From Raillietiella orientalis (taxonomy: Eukaryota), in assembly GCA_036172245.1 (NCBI GenBank), contig JAYWIR010000025.1:2728001-2792000 (forward strand): a DNA stretch of 64,000 nt. The letters are read 5' to 3'. A program made the translations under genes and the position numbers. How positions within the stretch are numbered: position 1 is the first letter of the stretch; every line of letters begins with the position of its first letter. Below the pieces are notes generated by a model. That model saw nothing but the letters and a program-made list of their open reading frames with translations, did no database searches and had not been told where the DNA came from. Positions 1-64,000 of this stretch are shown one piece after another.

Positions 1-449
1 CTGAGGATTTACCAAGTGCTCGCAGCTTCTTGCGTTTGAATGCAAGACTCGTCACCGCCCCTGCAGTCGAAGAAATGGACCGCATTCGTGCTGCTGCGAG
101 CTGGAGAGAGATCTCCGACAACACTGTAAACCAGTGTTTTATTTTACAGTGCTTTCAAGGAATGCAAATGCTACGTGAACGTGCAGGGCAGTGACTACCG
201 ACACGCCACGCGCGGGCGCGCCATCCATCAAAGAAGGTGATTCTTCCTGCTACTGCTGAGAATTCTCTCAAACTGAAATCTTCCATTTTGCTGCATTTAC
301 AGGAGGCAGGGTGTTCCGATTCAAAGAACCTCGTGCTCCAAACATCACTGCAGGTTTGGAACGAAGATGGGTCTTTCGCTCCCAACCAGAACTTCCACTT
401 CTTTCGACTACCACAAGATGAAGGTCACAGATTTCCCTCTCGAATCGAA

Positions 450-3400
450 GAAAGTCTTTATGGAGAACTTCCGCGAGAGCACAAGGAGGTACGAGCGGAA
501 GCAGACGGCGAAAAGCTCTCTTTCGCTGATCCATTCCGATGCACCTCGGAGGACGTCGAGGCAACGGGGCAGAGTCCCTCGAGATTCTGTTCCACGAGCA
601 TGATCGCTCGCGGGCGGACAATCGACCTACGCGAGCACTCTGATTCAATGCGAGTCTCCCTCCAGCAAGGGTGGTCACGTGGAAGAAGTCTGACCGCGGC
701 GAAGGCGACTTCCTCCTCTATTCTTCTTTCTGGTTCATTCCCCCAGGGGCGGCTTCGCTTTCCTCCCGACCGTCGGCAGCCGCAGTCCATAATAAGAATT
801 GCAGACCAACTCAAAGGACAGCGGGAAAACCGAAAGACCAGAGAAGGAAGTTCCCGAGGGCCGTCCCCTCGGCGATATCTCCGGATTTCCGGCCAAATAC
901 TCGCGTGTTCCATGTGGGTCGGCCAGCTCCGTGCTAGGTAGGTCGTCACCGGACCCTTTACCGAGTAGGAGTAGGGGAAGATGCGAAAGGGAGTGCCGAA
1001 TAAGGTCAGTGGAAGCTCTTGAAGAGAGACCTCGGTGAGAAACGAAGAACGAGTAAGCGTTGCGTTTCGCAGCCCTGGTGACCAAGCAACGGCTTCCATC
1101 CCATGAAATATTATTTCCACCGACGATAAGGTCTCCTATCGGTTCTGGAGATCTAGCAGATCAGTAACTTCTCACGCTTGGAAAATCAGGTCACACTTTT
1201 CGTGTGCTGCGAAGTCGGCGGTCGAAAGTGCCATCTGTCGGAGCTTCTTCCTCGGAGATCTGAGGGGGAGAGAGAGTGAAAGCGACGAGGCAGAAGTCAG
1301 AATGGCTGAGTGGGAGACGGATGCACAGGAGGACCGGTCCGCGCGAGAAAAATTGCTGAGATGGAGATTCCGCAGTTCGAGCTCGGTAGGGCGCCGAGCT
1401 GCCACGGGCTGATACGGTGCTTAGCAGCACCCATTCCGATCTGGGACTCAGGGGAAAGGGAAGTGAGATAGGCTTTCCTCGATCTGCTTCTCCTCCTTGC
1501 GTCCTTGTATCTGCCCACAGGCACACTTGACGCTCTCCAGTAAAACACCACCGGTGACCAGTTTTCGGCTTCGTGTCTTCTCCTGGCACCGCGGCTACAT
1601 CCTTCCCCTAGATGGGAGGTGAAACGAGGTTCTCTGGGACACCTTGCAAAAAGCAGAGTAGTCCTTCGTTTGCACCTTGATGAACAGCATGAACTGGAGA
1701 AGCCGGTCAGATAGACCAGAACGGCTTGACGCGAGCGCAGCACGCTCCAAGATCGAAAGATCACGCGACGGAGATGCGAAGAGCGGGAAATGCCAGCCGC
1801 CCCTCTCTCCAGGGGATGATGCAAAGGAAGACTCACCGAATACGAGCCAGGTGCGCTGTCGGGGGCTTTACTTGCCTCAGGTGAAGTTCCGAGCTGGCTT
1901 CCACCACCGGCAGCCATTCGTGCCGAGACCTCTGCATCCAAGTCGGGGGCCGCTCTGTCACGGAGTTTGGAAGTTCCCCAGGACCTGCAGCTCTTTCTGG
2001 GAGACTCCCTCCGATTCGAGAGCGACGCGGAGTACATAGAAAGGGTGCGCTGTCGGACCCAGTCCGAAAACGTCCTCAACGGAACCACGGAGCTGCTCCT
2101 CCCGTGAGATGCTGCTTCAAGACGCACCCAGCATCTTGGGGTAGGAACGACGCTTTCTGTTTGGTTGGCTCCTGGATTCCTCGCGCATTTCTCGAAGTCT
2201 GTTTTTCCAAGCTCCCACCCCTCAGACATCCGAGATCATCATCCCTGCTCATATTTCCGTTAACGTCTCTCGTGAAACTTCCGCCTCCTCTCGATGCTCT
2301 GCATTCTTCCTCTGCTGCCACCACCTCTCAACAGCAACAGCCCTGCGTCTCTTTCCATCCTTTCGGATTAATCGGAAGGAGGAGGCAGAGAGAACTCACC
2401 TTCAATGACACTCATGATGGCTCGCACCAACCGCAGGATCGCCCGGTGGATTGGATCCGGAGCGCCATCTTCGAACGAACATGGGGATGCTGGAAGTCGT
2501 GCTTCCTCCCTCACTCCCGAGGATACTACTCTTCATCTTGACCTGCACGTCTCTCCGTCTTGCATCCTCAGTGACTCGGTCATGCGTCGTAACAGCTTCG
2601 TCTTTTTCGAAGGAAAATCCGATCTTGATTTCCAACCAACGAGACCCCTCCTCCCCCGCCCAATGAGTGGCCAGGATTACAAGTCGAATTTCGAGTTCTT
2701 TCCAGGAACTAAAGATTCGGTTGCCCTCGGAGGTCCCCCTCTGGTTGTGAAAATGGAGCTGTCTCCCCCTCGGGGTGGGGCGGAGTGGGGACCCTCCATC
2801 TCGTACCATGGAGCTGGTGGATTGATGATGCCTCTCCAGAGTGAAAGAAGGGCGGAGTGAGAGAAGGGCGCTGCTCCCTTCGGGAGCGATCCTTCGGAGT
2901 AATTGGGAAGTGTCCTTCTGGGGTTCTTTCCAGAGGAGGATAGCAAGGAATACCTCTGGAGAAGAAGTTCCAGGAGCGGATCCCTTCCGAGTTCCCTTCG
3001 GAGAAGAAACGATGAGCGACCCCTACAAACTGGGAGTTCCCTTCGAAGGGAGGAAGGTTCCCTCCCAAACTGAGAGGAAAGTACTCCTTCCTCCGGATCC
3101 CTTCCTGGATTCACGAAGTGGCATCCTATCGGATTACCCCCTAACTTGAAGAGTTAACACGCACCCTCTGGTAGCGTGGAACAATGCGAAAGAGCATCGT
3201 GATCCCCTAGGCGAACTGTCTCTAGTACTTAGTGGACCCAAAGAAAGAAATCCGAGAAAAAAAAAGAAGCTGGAAGGGAAACAGCGGGAACAGAAAAGAA
3301 CCCCAAAGAATTTCCATCATCTTAGCTAACGATCTCCCCGTGAGGTCGCTACTGGCCTTTTTTTTTTTTTTTTAGAGTACTCGGGAACCCTAGTCAACGT

Positions 3401-3900
3401 GCCCATCCGTGGCCGGACGTGACCTTGACCCTGGAAAGCATCGGCGTTTTGACAAGCCTTCCTCCAGTTAGAGTGCCCAGGAAAGGGACAATCCGAATTC
3501 CGTGGAGAACCAGGAACACAGCTGGTACGGCTGGATGCTGCCAAGTAGAACTTCTCAAACTCCTTGAAAACTCTCAACAGCGTATCCCATGAGGACATCT
3601 TTGTGAATTCCTTCTCTGCCACTTTCTGTGCTCATCATCTCTTCTGTCCTCTTCTCCCCTTCGGGCCAACGGTCAGGTAAATTTCGCGTCTACCGGTGGT
3701 TTCGCTGTACGCTTCCTCGAACGTTGTGTGTTGGCAGTGTTGGGTTGGCCTGCAGCCAGTAAGTCAATCTTCCCAGTGTTCTGCGCAGAAGGCCCTATTC
3801 CTTTGGCTCCTCGGTTCACAAGAGACACACTTGTAGGAACACCGCCGGGATATTTCATCACGGAATCAGCTTCGACCTCTGATCCTCTTGCTCTGTGGCA
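450..3900 (-). mobile_element. Decayed Ty3/Gypsy retrotransposon relic (copy A)
   Basis: Integrase-like LQELPLTLFG..FPYSYSVKGP (about 930-1025), RNase H-like remnants (about 1900-2110), and a linker block at 2580-3320 shared with copies B and C. Boundaries approximate. Confidence 0.6.
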
Positions 3901-6900
3901 TCTCCCAACTGAGCACCCTCGCTAGTTTTAGCGTCCCCCTAGACCTTTCCCTTTTGAGGTTGCCAGCAAACGGACGTATCGACTTGGAAGAGCAACGCAT
4001 AACCAAAACTCTTCACCGACTTTGTCGTTCTTTGTTTCCCTTGCGAGCAAAGCAGGCATCGACGGCATGCGGGGTCGGTGGAGGTTTACAGGAAATGGGA
4101 ACTTCACGCTACAATTAGCAAACGCGAATACACTAATTGCTTCCATCACGTCAACGGAAGCTACATTTCCCTGTGTGCCCGGGCGTACATGTAGGCTGTT
4201 TACGTAGGAGTGTGTACACGTACATACAGTTGCGCATATCGTCCTGCTCATTTCTACTTTCGTGCGTTTTTTCTTCCTCTGCGTGGACGCAACCCAAGAC
4301 CTGCGTCCACGGTGCTCGTGCCACGGCCGACATGCCGCCAGCAAGCGTTTGGGACCAGAGGGAAAAGAGTTTTCTGAGCTGACTGCACTTTGCGTTTGAA
4401 CCGGCGCGCCCGCCTCGAAACGGGTCGCATCCCGACCACGTGACGTTGGACGCTGGAAGCTGCTTCGCGATTGAATTTCATAGCCCACGGTGATCTCTTG
4501 CATGATTTTCAATCAAAACAGGGGGATTCCATTCACGACCGGTTGCAAACTCCTTAACGACGTCGTCACCTTAGAGGGAAAGTTGCAGAGAGATTCATAG
4601 GGAGAGAGAGAGGCAGCAACATTTTGCTGCGAGTCGCTCACTTCAGTCCCGCGTGATTATCCTGCAAATTTATTTATTTATTTTTTTTTTAGAGGAGGAA
4701 AAAAAAATAAAGTGGAAATCCCTAATTTATGATTACGATTGATCCCCTGGATGCATTTATTCGCAGCACGACCAATCTCCATCACTAATTGCTCTGGGGG
4801 CCCCCTACGCGAGTGGCGAAAACGCGGGGACCTCCGCAAAACTGCAAGCTGCCAGCGCTGTTTCCAGATTGCAGGCGGGGACTTCGGCGCGATTCCCGAT
4901 AAGCGGAGGACTCCGGGAGGCGAGCGCGATTCCGGGAAAAAGGAAGTCTTCCTCGCGACACGCGTAGACTCCTCGCCGACGGGGATACAAAGCGAGCTCG
5001 AACGCGGAAACATGAATGATACCAGGGAGGAATGAAAATTTATCGCCATGGTAATTCATCGGAACGGCTGCCTCAAAATAGCCTGCGAATAAACGCTGAG
5101 GGGAGGATGGTCCAACGCGTTGAAGATCGCTTGTTGCTTTGCCGTGCCAGCAAACCTTTTTCTGGTTGAGACTACGGCGAAGAGCCGATCTCCAAGATGG
5201 GCTCCCAGGATCACCACTTGCGGTGAACCGCGTACGTAGCCTGCCCCGACTTCCGTTTCCCGACGGATCACGGAGCCAGAAACAGGAGGAAAAAGTCCAG
5301 TACCACTCTCGCCGATCACCCCTTTGCTCTCTGCAGCGCGGTGCGATTCCTTTCCACGCTCCACTTTTGCCCGTGTGTAACTAATGATTTGGATAGCGAT
5401 TTAGAAAGTGCATGCATCTCAAGAGAGGAAATGTATAAACGTACATCCTCGAATCGGAGAGAGTCCTGAGAATCTTGATAGGATGATTAAGATGAGAACT
5501 TCGATGTGATAAAACGGAAGAGTGGAAAAAGAAAAAAAAGCAAAAAAAAAGGGGGGACGCAAAAAAAAGCACACACACGCAGACACAAAAGGAAGCAAAA
5601 AAAATTGATCTGTCTCCATTAACTCAATCGGTGCGGAGGAGATGCGTCTCCCCTGTATGTCCCAGGCCCTACGAGTGCATCAGAGGGTTCCCGAGTAGCA
5701 AGGCTAAGCAAACCAAAGCTTTCATTTGATCAGAAGCATCGCAAGGAGCAGATCTTATTCAGCCAGCTTGCGATTCTGCTGGGATCTTCTGCCTCTTTGG
5801 ACCGTTTGTGTCTTCCTCTGCCACCACAAATCATGGTTCATTGGGAACATATATATATATTTAGTTTTTTCGCCAAGAAGATGCTGCGAAGCAGGATCTT
5901 CTTGGGGAAGATCTTTTTCCTATAAAGCTTTCAGGAAGGAAACATCGGTGCGAGCAAGCGATCCAAGATGTTACTTTTTCTCATGCGATTCTTCTCTTCG
6001 GACCCGAAGAGTGCCACGAGAACCAGGCGCTTCTGCTGCCGTCCGCGGGTGCAGCTAAGTGACCCACGCGCGCGTGCGAAAAAAATGCCCCCCGAAAATG
6101 CAACATTCGACCCAGAAGCACTCCAGCTGAATGCATTCATTCAGTCATCCGATGCAAAACTGGCTACCCAGCAGCGTATACCAGCGGCTGGCAGCCGCCT
6201 CTGAATCGTATTGGTATGTGCTGGCACGAAAGGAGCTCAACCCGCGGCTACAGACAACTTGTTTGAAGATTTCTGCCGAAGAATTGCCAGCACTTTCCTG
6301 CTTTCAGATGTTTCGTGGGAACTCTTTGAAACAAACGTAACCAACATCACCGTAAATGATCTCCCTACCTATTTACCATGCATTACATGTGCATATACAT
6401 ATACAAGCATGCATATATTGCGATTGCACCACGATCGAAGTTCTTGGATTCTGTTGTTTTTTCCCATAGTATAATGTAGAAGGGTTAGAGGAAGCTGGGC
6501 TTGTCTTGTTGTCATGGGTCGAGGCTTCATTTTCGTTTGGTATCGGTTGCCCATCGTGTGTAACCGGACCCGGAGGAGAAACAACCTAAAGTGACCCCAC
6601 TTGTGGAACGATGTTGGATTACGGGGGGCACCTGCGCACCCAAGAGGCGATCCGAATTTCGCGTCCGCGTTGACCTAGGGGGTCCATGCCTCCTAGGTCC
6701 ACTTTTCCTCCCTCCGTGGAAGCTGCTGCTCACATTCTTCCTCGGCTGCTGATGCAGTAAAGCTTTCGGCTCACGCACGCTGATAAGCTTCATTCGTGCG
6801 GGAGGTCGATAACGGACCCATCAAAAGGATTTCAAATTCCGGTTGACTGCCATTGGTTCGACCAGCTGCGATTCGGATCGACAAAGATTGTCATCATGAT

Positions 6901-9900
6901 CGCACCGTGCCCCTTGCCAGAGATGCTCGCTCTGTTCTATCCGTCAGGCGGGTTCCCCCGTTGCTACGAGGGCATGTGCCGATGAATATTCTTCATCGTT
7001 ATCCTGTTTCTGCCTGAATCTATCGAATGCTTCGTTATTGTCCTGACTCCTGGTCTCGGTAGTTTACGGCTGCGATGAGGAAAGAGAAGGCCGTGGAGCA
7101 TCAAGAAGTACGTTTCTTTTCTTCTTTTTGTTTTATTGCATATGGAGGAAGGGAACGAGAAGAAACGCTCCATTTCACCTTTTTTTGTTTTTTCTTTTTT
7201 TTTGCGCATCTGCGCGCGCGAGCCGCCGCACCTCCTGCTCGGCGGAATGAGCTGTTAATTGGAACGGCGTTGTTACGTTTGCTCGAATGTTCGAGACGCT
7301 TCGGCGCGACCCCTTGAAGATACCGAGCTGGGTCTGCCCTTTGGGTATTTACGCACGCGCTTTCGCAACCCCACCCACCCCACTTCCAGTATGCGCGCGC
7401 GACTGCAAACCGCGGTACTTGGTGCGTTTCGCTCGCTGTCCGCTCTTTTGCGCATCTTCCCTTCCGGACCCCAGAGACCACCGCTCCGGGTGCCGGGGGC
7501 GATGGCGTCCTCCCGCGTCGAGAGGGCTGCAGAGCGCCGCTGGAGGAGGGCTGGAAAAAGGGCGGAGCGACGCGCTGCCGATCTGGCCGGAGAGCCCCCC
7601 CACCCGCACTTCCGCCGCCGTCCTCTCCGGTCGCTCGGTCCACTCCTCGGACGTTTTTCCACTCCCTTCATTTTCTGTGCGTCCTGGAAAGGGGAAGCGC
7701 GCGAGGGCCTGGCCAACCCTTTCCCTGCGGCAGGGGACTCTGCTATCTGCGTGCGCCGCCTCTTGCCAAGGCGACGATGGACGGTACTGGTGGAGTGACC
7801 TACTTGCCCGAATGGGCGTCGCCAGCTCATCTTCTGGAAGTGTGCCCGCTGGTACCAAGTCCGGAAAGAGAGAGCTCGCGCGGACTCTGCTCTTCCGGAC
7901 CGTGCGTCGAGCCAGCCGGTGTTCCAGCGTCCCGCTTCACGGGATGGACGAGAAGGGAGGGGGGGTCGCAGCCATTTTCTGCCCTCGCGCGCCTTGTTCT
8001 CCTTCCCCCCGAATAGGACGCAGTGGCTTCCTGCACCGCGCGCATCTTCGCCGCCACGAGCCCCTTATCAGTCCATCATCACGTTATGACATGCGCGCAT
8101 CCTGAGACATCATGACGGATGAGACCGCGCATCCTCCCGCGCGAGGCCCTCCCATCAGATAAGGACGTTTCTAGGTCACGAGCGCGCATCCGAGATGAAC
8201 CGCGCGCACCACCTCCGCCGATGCCCGTTTTCTTCCCGCGCAACCGGCCGCTGCAGGTTTTTTCCCCCCCTCTTTCTTTTCTCCCTCAAACCATCTTCGG
8301 AGCGTTTCCCACCGCTATCCCCCTCCCTCTTCTTGTCTTTCGCTCGTCCTCTCGGGAGGAGACCCTCGCTGCTGGCTGTCCCGCCAAGCGTTCCCGTGTG
8401 AAGAGTGGCCGCCTCTGTTCTTAGTGGGATTTTCTTCTCGGGCGAGAGTGAAAGTGCCTCTGTCTTGTGCCTTCCCCTCTTTTTTAAAAAGAAACAAAAT
8501 GGAAGAAAAAAAATAAAACTAAAAACAGAGACGTAACGTGGGGGTCTCCTTGGAAGTGAGAAGAGCGCCCGCTTCCGTTCCGCAACCACTTCTAAGCGCC
8601 TTTCATCTTTGTTTAGCGCGAGGGGGAATTCTTCTCGCAAGAACGCGCCGCCGCTGCCTCCGCATCCGCCTTCCCTCCCCCTTCCTCATCTCTTTCCGCT
8701 TCTGGCGGGACGGGCATACGACCCGAAGGAAAAAGCGACCTGCGCCCACTCTGACAAAGTCATCGCGGAGACGCTCAAGGAGAGGAGGAGGCAAACTTTC
8801 CCATCTGATAACTCTGTGCGCACGCGCACGTCTCTCTGGTTGGGCGCGCTCGCCAGCGCCGAAGACGACGGGAAAACGGAAGCGAGAATGGGTGGGAAGG
8901 GTGGACTCGCGACCGGTGAAACGTGGACCACGCGAAGATCATCGGGGTAGCAAAAACACGTGCCCCCTGCCGCGCTCGGAAGATTTCGCCGAAGGTGACA
9001 TGGATATCGAAGCTCTCCCCGGAGATAAAGCTGGTCTTCTGCAATCCCGGAAATGCCTCTAGCGCGGCTCATCCTTCGCGAGAGCATGCTTTCCGCTGTG
9101 TACATATCTGATGGAAAAGTTGTTTTACTAACTGTCCTTCTTCTTCTGGTCCGAAAGCATCCTGCGGCACGGAACCGCCTGGCGAATTACTTCTCTGGTT
9201 TCTTAGAGGCGACGTGGTACTCGGGCACTGCTCGCGCAGCAGTGAACCACTGACGAGTATTTGGTTGCCATGGCGTTGGCTGGCAAAGCAAAGCAAAACA
9301 AACAAACAAACAAAATAAAATGAAAAACAACAGCAACACCAGAAAAAGAGGAAAAACAAAATCCGAATGCACCTAACCTAAAGATGCCCCCCCACCAACT
9401 CCCCCCCCCACCGTCAGAGCCTGTAATCTTTTCCCGAGCCCAACGCCCGGGCCTGGGGCGCGCGGGCAGTTTCGGATAGCGCGCTCGCTACAAACGGTGG
9501 CGCATGCGTCGCTGGATTGTTGTTGCGTTCGTCGCCGCACCAGTGGGGCGGGCACTAGGAGAGCCGACCCGTTTCCATCCCGACGACCCAGCAACAATGC
9601 TGGCCTTACACTAACGGGCGTTCCCTAGACGACGTTGGCGGATGGACGGGAACTCGCGAGCCGACGCGTAGCGCGGAAAGGGGCCTCGGACTTCTTTCCC
9701 TGCTTGGAGATGGGGTCTTGGATTTTTGGAAAGGGGAGCCCAGCCGAGGAACTTGAGACAGAAGCCAAGACCGGGCGCGAGCCGCATCTCTTGCGTGTCA
9801 CGTGAACGTGCAGAAGATGTTGGCGACCGCCTGCCTACCTTGGAGATCGAAAATGTAACGGAAGCGACGGTGGGACGGCATGTCAGCGGCAACCTTCCCG

Positions 9901-12411
9901 AGCAGAGAGAGGGGAGAAGAAAGCAAACAAGCGAGGAAGAATGAAAAGAAAAAAAAAAATGCCCACGCTCTGCGCACGCTCCTGTGCTGCTGTGCCTGCA
10001 GGCAGGGGAAGAGGACACAGTGGCCGCACCGAACCGGACGGTTGCCGCAGAGCTTCCCCCTCCTAATTGGTCTTCCCGCGGACAGGTCTCGCGCGTGAGC
10101 GCCTTTGCTTTCCGCCGCATACAGCGCTGCGATCGCCCCTTGCTCGGTTTCGAACGGGGGAGGGGGAGGGAGGTTCGTGTGGTTTCCCGCATGCAGCGAG
10201 CGCCACCGCAAGGTGGCTGGGCCGCCGTCCCTAGGGTGGATGCAACTCCACCTCCGTCGCGTTTTTCCCAGGAGGCGTGCGGACCAGCGCCGCTCAGCGC
10301 GCGCCCGACCCGGCCTGCCTTCCCGTTCCACTGCACACCCGGGGACGCCCGTGCCACGGGAAATCCAGGCGCTGTCCGTCCGTCCGGGCAGGAGGAAGAT
10401 TTTCGGCGTTTTCCCTTTTTCCCCGTCTCTTTCTCGGATTCGCTGCTTGGATCGCGTCGTGGTGCCAAGGCGACCAGGGGCGAGGCACCGTGGGTCGAGC
10501 CGTGCCGCGCGCACTCCTTAGGGTTTTCGGCTTCTTTCCCGCGGGTACTCGGGAAGTCCGTTCCTCGGGATCGACGATCTTTCGTTCCCTCGTTTTCCTC
10601 CTGTCGCGTTTTTCCCGTGGCTCCAGCGGCACTCCGCGTTCCCTGGATGCAAGACCTTCTCGGGTTCCGTCGGGGCGCGGGAGGGGAGGGTCACCGTGGG
10701 ATGCTGACCAGGTGCCCCCCCTATCTTCCTTGAAACCGGGAGGAGCGAGTCATTGGGGGAACGCGTTCGAGGGGCGGAGGTTGGCGATCGCTCAGGGGAA
10801 CGAAAGGACGCTGCGGCTCTTCCCGTTCCCCTTTCCTTCTCTCTTTCCCCTTCCTTCCTCCCTCTCTTTGGGTGGGAAGGGGGGCGGCGAACTGTGCCGA
10901 TTGCGCGCGCACTTTTTGAGAGCCGTCTTCGCCGATCCGTGCTTGCCCTCGGTGGTGATTTGCGCGAATCCGCGCTCGCAGCATCCGAAAATAAACCCCG
11001 TTTTCTCTCTCCCTCTGTTTTTCTCTCTCTCCCGTTCTTTCTTTTCCACCCGGTTCCCGGAAATCCGTCTTTCCGATGCTGCTGCATCCGAGATCGTAAA
11101 TACTCGCACCTGACTGACACGTCTGCAGCGCAGACGACGCGCGCACGTGCGCAGGCGCGCCGCCGCCGCCACCTCGAAACGGACCGAAGCCTTCGTCGAC
11201 CCCCCCCCTCCTTTCCTCCCCTCATTCCTTCTCCCGCCGCCGGGAAACGGAAGGTGCTCCGCTCCCGCACTCGACGGCTTGCGCGCCCTGGCGGCGGGCG
11301 AGCTCCTCCTGGTTTGTCCCCGAAGGAACGGCCCCGGGCGCCGCCGTACCGTCGTCGCAGGGACCGCACGGAGCCTCGGAGCGACCCTGCCGAGGAGCAT
11401 GGAAGCTCCCCCGGAGGGGGAAGAAGCGGACGGCGGCAGCACACATGCGCGAACCCCTCCGGTTGGCCCGCCGACCCTGCGTCTGCAGCTCTCCCGACCC
11501 CACCTCTCCTGCGCAAGACCCCCCTCCGGGAGGCGCTTTGCGTGACCGCTGTGAGAGGCGCGGCCGGAGAAGCGCCAGCAGAGGTTCATCAACCGAGGAG
11601 CTGCCCGGCCGAGTCAGCAGAGGGGTGGAGGGGGGGAATCGAAAAGGGCCGCCCCCCCCCTTCTCCTGCTCCTCCTCCGTCGCTCCAGCGCGTTGGCGCG
11701 CCTCCTTTCGCGTCGCGGCCTCATGGTCGGCCGCCACAGTACCCTTGATGGACATCATGGAGACGGCGCTGCGCGCCCCCCCCGAGGCAGGGGATCGCAG
11801 GGGGCGCCAGTGTTTTCGAAAGCAAGCAGAGGAGAGGACCCCCCCGCCTCCCCTGCTCCTCTTTCCTATTCCGAAAGACATCGACCCGAGAGGACGCTTC
11901 CTCTTTCATCCTCCGGAGCGACGCATTAGGCACGAAGCCGCCGCCATTTTGGCGAGGGTCTCCCTCACCGCGTCCTCTTCCTCCTAGCCTTGGTTCCTGT
12001 GAATTGAATCCAGCAAATTGCAGCGATTTGTTTGTTCCCGTGGCGACAGCAAACACCAGGAAAGCAAAAAAAAAAAAAAAAAGTCGGAGGACGAAAGACT
12101 TGCTGCTCCACCGTGGTGAGCGGGAGCAAATGTGTGTAACGCATGTAAGAAAAGGAAAACATTCCAGAATTTTTCTTCCGTCTGGAGGCAAAAAAAAAAA
12201 AAAAAGGAAAGGAAGGAAGAGGAAGGAGGAACGGGAAACGGATTGCGGATGAGCGTTTTCGAGCGTTCTTTTTTTTTTTCCTTCTTTTTTTTTTTTTTTT
12301 TCTCGCCCCCCTCCCCTTCTTGCGCCAAGAGGCCCCGGGAGGCCTCATTGTTAGAAGCGTCGGCCATCTTGCGCGGGTGCATTTTTGCAGCCCATCGCGG
12401 ATTCGCACATG

Positions 12412-12446
<35 letters not shown>

Positions 12447-15400
12447 GCGCGCTCGCTCGCACGCACATCCGCGCGTGCGTGCGTGCGTGCGTGTGTGTTT
12501 ATCGCTTCCACTCGTTTTTCGCCCGTGTTGAACGCAATTCGGGCTGCTCTTCGCCGAGACAGCCACCCTGGCCGGCGAATTCATACAAATCGCCACCCAG
12601 TCTCACCCTCTGGCTGAGCGGAAACTCTTGTTTTTCTTTTCCGTTTCCCTCCTCTGCCTTGCTTTCTCTCTCTCTTTTTTTTTCTTCCAGCGTTTTCCTT
12701 TCCAAGTCTTTCCGAGCTCGAGGAACGTTTCAAAAACTGATATTTCCCTATAACCTGTCCTCCTCTGTGATTCCATTCGCTTGCTGCACTTCTTCGAGTA
12801 TTTCTGCGTGGCGGCTGTTAGTGTACCGCGAGACTTTCCCCTTGCTGGTGAGTACGTCGGGTTTCTGCCGTACAACATGGCGCTCGGCCGTGTCGCGCTC
12901 CTCCGGGACATCCAGTGCGTGGTAAGCCCGTCTTGCGTGCAGTCCGTGTGTTGCCTTGTTGTGGTTGTGGTTGTTGTTTTCGGTGCTTTGCTGTCGCCGC
13001 TTCCGTGCGTGAGTACAACCTTTTCCCCGTTTTTGGCCCCCCTTCCTCCTCCTCCTCCTCCACCCTCGAGGTTTCCTCGCCGGCAACCAGCAGCGAGTAG
13101 TCCATCTTTCCTACTCTCCGTTTCTGGAAGGGACCAGCGAGAAGGAAAACACCTTTTTTTCTTTGCCTTCTTTCTTTCAAAACCAGAGGAAAGCTTCTTT
13201 CGCGGTTGCATGACGTCCCCTCCCCCCTCCTCCTCCTCCACGGGAGAGCTGTCCTCACATTCCCAAGTGCACTCTACGCCGAGAGCCGTTTGATAGGTCG
13301 GAAGCGTTCCCTTCCTCGAGTTCGTTCTTGGACGCGTGCACTTCGCAGCATTTCCATGTCTCTTACGCTGTGCCCCCGGAAGCCTTTTCCTTCGCGTTGG
13401 TGCGTGTGGCGCGTATTAGAGTGGCGCCAGGACGTCGGAAGCCTGATCCACGTAGCGGGACTGGTTTAGTGGATGCAGACGATAGGGCCCTCGCGGCTTT
13501 CTGTAGGTGCTTCCCAGATACGGCTTTGCAGCACAGTAAGGTAGTTGCCATTTTATTCGGGAATCCCTCGCCTCTTTTCGGTGTCTGAAGGATAAGAGCT
13601 CTTGCCCCTTTTCGCTCCTTTCGCAATCTGTTAAGGGAGTAGGGAGGTATTCATCCCGGATGATTTTCAGCACCAGGTTTTATGGCGCGCACTCCTGCCG
13701 GGTCGCATTCCGGTTTTTTCCCGAGCCGGGTTCCTTCCTTGCGTTGTTGGGCGAACGGAACTCGACTTGGACCCGATGCGCGCTGTGGGGAATTCGTGGG
13801 TCCGTCCGCCGTCCACATGTGACCAGGCAAATACGAAGACGAAGGAAACCATTAAAGAAATTTTATCGGGGTGTTGAGTTGCATCCAGTTGAGTGTTTAT
13901 CGAGCCTCTTGGAGGAGCTCTTGAGGAACGGACGGCTGATTTACAGATTTTCTTCTTGTGTTTGAGAACGTTCTCTCCGTGCCATGGCAACAACAAACGG
14001 TTGTTTGGGAATGGAAGCGGCGTTTATCTGGCACGTAACAGCGGGACGAAGAATTTTTTTTTCCTCTTCTTCTGTCTCTCCTCTGCTTGTTTTCTGGTGT
14101 GATTGAATTTCCTGATGCCGGTCAAGTTCTTGTGGCATAAACTTCCCCTCTCACTCTGCCGTCGTCCGTTTCACTGTCCCCGTGCTTTTCCCCTTATGAA
14201 GATGCACAATCAGGTGATTTACATGGGTTCCGGAGGTGATCGAATGCCAGTTGGTTCCGTTTTTATGATCGCTTTGGTGTAAATAGAGAAGACGTGCATC
14301 GATGCTTCTCACAGTCGCCGTGCCCTGTCTGAGGTTCAGCGCAACCATAAATTTCGGCCTGGTTTTCGTCGGCGCCGCGTACCTGGACCCGGCCGTGTAC
14401 CCTAGAGTGTGTGTGTGTGGGGGGGGGGAGGTTCTGCCGCCTTCCGGTGACGAGTCCCCGACAGGAGCCCCCATCCGTTTCCATGGGGTCACGGAACACG
14501 TTTCACACCATAGTGTTCCCTCGTTCGGTGCGCGGGGGCACTTCACTGGGGATGGTCGATCTGGCACACGTGCCGTGACCGTTGGGTCCGGAGTCATCTC
14601 CACTATTGTTTTTGGACACGAAAAGATTAGGTTATCTTTCCTCTATCTTTTCCTTTGTTTGGTGTCCCCTGGTGCCAGATCCCATCTTGCCGAAGGAGCT
14701 CGACATTTCTCGCAAGTTTTCGGATGGCCCAGACGCTTCCACTCGTGGGAAGCATGCTCACCTACTCTCGCTGACACTTTCTAAACTCCTTCCTCCATAG
14801 AGATCGGTGTGACTTTTTTTTTCTCGAGGAGCCACGTTTTATCGGACTCATCATCGCTGTTTTCCGTTCTTCCGAACGCGCCATTCATTACGCTGCTTTC
14901 AGTTGGTGTAATATGATACTTGGCGATAGAAGAGTTCCGGTAGCGGTGGTCTTGCATTTGTTCCACCGTGGTAGCAATCACTTTGTTGAAACCATCCAAC
15001 GGTATGTGCACGTCTTTATTTGTCTTCCGCTTCCTGGATCTTGTTATGATTTCGCTATTTCGGGTACTTTGTGTGTCCCTTTTCCCGATGGAAGCATCCA
15101 TCCTCCTGCGGTGGATTCCATTCACTTTTCTGGTTTTTCATTAAGAGTTAGACGGATGCTCTCGAATGCGTGGACGGTTTTTTCCCTTCTTTCTTCGGTC
15201 TGCATCTGTCCTCGGCCCAAGTATCCTTCTTCCTCTTGGAGATTTCAATAAGCCTGGCGTTTTAGGGAGGTTGTTTGGGAAACCATAATATAAAATACCT
15301 GGTATGTGTTAAGTAGTGACGAGAGAGGAAGCTCCGAGGGAGCTGTTGCTGATGGATAGATGCGTGGGTGTGTGTACGTATGTGTTTAATATGTGAACTC

Positions 15401-17572
15401 GTCGGGAGTTCGAAAATGGAGGAGGTAGCTATCTGTGGATGGTCAGAATCCGGAAACCGGTCAGGTGCTTTCCAAACGATGTTCACTCGTGCTTGGTGTT
15501 TCTGCCAGTTTCATTTCCTTGTTGTACGAGTAGGGGAAGGGTGTAGTAGTGGCACTTAATATTTGATGAGTCTCCCAACTGGGTGTTGTGCATAGGAAGA
15601 ACGAACTGTACGTCATTTCAGTACACATGGTGTGGTAGTCCGTTTTTTTTTTTCCTTACCGGAAATGCTAGCTTCCGATTCCATCAAGTTTGGAAAGGCA
15701 TGTTGTTGTTGTTGCTGCTGTTGTTCTTTAAATGAAAGTTTTTTTTTTTTTCTAAACAAAATGATGCGCAGCTGGTCGAAAGTTGCACTCTTGAACCTGA
15801 GCAAAACTGCGTTTGACCTCAAAAACAGCCAGAGCAAAAAGTTCGTCTTCTAGCATTTGTCTTGGAGTACTGCTTGTCATTCGTTGTGCTTTTTTTTTTT
15901 CTTCTTAAAGGGAAGTTTCAGAAGCATCTACCGGAAGAATGGTCTTTGTTTTCTACTGTTATCAGCTTTTACTTAAAAGGCTTAAGGCTTTTGATTTTAT
16001 TAACTCGGCTGATTCGAAACCAAAAAAAAAAACACACACACACACACAGACCACTCACTGTTTATTGAAATTCATTCATCGGTAATGTTCTTCGAAGCAT
16101 GTACAAAGTAGGGACACGCCTTTTTCCAAATGCGATCGCGAATAACGAAGTACTTAGTTACCTAGCAACGGTGTTTTCGGTTTCCCAGGAAGAATTTAGG
16201 CAGAGCAGCGCTACATACAGTAATGAGAAGGGAATGTGGTTCCATGTTACTACACAGTTTCGCCGTCATAGGGAACGCACAAGAAGGTGTCCGCGGCACG
16301 AGCGGAAGAACTGAACTGGTGCGAGGACCAATAAGTAGACCTTTCTGTGCCGTCTCCGTGAGAACAAACGCCACACAGGGAAGATCCGTAGATCCCGTGC
16401 AGCAGAAAGAAACAGCGTAAAATCCTCTAGTGTTTGTGAAGCTGCTGCCCTCGTTGCATCATCATCTGCGATGCCTGCGGCAGTTGGCGTGGCAATCCTT
16501 ACTTAGGAATCTTTGATCCACAGTGGACGACGGTGACTGGAAAGCAATAGGGGTGGAAGAAGATCACAGGCTTTTGTGCACAGCTGGTATTCCGTTTCGA
16601 TGGTCATGCCAACGTTCCCGTTCACCTTTTCCTTCACAAGAGTGTCCATCAGTACCGAAGAGAGGTCCACCACGGACAGATCGGACGGTCGAGCGCAGTA
16701 GCGAGGCGGGGGGTCCCTTTCCGTTGCTTTCTCTCCTTCCCTGCGTTGTCCCGAGTTCGTCGTTTAAGTGTCCTTTGGTGGTTTTCGTGTGTGTGTGTGT
16801 GTTGTGTTTTGCACGGCAGAACACCACCACCACCAAAAACTGGACTGAACGCCCTTCTCAATGTGGGGTGCAGCCGAGGTTGCCACTCGCAATCTCGGCA
16901 ACTCTCCTGTTTTCCTGCAGCAGCAGCAGCAGCAGCACACAGCCGGGCAATTTGGTTTTCCTCAGTGGCCCATGCGTAATTTTATTGAAGTTTGGGGGAA
17001 TTTTCGAACCTTCTCGGTGCATGGCCCATGTGCAGGCAAGACGGCCCAAGCTAGAGACCGAAGAATTGCCATAAAGCGACCCCGAAGAAATCACGGAGCA
17101 CTTCGTTGATTCGCGTTTCGATGCGCCGGAAACAGCACCAGGGAAACAGTCGGAGATGGCTTGTCCTGAGCCTCCTGGCACTGTACATGCAATGCCATAT
17201 AAATAATAGCAGGGGGGCTTTCCCTTCTGGGGCATTTCATTTGGAAAGTTCTCGAGGGCTTTGCTTGCAAACAAGCACTGGCGAGTTGGTGAACAGGAGC
17301 AAAAGAGCGTCGCATTTTCTCCCGTCGAACGCTCCTCTGCTGGATGAATGCTTCTTCAAGTTTTCGTATTGTTTGGGCGGAGTCTTCCCATGGGTTCCCC
17401 CCCCTACGGACGGTCGTCCCTGGCGGGCACTTTTCCCGAGTTCGAATTTTCGGATCCCTCGAAACCTGTGCGCTGAGGATGCTAAATGAACATTTTCACT
17501 CTTTGATTGAACCCGCCCACATCAATAAGTGCTGATGTACTATGAAATACCAAAGGTTATCTTGTTTTTCAG

Positions 17573-17612
17573 ATACTGGTGTGTTAGCTCACAAGATTTA
17601 GACATGGTGCAG
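17573..17612 (+). other. Candidate 5'UTR exon of FGFR ending in ATGGTGCAG
   Basis: Strong TTGTTTTTCAG acceptor and CAG|GTAAGC donor, 40 nt apart. Confidence 0.35.
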
Positions 17613-17710
17613 GTAAGCCTGGTTGCTTGGATGGAATGATAATTGTGGTAGCTCTTTTCATCATCATCATCATGTCTGCACACTGTAGTGCACTTTGTTC
17701 GGAGATTTGC

Positions 17711-17750
<40 letters not shown>

Positions 17751-20478
17751 CATGCAACTGCACGGTGCACGTGTGTGTGTTGTGTGTGTCTTCAGTTTGC
17801 AGCTTTTGTGGTGCTCGAGACCTGAACCTTGGTATGCAGGCAGACATGTCTGGAACGCATTTAGGTTACGGGGAACATCCTTGCTCGCATGCCGGGTGCG
17901 CCAGCCTCCCTTCTTTACGGTTGCGCCTTTCCTCCTCAATCCGCCGTTCCCGTGACGAAAATCATCACAGTTTAACAAGCGCTTTCAAAGCGTGCCGTCA
18001 CACGTGAAAGTCCTGGCACACGCTCCCCTCCGTCGAAGCCCCTCCATCCTTGGGAGTTCCGAACTCTCCCGCCGAATCCGGTAACATCGCTGCGGGGAAA
18101 TCATCATTGCACGCACGGAAGATTCGCAATCTCAAAATCATTATAATCCGTATGGGGATCACATTCTACGTCAGGTCATCAGCAGGGACTTGAGGTTGGG
18201 TGCACACGTGCTTTGTAATGCACACTGGCCGTTCGTGTCGGTGTGTGTGTGCGCTCACCAATTCGTTTATGGAAATCTTGGGGAACCCCCCCCCCCCCCC
18301 ATAGGCGTTTTTGCTGCTTTGGTTTTGGAGCCGCCTGGGAAGTTCCTGCCTGGAAAGTGGCACCGGATAGGAAGCGGCGGCCCTCTTGGAGTGCTGCCTG
18401 CAGAGCTTCCCGTCTGTCCTTCTCCGGAATCGCAATTCTCGCGTCCGCTGATCTCGGAGAGGCAGTTCATCTGTCTAACCTAATCAGTTCTGGGATGCTG
18501 CTCTGCATATTGATCGGATGGCAGCCTGTGCAGATATTTTGTTGCGTTGTGTTCGGGGTGTTCAGGTTGCAAGCTTGGTGAAAGCGGGGGTGGGTGGGGG
18601 GCTGTGTGGTATTCTTCTCCCCCCTCCCCACTTCGAGATTCGCGTGCGTCTTCGAGGATCACTTCTCGAGGAAGAAGCCGTTGCCTGAACTCGAGTACCC
18701 CCCCCCCCCGGTGAGTCGACGCGCGCACGCCCTGATGCTCCTCTTGGAATGCGAAGACGGCGCGGCGGCGGGGGGACGCTTCTTTGGGTTTCGAGTCTTC
18801 TGGCAGGGGCGAGGGCGGCAGAAGATTTCGTCCCGCGCGCTTCCCGGGGTGCATCGTCGGTGGTGCACAGTGTTTCGGGAATCGCGTAGGTGCGCGCGCG
18901 CGCGCGCGGGTTGAATGCATTCCGAAGTAGCGGAAGGAAGGCACTCGGCAGCGCGCAACTGGTGTTTTCGTGGTACTCACTGCGCAGGCCTCGCCTCTCT
19001 TCTGCTGCTGCTGCTGCGCGGAGCTCTCCGCTCCCGAGTGTAGTGCACGAACCGGAGTAAGAGGAGCCCTCCTGTCAGTTGTTGACGTTTCTTCTTTTTT
19101 TTTTTTTCGCGCTTCCTTTCGTCCTTTTCGCGCTGTGTGTGTTTGCCTGAGGCTCTCACAAAGTGGCCATCACCCCGAACTCTTCTTGCGCGTCTCTTGG
19201 ATCCTTCCGCGGGGATGAACTTCGAACGGGGAGGAAACAACTCGCTTTGGACTCTGTAAGCTGTCTCGGGCACGCGCCTGCAAGCTTCGAAGATGATCCC
19301 CCCCCCCCTCTCCTTCTGATACGCTTGTTTTTCTTTTTTTTCCTTCTTCCATTCTCTCCTCTGATGCTTGCTTTTGATGCCGCGCCAGTTTCCCTGTCTG
19401 CGCCGCAGCCTTTCGCCGGCGTTCCGTCCCGTTCGTTTTGATCTCTGCGTGGAGATCCCTTTTGAGCGATGCCTCTCGGAGGGGTGACCTTTTCTAATTG
19501 GTGGCGTGCAGTGAGCCGGGGGGATACTTTTGCGGGAGGAAAGAAGCCAAAGGACGCGCGGCTGCTGTGCCGCCACGAGGAGCGGCCGTGTCCCCTCGCT
19601 CGCAGGGACGAAGGGGGCTTCCCGCCGCCGCCGCCGCCGTCGTTCTGGAGCTCGTTTACGGGAAGCGGAGCGGGGCTGTCCCCCGTTTTCTCTCTGCAAA
19701 CATCTATTAGATAGTCCGAGCCCAATAATCTGGACACATCTGCGAAGCACACTTGGCGAACCGTGCGCCCGCGCGGACTTTCTCCGTCTCCCAGGCGCAT
19801 TCGCACTCATTTGCGGGGCTTATTTTAAATTTTCGGAAAGACGGCAATAAATCTGTTTGTCACATCCAGTAAACCGCATGTTTAGTGGCTCTCTCGTTAA
19901 TGCGGAGGAGAAGAGTCTCGTAATTGCAGATCGAATCAAGACCGCCGAGGACCCGGGAGTCGTTCGCTCGTCCTCGCAAGTGCACGCTTCCGCGCCCAAG
20001 CACCTGGCTCAGTCCGCGCAGCCGTTGGCAAATTTCGACTCTTGATTAATGGGGAAGTGCGTTTCGCCAGGGATGATGGTTTTGTCCGCCGCCTGTTCCC
20101 GTCTTTTGGATTTGCCTCTTTCTTCTGGTCTTTTTTTTTTTTGGCTTTGATCTCGTCCGAGGCGTTCCCGTGCGACCGAAAGGAGCGCTACCGTCATCTG
20201 CGCGAGGGAGGAGGAAGAAAAGTGTTTCGTGTTTCGATTCAGGAGCCGTCCCACTTCTGTGATCTGTGCGATAAACTGTGGGTTCCACCGAGTGGCATCC
20301 GCTCGCCCGTCGTGTGCTGCCCGTGAGCAGAGTCGCTCCCGAGGAGGCGGAGGGGAGAGGATACGGGGATTTTTTTATGGAGCGTGACTGAACGAAACCT
20401 GGTTCGCCTTGTTCGTGCAGTTCTTGCTTCCCCGCAGCAGTCATCCTCCTCCCTGGACCATGCTGCTGCTGCTGCTTT

Positions 20479-20511
<33 letters not shown>

Positions 20512-21921
20512 CCGAAGCCCAGTGCGCACACAATGGTGCTCTAATATCACTGTTTTATGGTCCCGAAAAGTGGAACGATCGCGGCATCTGCCAATTTCGA
20601 AGCCTCCTCTACGAAGGTCGGCTTGGATGGTTTTTTCTTCCTCCTTCCCGTTCGTGCGCGCTTTTCCATCTCCCGTTGCGAGAGGAAGGAACTGCTCCGA
20701 TGTGCGCGCGTGTGTTGACACCACCACTCTTCCCGAGTCGAGAGCAGCAGCAGCAGCAGCAGCAGCAGGTTCCGTCGGAGGAAGAAGGAGCGCACGCTGC
20801 CGCCGCCGGTTGCGCTTCCCGCGTTCCCTCCCTCCTCCTTGCGCGCGATCCCGCCGCCATTCGCCCCTTCTCTGTGTGTGTGTGTTTTCCCGTTTTGGAC
20901 ACGTCCGCGCGCACTTCGGTGTTTCCTGGAAACAAGGCGCCTTTTTCATCCTTTCGTCGGAATCCGGGCGCCTTCCTCTCCCCCCGCAGCGTGGCGCGTA
21001 TGTAATGATCCGAACGTCCTGGATTGTGTTGCTGATCGAGTGCGACCTTTTTTTCCTTTTTTTGTAGCTTCCCAGTGGATGCAGGGACTCATCAGGGAGA
21101 GGGGGTGCGCGCGTCTCTTCCTCATCGGGTCTTCCTTTTTTTTCTTCTTCCCCTCCCCCCCCCGCCCTTCTGAAAAAAGGAACCACGGAATAACATTCAA
21201 AGTGTTTAAACATTTGTCTTGACATGATTCCAGCAGAGCATTCTTGAATTCCTGCCCGTCGCAAGGCGCGTTCCCCCTTTTCAAGAACTCGCTGCGCAAG
21301 GACACTGTCGTTTTCTCCGAGCAGACGCCGCCGTTTTTGATAAATTCGCGAAATAAGTAAATAAATAAATAAAGTGTTTTGACTTGGCGAGTGCAGCTGT
21401 TGGGGGGGGGGGGGGGAAGCAGAGAGAGCAAGATAAGCGGTTTCCTCCTTCCCGGCAGCGCCAGACAACGGCTCGTCTTTCGAGGAAGACGCGGAAAACC
21501 ATTTCCGCCCTTCCTCCTCTTTAACTGCGCTGCGCACCTCGGGTTCCGCGGACGGAACTGCAATTGTTGACAAGGATGTTCCCGAAATCCCACCGTGTGT
21601 TGTTCCCGAAAACTGCTGCAGCCGTGCCAAGAGTGCCTGGTTCCACGGAAGGGCATCGCGGCAGGAATAGAAAGGCGACAGACAGCAGGTGGATGAACGC
21701 CGAGCGTGGCCCGGAGACGCGAAACCCCGTGCGCCCCCGTGGATCCCCCCCCCCTCCCGTGGAACAGAGGCAGAGCTGCCTCGCCCGTTCCTGCCGTCCC
21801 GGTATTTTCGAATGCGTGGTGATGACTTTTCGGGCCTTCGATATCAAAAGTTGCTCCCTTTTTTTTTTTTATGCCTTTTTTTGATTTCTTCACCTCGCTA
21901 ATTGTATGCTGCTTTTCAGCG

Positions 21922-22012
21922 ATGTTCTCCGTAAAGCTCTGGATGCTATCATGTGACATTCTGTTGATGACCATGAGTTTATCCGTAGTCAGTTGCCACG
22001 CTCCCCCCAAAG
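21922..22012 (+). CDS. FGFR: FGFR signal-peptide exon SP1 ([31 protein letters not shown])
   Basis: Branch-like GCTAAT and TTTTCAG acceptor at 21919; strong AAG|GTGAGT donor; hydrophobic N-terminus; phase 1 matches the exon at 29307. Confidence 0.75.
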
Positions 22013-25000
22013 GTGAGTATCGCCTCTGCCATTTCCAAAGTGCGTCGTTTTCCCTCGAGCCGCAAGAGTGGCTGCTGCTGCTCTTGTTGGGAAAGGCGTA
22101 AAGACCTCGGCCTTCTTTCTGGCTCAGCCGCTGCGGTAGTCAGGCAGACTCCGCCAAAATCCCTCGGAACAGCGTATACGTCTCTACGTGTACAGTGCAT
22201 CTGTGTACCCAAGTTTGTGCATGTAAGCAGGTTGGCCGGGTCCTGGTCGACGGGCCTCGGCCAGGACCTTTTCTCGGGAACACGCACGCACGCGGCGTGT
22301 GTTCCCGAGCTGACGTTCGCGAGGTGGCTAAGGGGTTCGCATGAGATCGGACCGCGTCCAGCATGAGCGGAGGAGGGAGACGCATGAGCGGAGGAGGGAG
22401 ACGCATGAGCCGTGCTGCCGATCGTGCCGACGGCAGGTCGGCGTGTGGTGGCGCGTCCAGGATTCCCCATGGGGGAGCAGGGAACCTGGATACCCCGGTG
22501 TTGTTGCAGATGCGATGGTGGCCTCTTTTTACCCGGCCTGCTCGGGGCTTCCGGCACGTCTCAGAAAAAAAAAAAAAAAAAAAGTCAGTTTCACTTCCTC
22601 CGGCAACGGCCTGCTTTGCATCGCAAATGTTTGCAGAGGTCGTACCTCCACCTCGCCTGCCGGAGAAATGGCGCGTCTCCTCCTGCCAGTGAGGTTCGCT
22701 CCAGCGGCTGGAAGGTTTCGAAACATGCAAGGCTCCTCCGGATGCAGGTCCCGATAGAGCCGGGCTCCCAGCGCTAAACTGGAAACATCCCATGAATAGA
22801 AATTTCGGCGTTCCATCTTGAAATTCCAGTTTGCTCCCCGGGAAAATGGCGCATCGTTGTCACGTGTTTTTTTTTTTTTTTTTTTTGCATTCCCTCCTCC
22901 CCCCACCTTCCATCGTTCGTTCCCTTCAGTGTGCTGTAAAGGGATTCGTTTTTAGTCGTGTAAATAATTTTTCAGAGTGGATTTCTTACTGACCCGCGTG
23001 TTTTTTTTTTTTTTTTTTTTTTTCTTGCGAGTGGTGCGCTAGCTGTTAATGTAGGAGATGAATCCCTGATTTGTCGTGTGGTCCTTTCCATGTCCAAACG
23101 CTCCTTCGGCCCATCATTTGGCATCCAGATGACGGGAGCAAGAAGTCGAGCTGGAAGCCCGAAGTTGCTGACTGGAAACGGCGTAAACGCGGCTTGCCAA
23201 ATAATTTGTAACACATGCATCTCAAGAGGAGGAGAGGCCCACTGCGATCCACCCGTTTCCATGGCGCCTTTTTCGCAACCGTTCCGTCGCATGCGCATCC
23301 CGGCTGTTCGCCCTTCGCGTCCTTTGCCCCGCGACCGTGGAACCAGCAGTCTGCGGCGGCTCCGGTGGCTGCGGTGAAAATCCATCTCGACGGCGATTTT
23401 TTCTCCGAGCTCTCGCGTTCGTGATTAATTTTATGTATTTATTCAGGAAACAATGTTATCTTTTCTCGATCTCGCCATTATGATTCAGCGCCTGCTTCTT
23501 TGTCGTAGGGTCCTGCGTAGATAAGGTTCGGCGTTTTATTGCACGTGGTCTTTCTCGACTTCTTGTGTGCGGACCCCCCCCCCTTTCGCTCCCCTCTCCG
23601 TGGTCCGAGGAATCGCGCCGCAGCGGCAGAGGCGAGGAACGCACGTCGGGCGCGCACTTGGCCGTTTCCAGGATTGCCACGACGTCTCCACTTTTCCACG
23701 AGCAGCTTCCGTGCCACGCTCCGTGTTGCAGGGAAGCGAAAGCGCGTCCACGGAAGGGGGCGCAAGGAGCCTCTTCGACTTCTTCGTTTTTCGAAGAAAA
23801 ATTTCGCGCGGAGCCAACAGCACTGCTTGCTGAATGCGTAGAATTCCGAAATGGACGTGGGAGTGCGTGTGTGAAAATTCCCGAAATTCCTTCCAGGAAG
23901 CGAAGAAGTTCTTCTGTCCTTGCCAAGTGGTGAGACGGTGCGCATTTGCAAGATGCCATCACCTCTTGCGGATTGTAGCTGTGGTCTCCGGGGTTTATTC
24001 CAAGTTGGGTCGAGTGCTTCCCACATCCGGGAAGGAAGGGGAAAAAAGGAAAGAAACCCCCAAAACAAGAACACACAGCCAAGAAGAGTGTGTTTCAACG
24101 TTTCCTCCGAAAGAGGCCGCACGTATTTCGCTGCGTGCTGTTGACGCAGGTCGAGGCGCGACATCTACACGGCCGATGTGCAAACAGAGATGCGGAGGGC
24201 TTTCAAAGAAGACGTTTAGCAGCAGCAGCAGCAGCAGCCTTCTCCAAATCGGCTGTCCTTTTTTGCTCTTGATCGAATAGCGCCGCGCAGCCTGTGCGTG
24301 ACGATTATGGAGAGAGCTGCTGGAGGATAGGGGAGGAGGGAGGACACTGCTCCGTCCGTCTTCTTTGCTTCATCTCCAGCGTAGCAGCGATGCTTGGTTT
24401 GGGAGGGGGGTATGTCAGATGAGCGGTGTTTCCCAGTGAGCACACTACGGTGTTTCGCTTTCCGTCGCGGTTTCATCGTGCTCGGGGGAACAGAGAGCGA
24501 CATCCCCACTTGTGCTTCCACTAATTAAGCCGAGCCGAGCAGCTGCTGGCCCTTTGCGTGCATCTATTTTGAAAGAGTTAAATTTAAACTCTTCAGCGCT
24601 GGAAGGTTGGTGTTTTCCTTCTATTCTTGAAGGTTTTGTCCTTTCCGTTTGTTTGGCGCTTGCGTGGAAAAGAAAGGTCCTCTCCGCATCTCGTGTGTGC
24701 TGGGAACCGCGTGCAGCGGCTTCTTTCCTTTTTCCTTCCACTTTGGTGTTTTTCATCCATCTCGAAATACAAGCGCTGCGTTTCTCTCCCGGGTAGCCTT
24801 TTTTTTTTTCTCCCTTCCTTCCTTTCTTTCCTTTTTTTTTTTTGCCGTTCTTGCTTGGTGGCTTTTCTTCCACGACGTTTCGAATTCTCGGTTGATGGAG
24901 GTCGGTCGCATTACGACTTTGACTGCACTTGGGGGAACAAAAGGACCGTGCGGGGGAGTCGGAAACGCCAGACCCCTCCGCGCTCCCTCTACGGTGCGAC

Positions 25001-28000
25001 GCGCCCTGGAAGGGGGGGACCATCGGATGCTTGGTTTACCCTGGCGAGAGCCAAAGGTCGCTTTGTAATCGTATGAACGAACGATTTGGTTTTCCGATAG
25101 GTGATCAAAACTTGTTTACACTGTGCAGGCAGTTTAATGAAGATACAGCCCTCCGTGCTGTGGGTTCGCCAGCTTGCTCGACGGTCACAAGTTCTTGCAT
25201 TTAATGGATTTACCTTCTCCTCCTCATCCGTGATGTTTTCCTTTGTCTCGGTTGTTTTTAGAGAGGAAAGAAATGGTAAATGATTTTGTGAAGAGGTTAC
25301 GGTGGTGGGTTCTTTATTTGGACCTCCTTTGTCGCGCTGTGTCCAGGCAGGTTGCGACCGAATGTTCCTTGGAAACTGTGCTGAAGGAGACGGGAATCCT
25401 TACTTTTCCCCCGTTTTTAACGTTTCCCGAGTTCGCCGAGAAAGGAATTTGAAGGAACTGCTTATGCCAAGAACCCCATCTGCTTACCCGGTTCGCCGAA
25501 AGCCAAGAGGCCTCAGCAGGTTGGAAACCCCCGTTCCTCCCCCCCTTCCGTACTCCTCGAAGATGCATGTTGGGGGGAGGGGGGAGCAAAGCCAAGAAGC
25601 GGCCGTGACCTTGTCCAGCAGTAATATTTTCTTCCGCCGTGCCGGGCGGGAGATGTCACCGTGGAAACGAACGCTCAGGTCTCCGGCGATATCTCCTCGT
25701 TCGCCCGTTGCTCTGACGATTCCTCCAGCGCTGAAACCGATGTCAGCAGAGTGGATGACATCATTCTTCATTCTCATTCTTCAGACTTGCGCCGTTTTGG
25801 GTTTCGTCCCTTCGTTTTGCTCGTCTGTTCCCGCTGGGAAGCAGGGGGGCTCTTCTGGCTGCCTGGGGCACTATAAAAAGACGAGCACTCGCCGTTTTTC
25901 TGTCTCTTGTGTACAACTTTCAGATGAGCTTGCGTTCTTCCTTCCTTCCTCCCCCCCCCCCCCGTCTAGCCTTCTCTATAGAAGGCAGTAGCAGTCTTCC
26001 GGTGTTTTCCCGAATGGCTATTCGGACTTGCAGGTGAAGAACCGTAAATGCAAATTGCACCTGCATGTGTGCACCTGTTCAAAGCACAGAATAGGTGCAC
26101 ACGTGCCCCTACGCAGTGTCGTTGGTACACAGCGATCCCATGTAAATGAGCGCGCATTGTTGCGCGTGCACCAACGTCGAGATGAATCAGGGCCGGGATT
26201 CGTCTTCCTGGAAAGTCGCGCAGTTTCCCTTTCCTCCTCCCCCTTTCAACGGATGGAGTACGTGGTGTGCGCTCCCGTCCCTTCCACGGGAGCTGCTGCC
26301 CATGGCGCATGCGTGCATTTGTACGGCATTTGTGACCTCCGTCCGTACCATGCTACAGCAGCAGCAGCAGCAGCAGGTCCGGTGGGTGCCGGAAGGAGAG
26401 AGTTCCTGCGTCCTCCGCTCGCTTCATCTCCAGGGATTGCATCTGCAGCCTCACAGCACTGAAGCTCCACTGTCATCCCAAGCAGTTTGGCTCGTTTCGT
26501 ATGTGCTTTGGGAGTGACTTGGAACCGGCGAAGCCGTCTGCTGCTGCCGGGGGCTCGCAGCCAGCGCAAGTCTGTCGGCTCCATGATTTCAACACACGAA
26601 AGAATGCACAGATCGCTTCCTGGTGTTCTTCATCGATTCTGCCAGTCCGTTTTACGAGGTTCCTTCTCTCTTGCTCGATTCGGTCTGCTCCGGACTCACC
26701 TCCTCCGTGCTTTGCGCTGCCATGTTTCAGGCCGAAGGACGGTGCTAACATCCTCCCCCCCCCCCATTCTTTTCAGGAATTCCCCCCCCCCCCACACACA
26801 CACATACACACACACACAAAATGCTGCTGTTTTTCGCGCGAGATGGATTTACTTCTTTCTGTTTGCCTTTTCACGATCTGTTCGCCGCAGATAACTCGGC
26901 ATCAGACGAAGAGGAAAATGGTGTTAAAAACCGATGAGGTGTTTTTCCTGCGGAGCGGTCGCAACGACCACATTCGCGTTGTTTACGGTTGCACGACGAA
27001 CGGAATTAACGCGTTGCTCAGCAGTGATGAGCAGTGAATTCATCGTTGCTGCTAAACATTACTGATGCGACCAGGCAAAAAGAGTAAAGATCAAGAACGT
27101 GCTTCCTCATGCCGCGGATATGAAGAAATTACCGCGATTGGGAGGGGGGGGGGGGAGGTAGTTGAAAACAGAGCGGTAGTGGACACCCTACTGCGTGATG
27201 TTGGTCTTTATAAGGCCGGTTGCGTGGAAACCTTCGAAAAGGTCTGCAAACCAACAAGAGAAGTTGGTGGAATACTCGGAAGCACGAGTGTGTGGAAAGT
27301 GAGAAAGAATACTTTGGGCTTCAGCATGGAGGGGGAAAATGCCGCTTTAGGATGCACTTTGCCAGCGCTACCAGCGGCACCCGCGGCGTCTTTCGAACTG
27401 AACCGTGGAAACCGTTCGCGTGATTCCGGGGAAAGAGCGCGTACCCTTTTCGAATCGGGTTGGAATCCCAGGTTTTTGGAATCCCCGATCGCTTTTGAAG
27501 ATTTTCCCTCGTGCCAAGACAAATGGGCAGCTGGTGACCAGTAGAAACGAAGCTTATTTTTTGTCCGGCAACCAGAAGGGATGTTCTTTCGGAAGCGGTC
27601 GGTCATTCCACGCGGGCCTTCCAAGCTCTTTGGATTATAGGACACTTTCTGGAATGGTGGAGGTGGCGTGCAGGGCGTGAACTCGGCAAGTAAATCGTGG
27701 GGCCGTGTGATGGGGCGGAAGTTCCTACGTTTTCGGTTCGAGATGCAACGCAGACAGCCGCAAGGGATTACCGTGATGCTCACACATGCACGTGACGGGA
27801 ACGAGCCTTTGTGACTATTTGCGCGGATGGGTTCTTCATTAATTTATTGGTGATGGTCGAATTGAGCATCCGAATACGAGGATCACATTCGAGCACGTCA
27901 GTCAGCCTTTGTTCGCAGCCCAATAGTTGTGATGTATACAAATAAAGGATTCCCTCGTCAGTTTCAAGTACTTTCATCTTGTGGCTACATTTTTCATCTT

Positions 28001-31000
28001 CTTGTAACCGAAGTTCTTTAAAGTTTTGTATTCGTGGAGGAAAAATAAATTTCATCTTTCTCGGTTAAGAAACAGTGTCATCTTACAAAGGGCACCGTTT
28101 GTCACCAGGGCAGGAAGTTGGTTCAAATCGCTTCGAAACTTTTTTTTTTTTCTTTCTTCTTTTATCTTTTGGAATGAGCACACACTCATGCAGATTCGGA
28201 ATGCCGTCGACTTCTCTTCGCTCTTACCGAGGGGACCGCGCCTGGGTATCCAGGGGGTTCCCAATGCGAACTCCGTCAGGAACGGCTTTCTTCAACTGTG
28301 CACGTCGAGGAATTGCCTGCGTGCAGCTTTCCTTGCCACCTCGGCGTTCGACACGGAAACTCTTCCTTCCGCCGTGGAACCTCAGCTGAACGTTCTCCCC
28401 TATGTCTTAAGCAGCCTCCAGAATTCTGCCTCGTTTGAGCCGGAATTGCGCCGAAGACGATGGATCCATGGTGGGCTTTCCTTTAGTTGGAAACCGTTAT
28501 GCGTCTAGGCGATGCCGAGGCTACGCACCGACCCTTTCGTTTCCAGACTTTTAAAGAAAGGTCTGGAAACTGAAGGAAGGTGTGGCATTGACGGGATGAC
28601 TATGAAGTTCGAAGACGCTCTTCCGCGTGCTCTTTCTGACCAATGTTTCGCAAAACGGAGTGTGGCGGTCGTTGGGGCGTGTTTTTTTCTTTTTCTTTTT
28701 AACAGGGATGATGCCGAAAGAGTTTTCAGTGTCTCTCTTCCTACGGTGTGGCATCTCTCTGTCAAGGTACTATCAGTTGAGAAAGGATTCTCGTCTCCCA
28801 GATTCTCCTCCGCTGCAGACGTTGTTCTTCCAGTCCATTACCTAAGTGTTCAGAAATACGTCATTGCGTTCGAAGCTGCGCGGGCCATCGTCGCCAACGA
28901 TGAGGACCGTTGCCGCGTGAAATCCCAGGCCGAACCACGTCGCCCGCTGTGGCGGACGGGAATGTGGTGTGCACTCGGCCATCGTCCCCACATGGGGGGG
29001 GGGCGCGATTCGTTCTGGCTTTGAAAGGGAACGCAGTGGCTTCGAAAGCAGCAGCGTACAGCTGTCGACTAGTCGCTGTGTGGTGTGCCACCAGCCTGCT
29101 TACGTCTCGCGCGCGCGTGTGTGTGTGTGTGTGTGTGTCTTTGCGTCGACATGTGCGTGTGCATGCAGTCCGCCGCCTTTTCTGGGAATGCAGTGAAAAG
29201 GGTCGAACGCGGCATTTTTGTTCAGAGAAACGAAACGGTTCACGCGATCTTTTCTTGTGAGATGATCTGTGGAATCTGGGATGATCGTGCAACTGTCTGT
29301 ATCTAGGCAATACCGACGAGAATCCAGCAAACAGCACTGCAGCCAATTCCAGTGTGGCCGGTTCGCCCCCCCACTTCCTTCCCAAAAAGAGTTCTGGTTT
29401 TCTTGTGATGTCACAAGCTGGCTCCACAGTTTCATTGGATTGCAAAGCGACTGGTGAGATCACGCGCGCTCGCGGCCTAGGAGCCATTCGGTTGTCGTCT
29501 TAGGAACGCCTCCCATCCACGTTGAGTGGAGGAAAAATGGCCACACGACTTGGGATCGGTATTTGGGGATGTCGGTAAAGCGACGCAGGAATGGAATGAC
29601 TCTTGAGCTGGAATCGGTGACCACCGTGGACGATGGCGTTTACACGTGCAATGTGTCCAACGCGTACGGCTGGTTCAACCGAACCGTGAACTTCACAGTC
29701 ATGGGTAGGTACCACAGGATCCACAGGAACAGTACAGTTGGTGTGGACCTTGCTTGGTGGAGAGGGTGGAGCTTTTGCATTCAATCTGATTGCACAGATT
29801 AGATGGGGTTATCTGAGCATTCTGTTCTTGGAAGCAGCAGTTTTCTGTGTTTGTGTGTTGCTCAAGATAACCGTCTGTAGAGCGAGATCGTCAAAAGCCA
29901 GTACTTATGGAAAAGCCACGTAATCTCAGCATCCTGCGAGGTTCTACTGCATTTTTCAATTGCACTACGGCCTATTACGATCCTTTCTCCCATTGGAAGT
30001 GGCTGAAAACCAGCTCTCTTTTGGATGAAGGTGAAATAGACAAGCGTATTGCTGGTATTAACATGCAGAATGAAACATGGTTAAAGGTAAAGCAAAGTGC
30101 ATTACTTGGCAGTAGATCGATGGTGGTGGATCAACTAACTGGCAACACCGGCTGTGAAGTCTTTTTTTTTTTTTTTTTTAAAAAAAAAAGAAAAAAAAAA
30201 TATATATGTATATATACATACATACACACATATATATATATGTATATCCACATATCCACACATACGTATATATATACATATATACATACATGTGTGTGCG
30301 AACGCGTGATCGCGTGTTTGCTGAGCACAGCTAACGTGTTGCGTGTTTTTAGAGCGGTTGCCGCACAAACCCATTTTTACAGTACTTCCACAAAATTTGA
30401 CGACGGTCGCAGGTTCCGCCGCAACGTTTCGGTGTGAGGTTTTATCGGACCTCACTTCCCATATTGAGTGGGTGCGCCATTTGTTAATCAATGGCTCCTA
30501 CTCAGATGCCGATGGGATACCGAATATTCAGCAACTCCAGGTTCGTTCGAATACGCTGCGTATTTGAGCGCGCCCCAGTCTCCCGCATGATGATGATGAT
30601 GATGATGCCCTCAGCATGCGTAACTGATTGCAGATCCCGTAGTTTTGAGATTTTAACGTATTGCCTGCTCCAGTTGATAGCAACTGAACCCCCCACCCCC
30701 ACCCCCTCGAGACTGAATGATGGCTGGCAGATACATACATGCATGCATTTCCGACTAACTTCAGGAAGGTCCGATGGCAGTCTTCGGTAACCTGCATGAT
30801 TTAAAAGTCTTGCGTACACCTTGAGTGTAACCAGTAATTCATTCTTGATGACCGCCTGATTCGAGTTAATGCACGCAGTTGGCTTCTTACTAACACTCGG
30901 AACCATGACTTTTGCCCACGGCACGTGTAATCGTTTGCTCTATTAGAACATCAGCGATGTACGCCGGTTGGCCCTTCACAATGTGACACACAACGACAGT

Positions 31001-32602
31001 GGCTGGTACACTTGCATAGCTGCAAATGACCTGGGTTTCAGCCACGCCAGCGCGTGGCTCTCCGTTGTGGATGGTGAGGATTTCAGGGAAACCCGGGGAT
31101 GCTTCATTCTTCTTTTTTTTTGGATGATTTCTAGAGCTGGAAGATGAGCATCTGAACCAGCAGCAGCACAGTTCGTTATTGTACGCTATAACGTCTGTAT
31201 TGTTTACGCTTGGAATGGTGTTGTGTGTACTCGTGTACTGTTACAGACACAGGTTTGCATTCTGGCAGTCTCGATCAGATGAGCTTCTTTTGTCTTAGAA
31301 TCAAAATGCTGAAACTCAAACAGCAGTGCCTGCAAATGTATGAGATGAAAAAAGTTAGGATCCTGCATCCACCCCTGATTTCCGGATCCGTTCAGTTAGT
31401 AAGTGTAAAAGTTACAATAAGTAAACACACTAAATGATGTTGAAGCAATTTCCTGAAATCACGATCGAAAAATCCCGTTCGGAAGGGGAAAAAAAATCCG
31501 TCAGCAAGAGTTTGACAGAATACGAGCTCCCTGTTGATGTGCAGTGGGAAGTTTCCCGTTCCTCTTTGATTTTGGGACCCGTGCTTGGCGAAGGAGCTTT
31601 CGGCAAGGTCGTCCGGGCAGAGTTGGACAGAGGCAAGGGGAAGACCACTGTTGCTGTGAAGATGCTGAGAGGTACAGTGAACAGTGGGAAAGCAGGGGTT
31701 TCCCATTCAGCGATTTGCAGATGCGTTTAGTGATAGCGACATTCTCGATCTCGTTTCTGAAATGGAGGTCATGAAATTGATAGGACCGCACCCAAACATC
31801 ATTAACTTGATCGGTTGCTGCACCCAGGACGGACCACTGTTGGTTGTTGTTGAGTATGCCAAAAACGGCAATCTGAGAGATTACCTGCGAATGAGACGTC
31901 CCATGTATAATTGCGAAACTTCGAATAGAAGCACCGACCTGACCCTTCGCAAACTCATATCTTTCTGCCATCAGATTTCAAGAGGCATGAATTACCTCGC
32001 ATCTCGGAAGGTACTGGGAGCATCTGTCACTCCAGGCACATGTATGCTACTTTTGGGGTTGTAGTGTATCCACCGGGACCTAGCGGCCCGCAATGTGTTA
32101 GTGCGCGATGACTGCGTTCTAAAGATTGCTGATTTTGGAATGGCACGTGACGTGCACGCCAAAGATTATTATCGCAAGCTGACAGATGGCCGTCTTCCAA
32201 TAAAGTGGATGGCACCAGAGACCCTTTTTAAACGTATAGCATGTAGTCAGTCTGATGTTTGGTCATTTGGTGTTCTGATGTGGGAAATATTCACATTGGG
32301 GGGGAATCCATACCCCAGTTTGCCTTCGGTGGAACACTTATTTGGAATGCTGGAACGGGGGCATCGCATGGAATGCCCGTCAGAGTGCCCTCTTGAAGTG
32401 TACGTATACAAACATAATCTAGAATAATAACGTATCCCGTAGGTACATGATCATGAGGGAGTGTTGGGAGTACTATCCAGAGAACAGACCTCAGTTTTCT
32501 GAATTGGAAAGGGAATTCGACAAACTTCTTGTGCTAACAGTAGACCAGCCCTATCTGGCAGTGGGACTGCCTGAGTTAGCTACACCACCCACTAGTATTT
32601 AA
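21922..32602 (+). CDS. FGFR: Fibroblast growth factor receptor (signal peptide, IgII, IgIII, TM, split tyrosine kinase), about 650-666 aa depending on isoform
   Basis: GT-AG, phase-consistent exons: 21922-22012 (signal peptide), 29307-29453 ([12 protein letters not shown]), 29504-29704 ([11 protein letters not shown]...[11 protein letters not shown]), 29881-30086 or 30353-30540 (IgIII N-half), 30947-31073 ([27 protein letters not shown]), 31135-31252 (TM), 31299-31398, 31446-31671 ([15 protein letters not shown]), 31721-32010 ([23 protein letters not shown]), 32065-32399 ([30 protein letters not shown]), 32443-32602 (TAA). The 5' exon assignment is less certain than the rest. Confidence 0.95.
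22361..22410. repeat. 21-bp tandem repeat GCATGAGCGGAGGAGGGAGAC, about 2.4 copies
   Basis: Exact copies at 22361 and 22382, partial copy at 22403. Confidence 0.9.
25729..25800 (+). CDS. FGFR: FGFR alternative signal-peptide or cassette exon SP2 (ATG 25740: [21 protein letters not shown])
   Basis: CTGAC branch and TCCTCCAG acceptor; 72 nt, phase 1-1; hydrophobic core; the donor GTTTCG is weak. Confidence 0.55.
29881..30086 (+). CDS. FGFR: FGFR IgIII N-terminal-half exon, variant A ([43 protein letters not shown]...)
   Basis: 206 nt, phase 1 to 0, open; has the Ig B-strand Cys and C-strand Trp; AG and GTAAAG splice sites. Confidence 0.85.
30162..30298. repeat. T18-A10GA10 run followed by a (TA/CA)n microsatellite between FGFR exons A and B
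   Basis: Directly visible in the sequence. Confidence 0.9.
30353..30540 (+). CDS. FGFR: FGFR IgIII N-terminal-half exon, variant B ([43 protein letters not shown]...DGIP)
   Basis: 188 nt, phase 1 to 0; closely resembles the vertebrate IIIa exon; CTAAC branch and TTTTTAG acceptor. Confidence 0.93.
31446..32602 (+). CDS. FGFR: FGFR tyrosine kinase domain exons and short C-tail (..[19 protein letters not shown])
   Basis: All catalytic motifs are intact; introns of 49, 54 and 43 nt. Confidence 0.97.
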
Positions 32603-32733
32603 TATGTGACAGTCTAGTCCAGGTGGAGCCCAGTACAAATTTTGCCCCATAGGCAACCACCTTCTTCCCAGTGAACTCAAACATATTCTGTTTCAAGCAG
32701 TAAAACAGTTGTTTGTTTTGAAATGTGTTTCTT

Positions 32734-33940
32734 TCATCCTACAGAGATCTTTAATCCTGTATCCAATTGAAGCAACTGACAACATATTTCATATACCGAG
32801 AATGATACACTGACCATAGGTACAGCTCTCAGATAATTGGCTGTCAGCCCTCTGTAGAGCCCATGCACTATGCCATGTTCCTTATAGATTAGTTGGAACA
32901 CAGCCAGCATGCCCTGTCTACGTGGAAATCAGAAACAATCAACTAGAACATACGTACCCAAAGTGTTGTGTGTTGGGATACATGAGTGCTAGCTGCATAC
33001 GACGTCGAATTACATCCAAGGGATATGACACAGTTTGAGCAAATGCGCCAGACAGTGCACCACACGTCATTTTGGCTGGAACCGTCAGTGCTACTCCACC
33101 TGGAAAACCTCAGTTGTCACATATGTTCCTCACAGCGTAAATTGGCTGTACAAACCTGTATTTGCATCACAAGAACAAGTAGTCAGCTGGGGAATGTAAG
33201 TCATGCAAGACTGTTTCAGTGTTTCAAAAGAGTAGAATGCACAGCCACCATAGGGGATCATTCCACAAATTGTGGGAAGATATCCCCGGTAAAGAGCTGC
33301 AATGCCTCCCTCCTTCTTTATTATTGATTGCAGTGTGTGGATAATTCCATTATAGATGTGCTGTCCAGATACTTGAAAGGCTAGCCGTGCTCTGACCATA
33401 TCCATCGGATATGCAATGGTTACAGCACTTACACCAGCACCAGACCCTGCTAAAAAGCGAGCTACATGAGAATTCATTCCAAGGAGGGATGTCAGCACCT
33501 GGAAGCATGGGCATAATTCCCCTGCAGTTTATGCATAAGAACTGTCACCTTCTTGTAGAACTCAAATGACGAAAACTGTGTGGCTGCATAAGGAAATATG
33601 CGCACCATCTGTGCACCATTACCCTTATAAAGAGCACACAGACCTTCATTGCGCACGATAGCTGCAAGTCCTGTAAATACATTGCATCTTTCATATGCAG
33701 GGTTGTGTCCTTGTAACAGAATTTTCATGCGATCAAATGGTGCCACTGTTGTTTTGGCACACATTCCTGCCATACCTGCAATCAAGTATTCAGTTGTTTT
33801 AACTGAAAGGAACCCCCAATTCAAATAATACCTCCTGCCAGGAATGATTTGAGAACATTCTCAATAGTGAACTGTGGCTTTCTTATTGGTGTTGATGTAT
33901 TGACAGGGAGTAGTTCAGTTAAGTTCCTCTCAAGGGCCAT
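32734..33940 (-). CDS. SLC25A16: Mitochondrial carrier, Graves disease carrier / CoA transporter family, 334 aa
   Basis: Exons 33940-33832, 33775-33549, 33498-33156, 33099-32958 and 32917-32734 (1005 nt). Three carrier motifs PFDRMK, PMDMVR and PLDVIR. Family-typical strings YKGNGAQMVRIFPYAA, VRARLAFQV and RRRMQL. SLC25A42 is the less likely alternative. Confidence 0.92.
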
Positions 33941-36899
33941 TATTTGAAGATGTCTTGGAGGAGGCTATTGCATGGAAACAGTGACATTGGGTAAATAAAT
34001 TGCCACGAAATGAGTATTTCACTGTAATGCATAATGATTGTAAAAAAAATATATCATGAAAATTATAAAGACAACCCAGTCCAAATACACTGAGAACTCT
34101 ACACTGGATGCATTTATTTTTCAAGTTCAAGTAGAATAAATGTTACTTTTTTTTAAGTAAGAGACAGTCCTGTAAGGTTTTTAATATCACTTATCAAACA
34201 TTGGCAACATTTTGTCGTCCGTGGTTACTTTAGTGCCGCCTTTTCTGTAAGAAGAAAAGAAAAAAAAAAGGGGGGGGGGGATTTGTTCTCCATTCCGCAA
34301 CGAATTGGCAACAATTTTTTTTGCAGTTTGCTGCGCTTTTGCACAAATATGCCGACTTGTGTTGAACAAATCACGCAACCCACGACTCTGCAAATGAATC
34401 TGTAGATGTAAATGTTTGTTGGCTTGCGATGAAACACACACACACATACACATATATACACACGCGACCGCGCAGTCTTGAAGTGAAGGAAATATCTACG
34501 TCTTAAAACTCGATCCAATTAAGATTATTCTCCCCCCCCCCCCTCCCGAAGCAAACACTTCCGATGGTGACTTTCCACTGCTGCAAAGTGCCCAATTTCA
34601 CATTGGCCCCCCATGCCTGCCACAGAGCACGACCTTCCCGGAGGATCCCTTTCCTTGCACCCCGGTTGTCCGTGAGCACAGGCCCCACTTTTGCACACGC
34701 CATACTTACGGCAGCATGCCTCGAGCCGAGCAGTGAGTGGCTGCACTACGGTGGAGGAGGCCGTGGTGCTGCTGCAGCACATGTCCCGTGGATCCTTTCT
34801 GCTGGGGGACAAAGAGTGCCCGGCACTCCAGGAGCCTCGCGAGCCCGGACATACCAGCAGAGAGAGAGGGAGGGCTCGCCCGGCTGCACACTGCGCACCC
34901 ATGACTTTGACCTCGGTCACAAGCTAGGCAGGCGGCGTTTCGGGTCGGCTGAATTTTCGCGCGCGTGTCATCGAGTGGGTAATCGCGAGTTGGGGCGGGG
35001 GAGGGGGGGGGGGGTTAGCAACAGCAACTCTACCACAAGCGTGGGGAGGAACGCGCGTCGGGGGGACAAAATTCTCGGTTCTTGCTGAGCACTTGCAGAA
35101 TGCAAGTGCTCAGCAAGTGTGTCCGTCCCCTGCCCCTCGCCCCGTGCAGGAAGGCATACCAAGAAGAGACGTGCATCCGTTGCCATTAACGAACACCCCC
35201 ATCCAACTAGACACAAGCGGTCCAGCAAAGTATTTTTTTTTTTTTTTTGCGTTTCGTTTGATCCCGTGTTTCCTGTTTTTTATCCCCTAAGCAAGTATTC
35301 TTAAAAGAACCGGGAATTCCCGTTGCATTTGCAAGAGCCCCACGTGGGTCTTGTTGCAGGTGTTCCTTTGCTGCATCGTGCTTTCGGGGTTTTTTAGGTG
35401 CTTGGCAAGAGTTTCGTGGGGACAATATCGCCAGCGGACCGCAGTTTCCTTTTCATAAGTAAACTCGAGATGATTACAGCTAAGGTGGTCGGTCGCAACG
35501 GATAGTTACATCCGTCGTCAGAAACCAACTCTGGAAGATGCGATAAGGATGCTGTTTCAGCAAGGACTCCCCCCATTTTCATGCTTGCACGCCGATCCCC
35601 TGCGGAGCAGGAAGCAGGAGAACGCGACTGCCAAACGTTCGCCCTGCTTGCGCAGAAATGACAGTCCCCCCCAAAAAAGCCCTTCCTCGTACTCCTTTTT
35701 CGGGATTTCTCCTCCCTCCCCTTCCGTTTCCAGGAGGATCGACGCCACGGCGGTTACGAGAGGGGCCGCGTGCAGCGCTCGGCAGTAGATGGACGTCCGA
35801 CTCCGGCCGGGAGTCGGACGAGGCCACGGGGGAGAAGGGAACCGCCGCGTGTCTTCGAAGGGGAATGGAGGGAACTCGGGGGGAACAAAGACGCATCGCG
35901 AAACGGAGGCGCGCGAGGCGGCGGCCAGGTCTTCCCGGAGGAGCGAGTCCGTACTCCAGCGAGAAGGCAGATGTCGGCGGGTGCACGGCGTTCGGAGGCT
36001 GAGACGAGCAGCCGGACGGCGCAGAGGGCATCGCCGCAAAGCGTGAGAGGGCAGGGAGGAAAAGGGTTCGCAGGAGGAGGAGGGGGGTACGAAGGGTAGG
36101 CAGACCGGCGGTGGAGGGAAGGGCGAGGAGGTGCTGCAAGGGGCACGCGGTCGCAAAGACGAGGAGACCCGCGTTCCCGCCGTGCTCGCTCGCCTGGTCG
36201 TTCGGGAGGAGGCACACGCGCGCTCTCTCCGGTGGTCAGCGGTACCGTGGGGGGTGTGCGCGTGCGCGCCAGGGGGAGGGAGAGGGAAGGCAAGCAGCTC
36301 GGCAGGCGCCGCCGCCGTCGCTGCAAACGCAGCGCGCGCAAGCGCACGACTCACCTGGGCCGGCTGGGCGCGCTGGCAGCTCGCGAAGGCACTGCCGAGG
36401 TCGCGGCGCGTGAGCGCGCGTCCTCTTGCGGCGCTGAAGCCAGCTGGCCCCTCCCCGCGCACGCGCCCGAGGGGCGGCCAGGTGCGGGAGGGGGTTCGCG
36501 CGTAGGGAAGTGGAAGGAGGCGCCGTCCCAGCCTCCCTGCAGACCGACCGGCGCCGATTCAGGAGCGGGGCTGGTCACCCGGGTAGGCGCCATCCCTCCA
36601 GGGGGGAGCAAGGAAGCTGGTCACCCGCGGAGCGATCTCCGCCACCGACACGCGGATGCGTGACGCGTTCCTCTTGCCTGTCCCGACGACTTCCGGCCGG
36701 ACGCCGCCCCCTCCTCCTCCGAGGGAACATCCAACACTCGGCTTCTCCTCACCCCCCTTCCCGGGAATTCTGGGGAGGGGGGGGGGGAGGACTCCCAGAG
36801 TCTCCTGAGCGACGACAACCCGACCGACTGGACGCCACGTCGACAGAAGCGTGGCTGCTCTCACGTGGACGCGCTCATCCCATTTCCTCCTCCTCCTCC

Positions 36900-39800
36900 T
36901 CCCTTCCGGGAGGAGGAGGAGGGAAAAGAGCTCCACTTACGCTCCTGGTCCCCTCCCCTTCCGGGGGACTTCTCCTCCCTCCCCTTTGGGAGATTTTTGC
37001 GCGCTGCCACGAGACCCCTCTGCGTGCTGAGGGGGACGCGGCGGCATCCCCGCGGTGGCGTGCCGTAGGGAAAGAAGCGGGGGGGAGGAAGGAGGAGAGC
37101 TTCCCGAAAGGCCTGGAGCCTGGAGGCGGCCTCGCAAGCCACTCTCCCCCTCCCTCCCTCGCCGTGACGCTGCTGCGCATGCTCAGCCACCACCGAGGGT
37201 GGGTTTCCGCCAGGAGGCGGCGGTGCCGGGGAAACGCAGCCGCCGCCGCCGCCGTGCGATGGCATGCGCTACCGGGTCCGTGCGTGGGGGAGGAGGGCAG
37301 GGGTGACAATCGGCATCTCCGGAAGGGGGAGGGGGAAGTGCCGGAGGCTCGGGACCCTTCTTGGGAGAGAGAAGGTCGCCCAAGAGACTGCGACCACCGT
37401 CTCCGCAGGAGCCGGTGCCCGTAGGAGGCCGGGAGGAGGTCCTGCTTCCGCGGCGTGGTTGCCGTGGAGATAGCGGGCACGTTGCGGCCCGTGCTGACCG
37501 TAGCGCTTGCCTTCCTGCAACTCCGCTCCAGAAGATGCAACGGCCATGGCGACAAGGTGGGGGGCCACAAAGGTCCGCGACGCCGGCAGGACCTGGTGTG
37601 AAGACCTAGGGGCAGGTCGCCCCGCCGTAGAGCGACCTCCAAGAGACGCACCCCCCCAAGGAGACGGGTGCGGGCTCGAGGCCTGGGGCGGGATGAGGTG
37701 GTTGGATTGCCTCCCTCCTGCCCCGCCCCCCGAGCTAAGTTGCCCCGAAGCTCCTCGGGGGACACACGGGTTACCCTGGGCAGGTTGTTCGATGGCCTTC
37801 GGGCTCTTCAAGGGGGTTGCGCGCACAGGTCTCGGGATCCCTCGGATTCTCCGCCCCCTCCGGCGGCCAGCCTATCTCCACGGTCGCCGGAGGGTAGCAC
37901 TCGACGTACTTCCTGGGTCCACGAGCGAGGGCTGACCTTGGCCGTTTCCCCACCCCCCGCCGGACCTCTTCCTCGGCCTCTGTCAAGGGTGCTGATCCGC
38001 CCTCCCGACTCCCCGGCGGCGTCACCCCGGGGTTCCCGCTGCCCTACCCCTGATGTTTCTCCGAGAGGGGAGGCAGGCGGGGTCGCCGCCCCGTCTCCTC
38101 CCGGAGGACGAGCGCCTGCCTGCTGCTGCAGGCGCTCCTCCTCTCCGAAGAGTGGCAGCCGCCCCCCTCCGTCCGCCCTCTGCGGCTTTCTGAGCTCGAG
38201 GGCGGGGCCTTTGAGAGGGGCCACCGGAACCCTCCAGGGTATCGGTGCCGCCTGCCGGAGGGTCTGCGTGTCGCGTGGGAAAGCAGCCGGGGAAGGGGTC
38301 GAGGAAGAGGACGCAACTGAAAAGCTCCCCTCCCCCTCCCTCCTTCGAAGGGAAGCCGAGCAGGGACGGGGTAGCGGCAGAAGAACGAACAGATCAGAGG
38401 GCCAACCCCGAATTCCGCGGCTTCGAATTTTCCCTCCTTCGCGTGGTTTCCGACGTGCCCTTTTAGGGGGGTGAGGGAGAAGGAGAGGGGAGAGACAGGG
38501 TGAGTGGGGGGCGGACGGAAGGAGGAGGAAAGCAGCGAGCGGCGGCAGCAGCAGCAGCGTGCGGCGTAGCGCACGCTGAAAGGAAACTTCCGCTGCAACG
38601 GGAGGAAACGGGAGACGTGTGCGCCCCGCGAGGGTCGGAGCCCGTTTGTGGAAGGTGGCGGAACGATCCCTCGCCCTCCCTGAAGTTTCCTGCTCACGCA
38701 CATCTTTTCGCGCATGGGGCTCTTTCCCACTATCTCAGGCTTGCGGCATCTATGGACCCTCTGTCGAACTAACCCCATCCCCTTCCTCCTCTCTCGAATC
38801 ACGTGATCGCCGCTGCGCGCGCTTGCGTATGCTCCCGATATCGGAGTGACAGTCAGCACCAGCACACGCGCGATGATGCGCGTATGCGGCTCTGCGTACG
38901 CGCGTGCGAATTTTGCTGCGCTCGGACGCACAAGACTTTCTCGGCAGCGGGTGCGTTCGATTCCGTGCGCCGACGTGGCGTTGCGCCACCGTACATTCTC
39001 CCGACGGGACAAAGGCCTTTTTCCGCGTGCGTACGTATGGAGAAGGAGGAGGGTTCGGCACGCCTTCCTCCTCCCCCTGCAGCCGCACCCTCACCTTCGT
39101 GGGTTCCCCTCGAGCTCGAAACTTCGAGCCTCTGGAAGAACGGGAACGGAGAACTCTTCGGCCTTCTGACTAAGATCAAAGTGTCAAAGAAATCGTCGGT
39201 GGCGGATGGGCACCGCCGCGGAAGACGGAAAGGTGGAGCTTCCCGGGAAAGACGTGGCGACGGATTTCGGTCGCTGTTTCACCGTACCATCCATTTGAGA
39301 GAAGGGAAGGAGAAGGGGGATCGGAGCGCGTCTTTTTTTGGCTCTTCCGGAATCCTGGATTCCCTTCATCGGGAGTTGAAGCGACGCACTTGTCCTTCCC
39401 TCCTCTTCGGGCTCCAGGACTCCTTGTGGGAAAAGCGCCCTAAGGAGCCATTCCCTGCGCTCATCCGCAGGTAAGGTCCGAGGGATTCCTCTCGGCTTCG
39501 GGGATCCCCCCGCGGCTTCGAGGTCAGCGCGGGTGGTCTTGCAGGTCGCCTGGCTTCCTCCCTTCGTTTCCAAGCGCCCCGTCGATGGTCAGCGAGGGAG
39601 GGAGGAGGCGGACTGCACCTACGCGGCCCTCGCTGCATCGCACCGGGTGCGGGTGTTCCCGCTGAGCAGCGGCAGCCTGGTGGACGGAAGGTCACATGAC
39701 CCTGTGCCGCGCTTCCGAGGGTCCCTTTCTGCTGTTCTGGGAGGACGCGCGCCACGGATGCGCGGATGCTGCGGACGGGAAGTGCCCCAGGGGCGGCGAA

Positions 39801-41100
39801 GCGGCGCACATCGCGGAGGCGCGGCTGACCCTCGCGGGGACAGGCATCTCCACGGTTACCGGAACGCTCTCTCGCCTCCTCCCACTGCAGCGGAAGTTTC
39901 CTCTCAGCGTGCGTTACGCCGCATGCTGCTGCCGCCGCCGCCTTCCGAGCCCCCTCAGCCTGTCTCTCCCCCCCTCCCTCCCCCCCTCAAAAGACCGATG
40001 CCTTCCCCCCCGGCCCGGTTCTCCCACACACCTGAAGGCGACCGCAGCATCCAGGAAAAAAACTGCACGCCCAGGGATTGCGTGGCGCCCGTCGCCTCCA
40101 TCCATGAGGGCGGAGCGCGGATGCCGCACCAGCAGGGAAGGAGAAACGGAGACCGGGGACGAGTCCACCGTTCGGGAAGAGGCTGGCGCCGTCCGGGGGG
40201 AGGTGGGCAGAGGCGTCAAGTGAGACCGATCCCGGAGGGGTGGGTGGGCTCTGGTGGGTTCTCTCCGCTTGACTGGCCGCCCACGCTGAGGGAGGCTCCG
40301 TTCGGATGCTGGGGTGGAGGGGCTCGGTGGAAAAGGTAACACGGGGCTCTCCCATCCGGAAAGGGGAAGAGACGGGATTTTTTTCGTCAGCGGGGAAACA
40401 CGTAACGGGGCCTTCTTCCCCCATCCCTCCCTCCCCTTGCTTTTGAGATTTCACGACCTCTGGCACGGGAAGGGGAAGGGAAGGGAGGGGGCGACCATCC
40501 CCGAGGGCGGTCGGGAACGCAGTTCCGTCATAGTCTCTGCACGAAGAGCGCCAGATGTGCCCTCCGCGTTCCCAGTGTTCTTCCTGTCGCTGGATTGCAT
40601 TCCCCTCGGGGCGTGTAACTCCCCCCCCTTCGGCACCGCACAGGCGCAGCTCGCAGCGGCGATGTCCACTCCGCTGGCCTCGTGCGTTTCGGGGCGCTTC
40701 CGTCTCCATGGAGGTCCTCGGAGGGAGCGTCTCGTCCCGCTGCCTCAGAGGGTGCCGCACCAGGCAGTCTGCGCCGTCCCTCCCGAAAGGACCCCCAGGC
40801 GGCCGGACAACGCGGATCCATCGGAAAGGGTCGCCACCACGGCCGCCGTCATCGGTCCCGCTCTTCCACGGAGGAGGGCCCGCAGGCGCCCTGGGGAGGC
40901 GCACCTGTCGCCTGTGTCTTCGGCGGGGCTCGGCGCCGGTTCCTCGGCAACATCCTCGTTCGCCACAGCCCCATCGAGTGACCCCGTGCATATCGAGCCT
41001 CCGGCTGCTGCCAGCTGGTCTGAAAGGCAAGGGGCTGGGGAGGAGGTGAATTCTTAGCTGAGGACCCTCGGTCTGGCGAGTGGATCCCATTCTGATCCTG
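36900..41100. repeat. Two weakly similar direct-orientation blocks (about 36950-37450 and 40400-40910), probably old TE relics
   Basis: Patchy collinear similarity, e.g. 36963-37015 vs 40407-40470 and 37370-37440 vs 40825-40900. Judged by eye only. Confidence 0.3.
38460..39993. repeat. Inverted repeat with arms at about 38460-38636 and 39827-39993
   Basis: Core 38560-38597 matches the reverse complement of 39886-39923 at 36/38 positions; the flanks align more loosely. Confidence 0.85.
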
Positions 41101-42396
41101 CCGAGGTCTCCAGGCGCAAGCAGCTGCAACACCTTCTCGGAACGGCGCCCCCAGGCGGCGCCATTGCTTCCCGTCACGGAGCACGGAGTCACGGAGCGCC
41201 TTCCTCAGATCTCCAGAATCCGCTCGGACCCAATCTTGGTTGCCTCTTCTTCTTCCGCCTCCCCCCGGAGTGTCCGAACGTTTCCGTGTGCGCCCGAGCG
41301 GCCCACCTCGGAGTTTCCGGGGTTTCTGGCTGCTCCCGGGCCGAGGGGATGGAGGACATCACTCTAGTAGGGGTCGCTACTGCCTCATCGGTGGTGGCGT
41401 CGTCGGCACCTCGGTCGCTGCTGGAAGCAGCGGACCGCCTTCGCCCAAGGGTCTTTGCCCCCTCGGGCATCCGCGTGCGTCCCGACCTTCCTCGATGGCC
41501 TTCTCTTCGCCTCCCCGCAGCGCCCGAAGGTGCGCGTGTGGAAGGGGGTCGTCCATCCCCGGTATGAGCGAGGGTTTCCCGCCCTCCGACGCTGGTAAAA
41601 CGAGGGTGAGGAAAAGGGAGGGGAAGGGGGGAAGGAGCTTATCGCTTCCTCCTCACTCCCACTATCCGCTCATGTCCTGGAGAAAGCCCACCCTCACCCT
41701 CGCCTCCAGTAGATTCTTCGAGGGGAGAGGGGATTTTCCTTCCTTCCTGCTATCTGACCCCGCGTCCGAGTTGGACGGGCGGGGTGGGTAGAAATGGGGG
41801 AAGAATCTGGGTGGGCGAATGGCTTGGGGGAGTTTCGTCTCCCCTTTCCCCTGCCTCGTGCCTCTGCCCCCAGCCAGCACAACGGAGCGCCTGATGACGT
41901 CGTGCGGTCGCTTGCCTGGGGCCGAGAATCCAGTTTGAGGGTGGACTGGTGTGGGGAAGTGGATCGAAGAGGATGGCGACGCCGAGAATGGGGGTCAGGA
42001 CCCCGTTCCCTCCCTAGGACGAAGCAAGTGGGGAAGGAGGAATCCTTTTTTTCTTTGGGTGGGGTGAAGTGTGGGAGTGAAACTTCGCCTCTCGAGGAAA
42101 CTCCGAAACGGCCCGGGGACGACTGCATCTCGTCCTTGCGTCCTCGCGGCGCGTTCCTCCTCCCCCCCCCCAAGTGGCGGGGGGGACCGGGACGCAGCAC
42201 ATCGGACCCGCTGTGTTTCCCTTCGCCCTCCTCCCTTTCTCCCGCCGAAGAATTCCCCAGATTCCCTCTTCCTACTCCCGTTTCGTCCCGTTCCGCGCTC
42301 TCTGCCCCCCTCCTTCTTCGGCTTTTCGCTTCGACAGACGACAACACGCGGCCCTGCATGGCCTCCGGGGATTCGCGCCGCCACCGGGCCGGCTGG

Positions 42397-42432
42397 TATA
42401 ACAGCGGGGCTTCCTGCGAGCTGCTGCTAGTC
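42397..42432 (+). promoter_or_regulatory. Possible TATA/Inr core promoter of BicC
   Basis: TATAA at 42397 in a very GC-rich background, with CTAGTC about 32 nt downstream and about 300 nt before the ATG. Confidence 0.25.
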
Positions 42433-42718
42433 GAGCAAGCGACGGTGCCTGAAAGACACGCGCACGCGAGCGCCACCTCCGCCTGCTTGCCACCGCCGCA
42501 GCGACGTTGCGCCACCGCCGGTGCCACCGATCCCCACCCACCCTCTGCCTCTCTGTGAGCCCCGTGTGCGCCGCGCACCGCCGCCACATCCGCCGCCGCC
42601 GCAGCGCCCCCCTCGCTTCCGCTTCCTGCGCATGCCGTCCCCCCCTCCTCCCGGACCTCGCCTACCTTCCTGCCCATCCGCAACCGGAGCAGCCTCGCCG
42701 TCGGGACTCCGGGAAGGC

Positions 42719-43753
42719 ATGCTGTCCATTATCTCGCCTACCTCTTCCACCGTCTCAGCCCTGAAACTCCCGCTCGAAGGCAGCGAGCCCAGCGCCACCG
42801 AGGAGCCGTCCAAGCCGGTAACGACCCCTTCCTTCACCGTTCCCCCTCCGACTCCTTGCCGAGGGAGAACTTCTCCCCCGTCCCTCCCGTTCCCTGCGCC
42901 CCTCCGTCCTTGGTCCCGCTTGCTTTTCTTCCCTCTCTTCTTTCCCAGTTGAAGAAGGTGCTCCTCAAGATGGACGTCAACTACAGCGACCACTCCCACA
43001 TCATAGGCAGATCGGGGACCTCCATCAAACAGGTCGGTCACCTCCCTTTCCCGCTGGTGGTTTCGTCACCGTCTTCCACCATCCCCGTCCCCTGCGCGCG
43101 CCGCCTTCCTCTCCTTTTTTCTCTCCTTCTTTCGAGCGGTGGAGGCGAGCGCGCGGAGGGTCCCACGGGCACGACCACGGAGTCTGTTTCTCTTGCGCGC
43201 TCCTCAGGTGATGAACAGCACAAAGTGCCACATCCACTTCCCTGACTGCAACAAGGGGTCGACTAACGAGAAGAGCAACCAGGTGACCATCGCCGGGGAG
43301 ATGCCGAACATCGAGCTCGCGAGAGCCAGCGTGCGGGTGCGTTGGCGAAGGAGGGACTTCCTCACTTCCACCCCTTCTCCCCTGATTTCCCGCCCTGCTC
43401 CCTTCCTCGTGTTCCTTCTTCCTCCCTTCCTCCCTCCCCCCATACCTTTGATGGTTCACTCCAATCCATCTCACCGCCAGAAGCTGATGCCAGTCATCTT
43501 CCACGTGGAGATGAACTACGACGTGCGCGACCTGCTGACTCTCATCAAGCAGCTCCAGAACAAGTTCAACTTGCAGGTGGGATGAAGGGTCCCGTCGAGT
43601 TGCTTCCCATCTGACGGTCCCGCGCCGCTCAGGTGTACTTCCGCCAGAACACGGTGTCCATCAAGGGGAGCTGCTGGGAGCTGGATATCATAAAGAAAGC
43701 CTCGGACACCTTTCTAGGCTGGCTGGCCAACATGGGCAAGGTCCGAGAGAAAG

Positions 43754-43786
<33 letters not shown>

Positions 43787-46700
43787 CGTGTGTGGTTTGG
43801 AGAGGGGCGACGAGACGAACGTATCTCGGAAGGGGGATGGGGCTGTCGCGGAGGGCGAGGGAGGGACGCACGCGGGAGAAAGGGCGGTCGTGTGGAACGT
43901 TTCTTCCTTGTGCCTTCCACCCTCAGGTGCCCCAGATGACCTACATGGTGGTGGAGGTCTCTGTTCAGCATCACTTGTGGGTGTGCGGGGACCAAAACGC
44001 GAACCTCCATTCCATCATGAAGCGGACCAACACCGTGGTGACGCCTCCCAACTCAAACGACACGAACCTTCACCCCCTGCGGAAGACCACCTTTCTGATA
44101 AGAGGATGCATCCAGAATACGTTCCAGGCCACCCAGTACTTTATGGTACTTATTCCTCGTTTCTTTCGTGAGCTTCCCTAGTAGCTCTGCGCGCGTGGTT
44201 TTCCCCTCCACCCTTCCTTGTTTCCCCCCGGAGCCACCACGCACGATTTCCTCAGGGTATGCTTCCGATCACACTCTCGTTCGACATCAACCAGATGACT
44301 GATCTGGACCCCACGCTGGTCGAGAACATCATGACCAGCTACGACGTCGTCATACTGACTAAGCCGAAGCCGCGGATAGGAGTCAAGTCGGTGCTCATCA
44401 AGGGGTACGAAAGCAACGCAGGTAACGCGCACGTCTTCTCCCCAGCTCCCATCTCTCTCTCTTTATTCCTCCTCTTTCCCATCCTCCCTCTTCCTCCACC
44501 TACTCTCACCATCCACTCTTCCACTTTCTCCTCCATTTTTCTTCCTCCATTTTTCTTCCTCCTCTTCTTGCTCCCTTCCTCCATTCCTTCCTCCCCCTCT
44601 GGCTTTTTTTTCTTTACTCATTCTTCCACTTTCTCCGTTTCTCCTCCACTTTCTCTTCCACCTGCCCATCCGTCCACTCTTACACTTACTCCCTCCTCCT
44701 CCGTCCCCTCGTATTCCTTCCCCACTCCCTCTCCTCCTCTTCCTCCTTCTCTTTTTCCTCCTCTGAACTCTTCCTCCCCCTCTTGACTTCTTCACTTAAC
44801 TCCTCGCCCCCCATTCCTTCTCCTCCTCCTCCATCTGCTCCCCGTTTCTTCTCAACGAGGGCGGGAGCGGAAAGAAGAAGCGAGACCTCTCTTCATTCCC
44901 CACCCCCCTCCCTCTCCTTAATTTCCTAGGAAACGTGTACGCTGCCCGTCGAAGACTGCTGAGGCTGGACGAGGAGCCCTTTGAGGTCGACTTCCCGGAG
45001 AACTTCAAGCTGCCCGACGTACGGCCCTTCTACAGAAAGAACTACATAAGTATGGCTTGTCCCCTCCTCCGTCCGCACCTCCCCCTTCCTCTTTGTTACT
45101 CCCGTTCTCTGATTGGCCTGTCTTTCGCCTCCGGCGGCCTAAGGTTACCGCTTCAAGAACCCCTGCCAATGGAGCTGTCACAGCGTACCCTTCCACTGGA
45201 AGTCTCCCGACACGCAATTGTGCGGCAACTTCATCTCTCCGTCCATGATGGGCTGCGTTCACCAGGCGCCGCTCCTGGCGCATCCCGCGCTGGACACCGG
45301 CAGGAGCTACCGGACTGGTTTCTACGACGGCGCGACCCTTCCCATCTGGAGAGCGCCGTCCCCGCTCCGGATCGGTGCGCGCTTCTGCCCCTCGTCGGAG
45401 GAGTCTGCGGATAGACCGGTCCGGGCCGGTTCCCCGATCTGCAGCCGGGATGGAGAGCCGAAACCGGACTCCCGGGGCGGCAGCACCTCTCCCTTGGATC
45501 CCGAAGACGTCGGGCTGTCCAAGCTGTGTTCCAACTTTTCCCGCCTCGAGGACTTATTCTCTATGCTTCCGGATAGGCGCGCGCCAGGATGTGAGATGTC
45601 CGCGCTCACGCAGCTGGACCTGCACCAGAGGAAGCTCCTGTCCTGCAAGAGTGAGTGACCTCGCACTACGGGGGGGGCATCCTCCATCTTCCTTGACGCT
45701 GTCCCTCTCGCAGCCATGTCCCGCATCCCCAACGGCGAGGTGGAGAAGGTGCCAGACTCTTCCTGGTCGGGGCTGTCCTGCAGCAAGTCCGCGTCCCTGG
45801 TGCAGCAGGTAGGAGGGTGTTCACGGAGTCCCTTCTTTCCTCTCCGTTCGTCCCAGGTCTCCTCCTCCTTCGGAGGGGAGCCGTGGACTCCGACGGTCTG
45901 TTCCCCCAAGGAGCGCAAGGCCAGGTCTGAGAGCCACCCCAAGCTGCAGATGAACCTCAGTTGCCTGAGCGACTACTGGAAGCCGGGACCCCTGTCGGGC
46001 GAGCAGTGCGATTCGGACTACGCGTCCCAGGACCTGGCGACCCTGTTGGCCAACGCAAACCTCAGCAAGTACATCGGTGAGGAGGGGCAGAAGGGTGGGG
46101 AGTGGCAGTCCGGTGGACGGAGGGTCACGTTGCTCCGTCTCCGCGGGGTGCAGACGTTTTCCAAACCCAGGAGGTCGACATGAGCATGTTCGTCACCTTG
46201 AACGAGCGGGACCTACAGGACCTAGGGATCACGGCTTTCGGGTCCCGGCGGAAGATGCTGTGCTTGATACATGGTGAGTCCTCCAGGGTGGGGTTCCCAC
46301 GGGAGGCCCCTGGGCCGCCTTCTGGTTCCGTGCCTCCTGGCGTCGAGGAGGTCGCGTCTCGGTCCCACCCGCCGGCGCCGCCGCTGCTGATAGGGACAAC
46401 CTTCCTTCCCACCCCCCCACCCTCGCGCCGACCTTTTCTCCCTCCCTCCTCGCGCCTCTCTCTCCCGAAAGCTCTCACTCCTCCCGGAGGCGTCGCCATC
46501 TAGGCGAGTAGGGGAGGCGAGTAGAGGACCCGGGAGAAGAGTTGACTAGTCGATCCGGGACGCGAGGAGGCCTCTCCGATTCTAAATGCCCTCCGGGCAG
46601 CACAGCCCTTGGCTCCGCCCGAAGAGAGCATCCAGCGGCATGCGCGGAGGATGGGAGATGGGAGAGGCGGGGTAGGAGTTTGAAGATGGGACAGGAGGAG

Positions 46701-47099
46701 TGGTTCCGGAGTCTGCCGCGTGAGACGGGAGGCTCCCGACTCGGAGGAAGCAGTCAGAAGCACTCTCGCTTATGCTCCCGTCGTCTCCTTGACGAGGTCC
46801 GACTCTCGCGCGTTCCGCTCTGCCTGGTCTCTGTCGGTGTGTCCCGGGACGTGGAGCCGTGGAATTCCTTTTTCCCCAGTCCATGATGCTGAGGTCAGCT
46901 GAGACTTTCGTGCCTTCTCCAAGTCCAAACGAAGGGGTGAGGCGAAGAGAGCAGAGCGCTCGACGCACGCCGGCGCCGGAGTCGTGGGCGACGACGACCC
47001 TGCGCTTCTTCCTGGTCGCATGGAGGCTGCTGCGACGGCTGATTTTTTGCTTCTCGTTTTCTTCCAGAGTGCAGGAAGAAGCTGGAGCGCTCCTTCTAG
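42719..47099 (+). CDS. BicC: Bicaudal-C family RNA-binding protein (KH/KH-like domains plus SAM), divergent, about 664 aa
   Basis: Exons 42719-42817, 42949-43032 (LKMDVNYSDHSHIIGRSG), 43208-43336 (CHIHFPDCN..EKSNQVTIAG), 43481-43576, 43633-43740, 43927-44145, 44256-44421, 44930-45049, 45144-45650 (RRAPGCE, KLLSCK), 45714-45808 (WSGLSCSKS), 45857-46076, 46154-46273 (SAM: QEVDMSMFVTLNERDLQDLGITAFGSRRKM), 47068-47099 (TAG). Total 1995 nt, frame-consistent. First and last exons are less certain; an in-frame upstream ATG lies at 42632. Confidence 0.92.
44440..44835 (+). repeat. About 400-nt pyrimidine-rich (C/T) low-complexity tract in a BicC intron
   Basis: Almost no G on the + strand between the exons ending at 44421 and starting at 44930. 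Confidence 0.9.
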
Positions 47100-48139
47100 A
47101 GGCGACAGGGGTTGCTACGCGACTTCGCCGGAAAGCGCCGGAAGGGATGGTTCGGCTTCCTCGATGCGTGGCGAGTCCCCACACCCCTCGTTCCCGTCCC
47201 TCAGGGCTCGCGAACGTCCACAACGCACGTGCAGTTTTATATTTTCGACCTCCTCCCCTCCCCCACCCCTCTCCTCCTCCTCCCTTACGATCTCTCCTAA
47301 CGATCGTTCCTCTCGGAATTCCTGACAGACACCACCCGTTTTTTTTTTTTTTGCTTTCTCCCTTTCGTGTGGTCCTGAAGTTCAGTTTCCCCTGGATGCC
47401 TCACGATGCGCCCCTTTTCCTTTTTTTTCGCCTTTTTCCTTTTCTGCTTTTAAACACCAGCCGTGTTCGAGGACACGACGGGAGGACGTTTCAAATCCGT
47501 ACCTACTTTTTTTTTTGATTTTGAGGCGGTTCGAGATGATGCACCATCTTTCACATGACCACTTCCTCTACGCTTCGATACGAACCCCCAGTAGCCCGTT
47601 TGTTGGATATTTTATGCAATGGCCCGAGGGCTTTAATGAAAAAACCAAAAAAAAAAACACTTGAGGAGCAGTGAAAAACTAGAGGAGTCGTTCGTTCATT
47701 TGCGGGAAGGGAGATAGGAACCTGCGGGGAACAAAGGAGGGGCGGGGGGGAACGGGGAAGCAAGCGAAGGCAGAGGTGCGAACGAGCTCGGTTTTAGGGA
47801 CCCCGCCCTCCTTCCCCGCTTTCGCGCTGCTGCCACCGCCGCTGCTGCCCCCTCCGTCCGTTGCCGCAAGAGGGAGGCACCCTCGACCCTTCCCGGTTTC
47901 CAAGAGGCAAGGAGACCTTGTAGCGCGTTCTCGAGAAGCGGTCGAGCCAGGAGCCCCGGACGCGGGGCGCTCCAGGACTTATGGCTTCCCATGCCGACTA
48001 GGTGGTCCCGAGGGGCGGGCTTGCGGGGAAAATCTTTACCTCTTCTGTAGAACCGCGTCGAAGGCTGCTGAAACCTCTGAGCGTGACACCACCAAGCGCT
48101 GCGGTTGCGAATACTTGCAGAGAATCTACGCAGAGAGAT

Positions 48140-49350
48140 GAGGGTGCGTCGTGGATTCGAGTTTCTCTTGCGAGATGACGCTGGTTGGCCTCTATTCGGT
48201 TCAAAGCGGATAGCGGTTCAAACCGGGTGCACCCGATGAGTGGCCGGGATTGGAAGTTTTTGACCCTCTGGGTTCTTCCAGGAACCAAGGAGCGCGCTTC
48301 CCTTCGGTGTTCCCCTCCGGTTAGGAAAGGAGAGGATCCTCCATTCCGGGGGAACCTTGTCTCGTACCATAGAGCTGGTGGACTGATGGTGCTTCTCCAG
48401 AGAGTGTAGAGAAGCGTGCCGCTCCCTTCGGGGAGGCGCCCTTCAGAGAGAAATTAGGAAGCGTCTCTCCGGGGTAGAAGTTCCCTTCGGAGTTCTTCGG
48501 AGAAGGAGAAAACAGGGAGAGGTTCCCTTGCGGGTTCCCTCCGGAGAAGAAATTCCTAATGGCGGGTCCTTTCCGGGTTCCCTTCGGAGAAGAAATGAAG
48601 AGCGGCTTCACAAACTAGATGAACCCTCCGGAGGGAATAAGGAAGGGGTTCCCTTCAGGGTCCCCTTCGAAGACAATCAGGGTGAAGGTGATCTTCATTC
48701 CTGGGGTCCCTCCTCAGGCATCAGAGGAACGGACTCCGAGCCCTTCCTGGATCCATAGGGTGGTCCCCTCCCGGGGTACACTCACCGGGTGGCGTGCAAC
48801 AGTGTTCAAGAGCTGTGTGAGCCGCCAGGAGCGTGGGGGTTCTTCGAGGTACTCAGCGAAACCAAAAAAAAAACTGAAAGGAAAACAGCGAAGACAGAAA
48901 TGAAAGAAACCCCAAAAGAATTTCCTACCCACCGTCCTAGGATGCCTTTGATCGCCGCAGAGGGCGAGCTCTGTGAGCATTTGTCCGAATGGATCAGCCA
49001 TCCGTATCCTCGACGTGTGATGGAACCCGCTGGACCTCCTCCTTGTAAGACGGGGCAGTGACCTCCTCATCAGACGGCGGCATGCTGTGGTGCGACTGCG
49101 GCTGCAGTGTCCGACCGGATCGCGCGGCTCCCATGAACATCTGGGAAGAGCCAAGAGTCTTCTCATGTTCCCTGGAAGGCATCTTCCAGTCCCTTGGCGA
49201 CGCGTAGCAACAACTACCCGTTTCCACAGAGCTTTGCGCTTTCGGCAAAGAGGGAAACTTTGGATCTCTGGTGGACTGGGAAGCCCTCCCGATTTAATGA
49301 GGAAACGCAGGATCCTTGGGAATTGCTTGCAGCTTGGTAGGATCAGCTGT
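48140..49350 (-). mobile_element. Truncated relic of the same element family (copy B)
   Basis: 48140-48930 is collinear with 2580-3320 (e.g. TCTCGTACCAT(A/G)GAGCTGGTGGA, repeated TTCCCTTCGGAGAAGAA, CCCCAAA(A)GAATTTCC). Confidence 0.65.
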
Positions 49351-49746
49351 GCTGAGGAGCGGTACGTTACGTTGGCAACGAATAAAATCGTGTTGCAACA
49401 ATCACGATTTTGGTGTCGATTGTTGATGGTAACGTGATAGATGTCTGCCTCCATTATTGACCGCGCCATTGTTTGCTCGTGCGCAGCTGATCAGCGCCTT
49501 TTCGACCTTTTGGTGGTCGCGAAGGGAAGCGTCAGCCGATCAACCACAACCACGCTCTCTTTCGAATGGACGAACCTGGCTACAAGATGGGAGGAAAACT
49601 GCCACAGCGTGGTACCAAGCGTTGTGGGTTTGAATCCATCCTCACGTGTAGGATCGATGCCGAGAAATGGGTACGTCCTGGGTTTCGAGTCCCTCCCTCC
49701 CCCCCCGCAAGATGACGCTTGTTGACCTATTTGGGTGCAGCACTGG

Positions 49747-49795
49747 TGGAAACACAATGAACCCTTTGAGCTGTAAAGGCTTCATTGTGTTTCCA
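49747..49795. other. Near-perfect hairpin (pre-miRNA-like)
   Basis: TGGAAACACAATGAA / TTCATTGTGTTTCCA form a perfect 15-bp stem, then a C-C mismatch, a CCTTT/AAAGG stem and a 7-nt loop. Function unknown. Confidence 0.5.
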
Positions 49796-50499
49796 GGAAG
49801 TACGTATGCCCAGCCAGCCAAGGACCGCTGAGGCCACTGTGAAAGTGTGGTCGGTGTGAGGAAAGCAGTCAGTTCACGACGAAAGTTCATACTTGGAAGA
49901 TAAGAGACATTTTTTCCTGAACTTGCGGAGAGGCTTCGTGGCTTCTTGAGGATACAGCCTCTGTAAGCATTTCCCCGATTAGCTGAACTGTGCAGCTGGA
50001 TTCTGGTGATCCACCTACACGATAGAGGGCGCTGCGGAGGCGAAGTTTCCCGTCTGTCGTGACTGCCGTTTCCTTGAACCTGTTTGGTAACAGGTTCAAG
50101 GTGAAACCTCGCCACCCTCGAAGGCAGAAGTGCTGAGGGCTCACCGACTCCACGAAAGACAGACGCAGCAAGCGTCTCCCTTCTTTGTTCCCGACGGAAA
50201 AAAAACGCGTTGATTCAAATGGAATGCGATGCTAGTGCCTCTCGCTTCCAGGTACCCTCAGCATGAATGCACGAGCGGGTGCGATGTGGAAGTGGGTGGG
50301 CATAGCAGGTTCTGGACACCTGAGAAGTGAAACTGTCTCCTCTGTTGGTAACCTCGTTCCGCGGAAGAACGATTCTGAATTCGTCCAAGTAACGTGGAGC
50401 GAGGTCGCGCCTTCCACTCTTTGTGTGGATGTTCCTCTATCACCAGCCAGGTTCTAAGGTCAATGACAGCTGATGGACACCGCGTTCTGGAGGAAAACT

Positions 50500-53400
50500 G
50501 ATTTCTGATACTGCACTGCGGTGTTCCATCACGTTCCAAGTTCACACATAGAGGCGTATACAGATTGGGGGGGGGGGGGGAACCAGCTGTAAACATGGAG
50601 GCGTATACAGGTGGGGAGGAGCTCCAGAAACGAGTGTTTTTTTTTTGTTGTTGCGCGACCGCAGGGCCGAGCGGTCATCAGAATCGCGACAGAGGTCTTT
50701 CTGGAGCACCAGTGCCGACCGCTAGCACATCCAAGCGAGGGGGTTGTTGGAAGCTCTTGGAGAGCTTTCATGATCCTCTAGGGGTGCCAGGGGCACTGCT
50801 TGCTTGCGACAGGCATCGCGTGCCAGATGAAGCAGAAAACCGCTCTTTGCTTCTGGAGCGAGGATTTCCTTCTAGCACAGCAGTCGCACTGAGTTGGCAG
50901 CTCATACCAGACAGTTCAAGCAGTTCTCAGTCAGCGCCTCCTCTGTCCTCTTCTATGAGGTCAGGGAAGTGGGCAGGTCTAAGGGTGTTCGAAAAAAAAA
51001 AAAAGAGAGAGAAAAAAAAGGGAAGAGAGAGAACGCTCCTCAACTTCCGTGCCGAGCAGCCGGAAACGCAGTCAGTCTCTCCAAGGCCTTCGCGCAGTCT
51101 TCGCCCGAGGCACTTTCTATTCCATACCTGCAGATGGCACCCACCGTGGCAGTGAGCTGACCACGACGAGTCTGGCAAACTGTCCCGTGCAGACCACTTG
51201 GCTCGTGCAAGGTGCTTTGAACTCTGCAGGCCTCTCTCAGGACGCGCGACGGGAAGGGCCAGGCGAGGGGAGGAGGCCCATGTGGTGCGGGGGATTCCAC
51301 GCTCCGGCGCGATTGCGAAACTGGGGAGACGAAAGAGGGCGGCTGGGATCATCCGTTCCTCTGTATCCGATGAAGGAGTGACTTCATGGTGACGTTGAGC
51401 GTGGCTCCCTCATGGAACTGTGGGGCTGTTCCATTGTCACTCCTGGATTTTAGGGATGGGGAAAGCCAAAGTCTCGTTCCCTTTCTGATGTCGTGGGGAG
51501 TTCAACGGACGTTGAGCACGAGGGATTTTCAGGGATTTTCGTCCCTCTCAAGGGACGTTCCTCTAGATCCCGTGGTCCCATGGACTTCCGAGGGCCTTCG
51601 AAGTAAGTCCGCAGACGATGAGGGATCCGGGAGGAAAGTGACCAAATCGTCGAGGTGCAAGGAAGGGGGACCCGCCCCCCTCTCCACAAACTGCAAGGGC
51701 GTCGGGTGCAGCCCAGGAGGCACCACCAGAGCGTTGTCTCCAGGACGAATGCTCCAACGGCGGTGCCCCTCCCGTCTGGCGCGGCGACGGGTCGCCTGCC
51801 ATCTTGCATCTCGCGTCAGCAGCAGCCGTCAGGAAGAAGGAACCCAGCCGGCTACGACCCCGCGCCCATCTCCGCTGTTTCCGCGCACCGGACGACCTCA
51901 CGGTGAGGCTGGGAAACCACGCGGCGCCTTTGGTGGAAGGAGGGAACCTCCTGGTACGGAAAGTCCGGGAGTGACGCCACCGTCCGCAAAGGAATAGTCC
52001 GTCGGGCGGGAAAGAGGCGGCGGCTCTTCGGCAGGGGCACACCACGGTCTCCCGTGGGATGCGCGCCAGAAGAGAGGGAACGTCCCAGTCGTGAAGGAAA
52101 TTTCGGTTTTTGGGGGTGAGGAGCGTCCTCGTCGAACCTGGGGCGCCTCCCAGGGAAGCTCGTCGCACACCCACGACCGGTCAGCCAGGTCAGCCAGAAG
52201 ACGCTGCGTCCCACCGTGTTGGCGCCGCCTCACCATCGTTCTGCCGCAACCTCCCCCCCCCTCTCTCTATTGCGTTTCCAGGAGCAGGAGACTGCTGATG
52301 CTCCTGGGGGGTGATGCAGGAGGCCGAGCTTCGGATGATTCCCCTTCTTCCTCGCCTGGCGGAGGGACGTAACCGACGGAATTTCGCTCCCCGCAAAGAG
52401 CCCCGCAGGTCGATCCGCAGCTGGAGCTTTCTGGCAGTTCGCTTCAGGTCTGGCGCGCGTGCACCCGGACCGAGTAGTACTCGGTACGGGAGCACTTCGA
52501 CTCCCCTCCTGGGAGTTGCCTCAGTGTCCGGATGTCTCACAGGCAAGGAGGCTTTCTTTCCCCTTTCCGCGTGACATCACTCTGTGACAGTCCTTCCTCT
52601 GCTCTGCTGCACGCCGTGGGAGGACTCTCGGCAGCTGCCCCATCCGAGCGGTGGGCAGGCAGAAATGCCGGGACCAGCATCAGCCGGTGAGGTGGGTCTG
52701 CCCCTTTCCTGCGTCATCCTCCTAGCGTCGGAGGACCGCGGTGGGAAAGGGGGGCGGCAAGCCGATCATGCAGGAACGACAAGCTGGTCTCCAAGGTTGA
52801 GCGAGTGAGTGTCGACGGCACGTGCGGAGTGCGCCGAGTGACGTCCGCCGGCTTTTCATTATTCCCGTCTTCCCCTCAGCCGGGCGCAGCCAGGTATTGC
52901 GGTGTTCGTGCAAGTAATCGGAGCCCGGGGAAGGCGTTCAGGGCCACGGGGGAAGCAAAGGAGGGGAGCAGCATGCGGAACCTGCAGGATTAGCCGAACG
53001 AACGTTTACATTTCCATAGAAATGCAACATGTCTCTCGTAATTGCTTTCTTATTGATGAGCAGAGGAGAGATCCATCTGGAGAAGGTCAGACCTCCGATG
53101 CGCTTCGCTCCGAGTCCTTTAGGCGTGCTCTCGACCTCGGGCATCCCCGTCCACACGGATTTTTCCCGCGCTCCTGCTAGAGGAGAAGTCGGAGGTGAGG
53201 AATCTGCGTCGAGAGGACCATCCCATCCTCCGCGTGCATCCGCTCCGGGCTCCAAGTTCAGCCGACCAGTTCGAACACTTGGCTGGGCAGCTGGACGAGC
53301 GTTGGTTCAGAGCACCCACCTATAGATGGTCGAGCGTGCCATCGGATGGCCGTGACGTCTTTTCCGAACGGTCCGCGCGCCTGTGCCGCTGCACTGAAAG

Positions 53401-54900
53401 GCAGCGCTCCCGACCGGAGTCCCTTTCCAATATTGCTGGTCCCGAAGCCGACGGAGGGCTGCGACGACGAGAAGCCTCGCAGCCGCTTGTCCGCGGCCGT
53501 GTGGCTCCATGTGCGTGGCACTACCAAGAGTGGCGGGTTCGAATACCGCCTGGGGGGGGGCATCGACACCGAAAAATGGGAGGGTGCGTCGTAGGTTTCG
53601 AGTGCCCTTCCCCGGCACGTTGACGCTGGCTTGGGGCGAGGCAGTGATAAAACTCGGATGCCCTTGTTGACTGGCCACCGGGATTGGAAGTCGAAGCCCG
53701 AGTCCTCCCAGGGATCAAGGAGCCCTCCGGATTTCTGGAGTTGTGCAAATGGAACCGCCTCCCTCCTCTACACGGAGGGGTATCTTCCACCGTGTAACGT
53801 GAAGCTGGTGGGTTGATGCCTCTCCAGCGCTGCTCCCCTCGGAGAGCGGCCTTCAGGGAAAATCAGGAAGCGTCCCTTCAGGATTCTCTTCAGAGGAGGA
53901 GGAAACCAGGAACGGTCGGTTTCCGTGCTGGTTCCTTCCGGAGGAGAAATTTCTAATGAGCGGATCCTTTCCGGATTCTCTTCGACGAAGAAAATGAGGA
54001 GCGAACCCTAGGAGGGCTCTCCTTTGGTGCTTGGAGGATCCTCAAAAGAAAGTGGAAAGGAAGCAGAGAAACGGAAGAGCCCCAAAGTCTTTCTGCCGAG
54101 GTGGCCGCTCTCGAGGAATCCTCGAGAGGCGAAAGAGACCTTTCCTCTTGTTGAGCTCCCGTCGCGGGCTGCTCCGAGGCCACATAACATGGTCAGCGGT
54201 GTTTCCCATTTTGTCCCATCGTTTCTTGTGGTCTCAGTTCCACTTCCCTCTAATGAACGCCGAAGAAACGATTTGAACCACGGGAGACCATCGGACCCTG
54301 TTTCTGAGAAAACTGCGTTGGTCAAAAGAGGCTTCTTGGACCTCGATCACACCTGAACTGCAACCTCATCCCACTGTAGGCCTTCTCCTGCGCACTCAGT
54401 GGAGCTCCACACTGATTCACATCGTTTGGACTGGTCGCTCGGCAAAGCTGCTCCGCCGACGCACCCTCTGCTGCTGCTGCTGAGGCGTCTGATGGGCAGC
54501 AGGTGCGGTCTCGTCTTACAGCCTCCACCTTGGATGGTGATGAGGACGACGCTTTTTCCGGGGTCTTGGGATTAACCTACCTTAGGATTGTAACTTCTTT
54601 CCACTGAAGACTTCCTTCGGAGCAGAGAGAGGACTTCTGGAGCAGGGTCCGCGCGTGAGTTGTTTTCGCATTTCTACCGACTCTTCTGGAGCAGAGTTGA
54701 TGACTTCTCTTGATGCCGTCGCAGTTCTCTGCTTAGCGCTCCACTGCCTTGTCAGCCAGCTTCTCCCTCCCCGATCTGCTTCATTAACAAGTGATAGACA
54801 GGAGACATGCATACAGCAAGGAGAGCAATTCCCAAGCGTTAAGCAGTTCCCAATTCTCCATCTATGCATTTTGTGGCGTTGCATACGAATTCACAGAAAG
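50500..54900 (-). mobile_element. Decayed Ty3/Gypsy element (copy C)
   Basis: RT remnants KLQLRIDLRG (about 52400-52430), PPGL and LHLDDLVTF (51634-51660, YxDD-like); integrase-like LQELPT..RKTSVAILMTARP (about 50660-50765); shared linker block at 53580-54090. Confidence 0.7.
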
Positions 54901-55699
54901 CCCGAGAGATGGCCTCAAGTGTAGCGCTCTGCGTAGCTCTGCTAACGAAGAACGCTTTTGCGTCCACCGGGTGTGTCACGTCAGCAGAAGAGATGTTCTT
55001 CGTTAGCGATCTGGCATCTCTAGCTGTCATCAGGGGCTTTTTCGTGCAACTTCTGCACGAAAGAAGCATTTGGACTTGCATACCTTCTTTCGCATCTGGA
55101 AAGCGTCGTCAGCCAACAAAAGGCTACTTCACCTCTGCACCTCTTCATCCCTCCAGGTGCTCTCCTCACTTCCCCTTGTGTCCGATGAGCGGAACGTCCC
55201 TTAAGGCTGTAGAGGAAAGGGCAGCCCCCCCCTCTACCCTCTTCTCTTCTTAATTGGGAGCTTTGAATTCTCGTTCGCTTTCGAAGGCGAGAAAAACCCA
55301 AGCAGACTCCTGCTGCCTCTTCACCTCCCCGCGTTCCCTTTCCCCCTGGTTCCACCCCTTTTTTGGGCTTCTCGTGGAGTCGTGGAGTCCTTTGAGCGGG
55401 TTCTTCGAACCTACGGCCCTCTTTGTCCGTCCCTGCACGTCCGGCGGGCCTTGTTTTTCTGGTTCTGCGCGGCAGCCGAGCCATTCGAGCTGCTCTCCAC
55501 GCCCTGTCTTCCCTCTCGAAGCTTGGACCCCGAGCTGCGAGGAGAAAAAGACCGCACGAGACCCTCGTTCCCACCCCCATCCCCTTCTCCGAGTGCGCGA
55601 GGTTTGCTCCTTGATGGTCGCGGCGTGCTTCAGGAGGAGCCAGTAGGGAGAAAGGGCAGGGACGAAAACTCTTCTCATTTGGAAGCAGCACCGCTCATG

Positions 55700-58600
55700 G
55701 TAAAAGGATGAGGCGCATCTCTTGTATTCACGCTCATCCCGGCACCTGAATCACCCAGTAAGGATCCACCCAGAAAGGACTACGAAAATTCTGTTTTTCC
55801 AAGCGTCTTCCCAGCCGACCAGTCTGCTATTCCCGGGAGTGCATTTCCCGGACTGATGCCAGCTGTGGAGGCAGCACACCGTGACATCTAGCAGAAGCAA
55901 CGTGGCTCGTGCTCGAGGTGCTGCCACTCCTGAAGGAATCCGCGCGGGATAGGTACCGATACAAGGATCGGGAAGCCATCGGAAGGAGGAGGGATGTCGG
56001 AACTCTGCTAAGGGTCTGCCAACTTCGACTGCTGGAGACACAGGCGGGAGGGGAATGGGGGAAGAGAATAGTCCGCAGCCACTTCCCTCGAGCGCCTTCA
56101 GATGGCACCAGCGTTCCCCGGAGCGTCGACAGCGTGGCCATCGCTGGCTGGAGGAGGCGGGCAGTGTCCCGCTTTTCTTCTTGACCAACTTTGTCAAAGG
56201 AGCGGGAGGGATGAGCGAGGTGATCCAGGGAGAAACTTGACGGGGGAGTAGACGTATCCACGGAAACGCTGCGAGGAAGAGCATCGGATTTTTTCCCGGA
56301 TGAGGGTTCCTGTCTTCGCCCCAGGGGGCCAGGACTAGAGGCGGCTCCCCCAGCAAAAACGCTCACCGAATCAGCACCGCCAGTTTCCCTGGAGACGGCG
56401 GGCGGAGAGACGAGGGAATTGACGACGCGAAGAGGCAACCTGCTGCAAGAGCCGGGAACAGCACCCTCGCTGAGCTCGGGCCGGTCACTTCCGACTCTCG
56501 TTCCGAAAAACTTCGAGGCCGAAGTTTTTCGGAACTGAGCGCCGTCTCCAGCGTGCAAAGGGACCGGGGTCTTGCTTGCCGACGCTCCTCTGCCAACCGG
56601 AGACCCCAGGGTGGGAGGGCCCCTCTGGTGACCTTTTCAGGGGTCGATTCCGCGAAAGCGCGAATGCGCAGCTGGAAGCCATGAAGGGTCGAGCGCTGCC
56701 CTTAAGGATTCCCGGCGGAGTCCTCGCCTACGGTCGTCCCAGTTGCCCCTCGTCTCTCCTCGGAACATCCAGGTGAATTCCGCGGGTGGCATCCGTCGGG
56801 AGCTCCTGCGCCCTCGCGGCGGCCTCACAAAGGGGCAGTGAGCTGGAAGCGTCCCCTCCGTGGCCCTTCGCAGGAAGGCAGTGGTCCCTCCCTTGCCCTC
56901 TTGTCACCCGTGAAGCGAGGCATCGGCGCCCGAGGGCCGCGGCGTCTCCTGGGCCAGCCTCGTTACGCGTCAACGCTGCTCTCCCGCTGCGCCCTTCGCT
57001 GCTGCTGAGGATGCTGCCTGCTGCCCCCCTCTGGTGGGCAGCGTGAGCTGTCTCCTTCCGCGGCCTTTCTCGAAGGACTGTGTTGGAAACGATCGGTGCT
57101 TCCTTCGGGAATCGACCGAAATCAAGATACCCGGAGGCTGTTGCCGTGGACCCTCTTCCTCTCCAGGCCTCCTCCCAGGACGCGAAGGGGGTTAGACCCT
57201 TTGTGGGGAGGACCCTGCCCTCCCCTGCCCTGTCCTCTTGTCCTCAGCGCAGCATCCCCCCCCGACCCGGCTCAACGTCTCCTCTCCCAAGCGCCTGGAA
57301 GCGGAGGTCGTCCGGGGGACGAGACGGACCACCCGGTCGAATGCGTCCCGGGAGCAGACCCCAAGGAAGCGGAGTGCCAGCCCTCTCGGGTATTCCGGTG
57401 GCTCCCGGGAAGGAGGGTCAGGCGGAGAGAAGGGGCCGTGGACGAGGAGGAGAGGACGAGTCCGTCCTTGGCGACCAGGGAGACGACCGTTCGCACCTGC
57501 CCCTGGGAGCCGACAGCATCCCTCCGGAGGACGTTGATCCCGAGACGAGAGGGCTGGGGGGCACCAGCCCGCCCGGTCTCCCTTCTTCCTTCGCTGTTTC
57601 CCCTCGGCCACCTGCGAGTGCAACTCCGGTCAACCGGGAGGGTCGCCCGGGGGCGTGCGGTTCTCCGGGCCGAAAGCCGAGGCCAGCGCTCCGCGGTGCA
57701 CGCACCTTCCACCCGTCCTCCTCCTCGACCTCCTTAGGTCTACCCTGGTTGCGGGTTGTCCCCTTCCTTGCCTCCTCCCCCCCGAGGCAGCCAGCAACTC
57801 TTCTCCTCCGTTCGCCCGGTGGAGATGGTTGCCCCCTAGCCTCTCCCCTGCCGCTGCTGCACCGCGGTGCCAGAAAGTCCCCCTGCATCCTCCCCGTATT
57901 CCCCTACCTATCCCATCGCGTCCGGTCCACACGAGCGCCTTCTGGCTATCGACAGCGGGCCACCGCTGCCACTCGCACTCGCCTCTTCGTCTTCGGCGGC
58001 GTGTCCTCCCGGCAAGAGACCCCTGAGGCACTCTCCGAGAGCGGGACGAGCAGGTCGCCCGGTTACCCGCTAGCGGACGTTCTCGCCTGACTACCTCCTT
58101 CCAGAGGAGGCGTCCGCGGCGCAAGGAGAGGACCTGCCCGGAGGATCCTGCGTGAAGGCGCCAGTCATGGACGCCCCAGTGGCGATCTCCCGCCCCAGTA
58201 GAGCTCGGTCTTCTCCTGCCACTTGGAGAGGGTGCGAAGAAGGGGAGCGATTGTGACCTCCGAGGAAGAGGGAAGCCTGTCGGAAGCTGTCGCACCCACC
58301 TCACGCACCTCCCTCCCTCCCTCCCTTCCCGACTTTCTTATCTTGCTGCTTGGCTTCCGCTCTCCCTGTTGGCGCTGCAGCGAAACCCTCAGCACCAGCA
58401 AGCTCGGGGAGCGAACGAGGTGCGCCTCATTGGCCAGACGGGCAAGAGGGCGCCGCTGCTCCCCACCGCGTGACGTCACCGCCCCGCGACATGTGGGCGA
58501 CGGAAGATGGCGGCGGTAGCAGGGGTCGCAGAGTGTACAGGAGGTGAAGGTCGGATGCCCTTCCGTTACCGGGATCCTTTCCTCCCCACTTTGCCTTGGG

Positions 58601-61400
58601 GTTCCTCCAGATGCCCTGCGGGGAGACCCCGGGCTGCTTCCTCCGCGACGAATGGGAGGGAAGACTACTGGGTGGGTGGAGTCGGGGCTTGCGTCTTTGA
58701 CGGCAAGGCTACGGAAGAAGAGGATGCGACGCCGGGGGCTAGCCCTTTCCCTCCACCACCGCCTGGGGCTCCCATCTCGGATGGGGCGCAGCTCCCCATC
58801 ATCCAGAAACCCCTGGGACGGTCGAGGGATGCGAATGGGCCTAGCGACCTCCGAGCGACCCACATGACCTCGGGGGCACGCATCAGAACCTCCCGGCCCA
58901 CAGCAAAAGGAGGATGATGGGAGCTTCCTTGCCCCCCTTCCGTGCCCCCCTGGTGAAGAAGTGAGTAGGACCGTTCTCTTAGGTGCTCTGGGAGGGGGAC
59001 GCAAAGTGGCCCCCGCGACAAGGCGCCGGTAGGAGGCAGGTCGCAGCGGAAACGCCTCTGAGCGACGAAGGGTCATTCCATGTCGATGGCCGCGCTGGAG
59101 CCAGCAGACCTCGTCTCCCTTCCCTCCCAACGGTGCTTGAAGGCGACGTCCTCTGGGCGCCTGTTGTGTGGAGGGTGGGGCAGGGATGGAGTGGAGGCAG
59201 GAGAAGAATCGCCGATGCAGTCACTCTCCGGGTGCGGGTCTCTGTGGCGACGAACGGAGTGTTTTGGGCGTGCGACTCCCGAGAGAGAGGCTCTCCCCGG
59301 AAGTTCGGTTCTCTGCTTAGAGTGCACTTCCGTAGGGTCTGCTCCTGAAACTTCCTCCCGCGTTGCTACGGGGATACGAAGGTCTTGCCGTTTCCCCGTC
59401 GCCGGAGGCAGAGAGGTGCCCCTGGCGACGACCGGAGGCGCTCGCAAGGTCACAAGCTGCCCTTCTCCAGGGAGCAGGTGGTGGCCCGAGGCCCGAGAGA
59501 GCCCACTGCGCGCTTCTTCCCGGCCCCCTTCAGCGGTCGAGGGCGCAAGCCCGAAGGATGCCAGCGTGAGGGCAGATCACGCGGAGCAGAGATGCACGGT
59601 CGCCCGCTCACCTTCTTCGTGGGGTCGGGACTGCAGCCGCCAGGGGCTCTCCGCCGTTCCGCGGAGTCGAGTCGGTCCGGTGAGGTCATTCTCGGCGCAT
59701 ACTCCCGAGGGTGACCCTGCGGCGGAGCTAATGCCGTACTGCCTGCGGGTGAAAGGGAAAGGTCTCTCTCCCTTTCCTGTCCATCGGCGTCTCCTTTTGA
59801 GGGACGCCGATGAGCGCGTCTCTCGACCTGGACTGGTGACCGAAGGGCTCTGGGCAAGCACGGACGTAGGGCAAGGCAACCCTCCTGACCTCAGGCACGT
59901 GCCGGGACCCTCCAGACCGTGGTCCAGGGAGTAGTGTGGAGCTTTCGGGGAGGACGGTCTCGAGGCCCTCTGTCCTCCCGATTCTTCTTAGGGTCAGCTC
60001 CGTCGGTGCGCTCGCGCGCCCTCCGGCTGCCCCAGAGTAGCGGTGAGGAGCTCGACCCTTCCCCCTAAGGGCGGATAGTCGGTGCTTCGAGAGCCCCTCA
60101 CTGCCTCATTTCCGCGCGCACGCCGGCAGGCCATCGTCCACTGCCACGGAGAGGCGGTAGTGACCACCTTGGCGTCTGCTTCCGGGTTGGCCGGTTTCCA
60201 GGGAGTTTGCGCGCGTTCCAAAAGGTTTGGGTCTCCATCGATGTCCGGGCTGGGAGAAGAACTTCTGGAGGGAACCAGGGGATGCCCCCTAGTGGGTTCC
60301 CAAGAGGGCGCACCTTCTCTGTGGGCCGGTTGGGGGGTTGTCCCTCCTGCTGTCGGGTAATGGCGACGGGAGGGGAGGAGGGAAGAGACTTTTCAGGAAT
60401 TCTTCGCTCCGGGGCGATCTTCCATACGGTTCCCCTCTCGGCAGCTGTGGGAGTTGCTGGCTATGGGGCGACCATCTTCAGCCCTAGAGTGGAAGGCGTC
60501 GGTATCCCTAGGGCTCTGGGGCCGTGGTGTCTCCCGAGCCGGACTCTTCGTGCGGCAACACTGCTCCCCCGCTGCGTCCTTCGCTGCCTCTGAGGAACAC
60601 CGCCCTCTGGTGGACAGCGGAGACGGCGACTCCAGGTGAGCTCGCGTGCCCCAACCCTCCCGCCCGCACCGTCGCGACGCATCTCGACATGACCAACCTG
60701 CCGTCCTCCGGTGGATGAGAGCCGGTGGGCAGGAAGGGCTCTGTCCCGGCGGTCGGCCCAGCTCGGGAGCCGCCCGTCTTCAGGGACGGCTGCTTCCGCA
60801 GTTGATTCCCTGTCGAAGGCCCCTTCAAGGGTTCCAGCGTCCGCGGCCACCATGGCAGCCGGCACTCGGGCGGAGCAACGGGATCCGGAGAGCGTCGCAT
60901 CCGTCCTCCAGGTTGTTTCGTCCCTGAGGCCTTTCCCCTCCCTCTGGCTAGGGTGAGCGTCAGCCGCTCTGAGGGGGGAACTCGCACGAGACAGCCAGGC
61001 CGTCTGATTCGCCTTCCACCCTGCTCCCAGCTCTCGAGACCACTGCGGGTCTCCACCAGGGTCTTCTCTGACCTCGTCCTCTCGTCTTCGCTCCCCCGAA
61101 ATTACCGTTCCTGCTTTGGCCGATCGGCTGCTGCTCGTTTCTACCTTCCAGGAGGGAAGGCTACTGAGGCTCGCCAAGGCAGTCAAAGCGCACGCGCGAG
61201 CCATCACCGAAAAATTCAACCCCTTCGCCTTCCCCACCTTATTTTCACCGACCTCCCTTCCTCCCATGTGTTTTCTCATTTGTACCGACCCTTACGTCAC
61301 CGCAATGGGAGCATCGTGTACTTGTGAACTCCCCTCTGTGACTCCCTCTCGAAGGCATCACCGTAAACGGCGCGGACTCCGCCAGGAGCCGTGTGAGCGC
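55700..61400 (-). mobile_element. Further GC-rich decayed Gypsy-like element (copy D)
   Basis: Integrase-like HAGDGAQF..KFFG (about 56510-56555) and EPPLVLAP..HPGKNPMLFL (about 56275-56350); possible protease FLDDGE (about 58795-58810). Boundaries uncertain. Confidence 0.5.
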
Positions 61401-61479
61401 GCTCCAGTGAATGAGGACAATTCAAAATGGCGCCCATCGAGATTCCTAACGTCGAAACCACGAAAGACTCAAAAGAAAT

Positions 61480-62120
61480 GTGTATTATATACGCTAACGT
61501 ATAGATTCATATACAAATTTGTACATATGGAAATTGTGTTTATTGATGTACATAGTGTTAATAGTAATATTTTTTTAACACATGCATGCATTTATATTTG
61601 TTAACGTACTGTATATTATAAAGATTATAAAAAATGTGTGTTTATTACGTGTATTAATAAATAGATTAGTATACAAATTTGTTTTAGCATATATGTTCAT
61701 TAGTATTTATGGACATACGTAGTGTTAATAGTAATATTGTTTTAACATGTATGTATTAATATTTATGAACATACATAGCATTAATATAATTAGTGTGTTC
61801 GCTGTGTATATCGATATATATTTGTGTATAGATTAACTTATAAAGATTATAAAAAATAAATGCATATGTTTACTATATATATTAATATATGTATACTTAG
61901 ATTATATATAGATTAATGTATTAATTTTTCAACATAGTTATTAGCATTTAATACGTATTTATCAGTATTCTAACATACATATATGTTAATATACTATATA
62001 TTTGAAAGATATATATGTTTATTATGTATATATTAACATATACATACTTATATAGATTTGTTTCAACGTACATATTTATTTTTATTTTAGCATAAGTATT
62101 TATTAGTGTTTATATGTGTA
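61480..62120. repeat. AT-rich diverged tandem duplication or satellite-like island
   Basis: Recurring ATACAAATTTGT (61511, 61671), AGTGTTAATAGTAATATT (61555, 61721) and TATAAAGATTATAAAAAAT (about 61618, 61839). Confidence 0.85.
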
Positions 62121-64000
62121 GTATTTTCGGGATTTGGGGCCCGAGCGCGCCCACTTTGCTTGGGGGAGGCGGAGACCCCTGCCCGTGTCTTTCCGCGCCG
62201 AGTTGGGTACCAATAAAACGCTTTACGTACAAAAATCGAGCGGTGCAGCCTGTGGGGAGTTCCGAGCGCCGCCTTCCATCCAGAATTTCCTGTACCAGAA
62301 AGGCGAGGCGAGGCTGCGCCGCCGTCCCCGGAGGGCGACGAGCGAGGGAGCCCCGTCGGGCGGTCCCTCGCAAACGCCCGCTCCTGCGACGAAGAGCAGG
62401 GAACGTCCGCCACCGTCGCGGCCGCAGTAAAGGGCCTCGGGGATACCCCCGTCTTGCCGCGCCCCGGAGCGGCGGGCCGGGAGAAGACGGGGGTGAGGGA
62501 GGAAGCGACCGGCGCATGGGGAGAGCGTGGCTCGAACGAAGGCGAGGAAGCCCCTCCTTCGTCGCAAAGGGGCGCGGTCTCTTCGTCCGAGGGCTTCCGG
62601 GGCACGGGAGCTTCCGCCTGTAGCCCGGGGAAGCCGCCGTCTTGGGTATATGGAGGTCGGCGCCGAGGAGAGGAGAACCGCAAGGTCTCGCCGGGGCTGG
62701 GAGGCCCTGCCTCCCCGTTCTTGAAAATCGGTACGTTTGCGATGGGGGAGCGGGGGGCGAGTTGGTGTCGGAAGCCTGCAGGAGCAGCTCTGCAAAGGAA
62801 CGCACACCTCGGAGAGGAGGGAAGGAAGAAGAGCGGCGCTTGCGCGACACAGGGAGGCCTGGCCAGCACCGTCGGACGCCGGAAGCCACCTTCTGGTTTG
62901 GGGAGGAACAAGTCGTTGCCACGGCGACCCAGAAGATTGGTCTCCGACGCGGACCGGAAGATTGGCCCGCGCGACGCCGGCGTCTCGGCGCGGAAGGGGG
63001 AGGCTCCTGGTCGTTAATCAGTAGAGTTAGGTCACGGTGCTCCGGGTGGTGCTGTTAACGGTTGAGATCAGGGGGGATCCGGAAGAAAGGAACGCGGAGG
63101 CCTGCGGCTCTGGGGTCGAGGGGCTGAAGGTTAGTTCCCCTTCCTGACCTCTTCAGCCGCGGACCTTTCCGTTCCTGCGGGGACAAGGTCAGGGCGAGCA
63201 GTACTTGGAGGAAGAGGATCAGAGAAACGCCAGACCCGGTTGCCCGGAGCGACGCGCGTCGACTCCTCCCTCCTTCGCTGCTTCCGCACCCCTGGGCTGT
63301 GGACGCTCTCTGGGTTGGTGGGCGCGCCGACCGCCGCGAGGAGGAGATCTCAGGCGCCGGAGGAAGATGAGGACTGAATGCCTCCCCGCGCGCGGGTTCC
63401 CGCGATGCTGCTGCCGCCCTCCGGAGCGGGTGGCTTTTCAGTGGAACTTTTTCGAAAGACTTCGCCCCGGATCTCCTCCCGCGGAGTCTCTTGGGCGCCC
63501 CCTCTCGGCATGCCCGGGTCTCCGTTTCGCTTCCCGAGCGAGGCGGCGGCGGGATGCCCTGACCGCTCCCGCACGTCTGTCTCCCGGAATCCCTCGGGGC
63601 AAATTTCTCGGCGGATTTTGGCTCGCCCATCGGTGGATGGCTCTCTTCGCTCTTCTCGATTGTGCGGGGAAGGCTTCGGGTCATGACCTGCCGCTAATCC
63701 CGTTGGCTTCGCTCTAACCAACGGGAAACGGAACGCGGGATCCATGGCAACGGGTCTGCTGCTGCTGCTGATGGAGGCGCTCCGGTCCCGCGCGTGACGG
63801 CCGGGAGAGATCGCTCTTCGAGTCTCAGCCCGCAGACCGAACCAGCTCTTCTGTTGAAGCTCTGGGACGTAGACGGCATGGCAACGAGGTGATCCTCTCT
63901 GGGGGGTCACCTCACTTGGCACCAGCAAAGACCTCGCGGTCGTCCATCTTCGTCTTGCTTCCTCTTTCCCGCCCATATTTTCTGCCGTGCTCGCGCTCTC

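Follow-up and report, generated by a model that had tools for sequence, protein, structure and literature searches.

A tandem pair of alternative IIIa exons, probably mutually exclusive, in an FGFR gene of probable pancrustacean origin

The window analysed here, a stretch of DNA of 64,000 nucleotides, carries on its forward strand two tandem exons, A (29881..30086) and B (30353..30540), which with reasonable though incomplete confidence can be regarded as a tandem-duplicated alternative IIIa pair of a single, probably pancrustacean, FGFR gene. One of the two would be spliced at a time between the exon ending at 29704 and the exon 30947-31073, and mutually exclusive use is the most likely and the best reading of the pair that the sequence allows. 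Alternative splicing of FGFR D3 is the classic case in which the ligands read by one receptor gene change from tissue to tissue, and the window adds one species to an arthropod version of it that acts on the other half of D3.

Structure of the FGFR gene

All exons described lie on the forward strand. The most upstream is a linker and IgII N-terminal half exon (29307..29453, phase 1 to phase 1), recognised by its acceptor (TATCTAG/), its donor (ACTG/GTGAGA) and its open frame, with a 5' boundary that is a prediction; Pfam gave no match at E<=0.01 on the corresponding open reading frame (29285-29500), and tblastn with seven FGFRs gave nothing upstream of 29503. Among the 64 forward-strand open reading frames between 22 and 29.8 kb no Ig match to Pfam, such as IgI would be expected to give, was found except the IgII exon. 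That exon (29504..29704), encoding the IgII C-terminal half, ends in phase 1 with its donor GT at 29705, matches Pfam I-set (E 1.2e-10, profile 23-90 of 90) and is also matched by Daphnia and Macrobrachium FGFRs in tblastn. The extracellular part, with Pfam I-set/Ig_3 matches on 29458-29703 and 30947-31072, continues, downstream of exons A and B, with a single exon for the IgIII C-terminal half (30947..31073, phase 0 to phase 1; I-set E 7.5e-6, profile 55-90 of 90), the pro-orthologue of IIIb/IIIc.

A transmembrane exon follows (31135..31252), placed by a hydrophobic stretch in its translation and by its splice sites, and then a putative juxtamembrane exon (31299..31398), predicted from splice sites and frame. 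Four kinase-domain exons (31446-31671, 31721-32010, 32065-32399 and 32443-32602) end with the stop codon TAA at 32600-32602. Three of the kinase pieces match Pfam PK_Tyr_Ser-Thr (PF07714) with E values of 1.6e-17, 3.5e-44 and 8e-5. Joined, the kinase exons give an open product of 336 aa with HRDLAARN and DFG, 50-62% identical to 38 FGFRs, cnidarians included, and the named proteins nearest to one exon of the kinase gene are FGFRs (70-75% identical). With a single transmembrane stretch followed by an FGFR-type tyrosine kinase domain, the gene reads as an intact FGFR-like receptor kinase gene.

In a FastTree analysis of 39 kinase domains, a sample with one mollusc and without annelids, echinoderms or chordates and other deuterostomes, the gene was sister to a copepod (Tigriopus) FGFR with a support of 0.859, inside a pancrustacean grade whose deeper nodes had supports of 0.111 and 0.601. 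This places the gene weakly among the pancrustaceans, and hints that the source species is probably not an insect.

The claim of the original prediction that only one C-terminal half of IgIII (30947-31073) follows the two exons was borne out. The DxGxYxC motif occurs once, at 30995, in the three forward frames of 29705-31440, and tblastn over the whole window at E < 0.01 gave two IIIa-like segments and one C-half.

Exons A and B

Exon A has 206 nt (69 codons, including a split first codon) and exon B 188 nt (63 codons). Because the exon before them stops at 29704 in phase 1, both begin with G plus AG CGN, that is Glu-Arg; both end in phase 0, both lengths are 2 mod 3, and the product of each comprises the D2-D3 linker and an N-terminal Ig half-domain with a Cys and a Trp. 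Coordinates, lengths, phases, Glu-Arg starts and the Cys and Trp of both exons are as first described, as read from the sequence. Exon A lies between the acceptor CTGTAG/ and the donor AAG/GTAAAG, and exon B between TTTTTAG/ and CAG/GTTCGT; the donor of A is closer to the consensus than that of B, and the acceptor of A has a poor pyrimidine tract.

The two exons are homologous (BLASTP, 16/43 identities, E 8e-9), with 63% of the aligned residues differing. Both match Pfam Ig_3 below the gathering score, A over profile positions 1-47 (E 0.0019) and B over 1-39 (E 0.0011). Against PDB chains (phmmer) exon B finds D3 of FGFR4, FGFR3, FGFR2 and FGFR1 with E values from 5e-16 to 2.5e-10, FGFR4 D3 being the best at 5e-16. 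Exon A finds FGFR1 at the same D3 position (query 1-44 to chain 110-153, E 1e-4), although its best PDB matches are Robo Ig domains (E 6e-6) and not FGFR. Aligned with 38 arthropod IIIa exons, A keeps in register the Glu-Arg start, K-P, N-x-S/T, G-S, the Cys of F-x-C and the Trp, and it contains three N-x-S/T sites. The frame of A is open for 188 codons, through the whole A-B intron (29871-30434), and since it stays open across that intron the open frame of A by itself is weak evidence for a coding exon.

Exon B is a match to the insect second-type IIIa exon in profile and tree alike: it scores 65.6 bits against the second-type profile and 45.6 against the first-type, and it groups with the second type and with barnacle X2. 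Exon A is a long branch, on which trees and profiles disagree as to first- or second-type orthology. Its profile scores are 24.2 bits for the second type and 17.8 for the first, about 24 bits being its maximum against any arthropod IIIa profile, whereas a termite first-type exon matches it at 34.7 bits and the second-type exon does not. In one IIIa tree A has a branch length of 2.5 and a placement without support; in another it lies near the first type at 0.84. Short motifs shared with the decapod alternative exon made orthology to that exon a candidate, which was rejected at a profile score of only 6.1 bits.

Searches for closer relatives were made with both exons. With A, phmmer against 1.84 billion representatives gave 265 matches at E<=0.001, and among the 150 listed there were only generic long multi-Ig proteins of about 23-43% identity; no ortholog of A was found by tblastn in the metagenome scan. 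A word-based search of longer proteins with B gave no ortholog at E<=0.01, the 63-aa query being at the detection limit for a database of that size. The metagenome scan with B gave five loci of 34-46% identity. In three of them (L001-L003), from a eukaryote, no second IIIa exon stands beside the single one, which is accompanied by an IgII C-half and one C-half; the other two (L004 and L005) do not extend far enough to show whether a tandem copy is present.

It might be argued from these results that exon A is a duplicate in decay, or one never put to use, with B constitutive and a single receptor form. The great divergence of A fits such a pseudo-exon, as do the lack of an ortholog both among the listed phmmer matches and in the metagenome scan, the weak pyrimidine tract, a local frame that is open even across the intron, and the existence of single-IIIa genes. 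Nevertheless, in spite of so many differing residues A has kept its splice sites, its phase, a length of 2 mod 3, a sequence free of stops and the Ig hallmarks in register. Moreover alternative IIIa exons that evolve fast are the norm for this gene, and a malacostracan one that has even lost the Ig Cys appears alone in transcript-like contigs. We therefore regard a pseudo-exon as unlikely, though it is the most serious of the alternatives. The intact frame, splice sites and Ig hallmarks of A suggest instead that it is under purifying selection.

Reading frame and choice of exon

Joins through A only or through B only are open as far as the transmembrane exon. When A is joined to B at the 30353 acceptor the frame is shifted, as had been predicted, and the first stop comes 15 codons into B; when both exons are skipped a stop is met 27 codons past the junction. 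Both exons being 2 mod 3, inclusion of both or of neither leads to premature stops.

One of the two exons would thus be joined between the IgII exon and the IgIII C-half exon, so that the gene would make two forms of the receptor, distinct from each other in the D2-D3 linker and in the first half of D3. Exclusivity would be enforced at least by the reading frame, the mRNAs with both exons or with neither being unproductive and probably removed by NMD, and tissue-specific splicing factors presumably decide which exon is taken. B would be the conserved canonical form and A, which is predicted to be transcribed, the fast-evolving variant. In solved vertebrate complexes the linker and the first D3 loops touch the FGF, and for this reason a difference in ligand preference between the isoforms is probable. 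The mutually exclusive pair of IgIII N-half exons that had been proposed agrees with the homology, the phases, the lengths, the stops on double inclusion or skipping and the arthropod parallels given below; from these we infer the exclusivity itself for this species.

The same stop inside B would suit a regulated 'poison' cassette, in which A is included together with B through the 30353 acceptor and yields an NMD-targeted mRNA that lowers receptor output and is never made into protein. Ig-like coding would be needless in such a cassette, yet A has kept its Cys, its Trp, its glycosylation sites and a frame-compatible length, and relatives use their second IIIa exon as a coding alternative. This explanation appears very improbable compared with mutually exclusive use.

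The A-B intron (30087..30352) is 266 nt long and contains a T18/A-rich inverted repeat (30162-30200), an (AT/AC)n microsatellite (30200-30300) and, in its 3' part, a branch-point-like CTAAC (30331-30335) together with a short run of T preceding B. A cryptic CAG (30328..30330), shortly after a degenerate 15-nt copy of the B acceptor region (30312-30326 against 30341-30355), would permit an in-frame join of A, 22 nt and B. This join is indeed open, as the original prediction had pointed out, and four automatic insect gene models join both types in a like manner, so a receptor with A and B both constitutive and with an extra half Ig domain can be imagined. However, two N-halves and one C-half should not be able to form regular Ig folds, and within the 22 nt lie both the T tract of the B acceptor and the CTAAC that resembles a branch point, in keeping with the earlier view of this segment as branch point plus pyrimidine tract. 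An AG in a compatible frame has a chance of one in three, and wherever a species offers a set of isoforms or contigs that look like transcripts, there is one type per product. Constitutive joining of both exons is accordingly the least credible of the alternatives, and is scarcely to be expected.

Mutually exclusive splicing of A and B presumably does not work by steric exclusion, because the intron between them is long enough for ordinary splicing. An RNA pairing signal of the docking and selector kind was also sought. The best long-range complementarity (18 nt, 29999-30016 with 31028-31045) is between exon A and the C-half exon and was reached by 14 of 100 dinucleotide shuffles, and so was rejected. 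Competing RNA pairings are not required for the class of mutually exclusive exons.

The same event in other arthropods

In an alignment, exons A and B fall in register with the blocks that vary within 16 isoform pairs. Where isoforms predicted for the same gene were compared, the IIIa block differs in 4 of 7 pairs in beetles, in 9 of 15 pairs in three Daphnia species and five decapods, and in 3 of 10 pairs in a barnacle and an isopod, the RefSeq XP_ isoforms being computational models. The crustacean isoforms are those of Daphnia pulex, D. pulicaria, D. carinata, Macrobrachium, Eriocheir, Procambarus, Homarus, Penaeus indicus and Amphibalanus in RefSeq (XP_) and of Armadillidium in GenBank. 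As in A and B, their alternative blocks start at an E-R or E-H linker and stop before the IgIII C-half, one variant being conserved and one fast-evolving, and transcript-like contigs carry one each. Six such Logan contigs from decapods (3.3-7 kb, with near-full open reading frames) have a single IIIa type each, the alternative type in P0286 and P0235 and the canonical type in P0284, P0285, P0287 and P0239. The malacostracan alternative exon is without the Ig Cys, whereas exon A of the window keeps it; in the tree the malacostracan pair looks like a duplication of its own (97%), and the barnacle would already seem to have a first- and a second-type exon as separate forms. Four unsupervised insect models (termite, damselfly, firefly and wasp) have both types in tandem, the first and then the second, joined via extra residues, and their order is that of the window, with the divergent copy ahead of the canonical-like one.

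In insects a mutually exclusive event on FGFR exon IIIa has been recorded for Tribolium castaneum fgfr and for Apis mellifera (Burguera et al. 2017, PMC5703972, Fig. 7 legend). That paper cites as its reference 42 a study of two FGFR isoforms in Tribolium (Sharma et al. 2015, Dev Biol 402:264), whose title suggests that these too differ in ligand preference (FGF8 versus Branchless signals). With this event in a published legend, and with crustacean isoforms annotated in RefSeq, the suggestion, made with reserve, that an IgIII N-half exon pair of this kind had not been described does not hold. Alternatively spliced FGFR1-A1/A2 transcripts are reported from two crabs, with no position given for the difference between them (PMC11024359), and apart from that report our literature search found no paper describing crustacean IIIa isoforms.

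The insect pair and that of the window share the gene family, the exon (with its Glu-Arg start and phase 1), the two tandem copies and the single downstream IIIb/c-type exon. The insect first-type signature, an extra residue in the K-P-Y-I-K-D-G-Y-P stretch, is however absent from exon A. Taken together the isoforms suggest that the IIIa event occurs in branchiopods, malacostracans and barnacles as well as in insects, a wider range than the published 'insect-specific' label allows.

Comparison with other FGFR switches

In vertebrates and other chordates the IIIb/IIIc exons of FGFR1-3 are likewise tandem duplicated half-Ig exons in D3, mutually exclusive as is presumed for A and B. The lengths of the vertebrate IIIb and IIIc exons are not multiples of three, and double inclusion or skipping breaks the frame, as it does by computation for A and B. 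The IIIb/IIIc switch acts on the C-terminal half of D3 and arose in stem chordates, whereas the pair in the window affects the N-terminal half; Esrp control of IIIb/IIIc is known for chordates only. The IIIb/IIIc switch alters ligand specificity, and non-chordates have one IIIb/c exon (PMC5703972), as does the window.

Of the independently evolved switch that had been proposed, the separation from vertebrate IIIb/IIIc stands, while on orthology of A to the insect first type profiles and trees are split. It is a fair possibility, though somewhat less likely than not, that the IIIa pair extends beyond the insects, having been inherited from the pancrustacean ancestor or gained several times inside Pancrustacea. 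Beside the barnacle and malacostracan pairs the window would then hold a third, strongly divergent version, in which A would be a duplicate new to its lineage or else a first-type exon more derived than any other known, and the first half of D3 would be a second, convergent ligand-specificity switch beside chordate IIIb/IIIc. The value of the pair lies in correct annotation, as two isoforms and not as a fused or single model, and it opens no new question; the highly divergent exon A could help to map the D3 residues that set ligand choice.

Exons 5A and 5B of egl-15 in C. elegans are also mutually exclusive and set FGF ligand specificity. Unlike A and B, these two exons are found between IgI and IgII, encode no Ig half-domain and share no homology.

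The FGFR gene

Exons A (29881-30086) and B (30353-30540) are part of an intact and compact gene for a receptor tyrosine kinase, for which an exon map was drawn with splice sites read from the sequence and frames taken from translations. Upstream of the pair lie the exons for the linker and N-terminal half of IgII (29307-29453) and for the C-terminal half of IgII (29504-29704), which ends in phase 1. Downstream are the C-terminal half of the last Ig domain (30947-31073), the transmembrane exon (31135-31252), the juxtamembrane exon (31299-31398) and four kinase exons (31446-31671, 31721-32010, 32065-32399 and 32443-32602), the last closing with a TAA stop. All exons are on the + strand and all introns are GT-AG. 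The Ig pieces match the Pfam families I-set/Ig_3, the kinase pieces match PK_Tyr_Ser-Thr (E 3.5e-44) and the closest named proteins are FGFRs.

No IgI, acid box or signal peptide was found upstream among 64 forward ORFs between 22 and 29.8 kb, where the IgII exon was the sole Ig match, and tblastn with FGFRs gave nothing upstream of 29503. A weak match to RNA_pol_N, the RNA polymerase 8 kDa subunit, under the gathering score (26928-27062, + strand, E 0.0015) may represent a small gene directly upstream, and suggests that the 5' end of the FGFR gene would lie within about 2 kb.

Over a 336-aa alignment the kinase domain shares 50-62% identity with each of the 38 FGFRs compared, cnidarian ones included. 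In FastTree, from a sample with one mollusc and no deuterostome, the long branch of the gene is placed next to the copepod Tigriopus (0.859) in a pancrustacean grade, with weak deeper nodes (0.111 and 0.601). By this placement it probably comes from a pancrustacean.

Exons A and B and their splicing

As originally predicted, exon A (206 nt) and exon B (188 nt) are both preceded by AG and followed by GT, start in phase 1 with a split codon for Glu, after which comes Arg, and end in phase 0. Their peptides are homologous (16/43 identities, E 8e-9 in a single comparison). Exon B fits the FGFR IIIa type very well, encoding the D2-D3 linker and the N-terminal half of IgIII (D3): with phmmer against PDB chains it matches FGFR4 at E 5e-16 and FGFR3, 2 and 1 down to 2.5e-10, the alignment running from the linker into D3. 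Residues 1-44 of exon A align in the same place, to FGFR1 110-153 (E 1e-4), although its top matches are Robo Ig domains (E 6e-6), so that A appears as a divergent, generic-looking Ig half. The expectation of a single C-terminal half was borne out, as only one DxGxYxC motif occurs in the forward frames of 29705-31440, within exon 30947-31073, which was also the sole C-half match in tblastn of the window. The same search gave no third IIIa-like copy in the window.

Exon combinations were joined by coordinates in a script and translated. The A-only and B-only joins remain open through the transmembrane exon. Joining A to B at the 30353 acceptor breaks the frame, as predicted, with a stop 15 codons into B, and skipping both exons gives a stop 27 codons past the junction. 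These stops follow from the lengths of A and B, which are both 2 mod 3, and therefore a productive transcript made with the normal sites must include exactly one of them. It is likely that A and B are mutually exclusive IIIa exons, from which two receptor isoforms would arise that differ in the D2-D3 linker and in the first strands of D3, and the structural interpretation in the original prediction is probably right. The frame incompatibility would be a safeguard against transcripts with both exons or neither, while the choice itself would be made by splicing factors. That exon A acts instead as a poison cassette is improbable. The cryptic CAG at 30328-30330 does keep the frame open through A, 22 nt and B, as had been cautioned, but constitutive joining of A and B by this acceptor seems very improbable.

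Exon A could also be an unused relic, which we consider unlikely, since its splice sites, phase and length class are all kept, as are the hallmark residues of an Ig domain, although it has diverged from B by 63%. The local frame is, however, open across the whole A-B intron too, and the argument from retained features is thus suggestive only.

In the linker, A differs from B at the two residues after Glu-Arg and at the next residue, His in B. Solved FGF-FGFR complexes and Apert-syndrome linker mutations show that the ligand is contacted by the linker and by the first loops of D3, and it is plausible that the A and B isoforms of a mutually exclusive pair differ functionally.

Steric exclusion was rejected as a mechanism, the A-B intron being 266 nt long and both introns looking U2-type in sequence. 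Competing RNA pairing was also rejected, because the best long-range complementarity (exon A with the C-half exon) was equalled or exceeded in 14 of 100 dinucleotide shuffles. The A-B intron contains, within 30162-30300, T18 and, immediately after it, A10-G-A10, which together make a loopless 18-nt inverted repeat with 94% complementarity; an (AT/AC)n microsatellite of about 100 nt comes next. This stretch may fold into a hairpin lying between the two exons, or it may simply be of low complexity. In addition, a 15-nt direct repeat (30312-30326 and 30341-30355, 80% identity) copies the B acceptor region 29 nt upstream, and the cryptic CAG directly follows the upstream copy.

Alternative IIIa exons in other animals

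A kinase-exon search and cluster look-ups supplied arthropod FGFR genes for which several isoforms are predicted, and same-gene isoforms, mostly XP_ models and hence computational predictions, were aligned pairwise. In a first set, four of seven pairs, from the beetles Anthonomus, Diabrotica, Tenebrio and Popillia, differ in a single block, from the E-R of the D2-D3 linker to just before the IgIII C-half; in the other three the difference is N-terminal or concerns a single residue. This IIIa block also differs in nine of 15 pairs of a second set (two from Daphnia pulex and one each from D. pulicaria, D. carinata, Macrobrachium, Eriocheir, Procambarus, Homarus and Penaeus indicus), the other six differing elsewhere. 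The same was seen in three of ten further pairs, two from the barnacle Amphibalanus and one from the isopod Armadillidium. Mite, priapulid and gastropod pairs showed no difference in the block.

Six Logan contigs (3.3-7 kb, ORFs of 791-813 aa), which must be cDNA-like, carry one IIIa type each: the conserved, canonical type in P0284, P0285, P0287 and P0239, and the fast-evolving alternative type in P0286 and P0235. Four unsupervised models (termite, damselfly, firefly and wasp) have both types in tandem linked by a few extra residues, an artefact of the same kind as the A+B joining by the cryptic CAG; they give the genomic order as first type, then second type.

The event was originally thought undescribed, but it belongs to a known kind, the alternative IIIa exons of arthropod FGFRs. 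Burguera et al. 2017 (PMC5703972) report a mutually exclusive event on exon IIIa for insects, label it insect-specific and cite Sharma et al. 2015, on two Tribolium FGFR isoforms. The available part of a crustacean RTK survey describes alternatively spliced FGFR1-A1/A2 transcripts from two crabs and does not give the differing site (PMC11024359). For crustaceans, a description of the IIIa pair did not turn up in our literature searches. The isoform comparisons hint that the event may be pancrustacean-wide or recurrent rather than insect-specific. The value of the A/B finding lies in better annotation, and its interest is modest.

In malacostracans (decapods and isopod; P0281, P0283, P0288, P0292, P0293 and P0264) the alternative exon has Gly, Asp or Ala in place of the Ig disulfide Cys and two extra residues before the Trp. 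This Cys-less exon is the sole IIIa type in the transcript-like contigs P0286 and P0235.

Relationships of the two exons

Exon B scores 65.6 bits on the insect second-type profile against 45.6 on the first-type profile and clusters with the second type and barnacle isoform X2; on these comparisons it is clearly assignable to the second type. The barnacle pairs P0314/P0313 and P0312/P0339 have first-type-like and second-type-like blocks, scoring 27.8 vs 15.7 and 37.7 vs 15.1 bits on the profiles from insects. The split between the types thus seems to go back further than the insects. The two malacostracan exons group with each other at 97% ultrafast bootstrap, each type being common to isopod and decapods, and may stem from a separate duplication.

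Exon A scores 24.2 bits on the second-type profile, 17.8 on the first and at most 12 on those of Daphnia and decapods. The termite first-type exon matches it (34.7 bits), whereas the termite second-type exon does not. In IQ-TREE exon A is a long branch without support; in FastTree its neighbours are barnacle X1 and Artemia, in a position adjoining the first-type clade (0.444 and 0.84).

Neither the search of 1.84 billion representatives, where the matches listed were long multi-Ig proteins of about 23-43% identity, nor the metagenome scan revealed a relative of exon A. With exon B the metagenome scan gave five loci, their identity to it ranging over 34-46%. Three of these, the FGFR-like L001-L003 from one eukaryote, have a single IIIa exon with 46% identity to B, flanked by IgII C-half and IIIb/c-type exons.

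Neighbouring sequences

Between 36000 and 42000 the window has 63-70% G+C, and all six reading frames contain long open stretches. The scan of forward-strand ORFs starting at 42068-46903 gave no Pfam match for this stretch. The downstream gene (about 43000-46300, + strand) is a Bicaudal-C homologue, successive ORF pieces matching KH_1 (E 4.5e-4 and 3.4e-3), KH_BICC1 (E 1.3e-11) and SAM_1 (E 1e-7).
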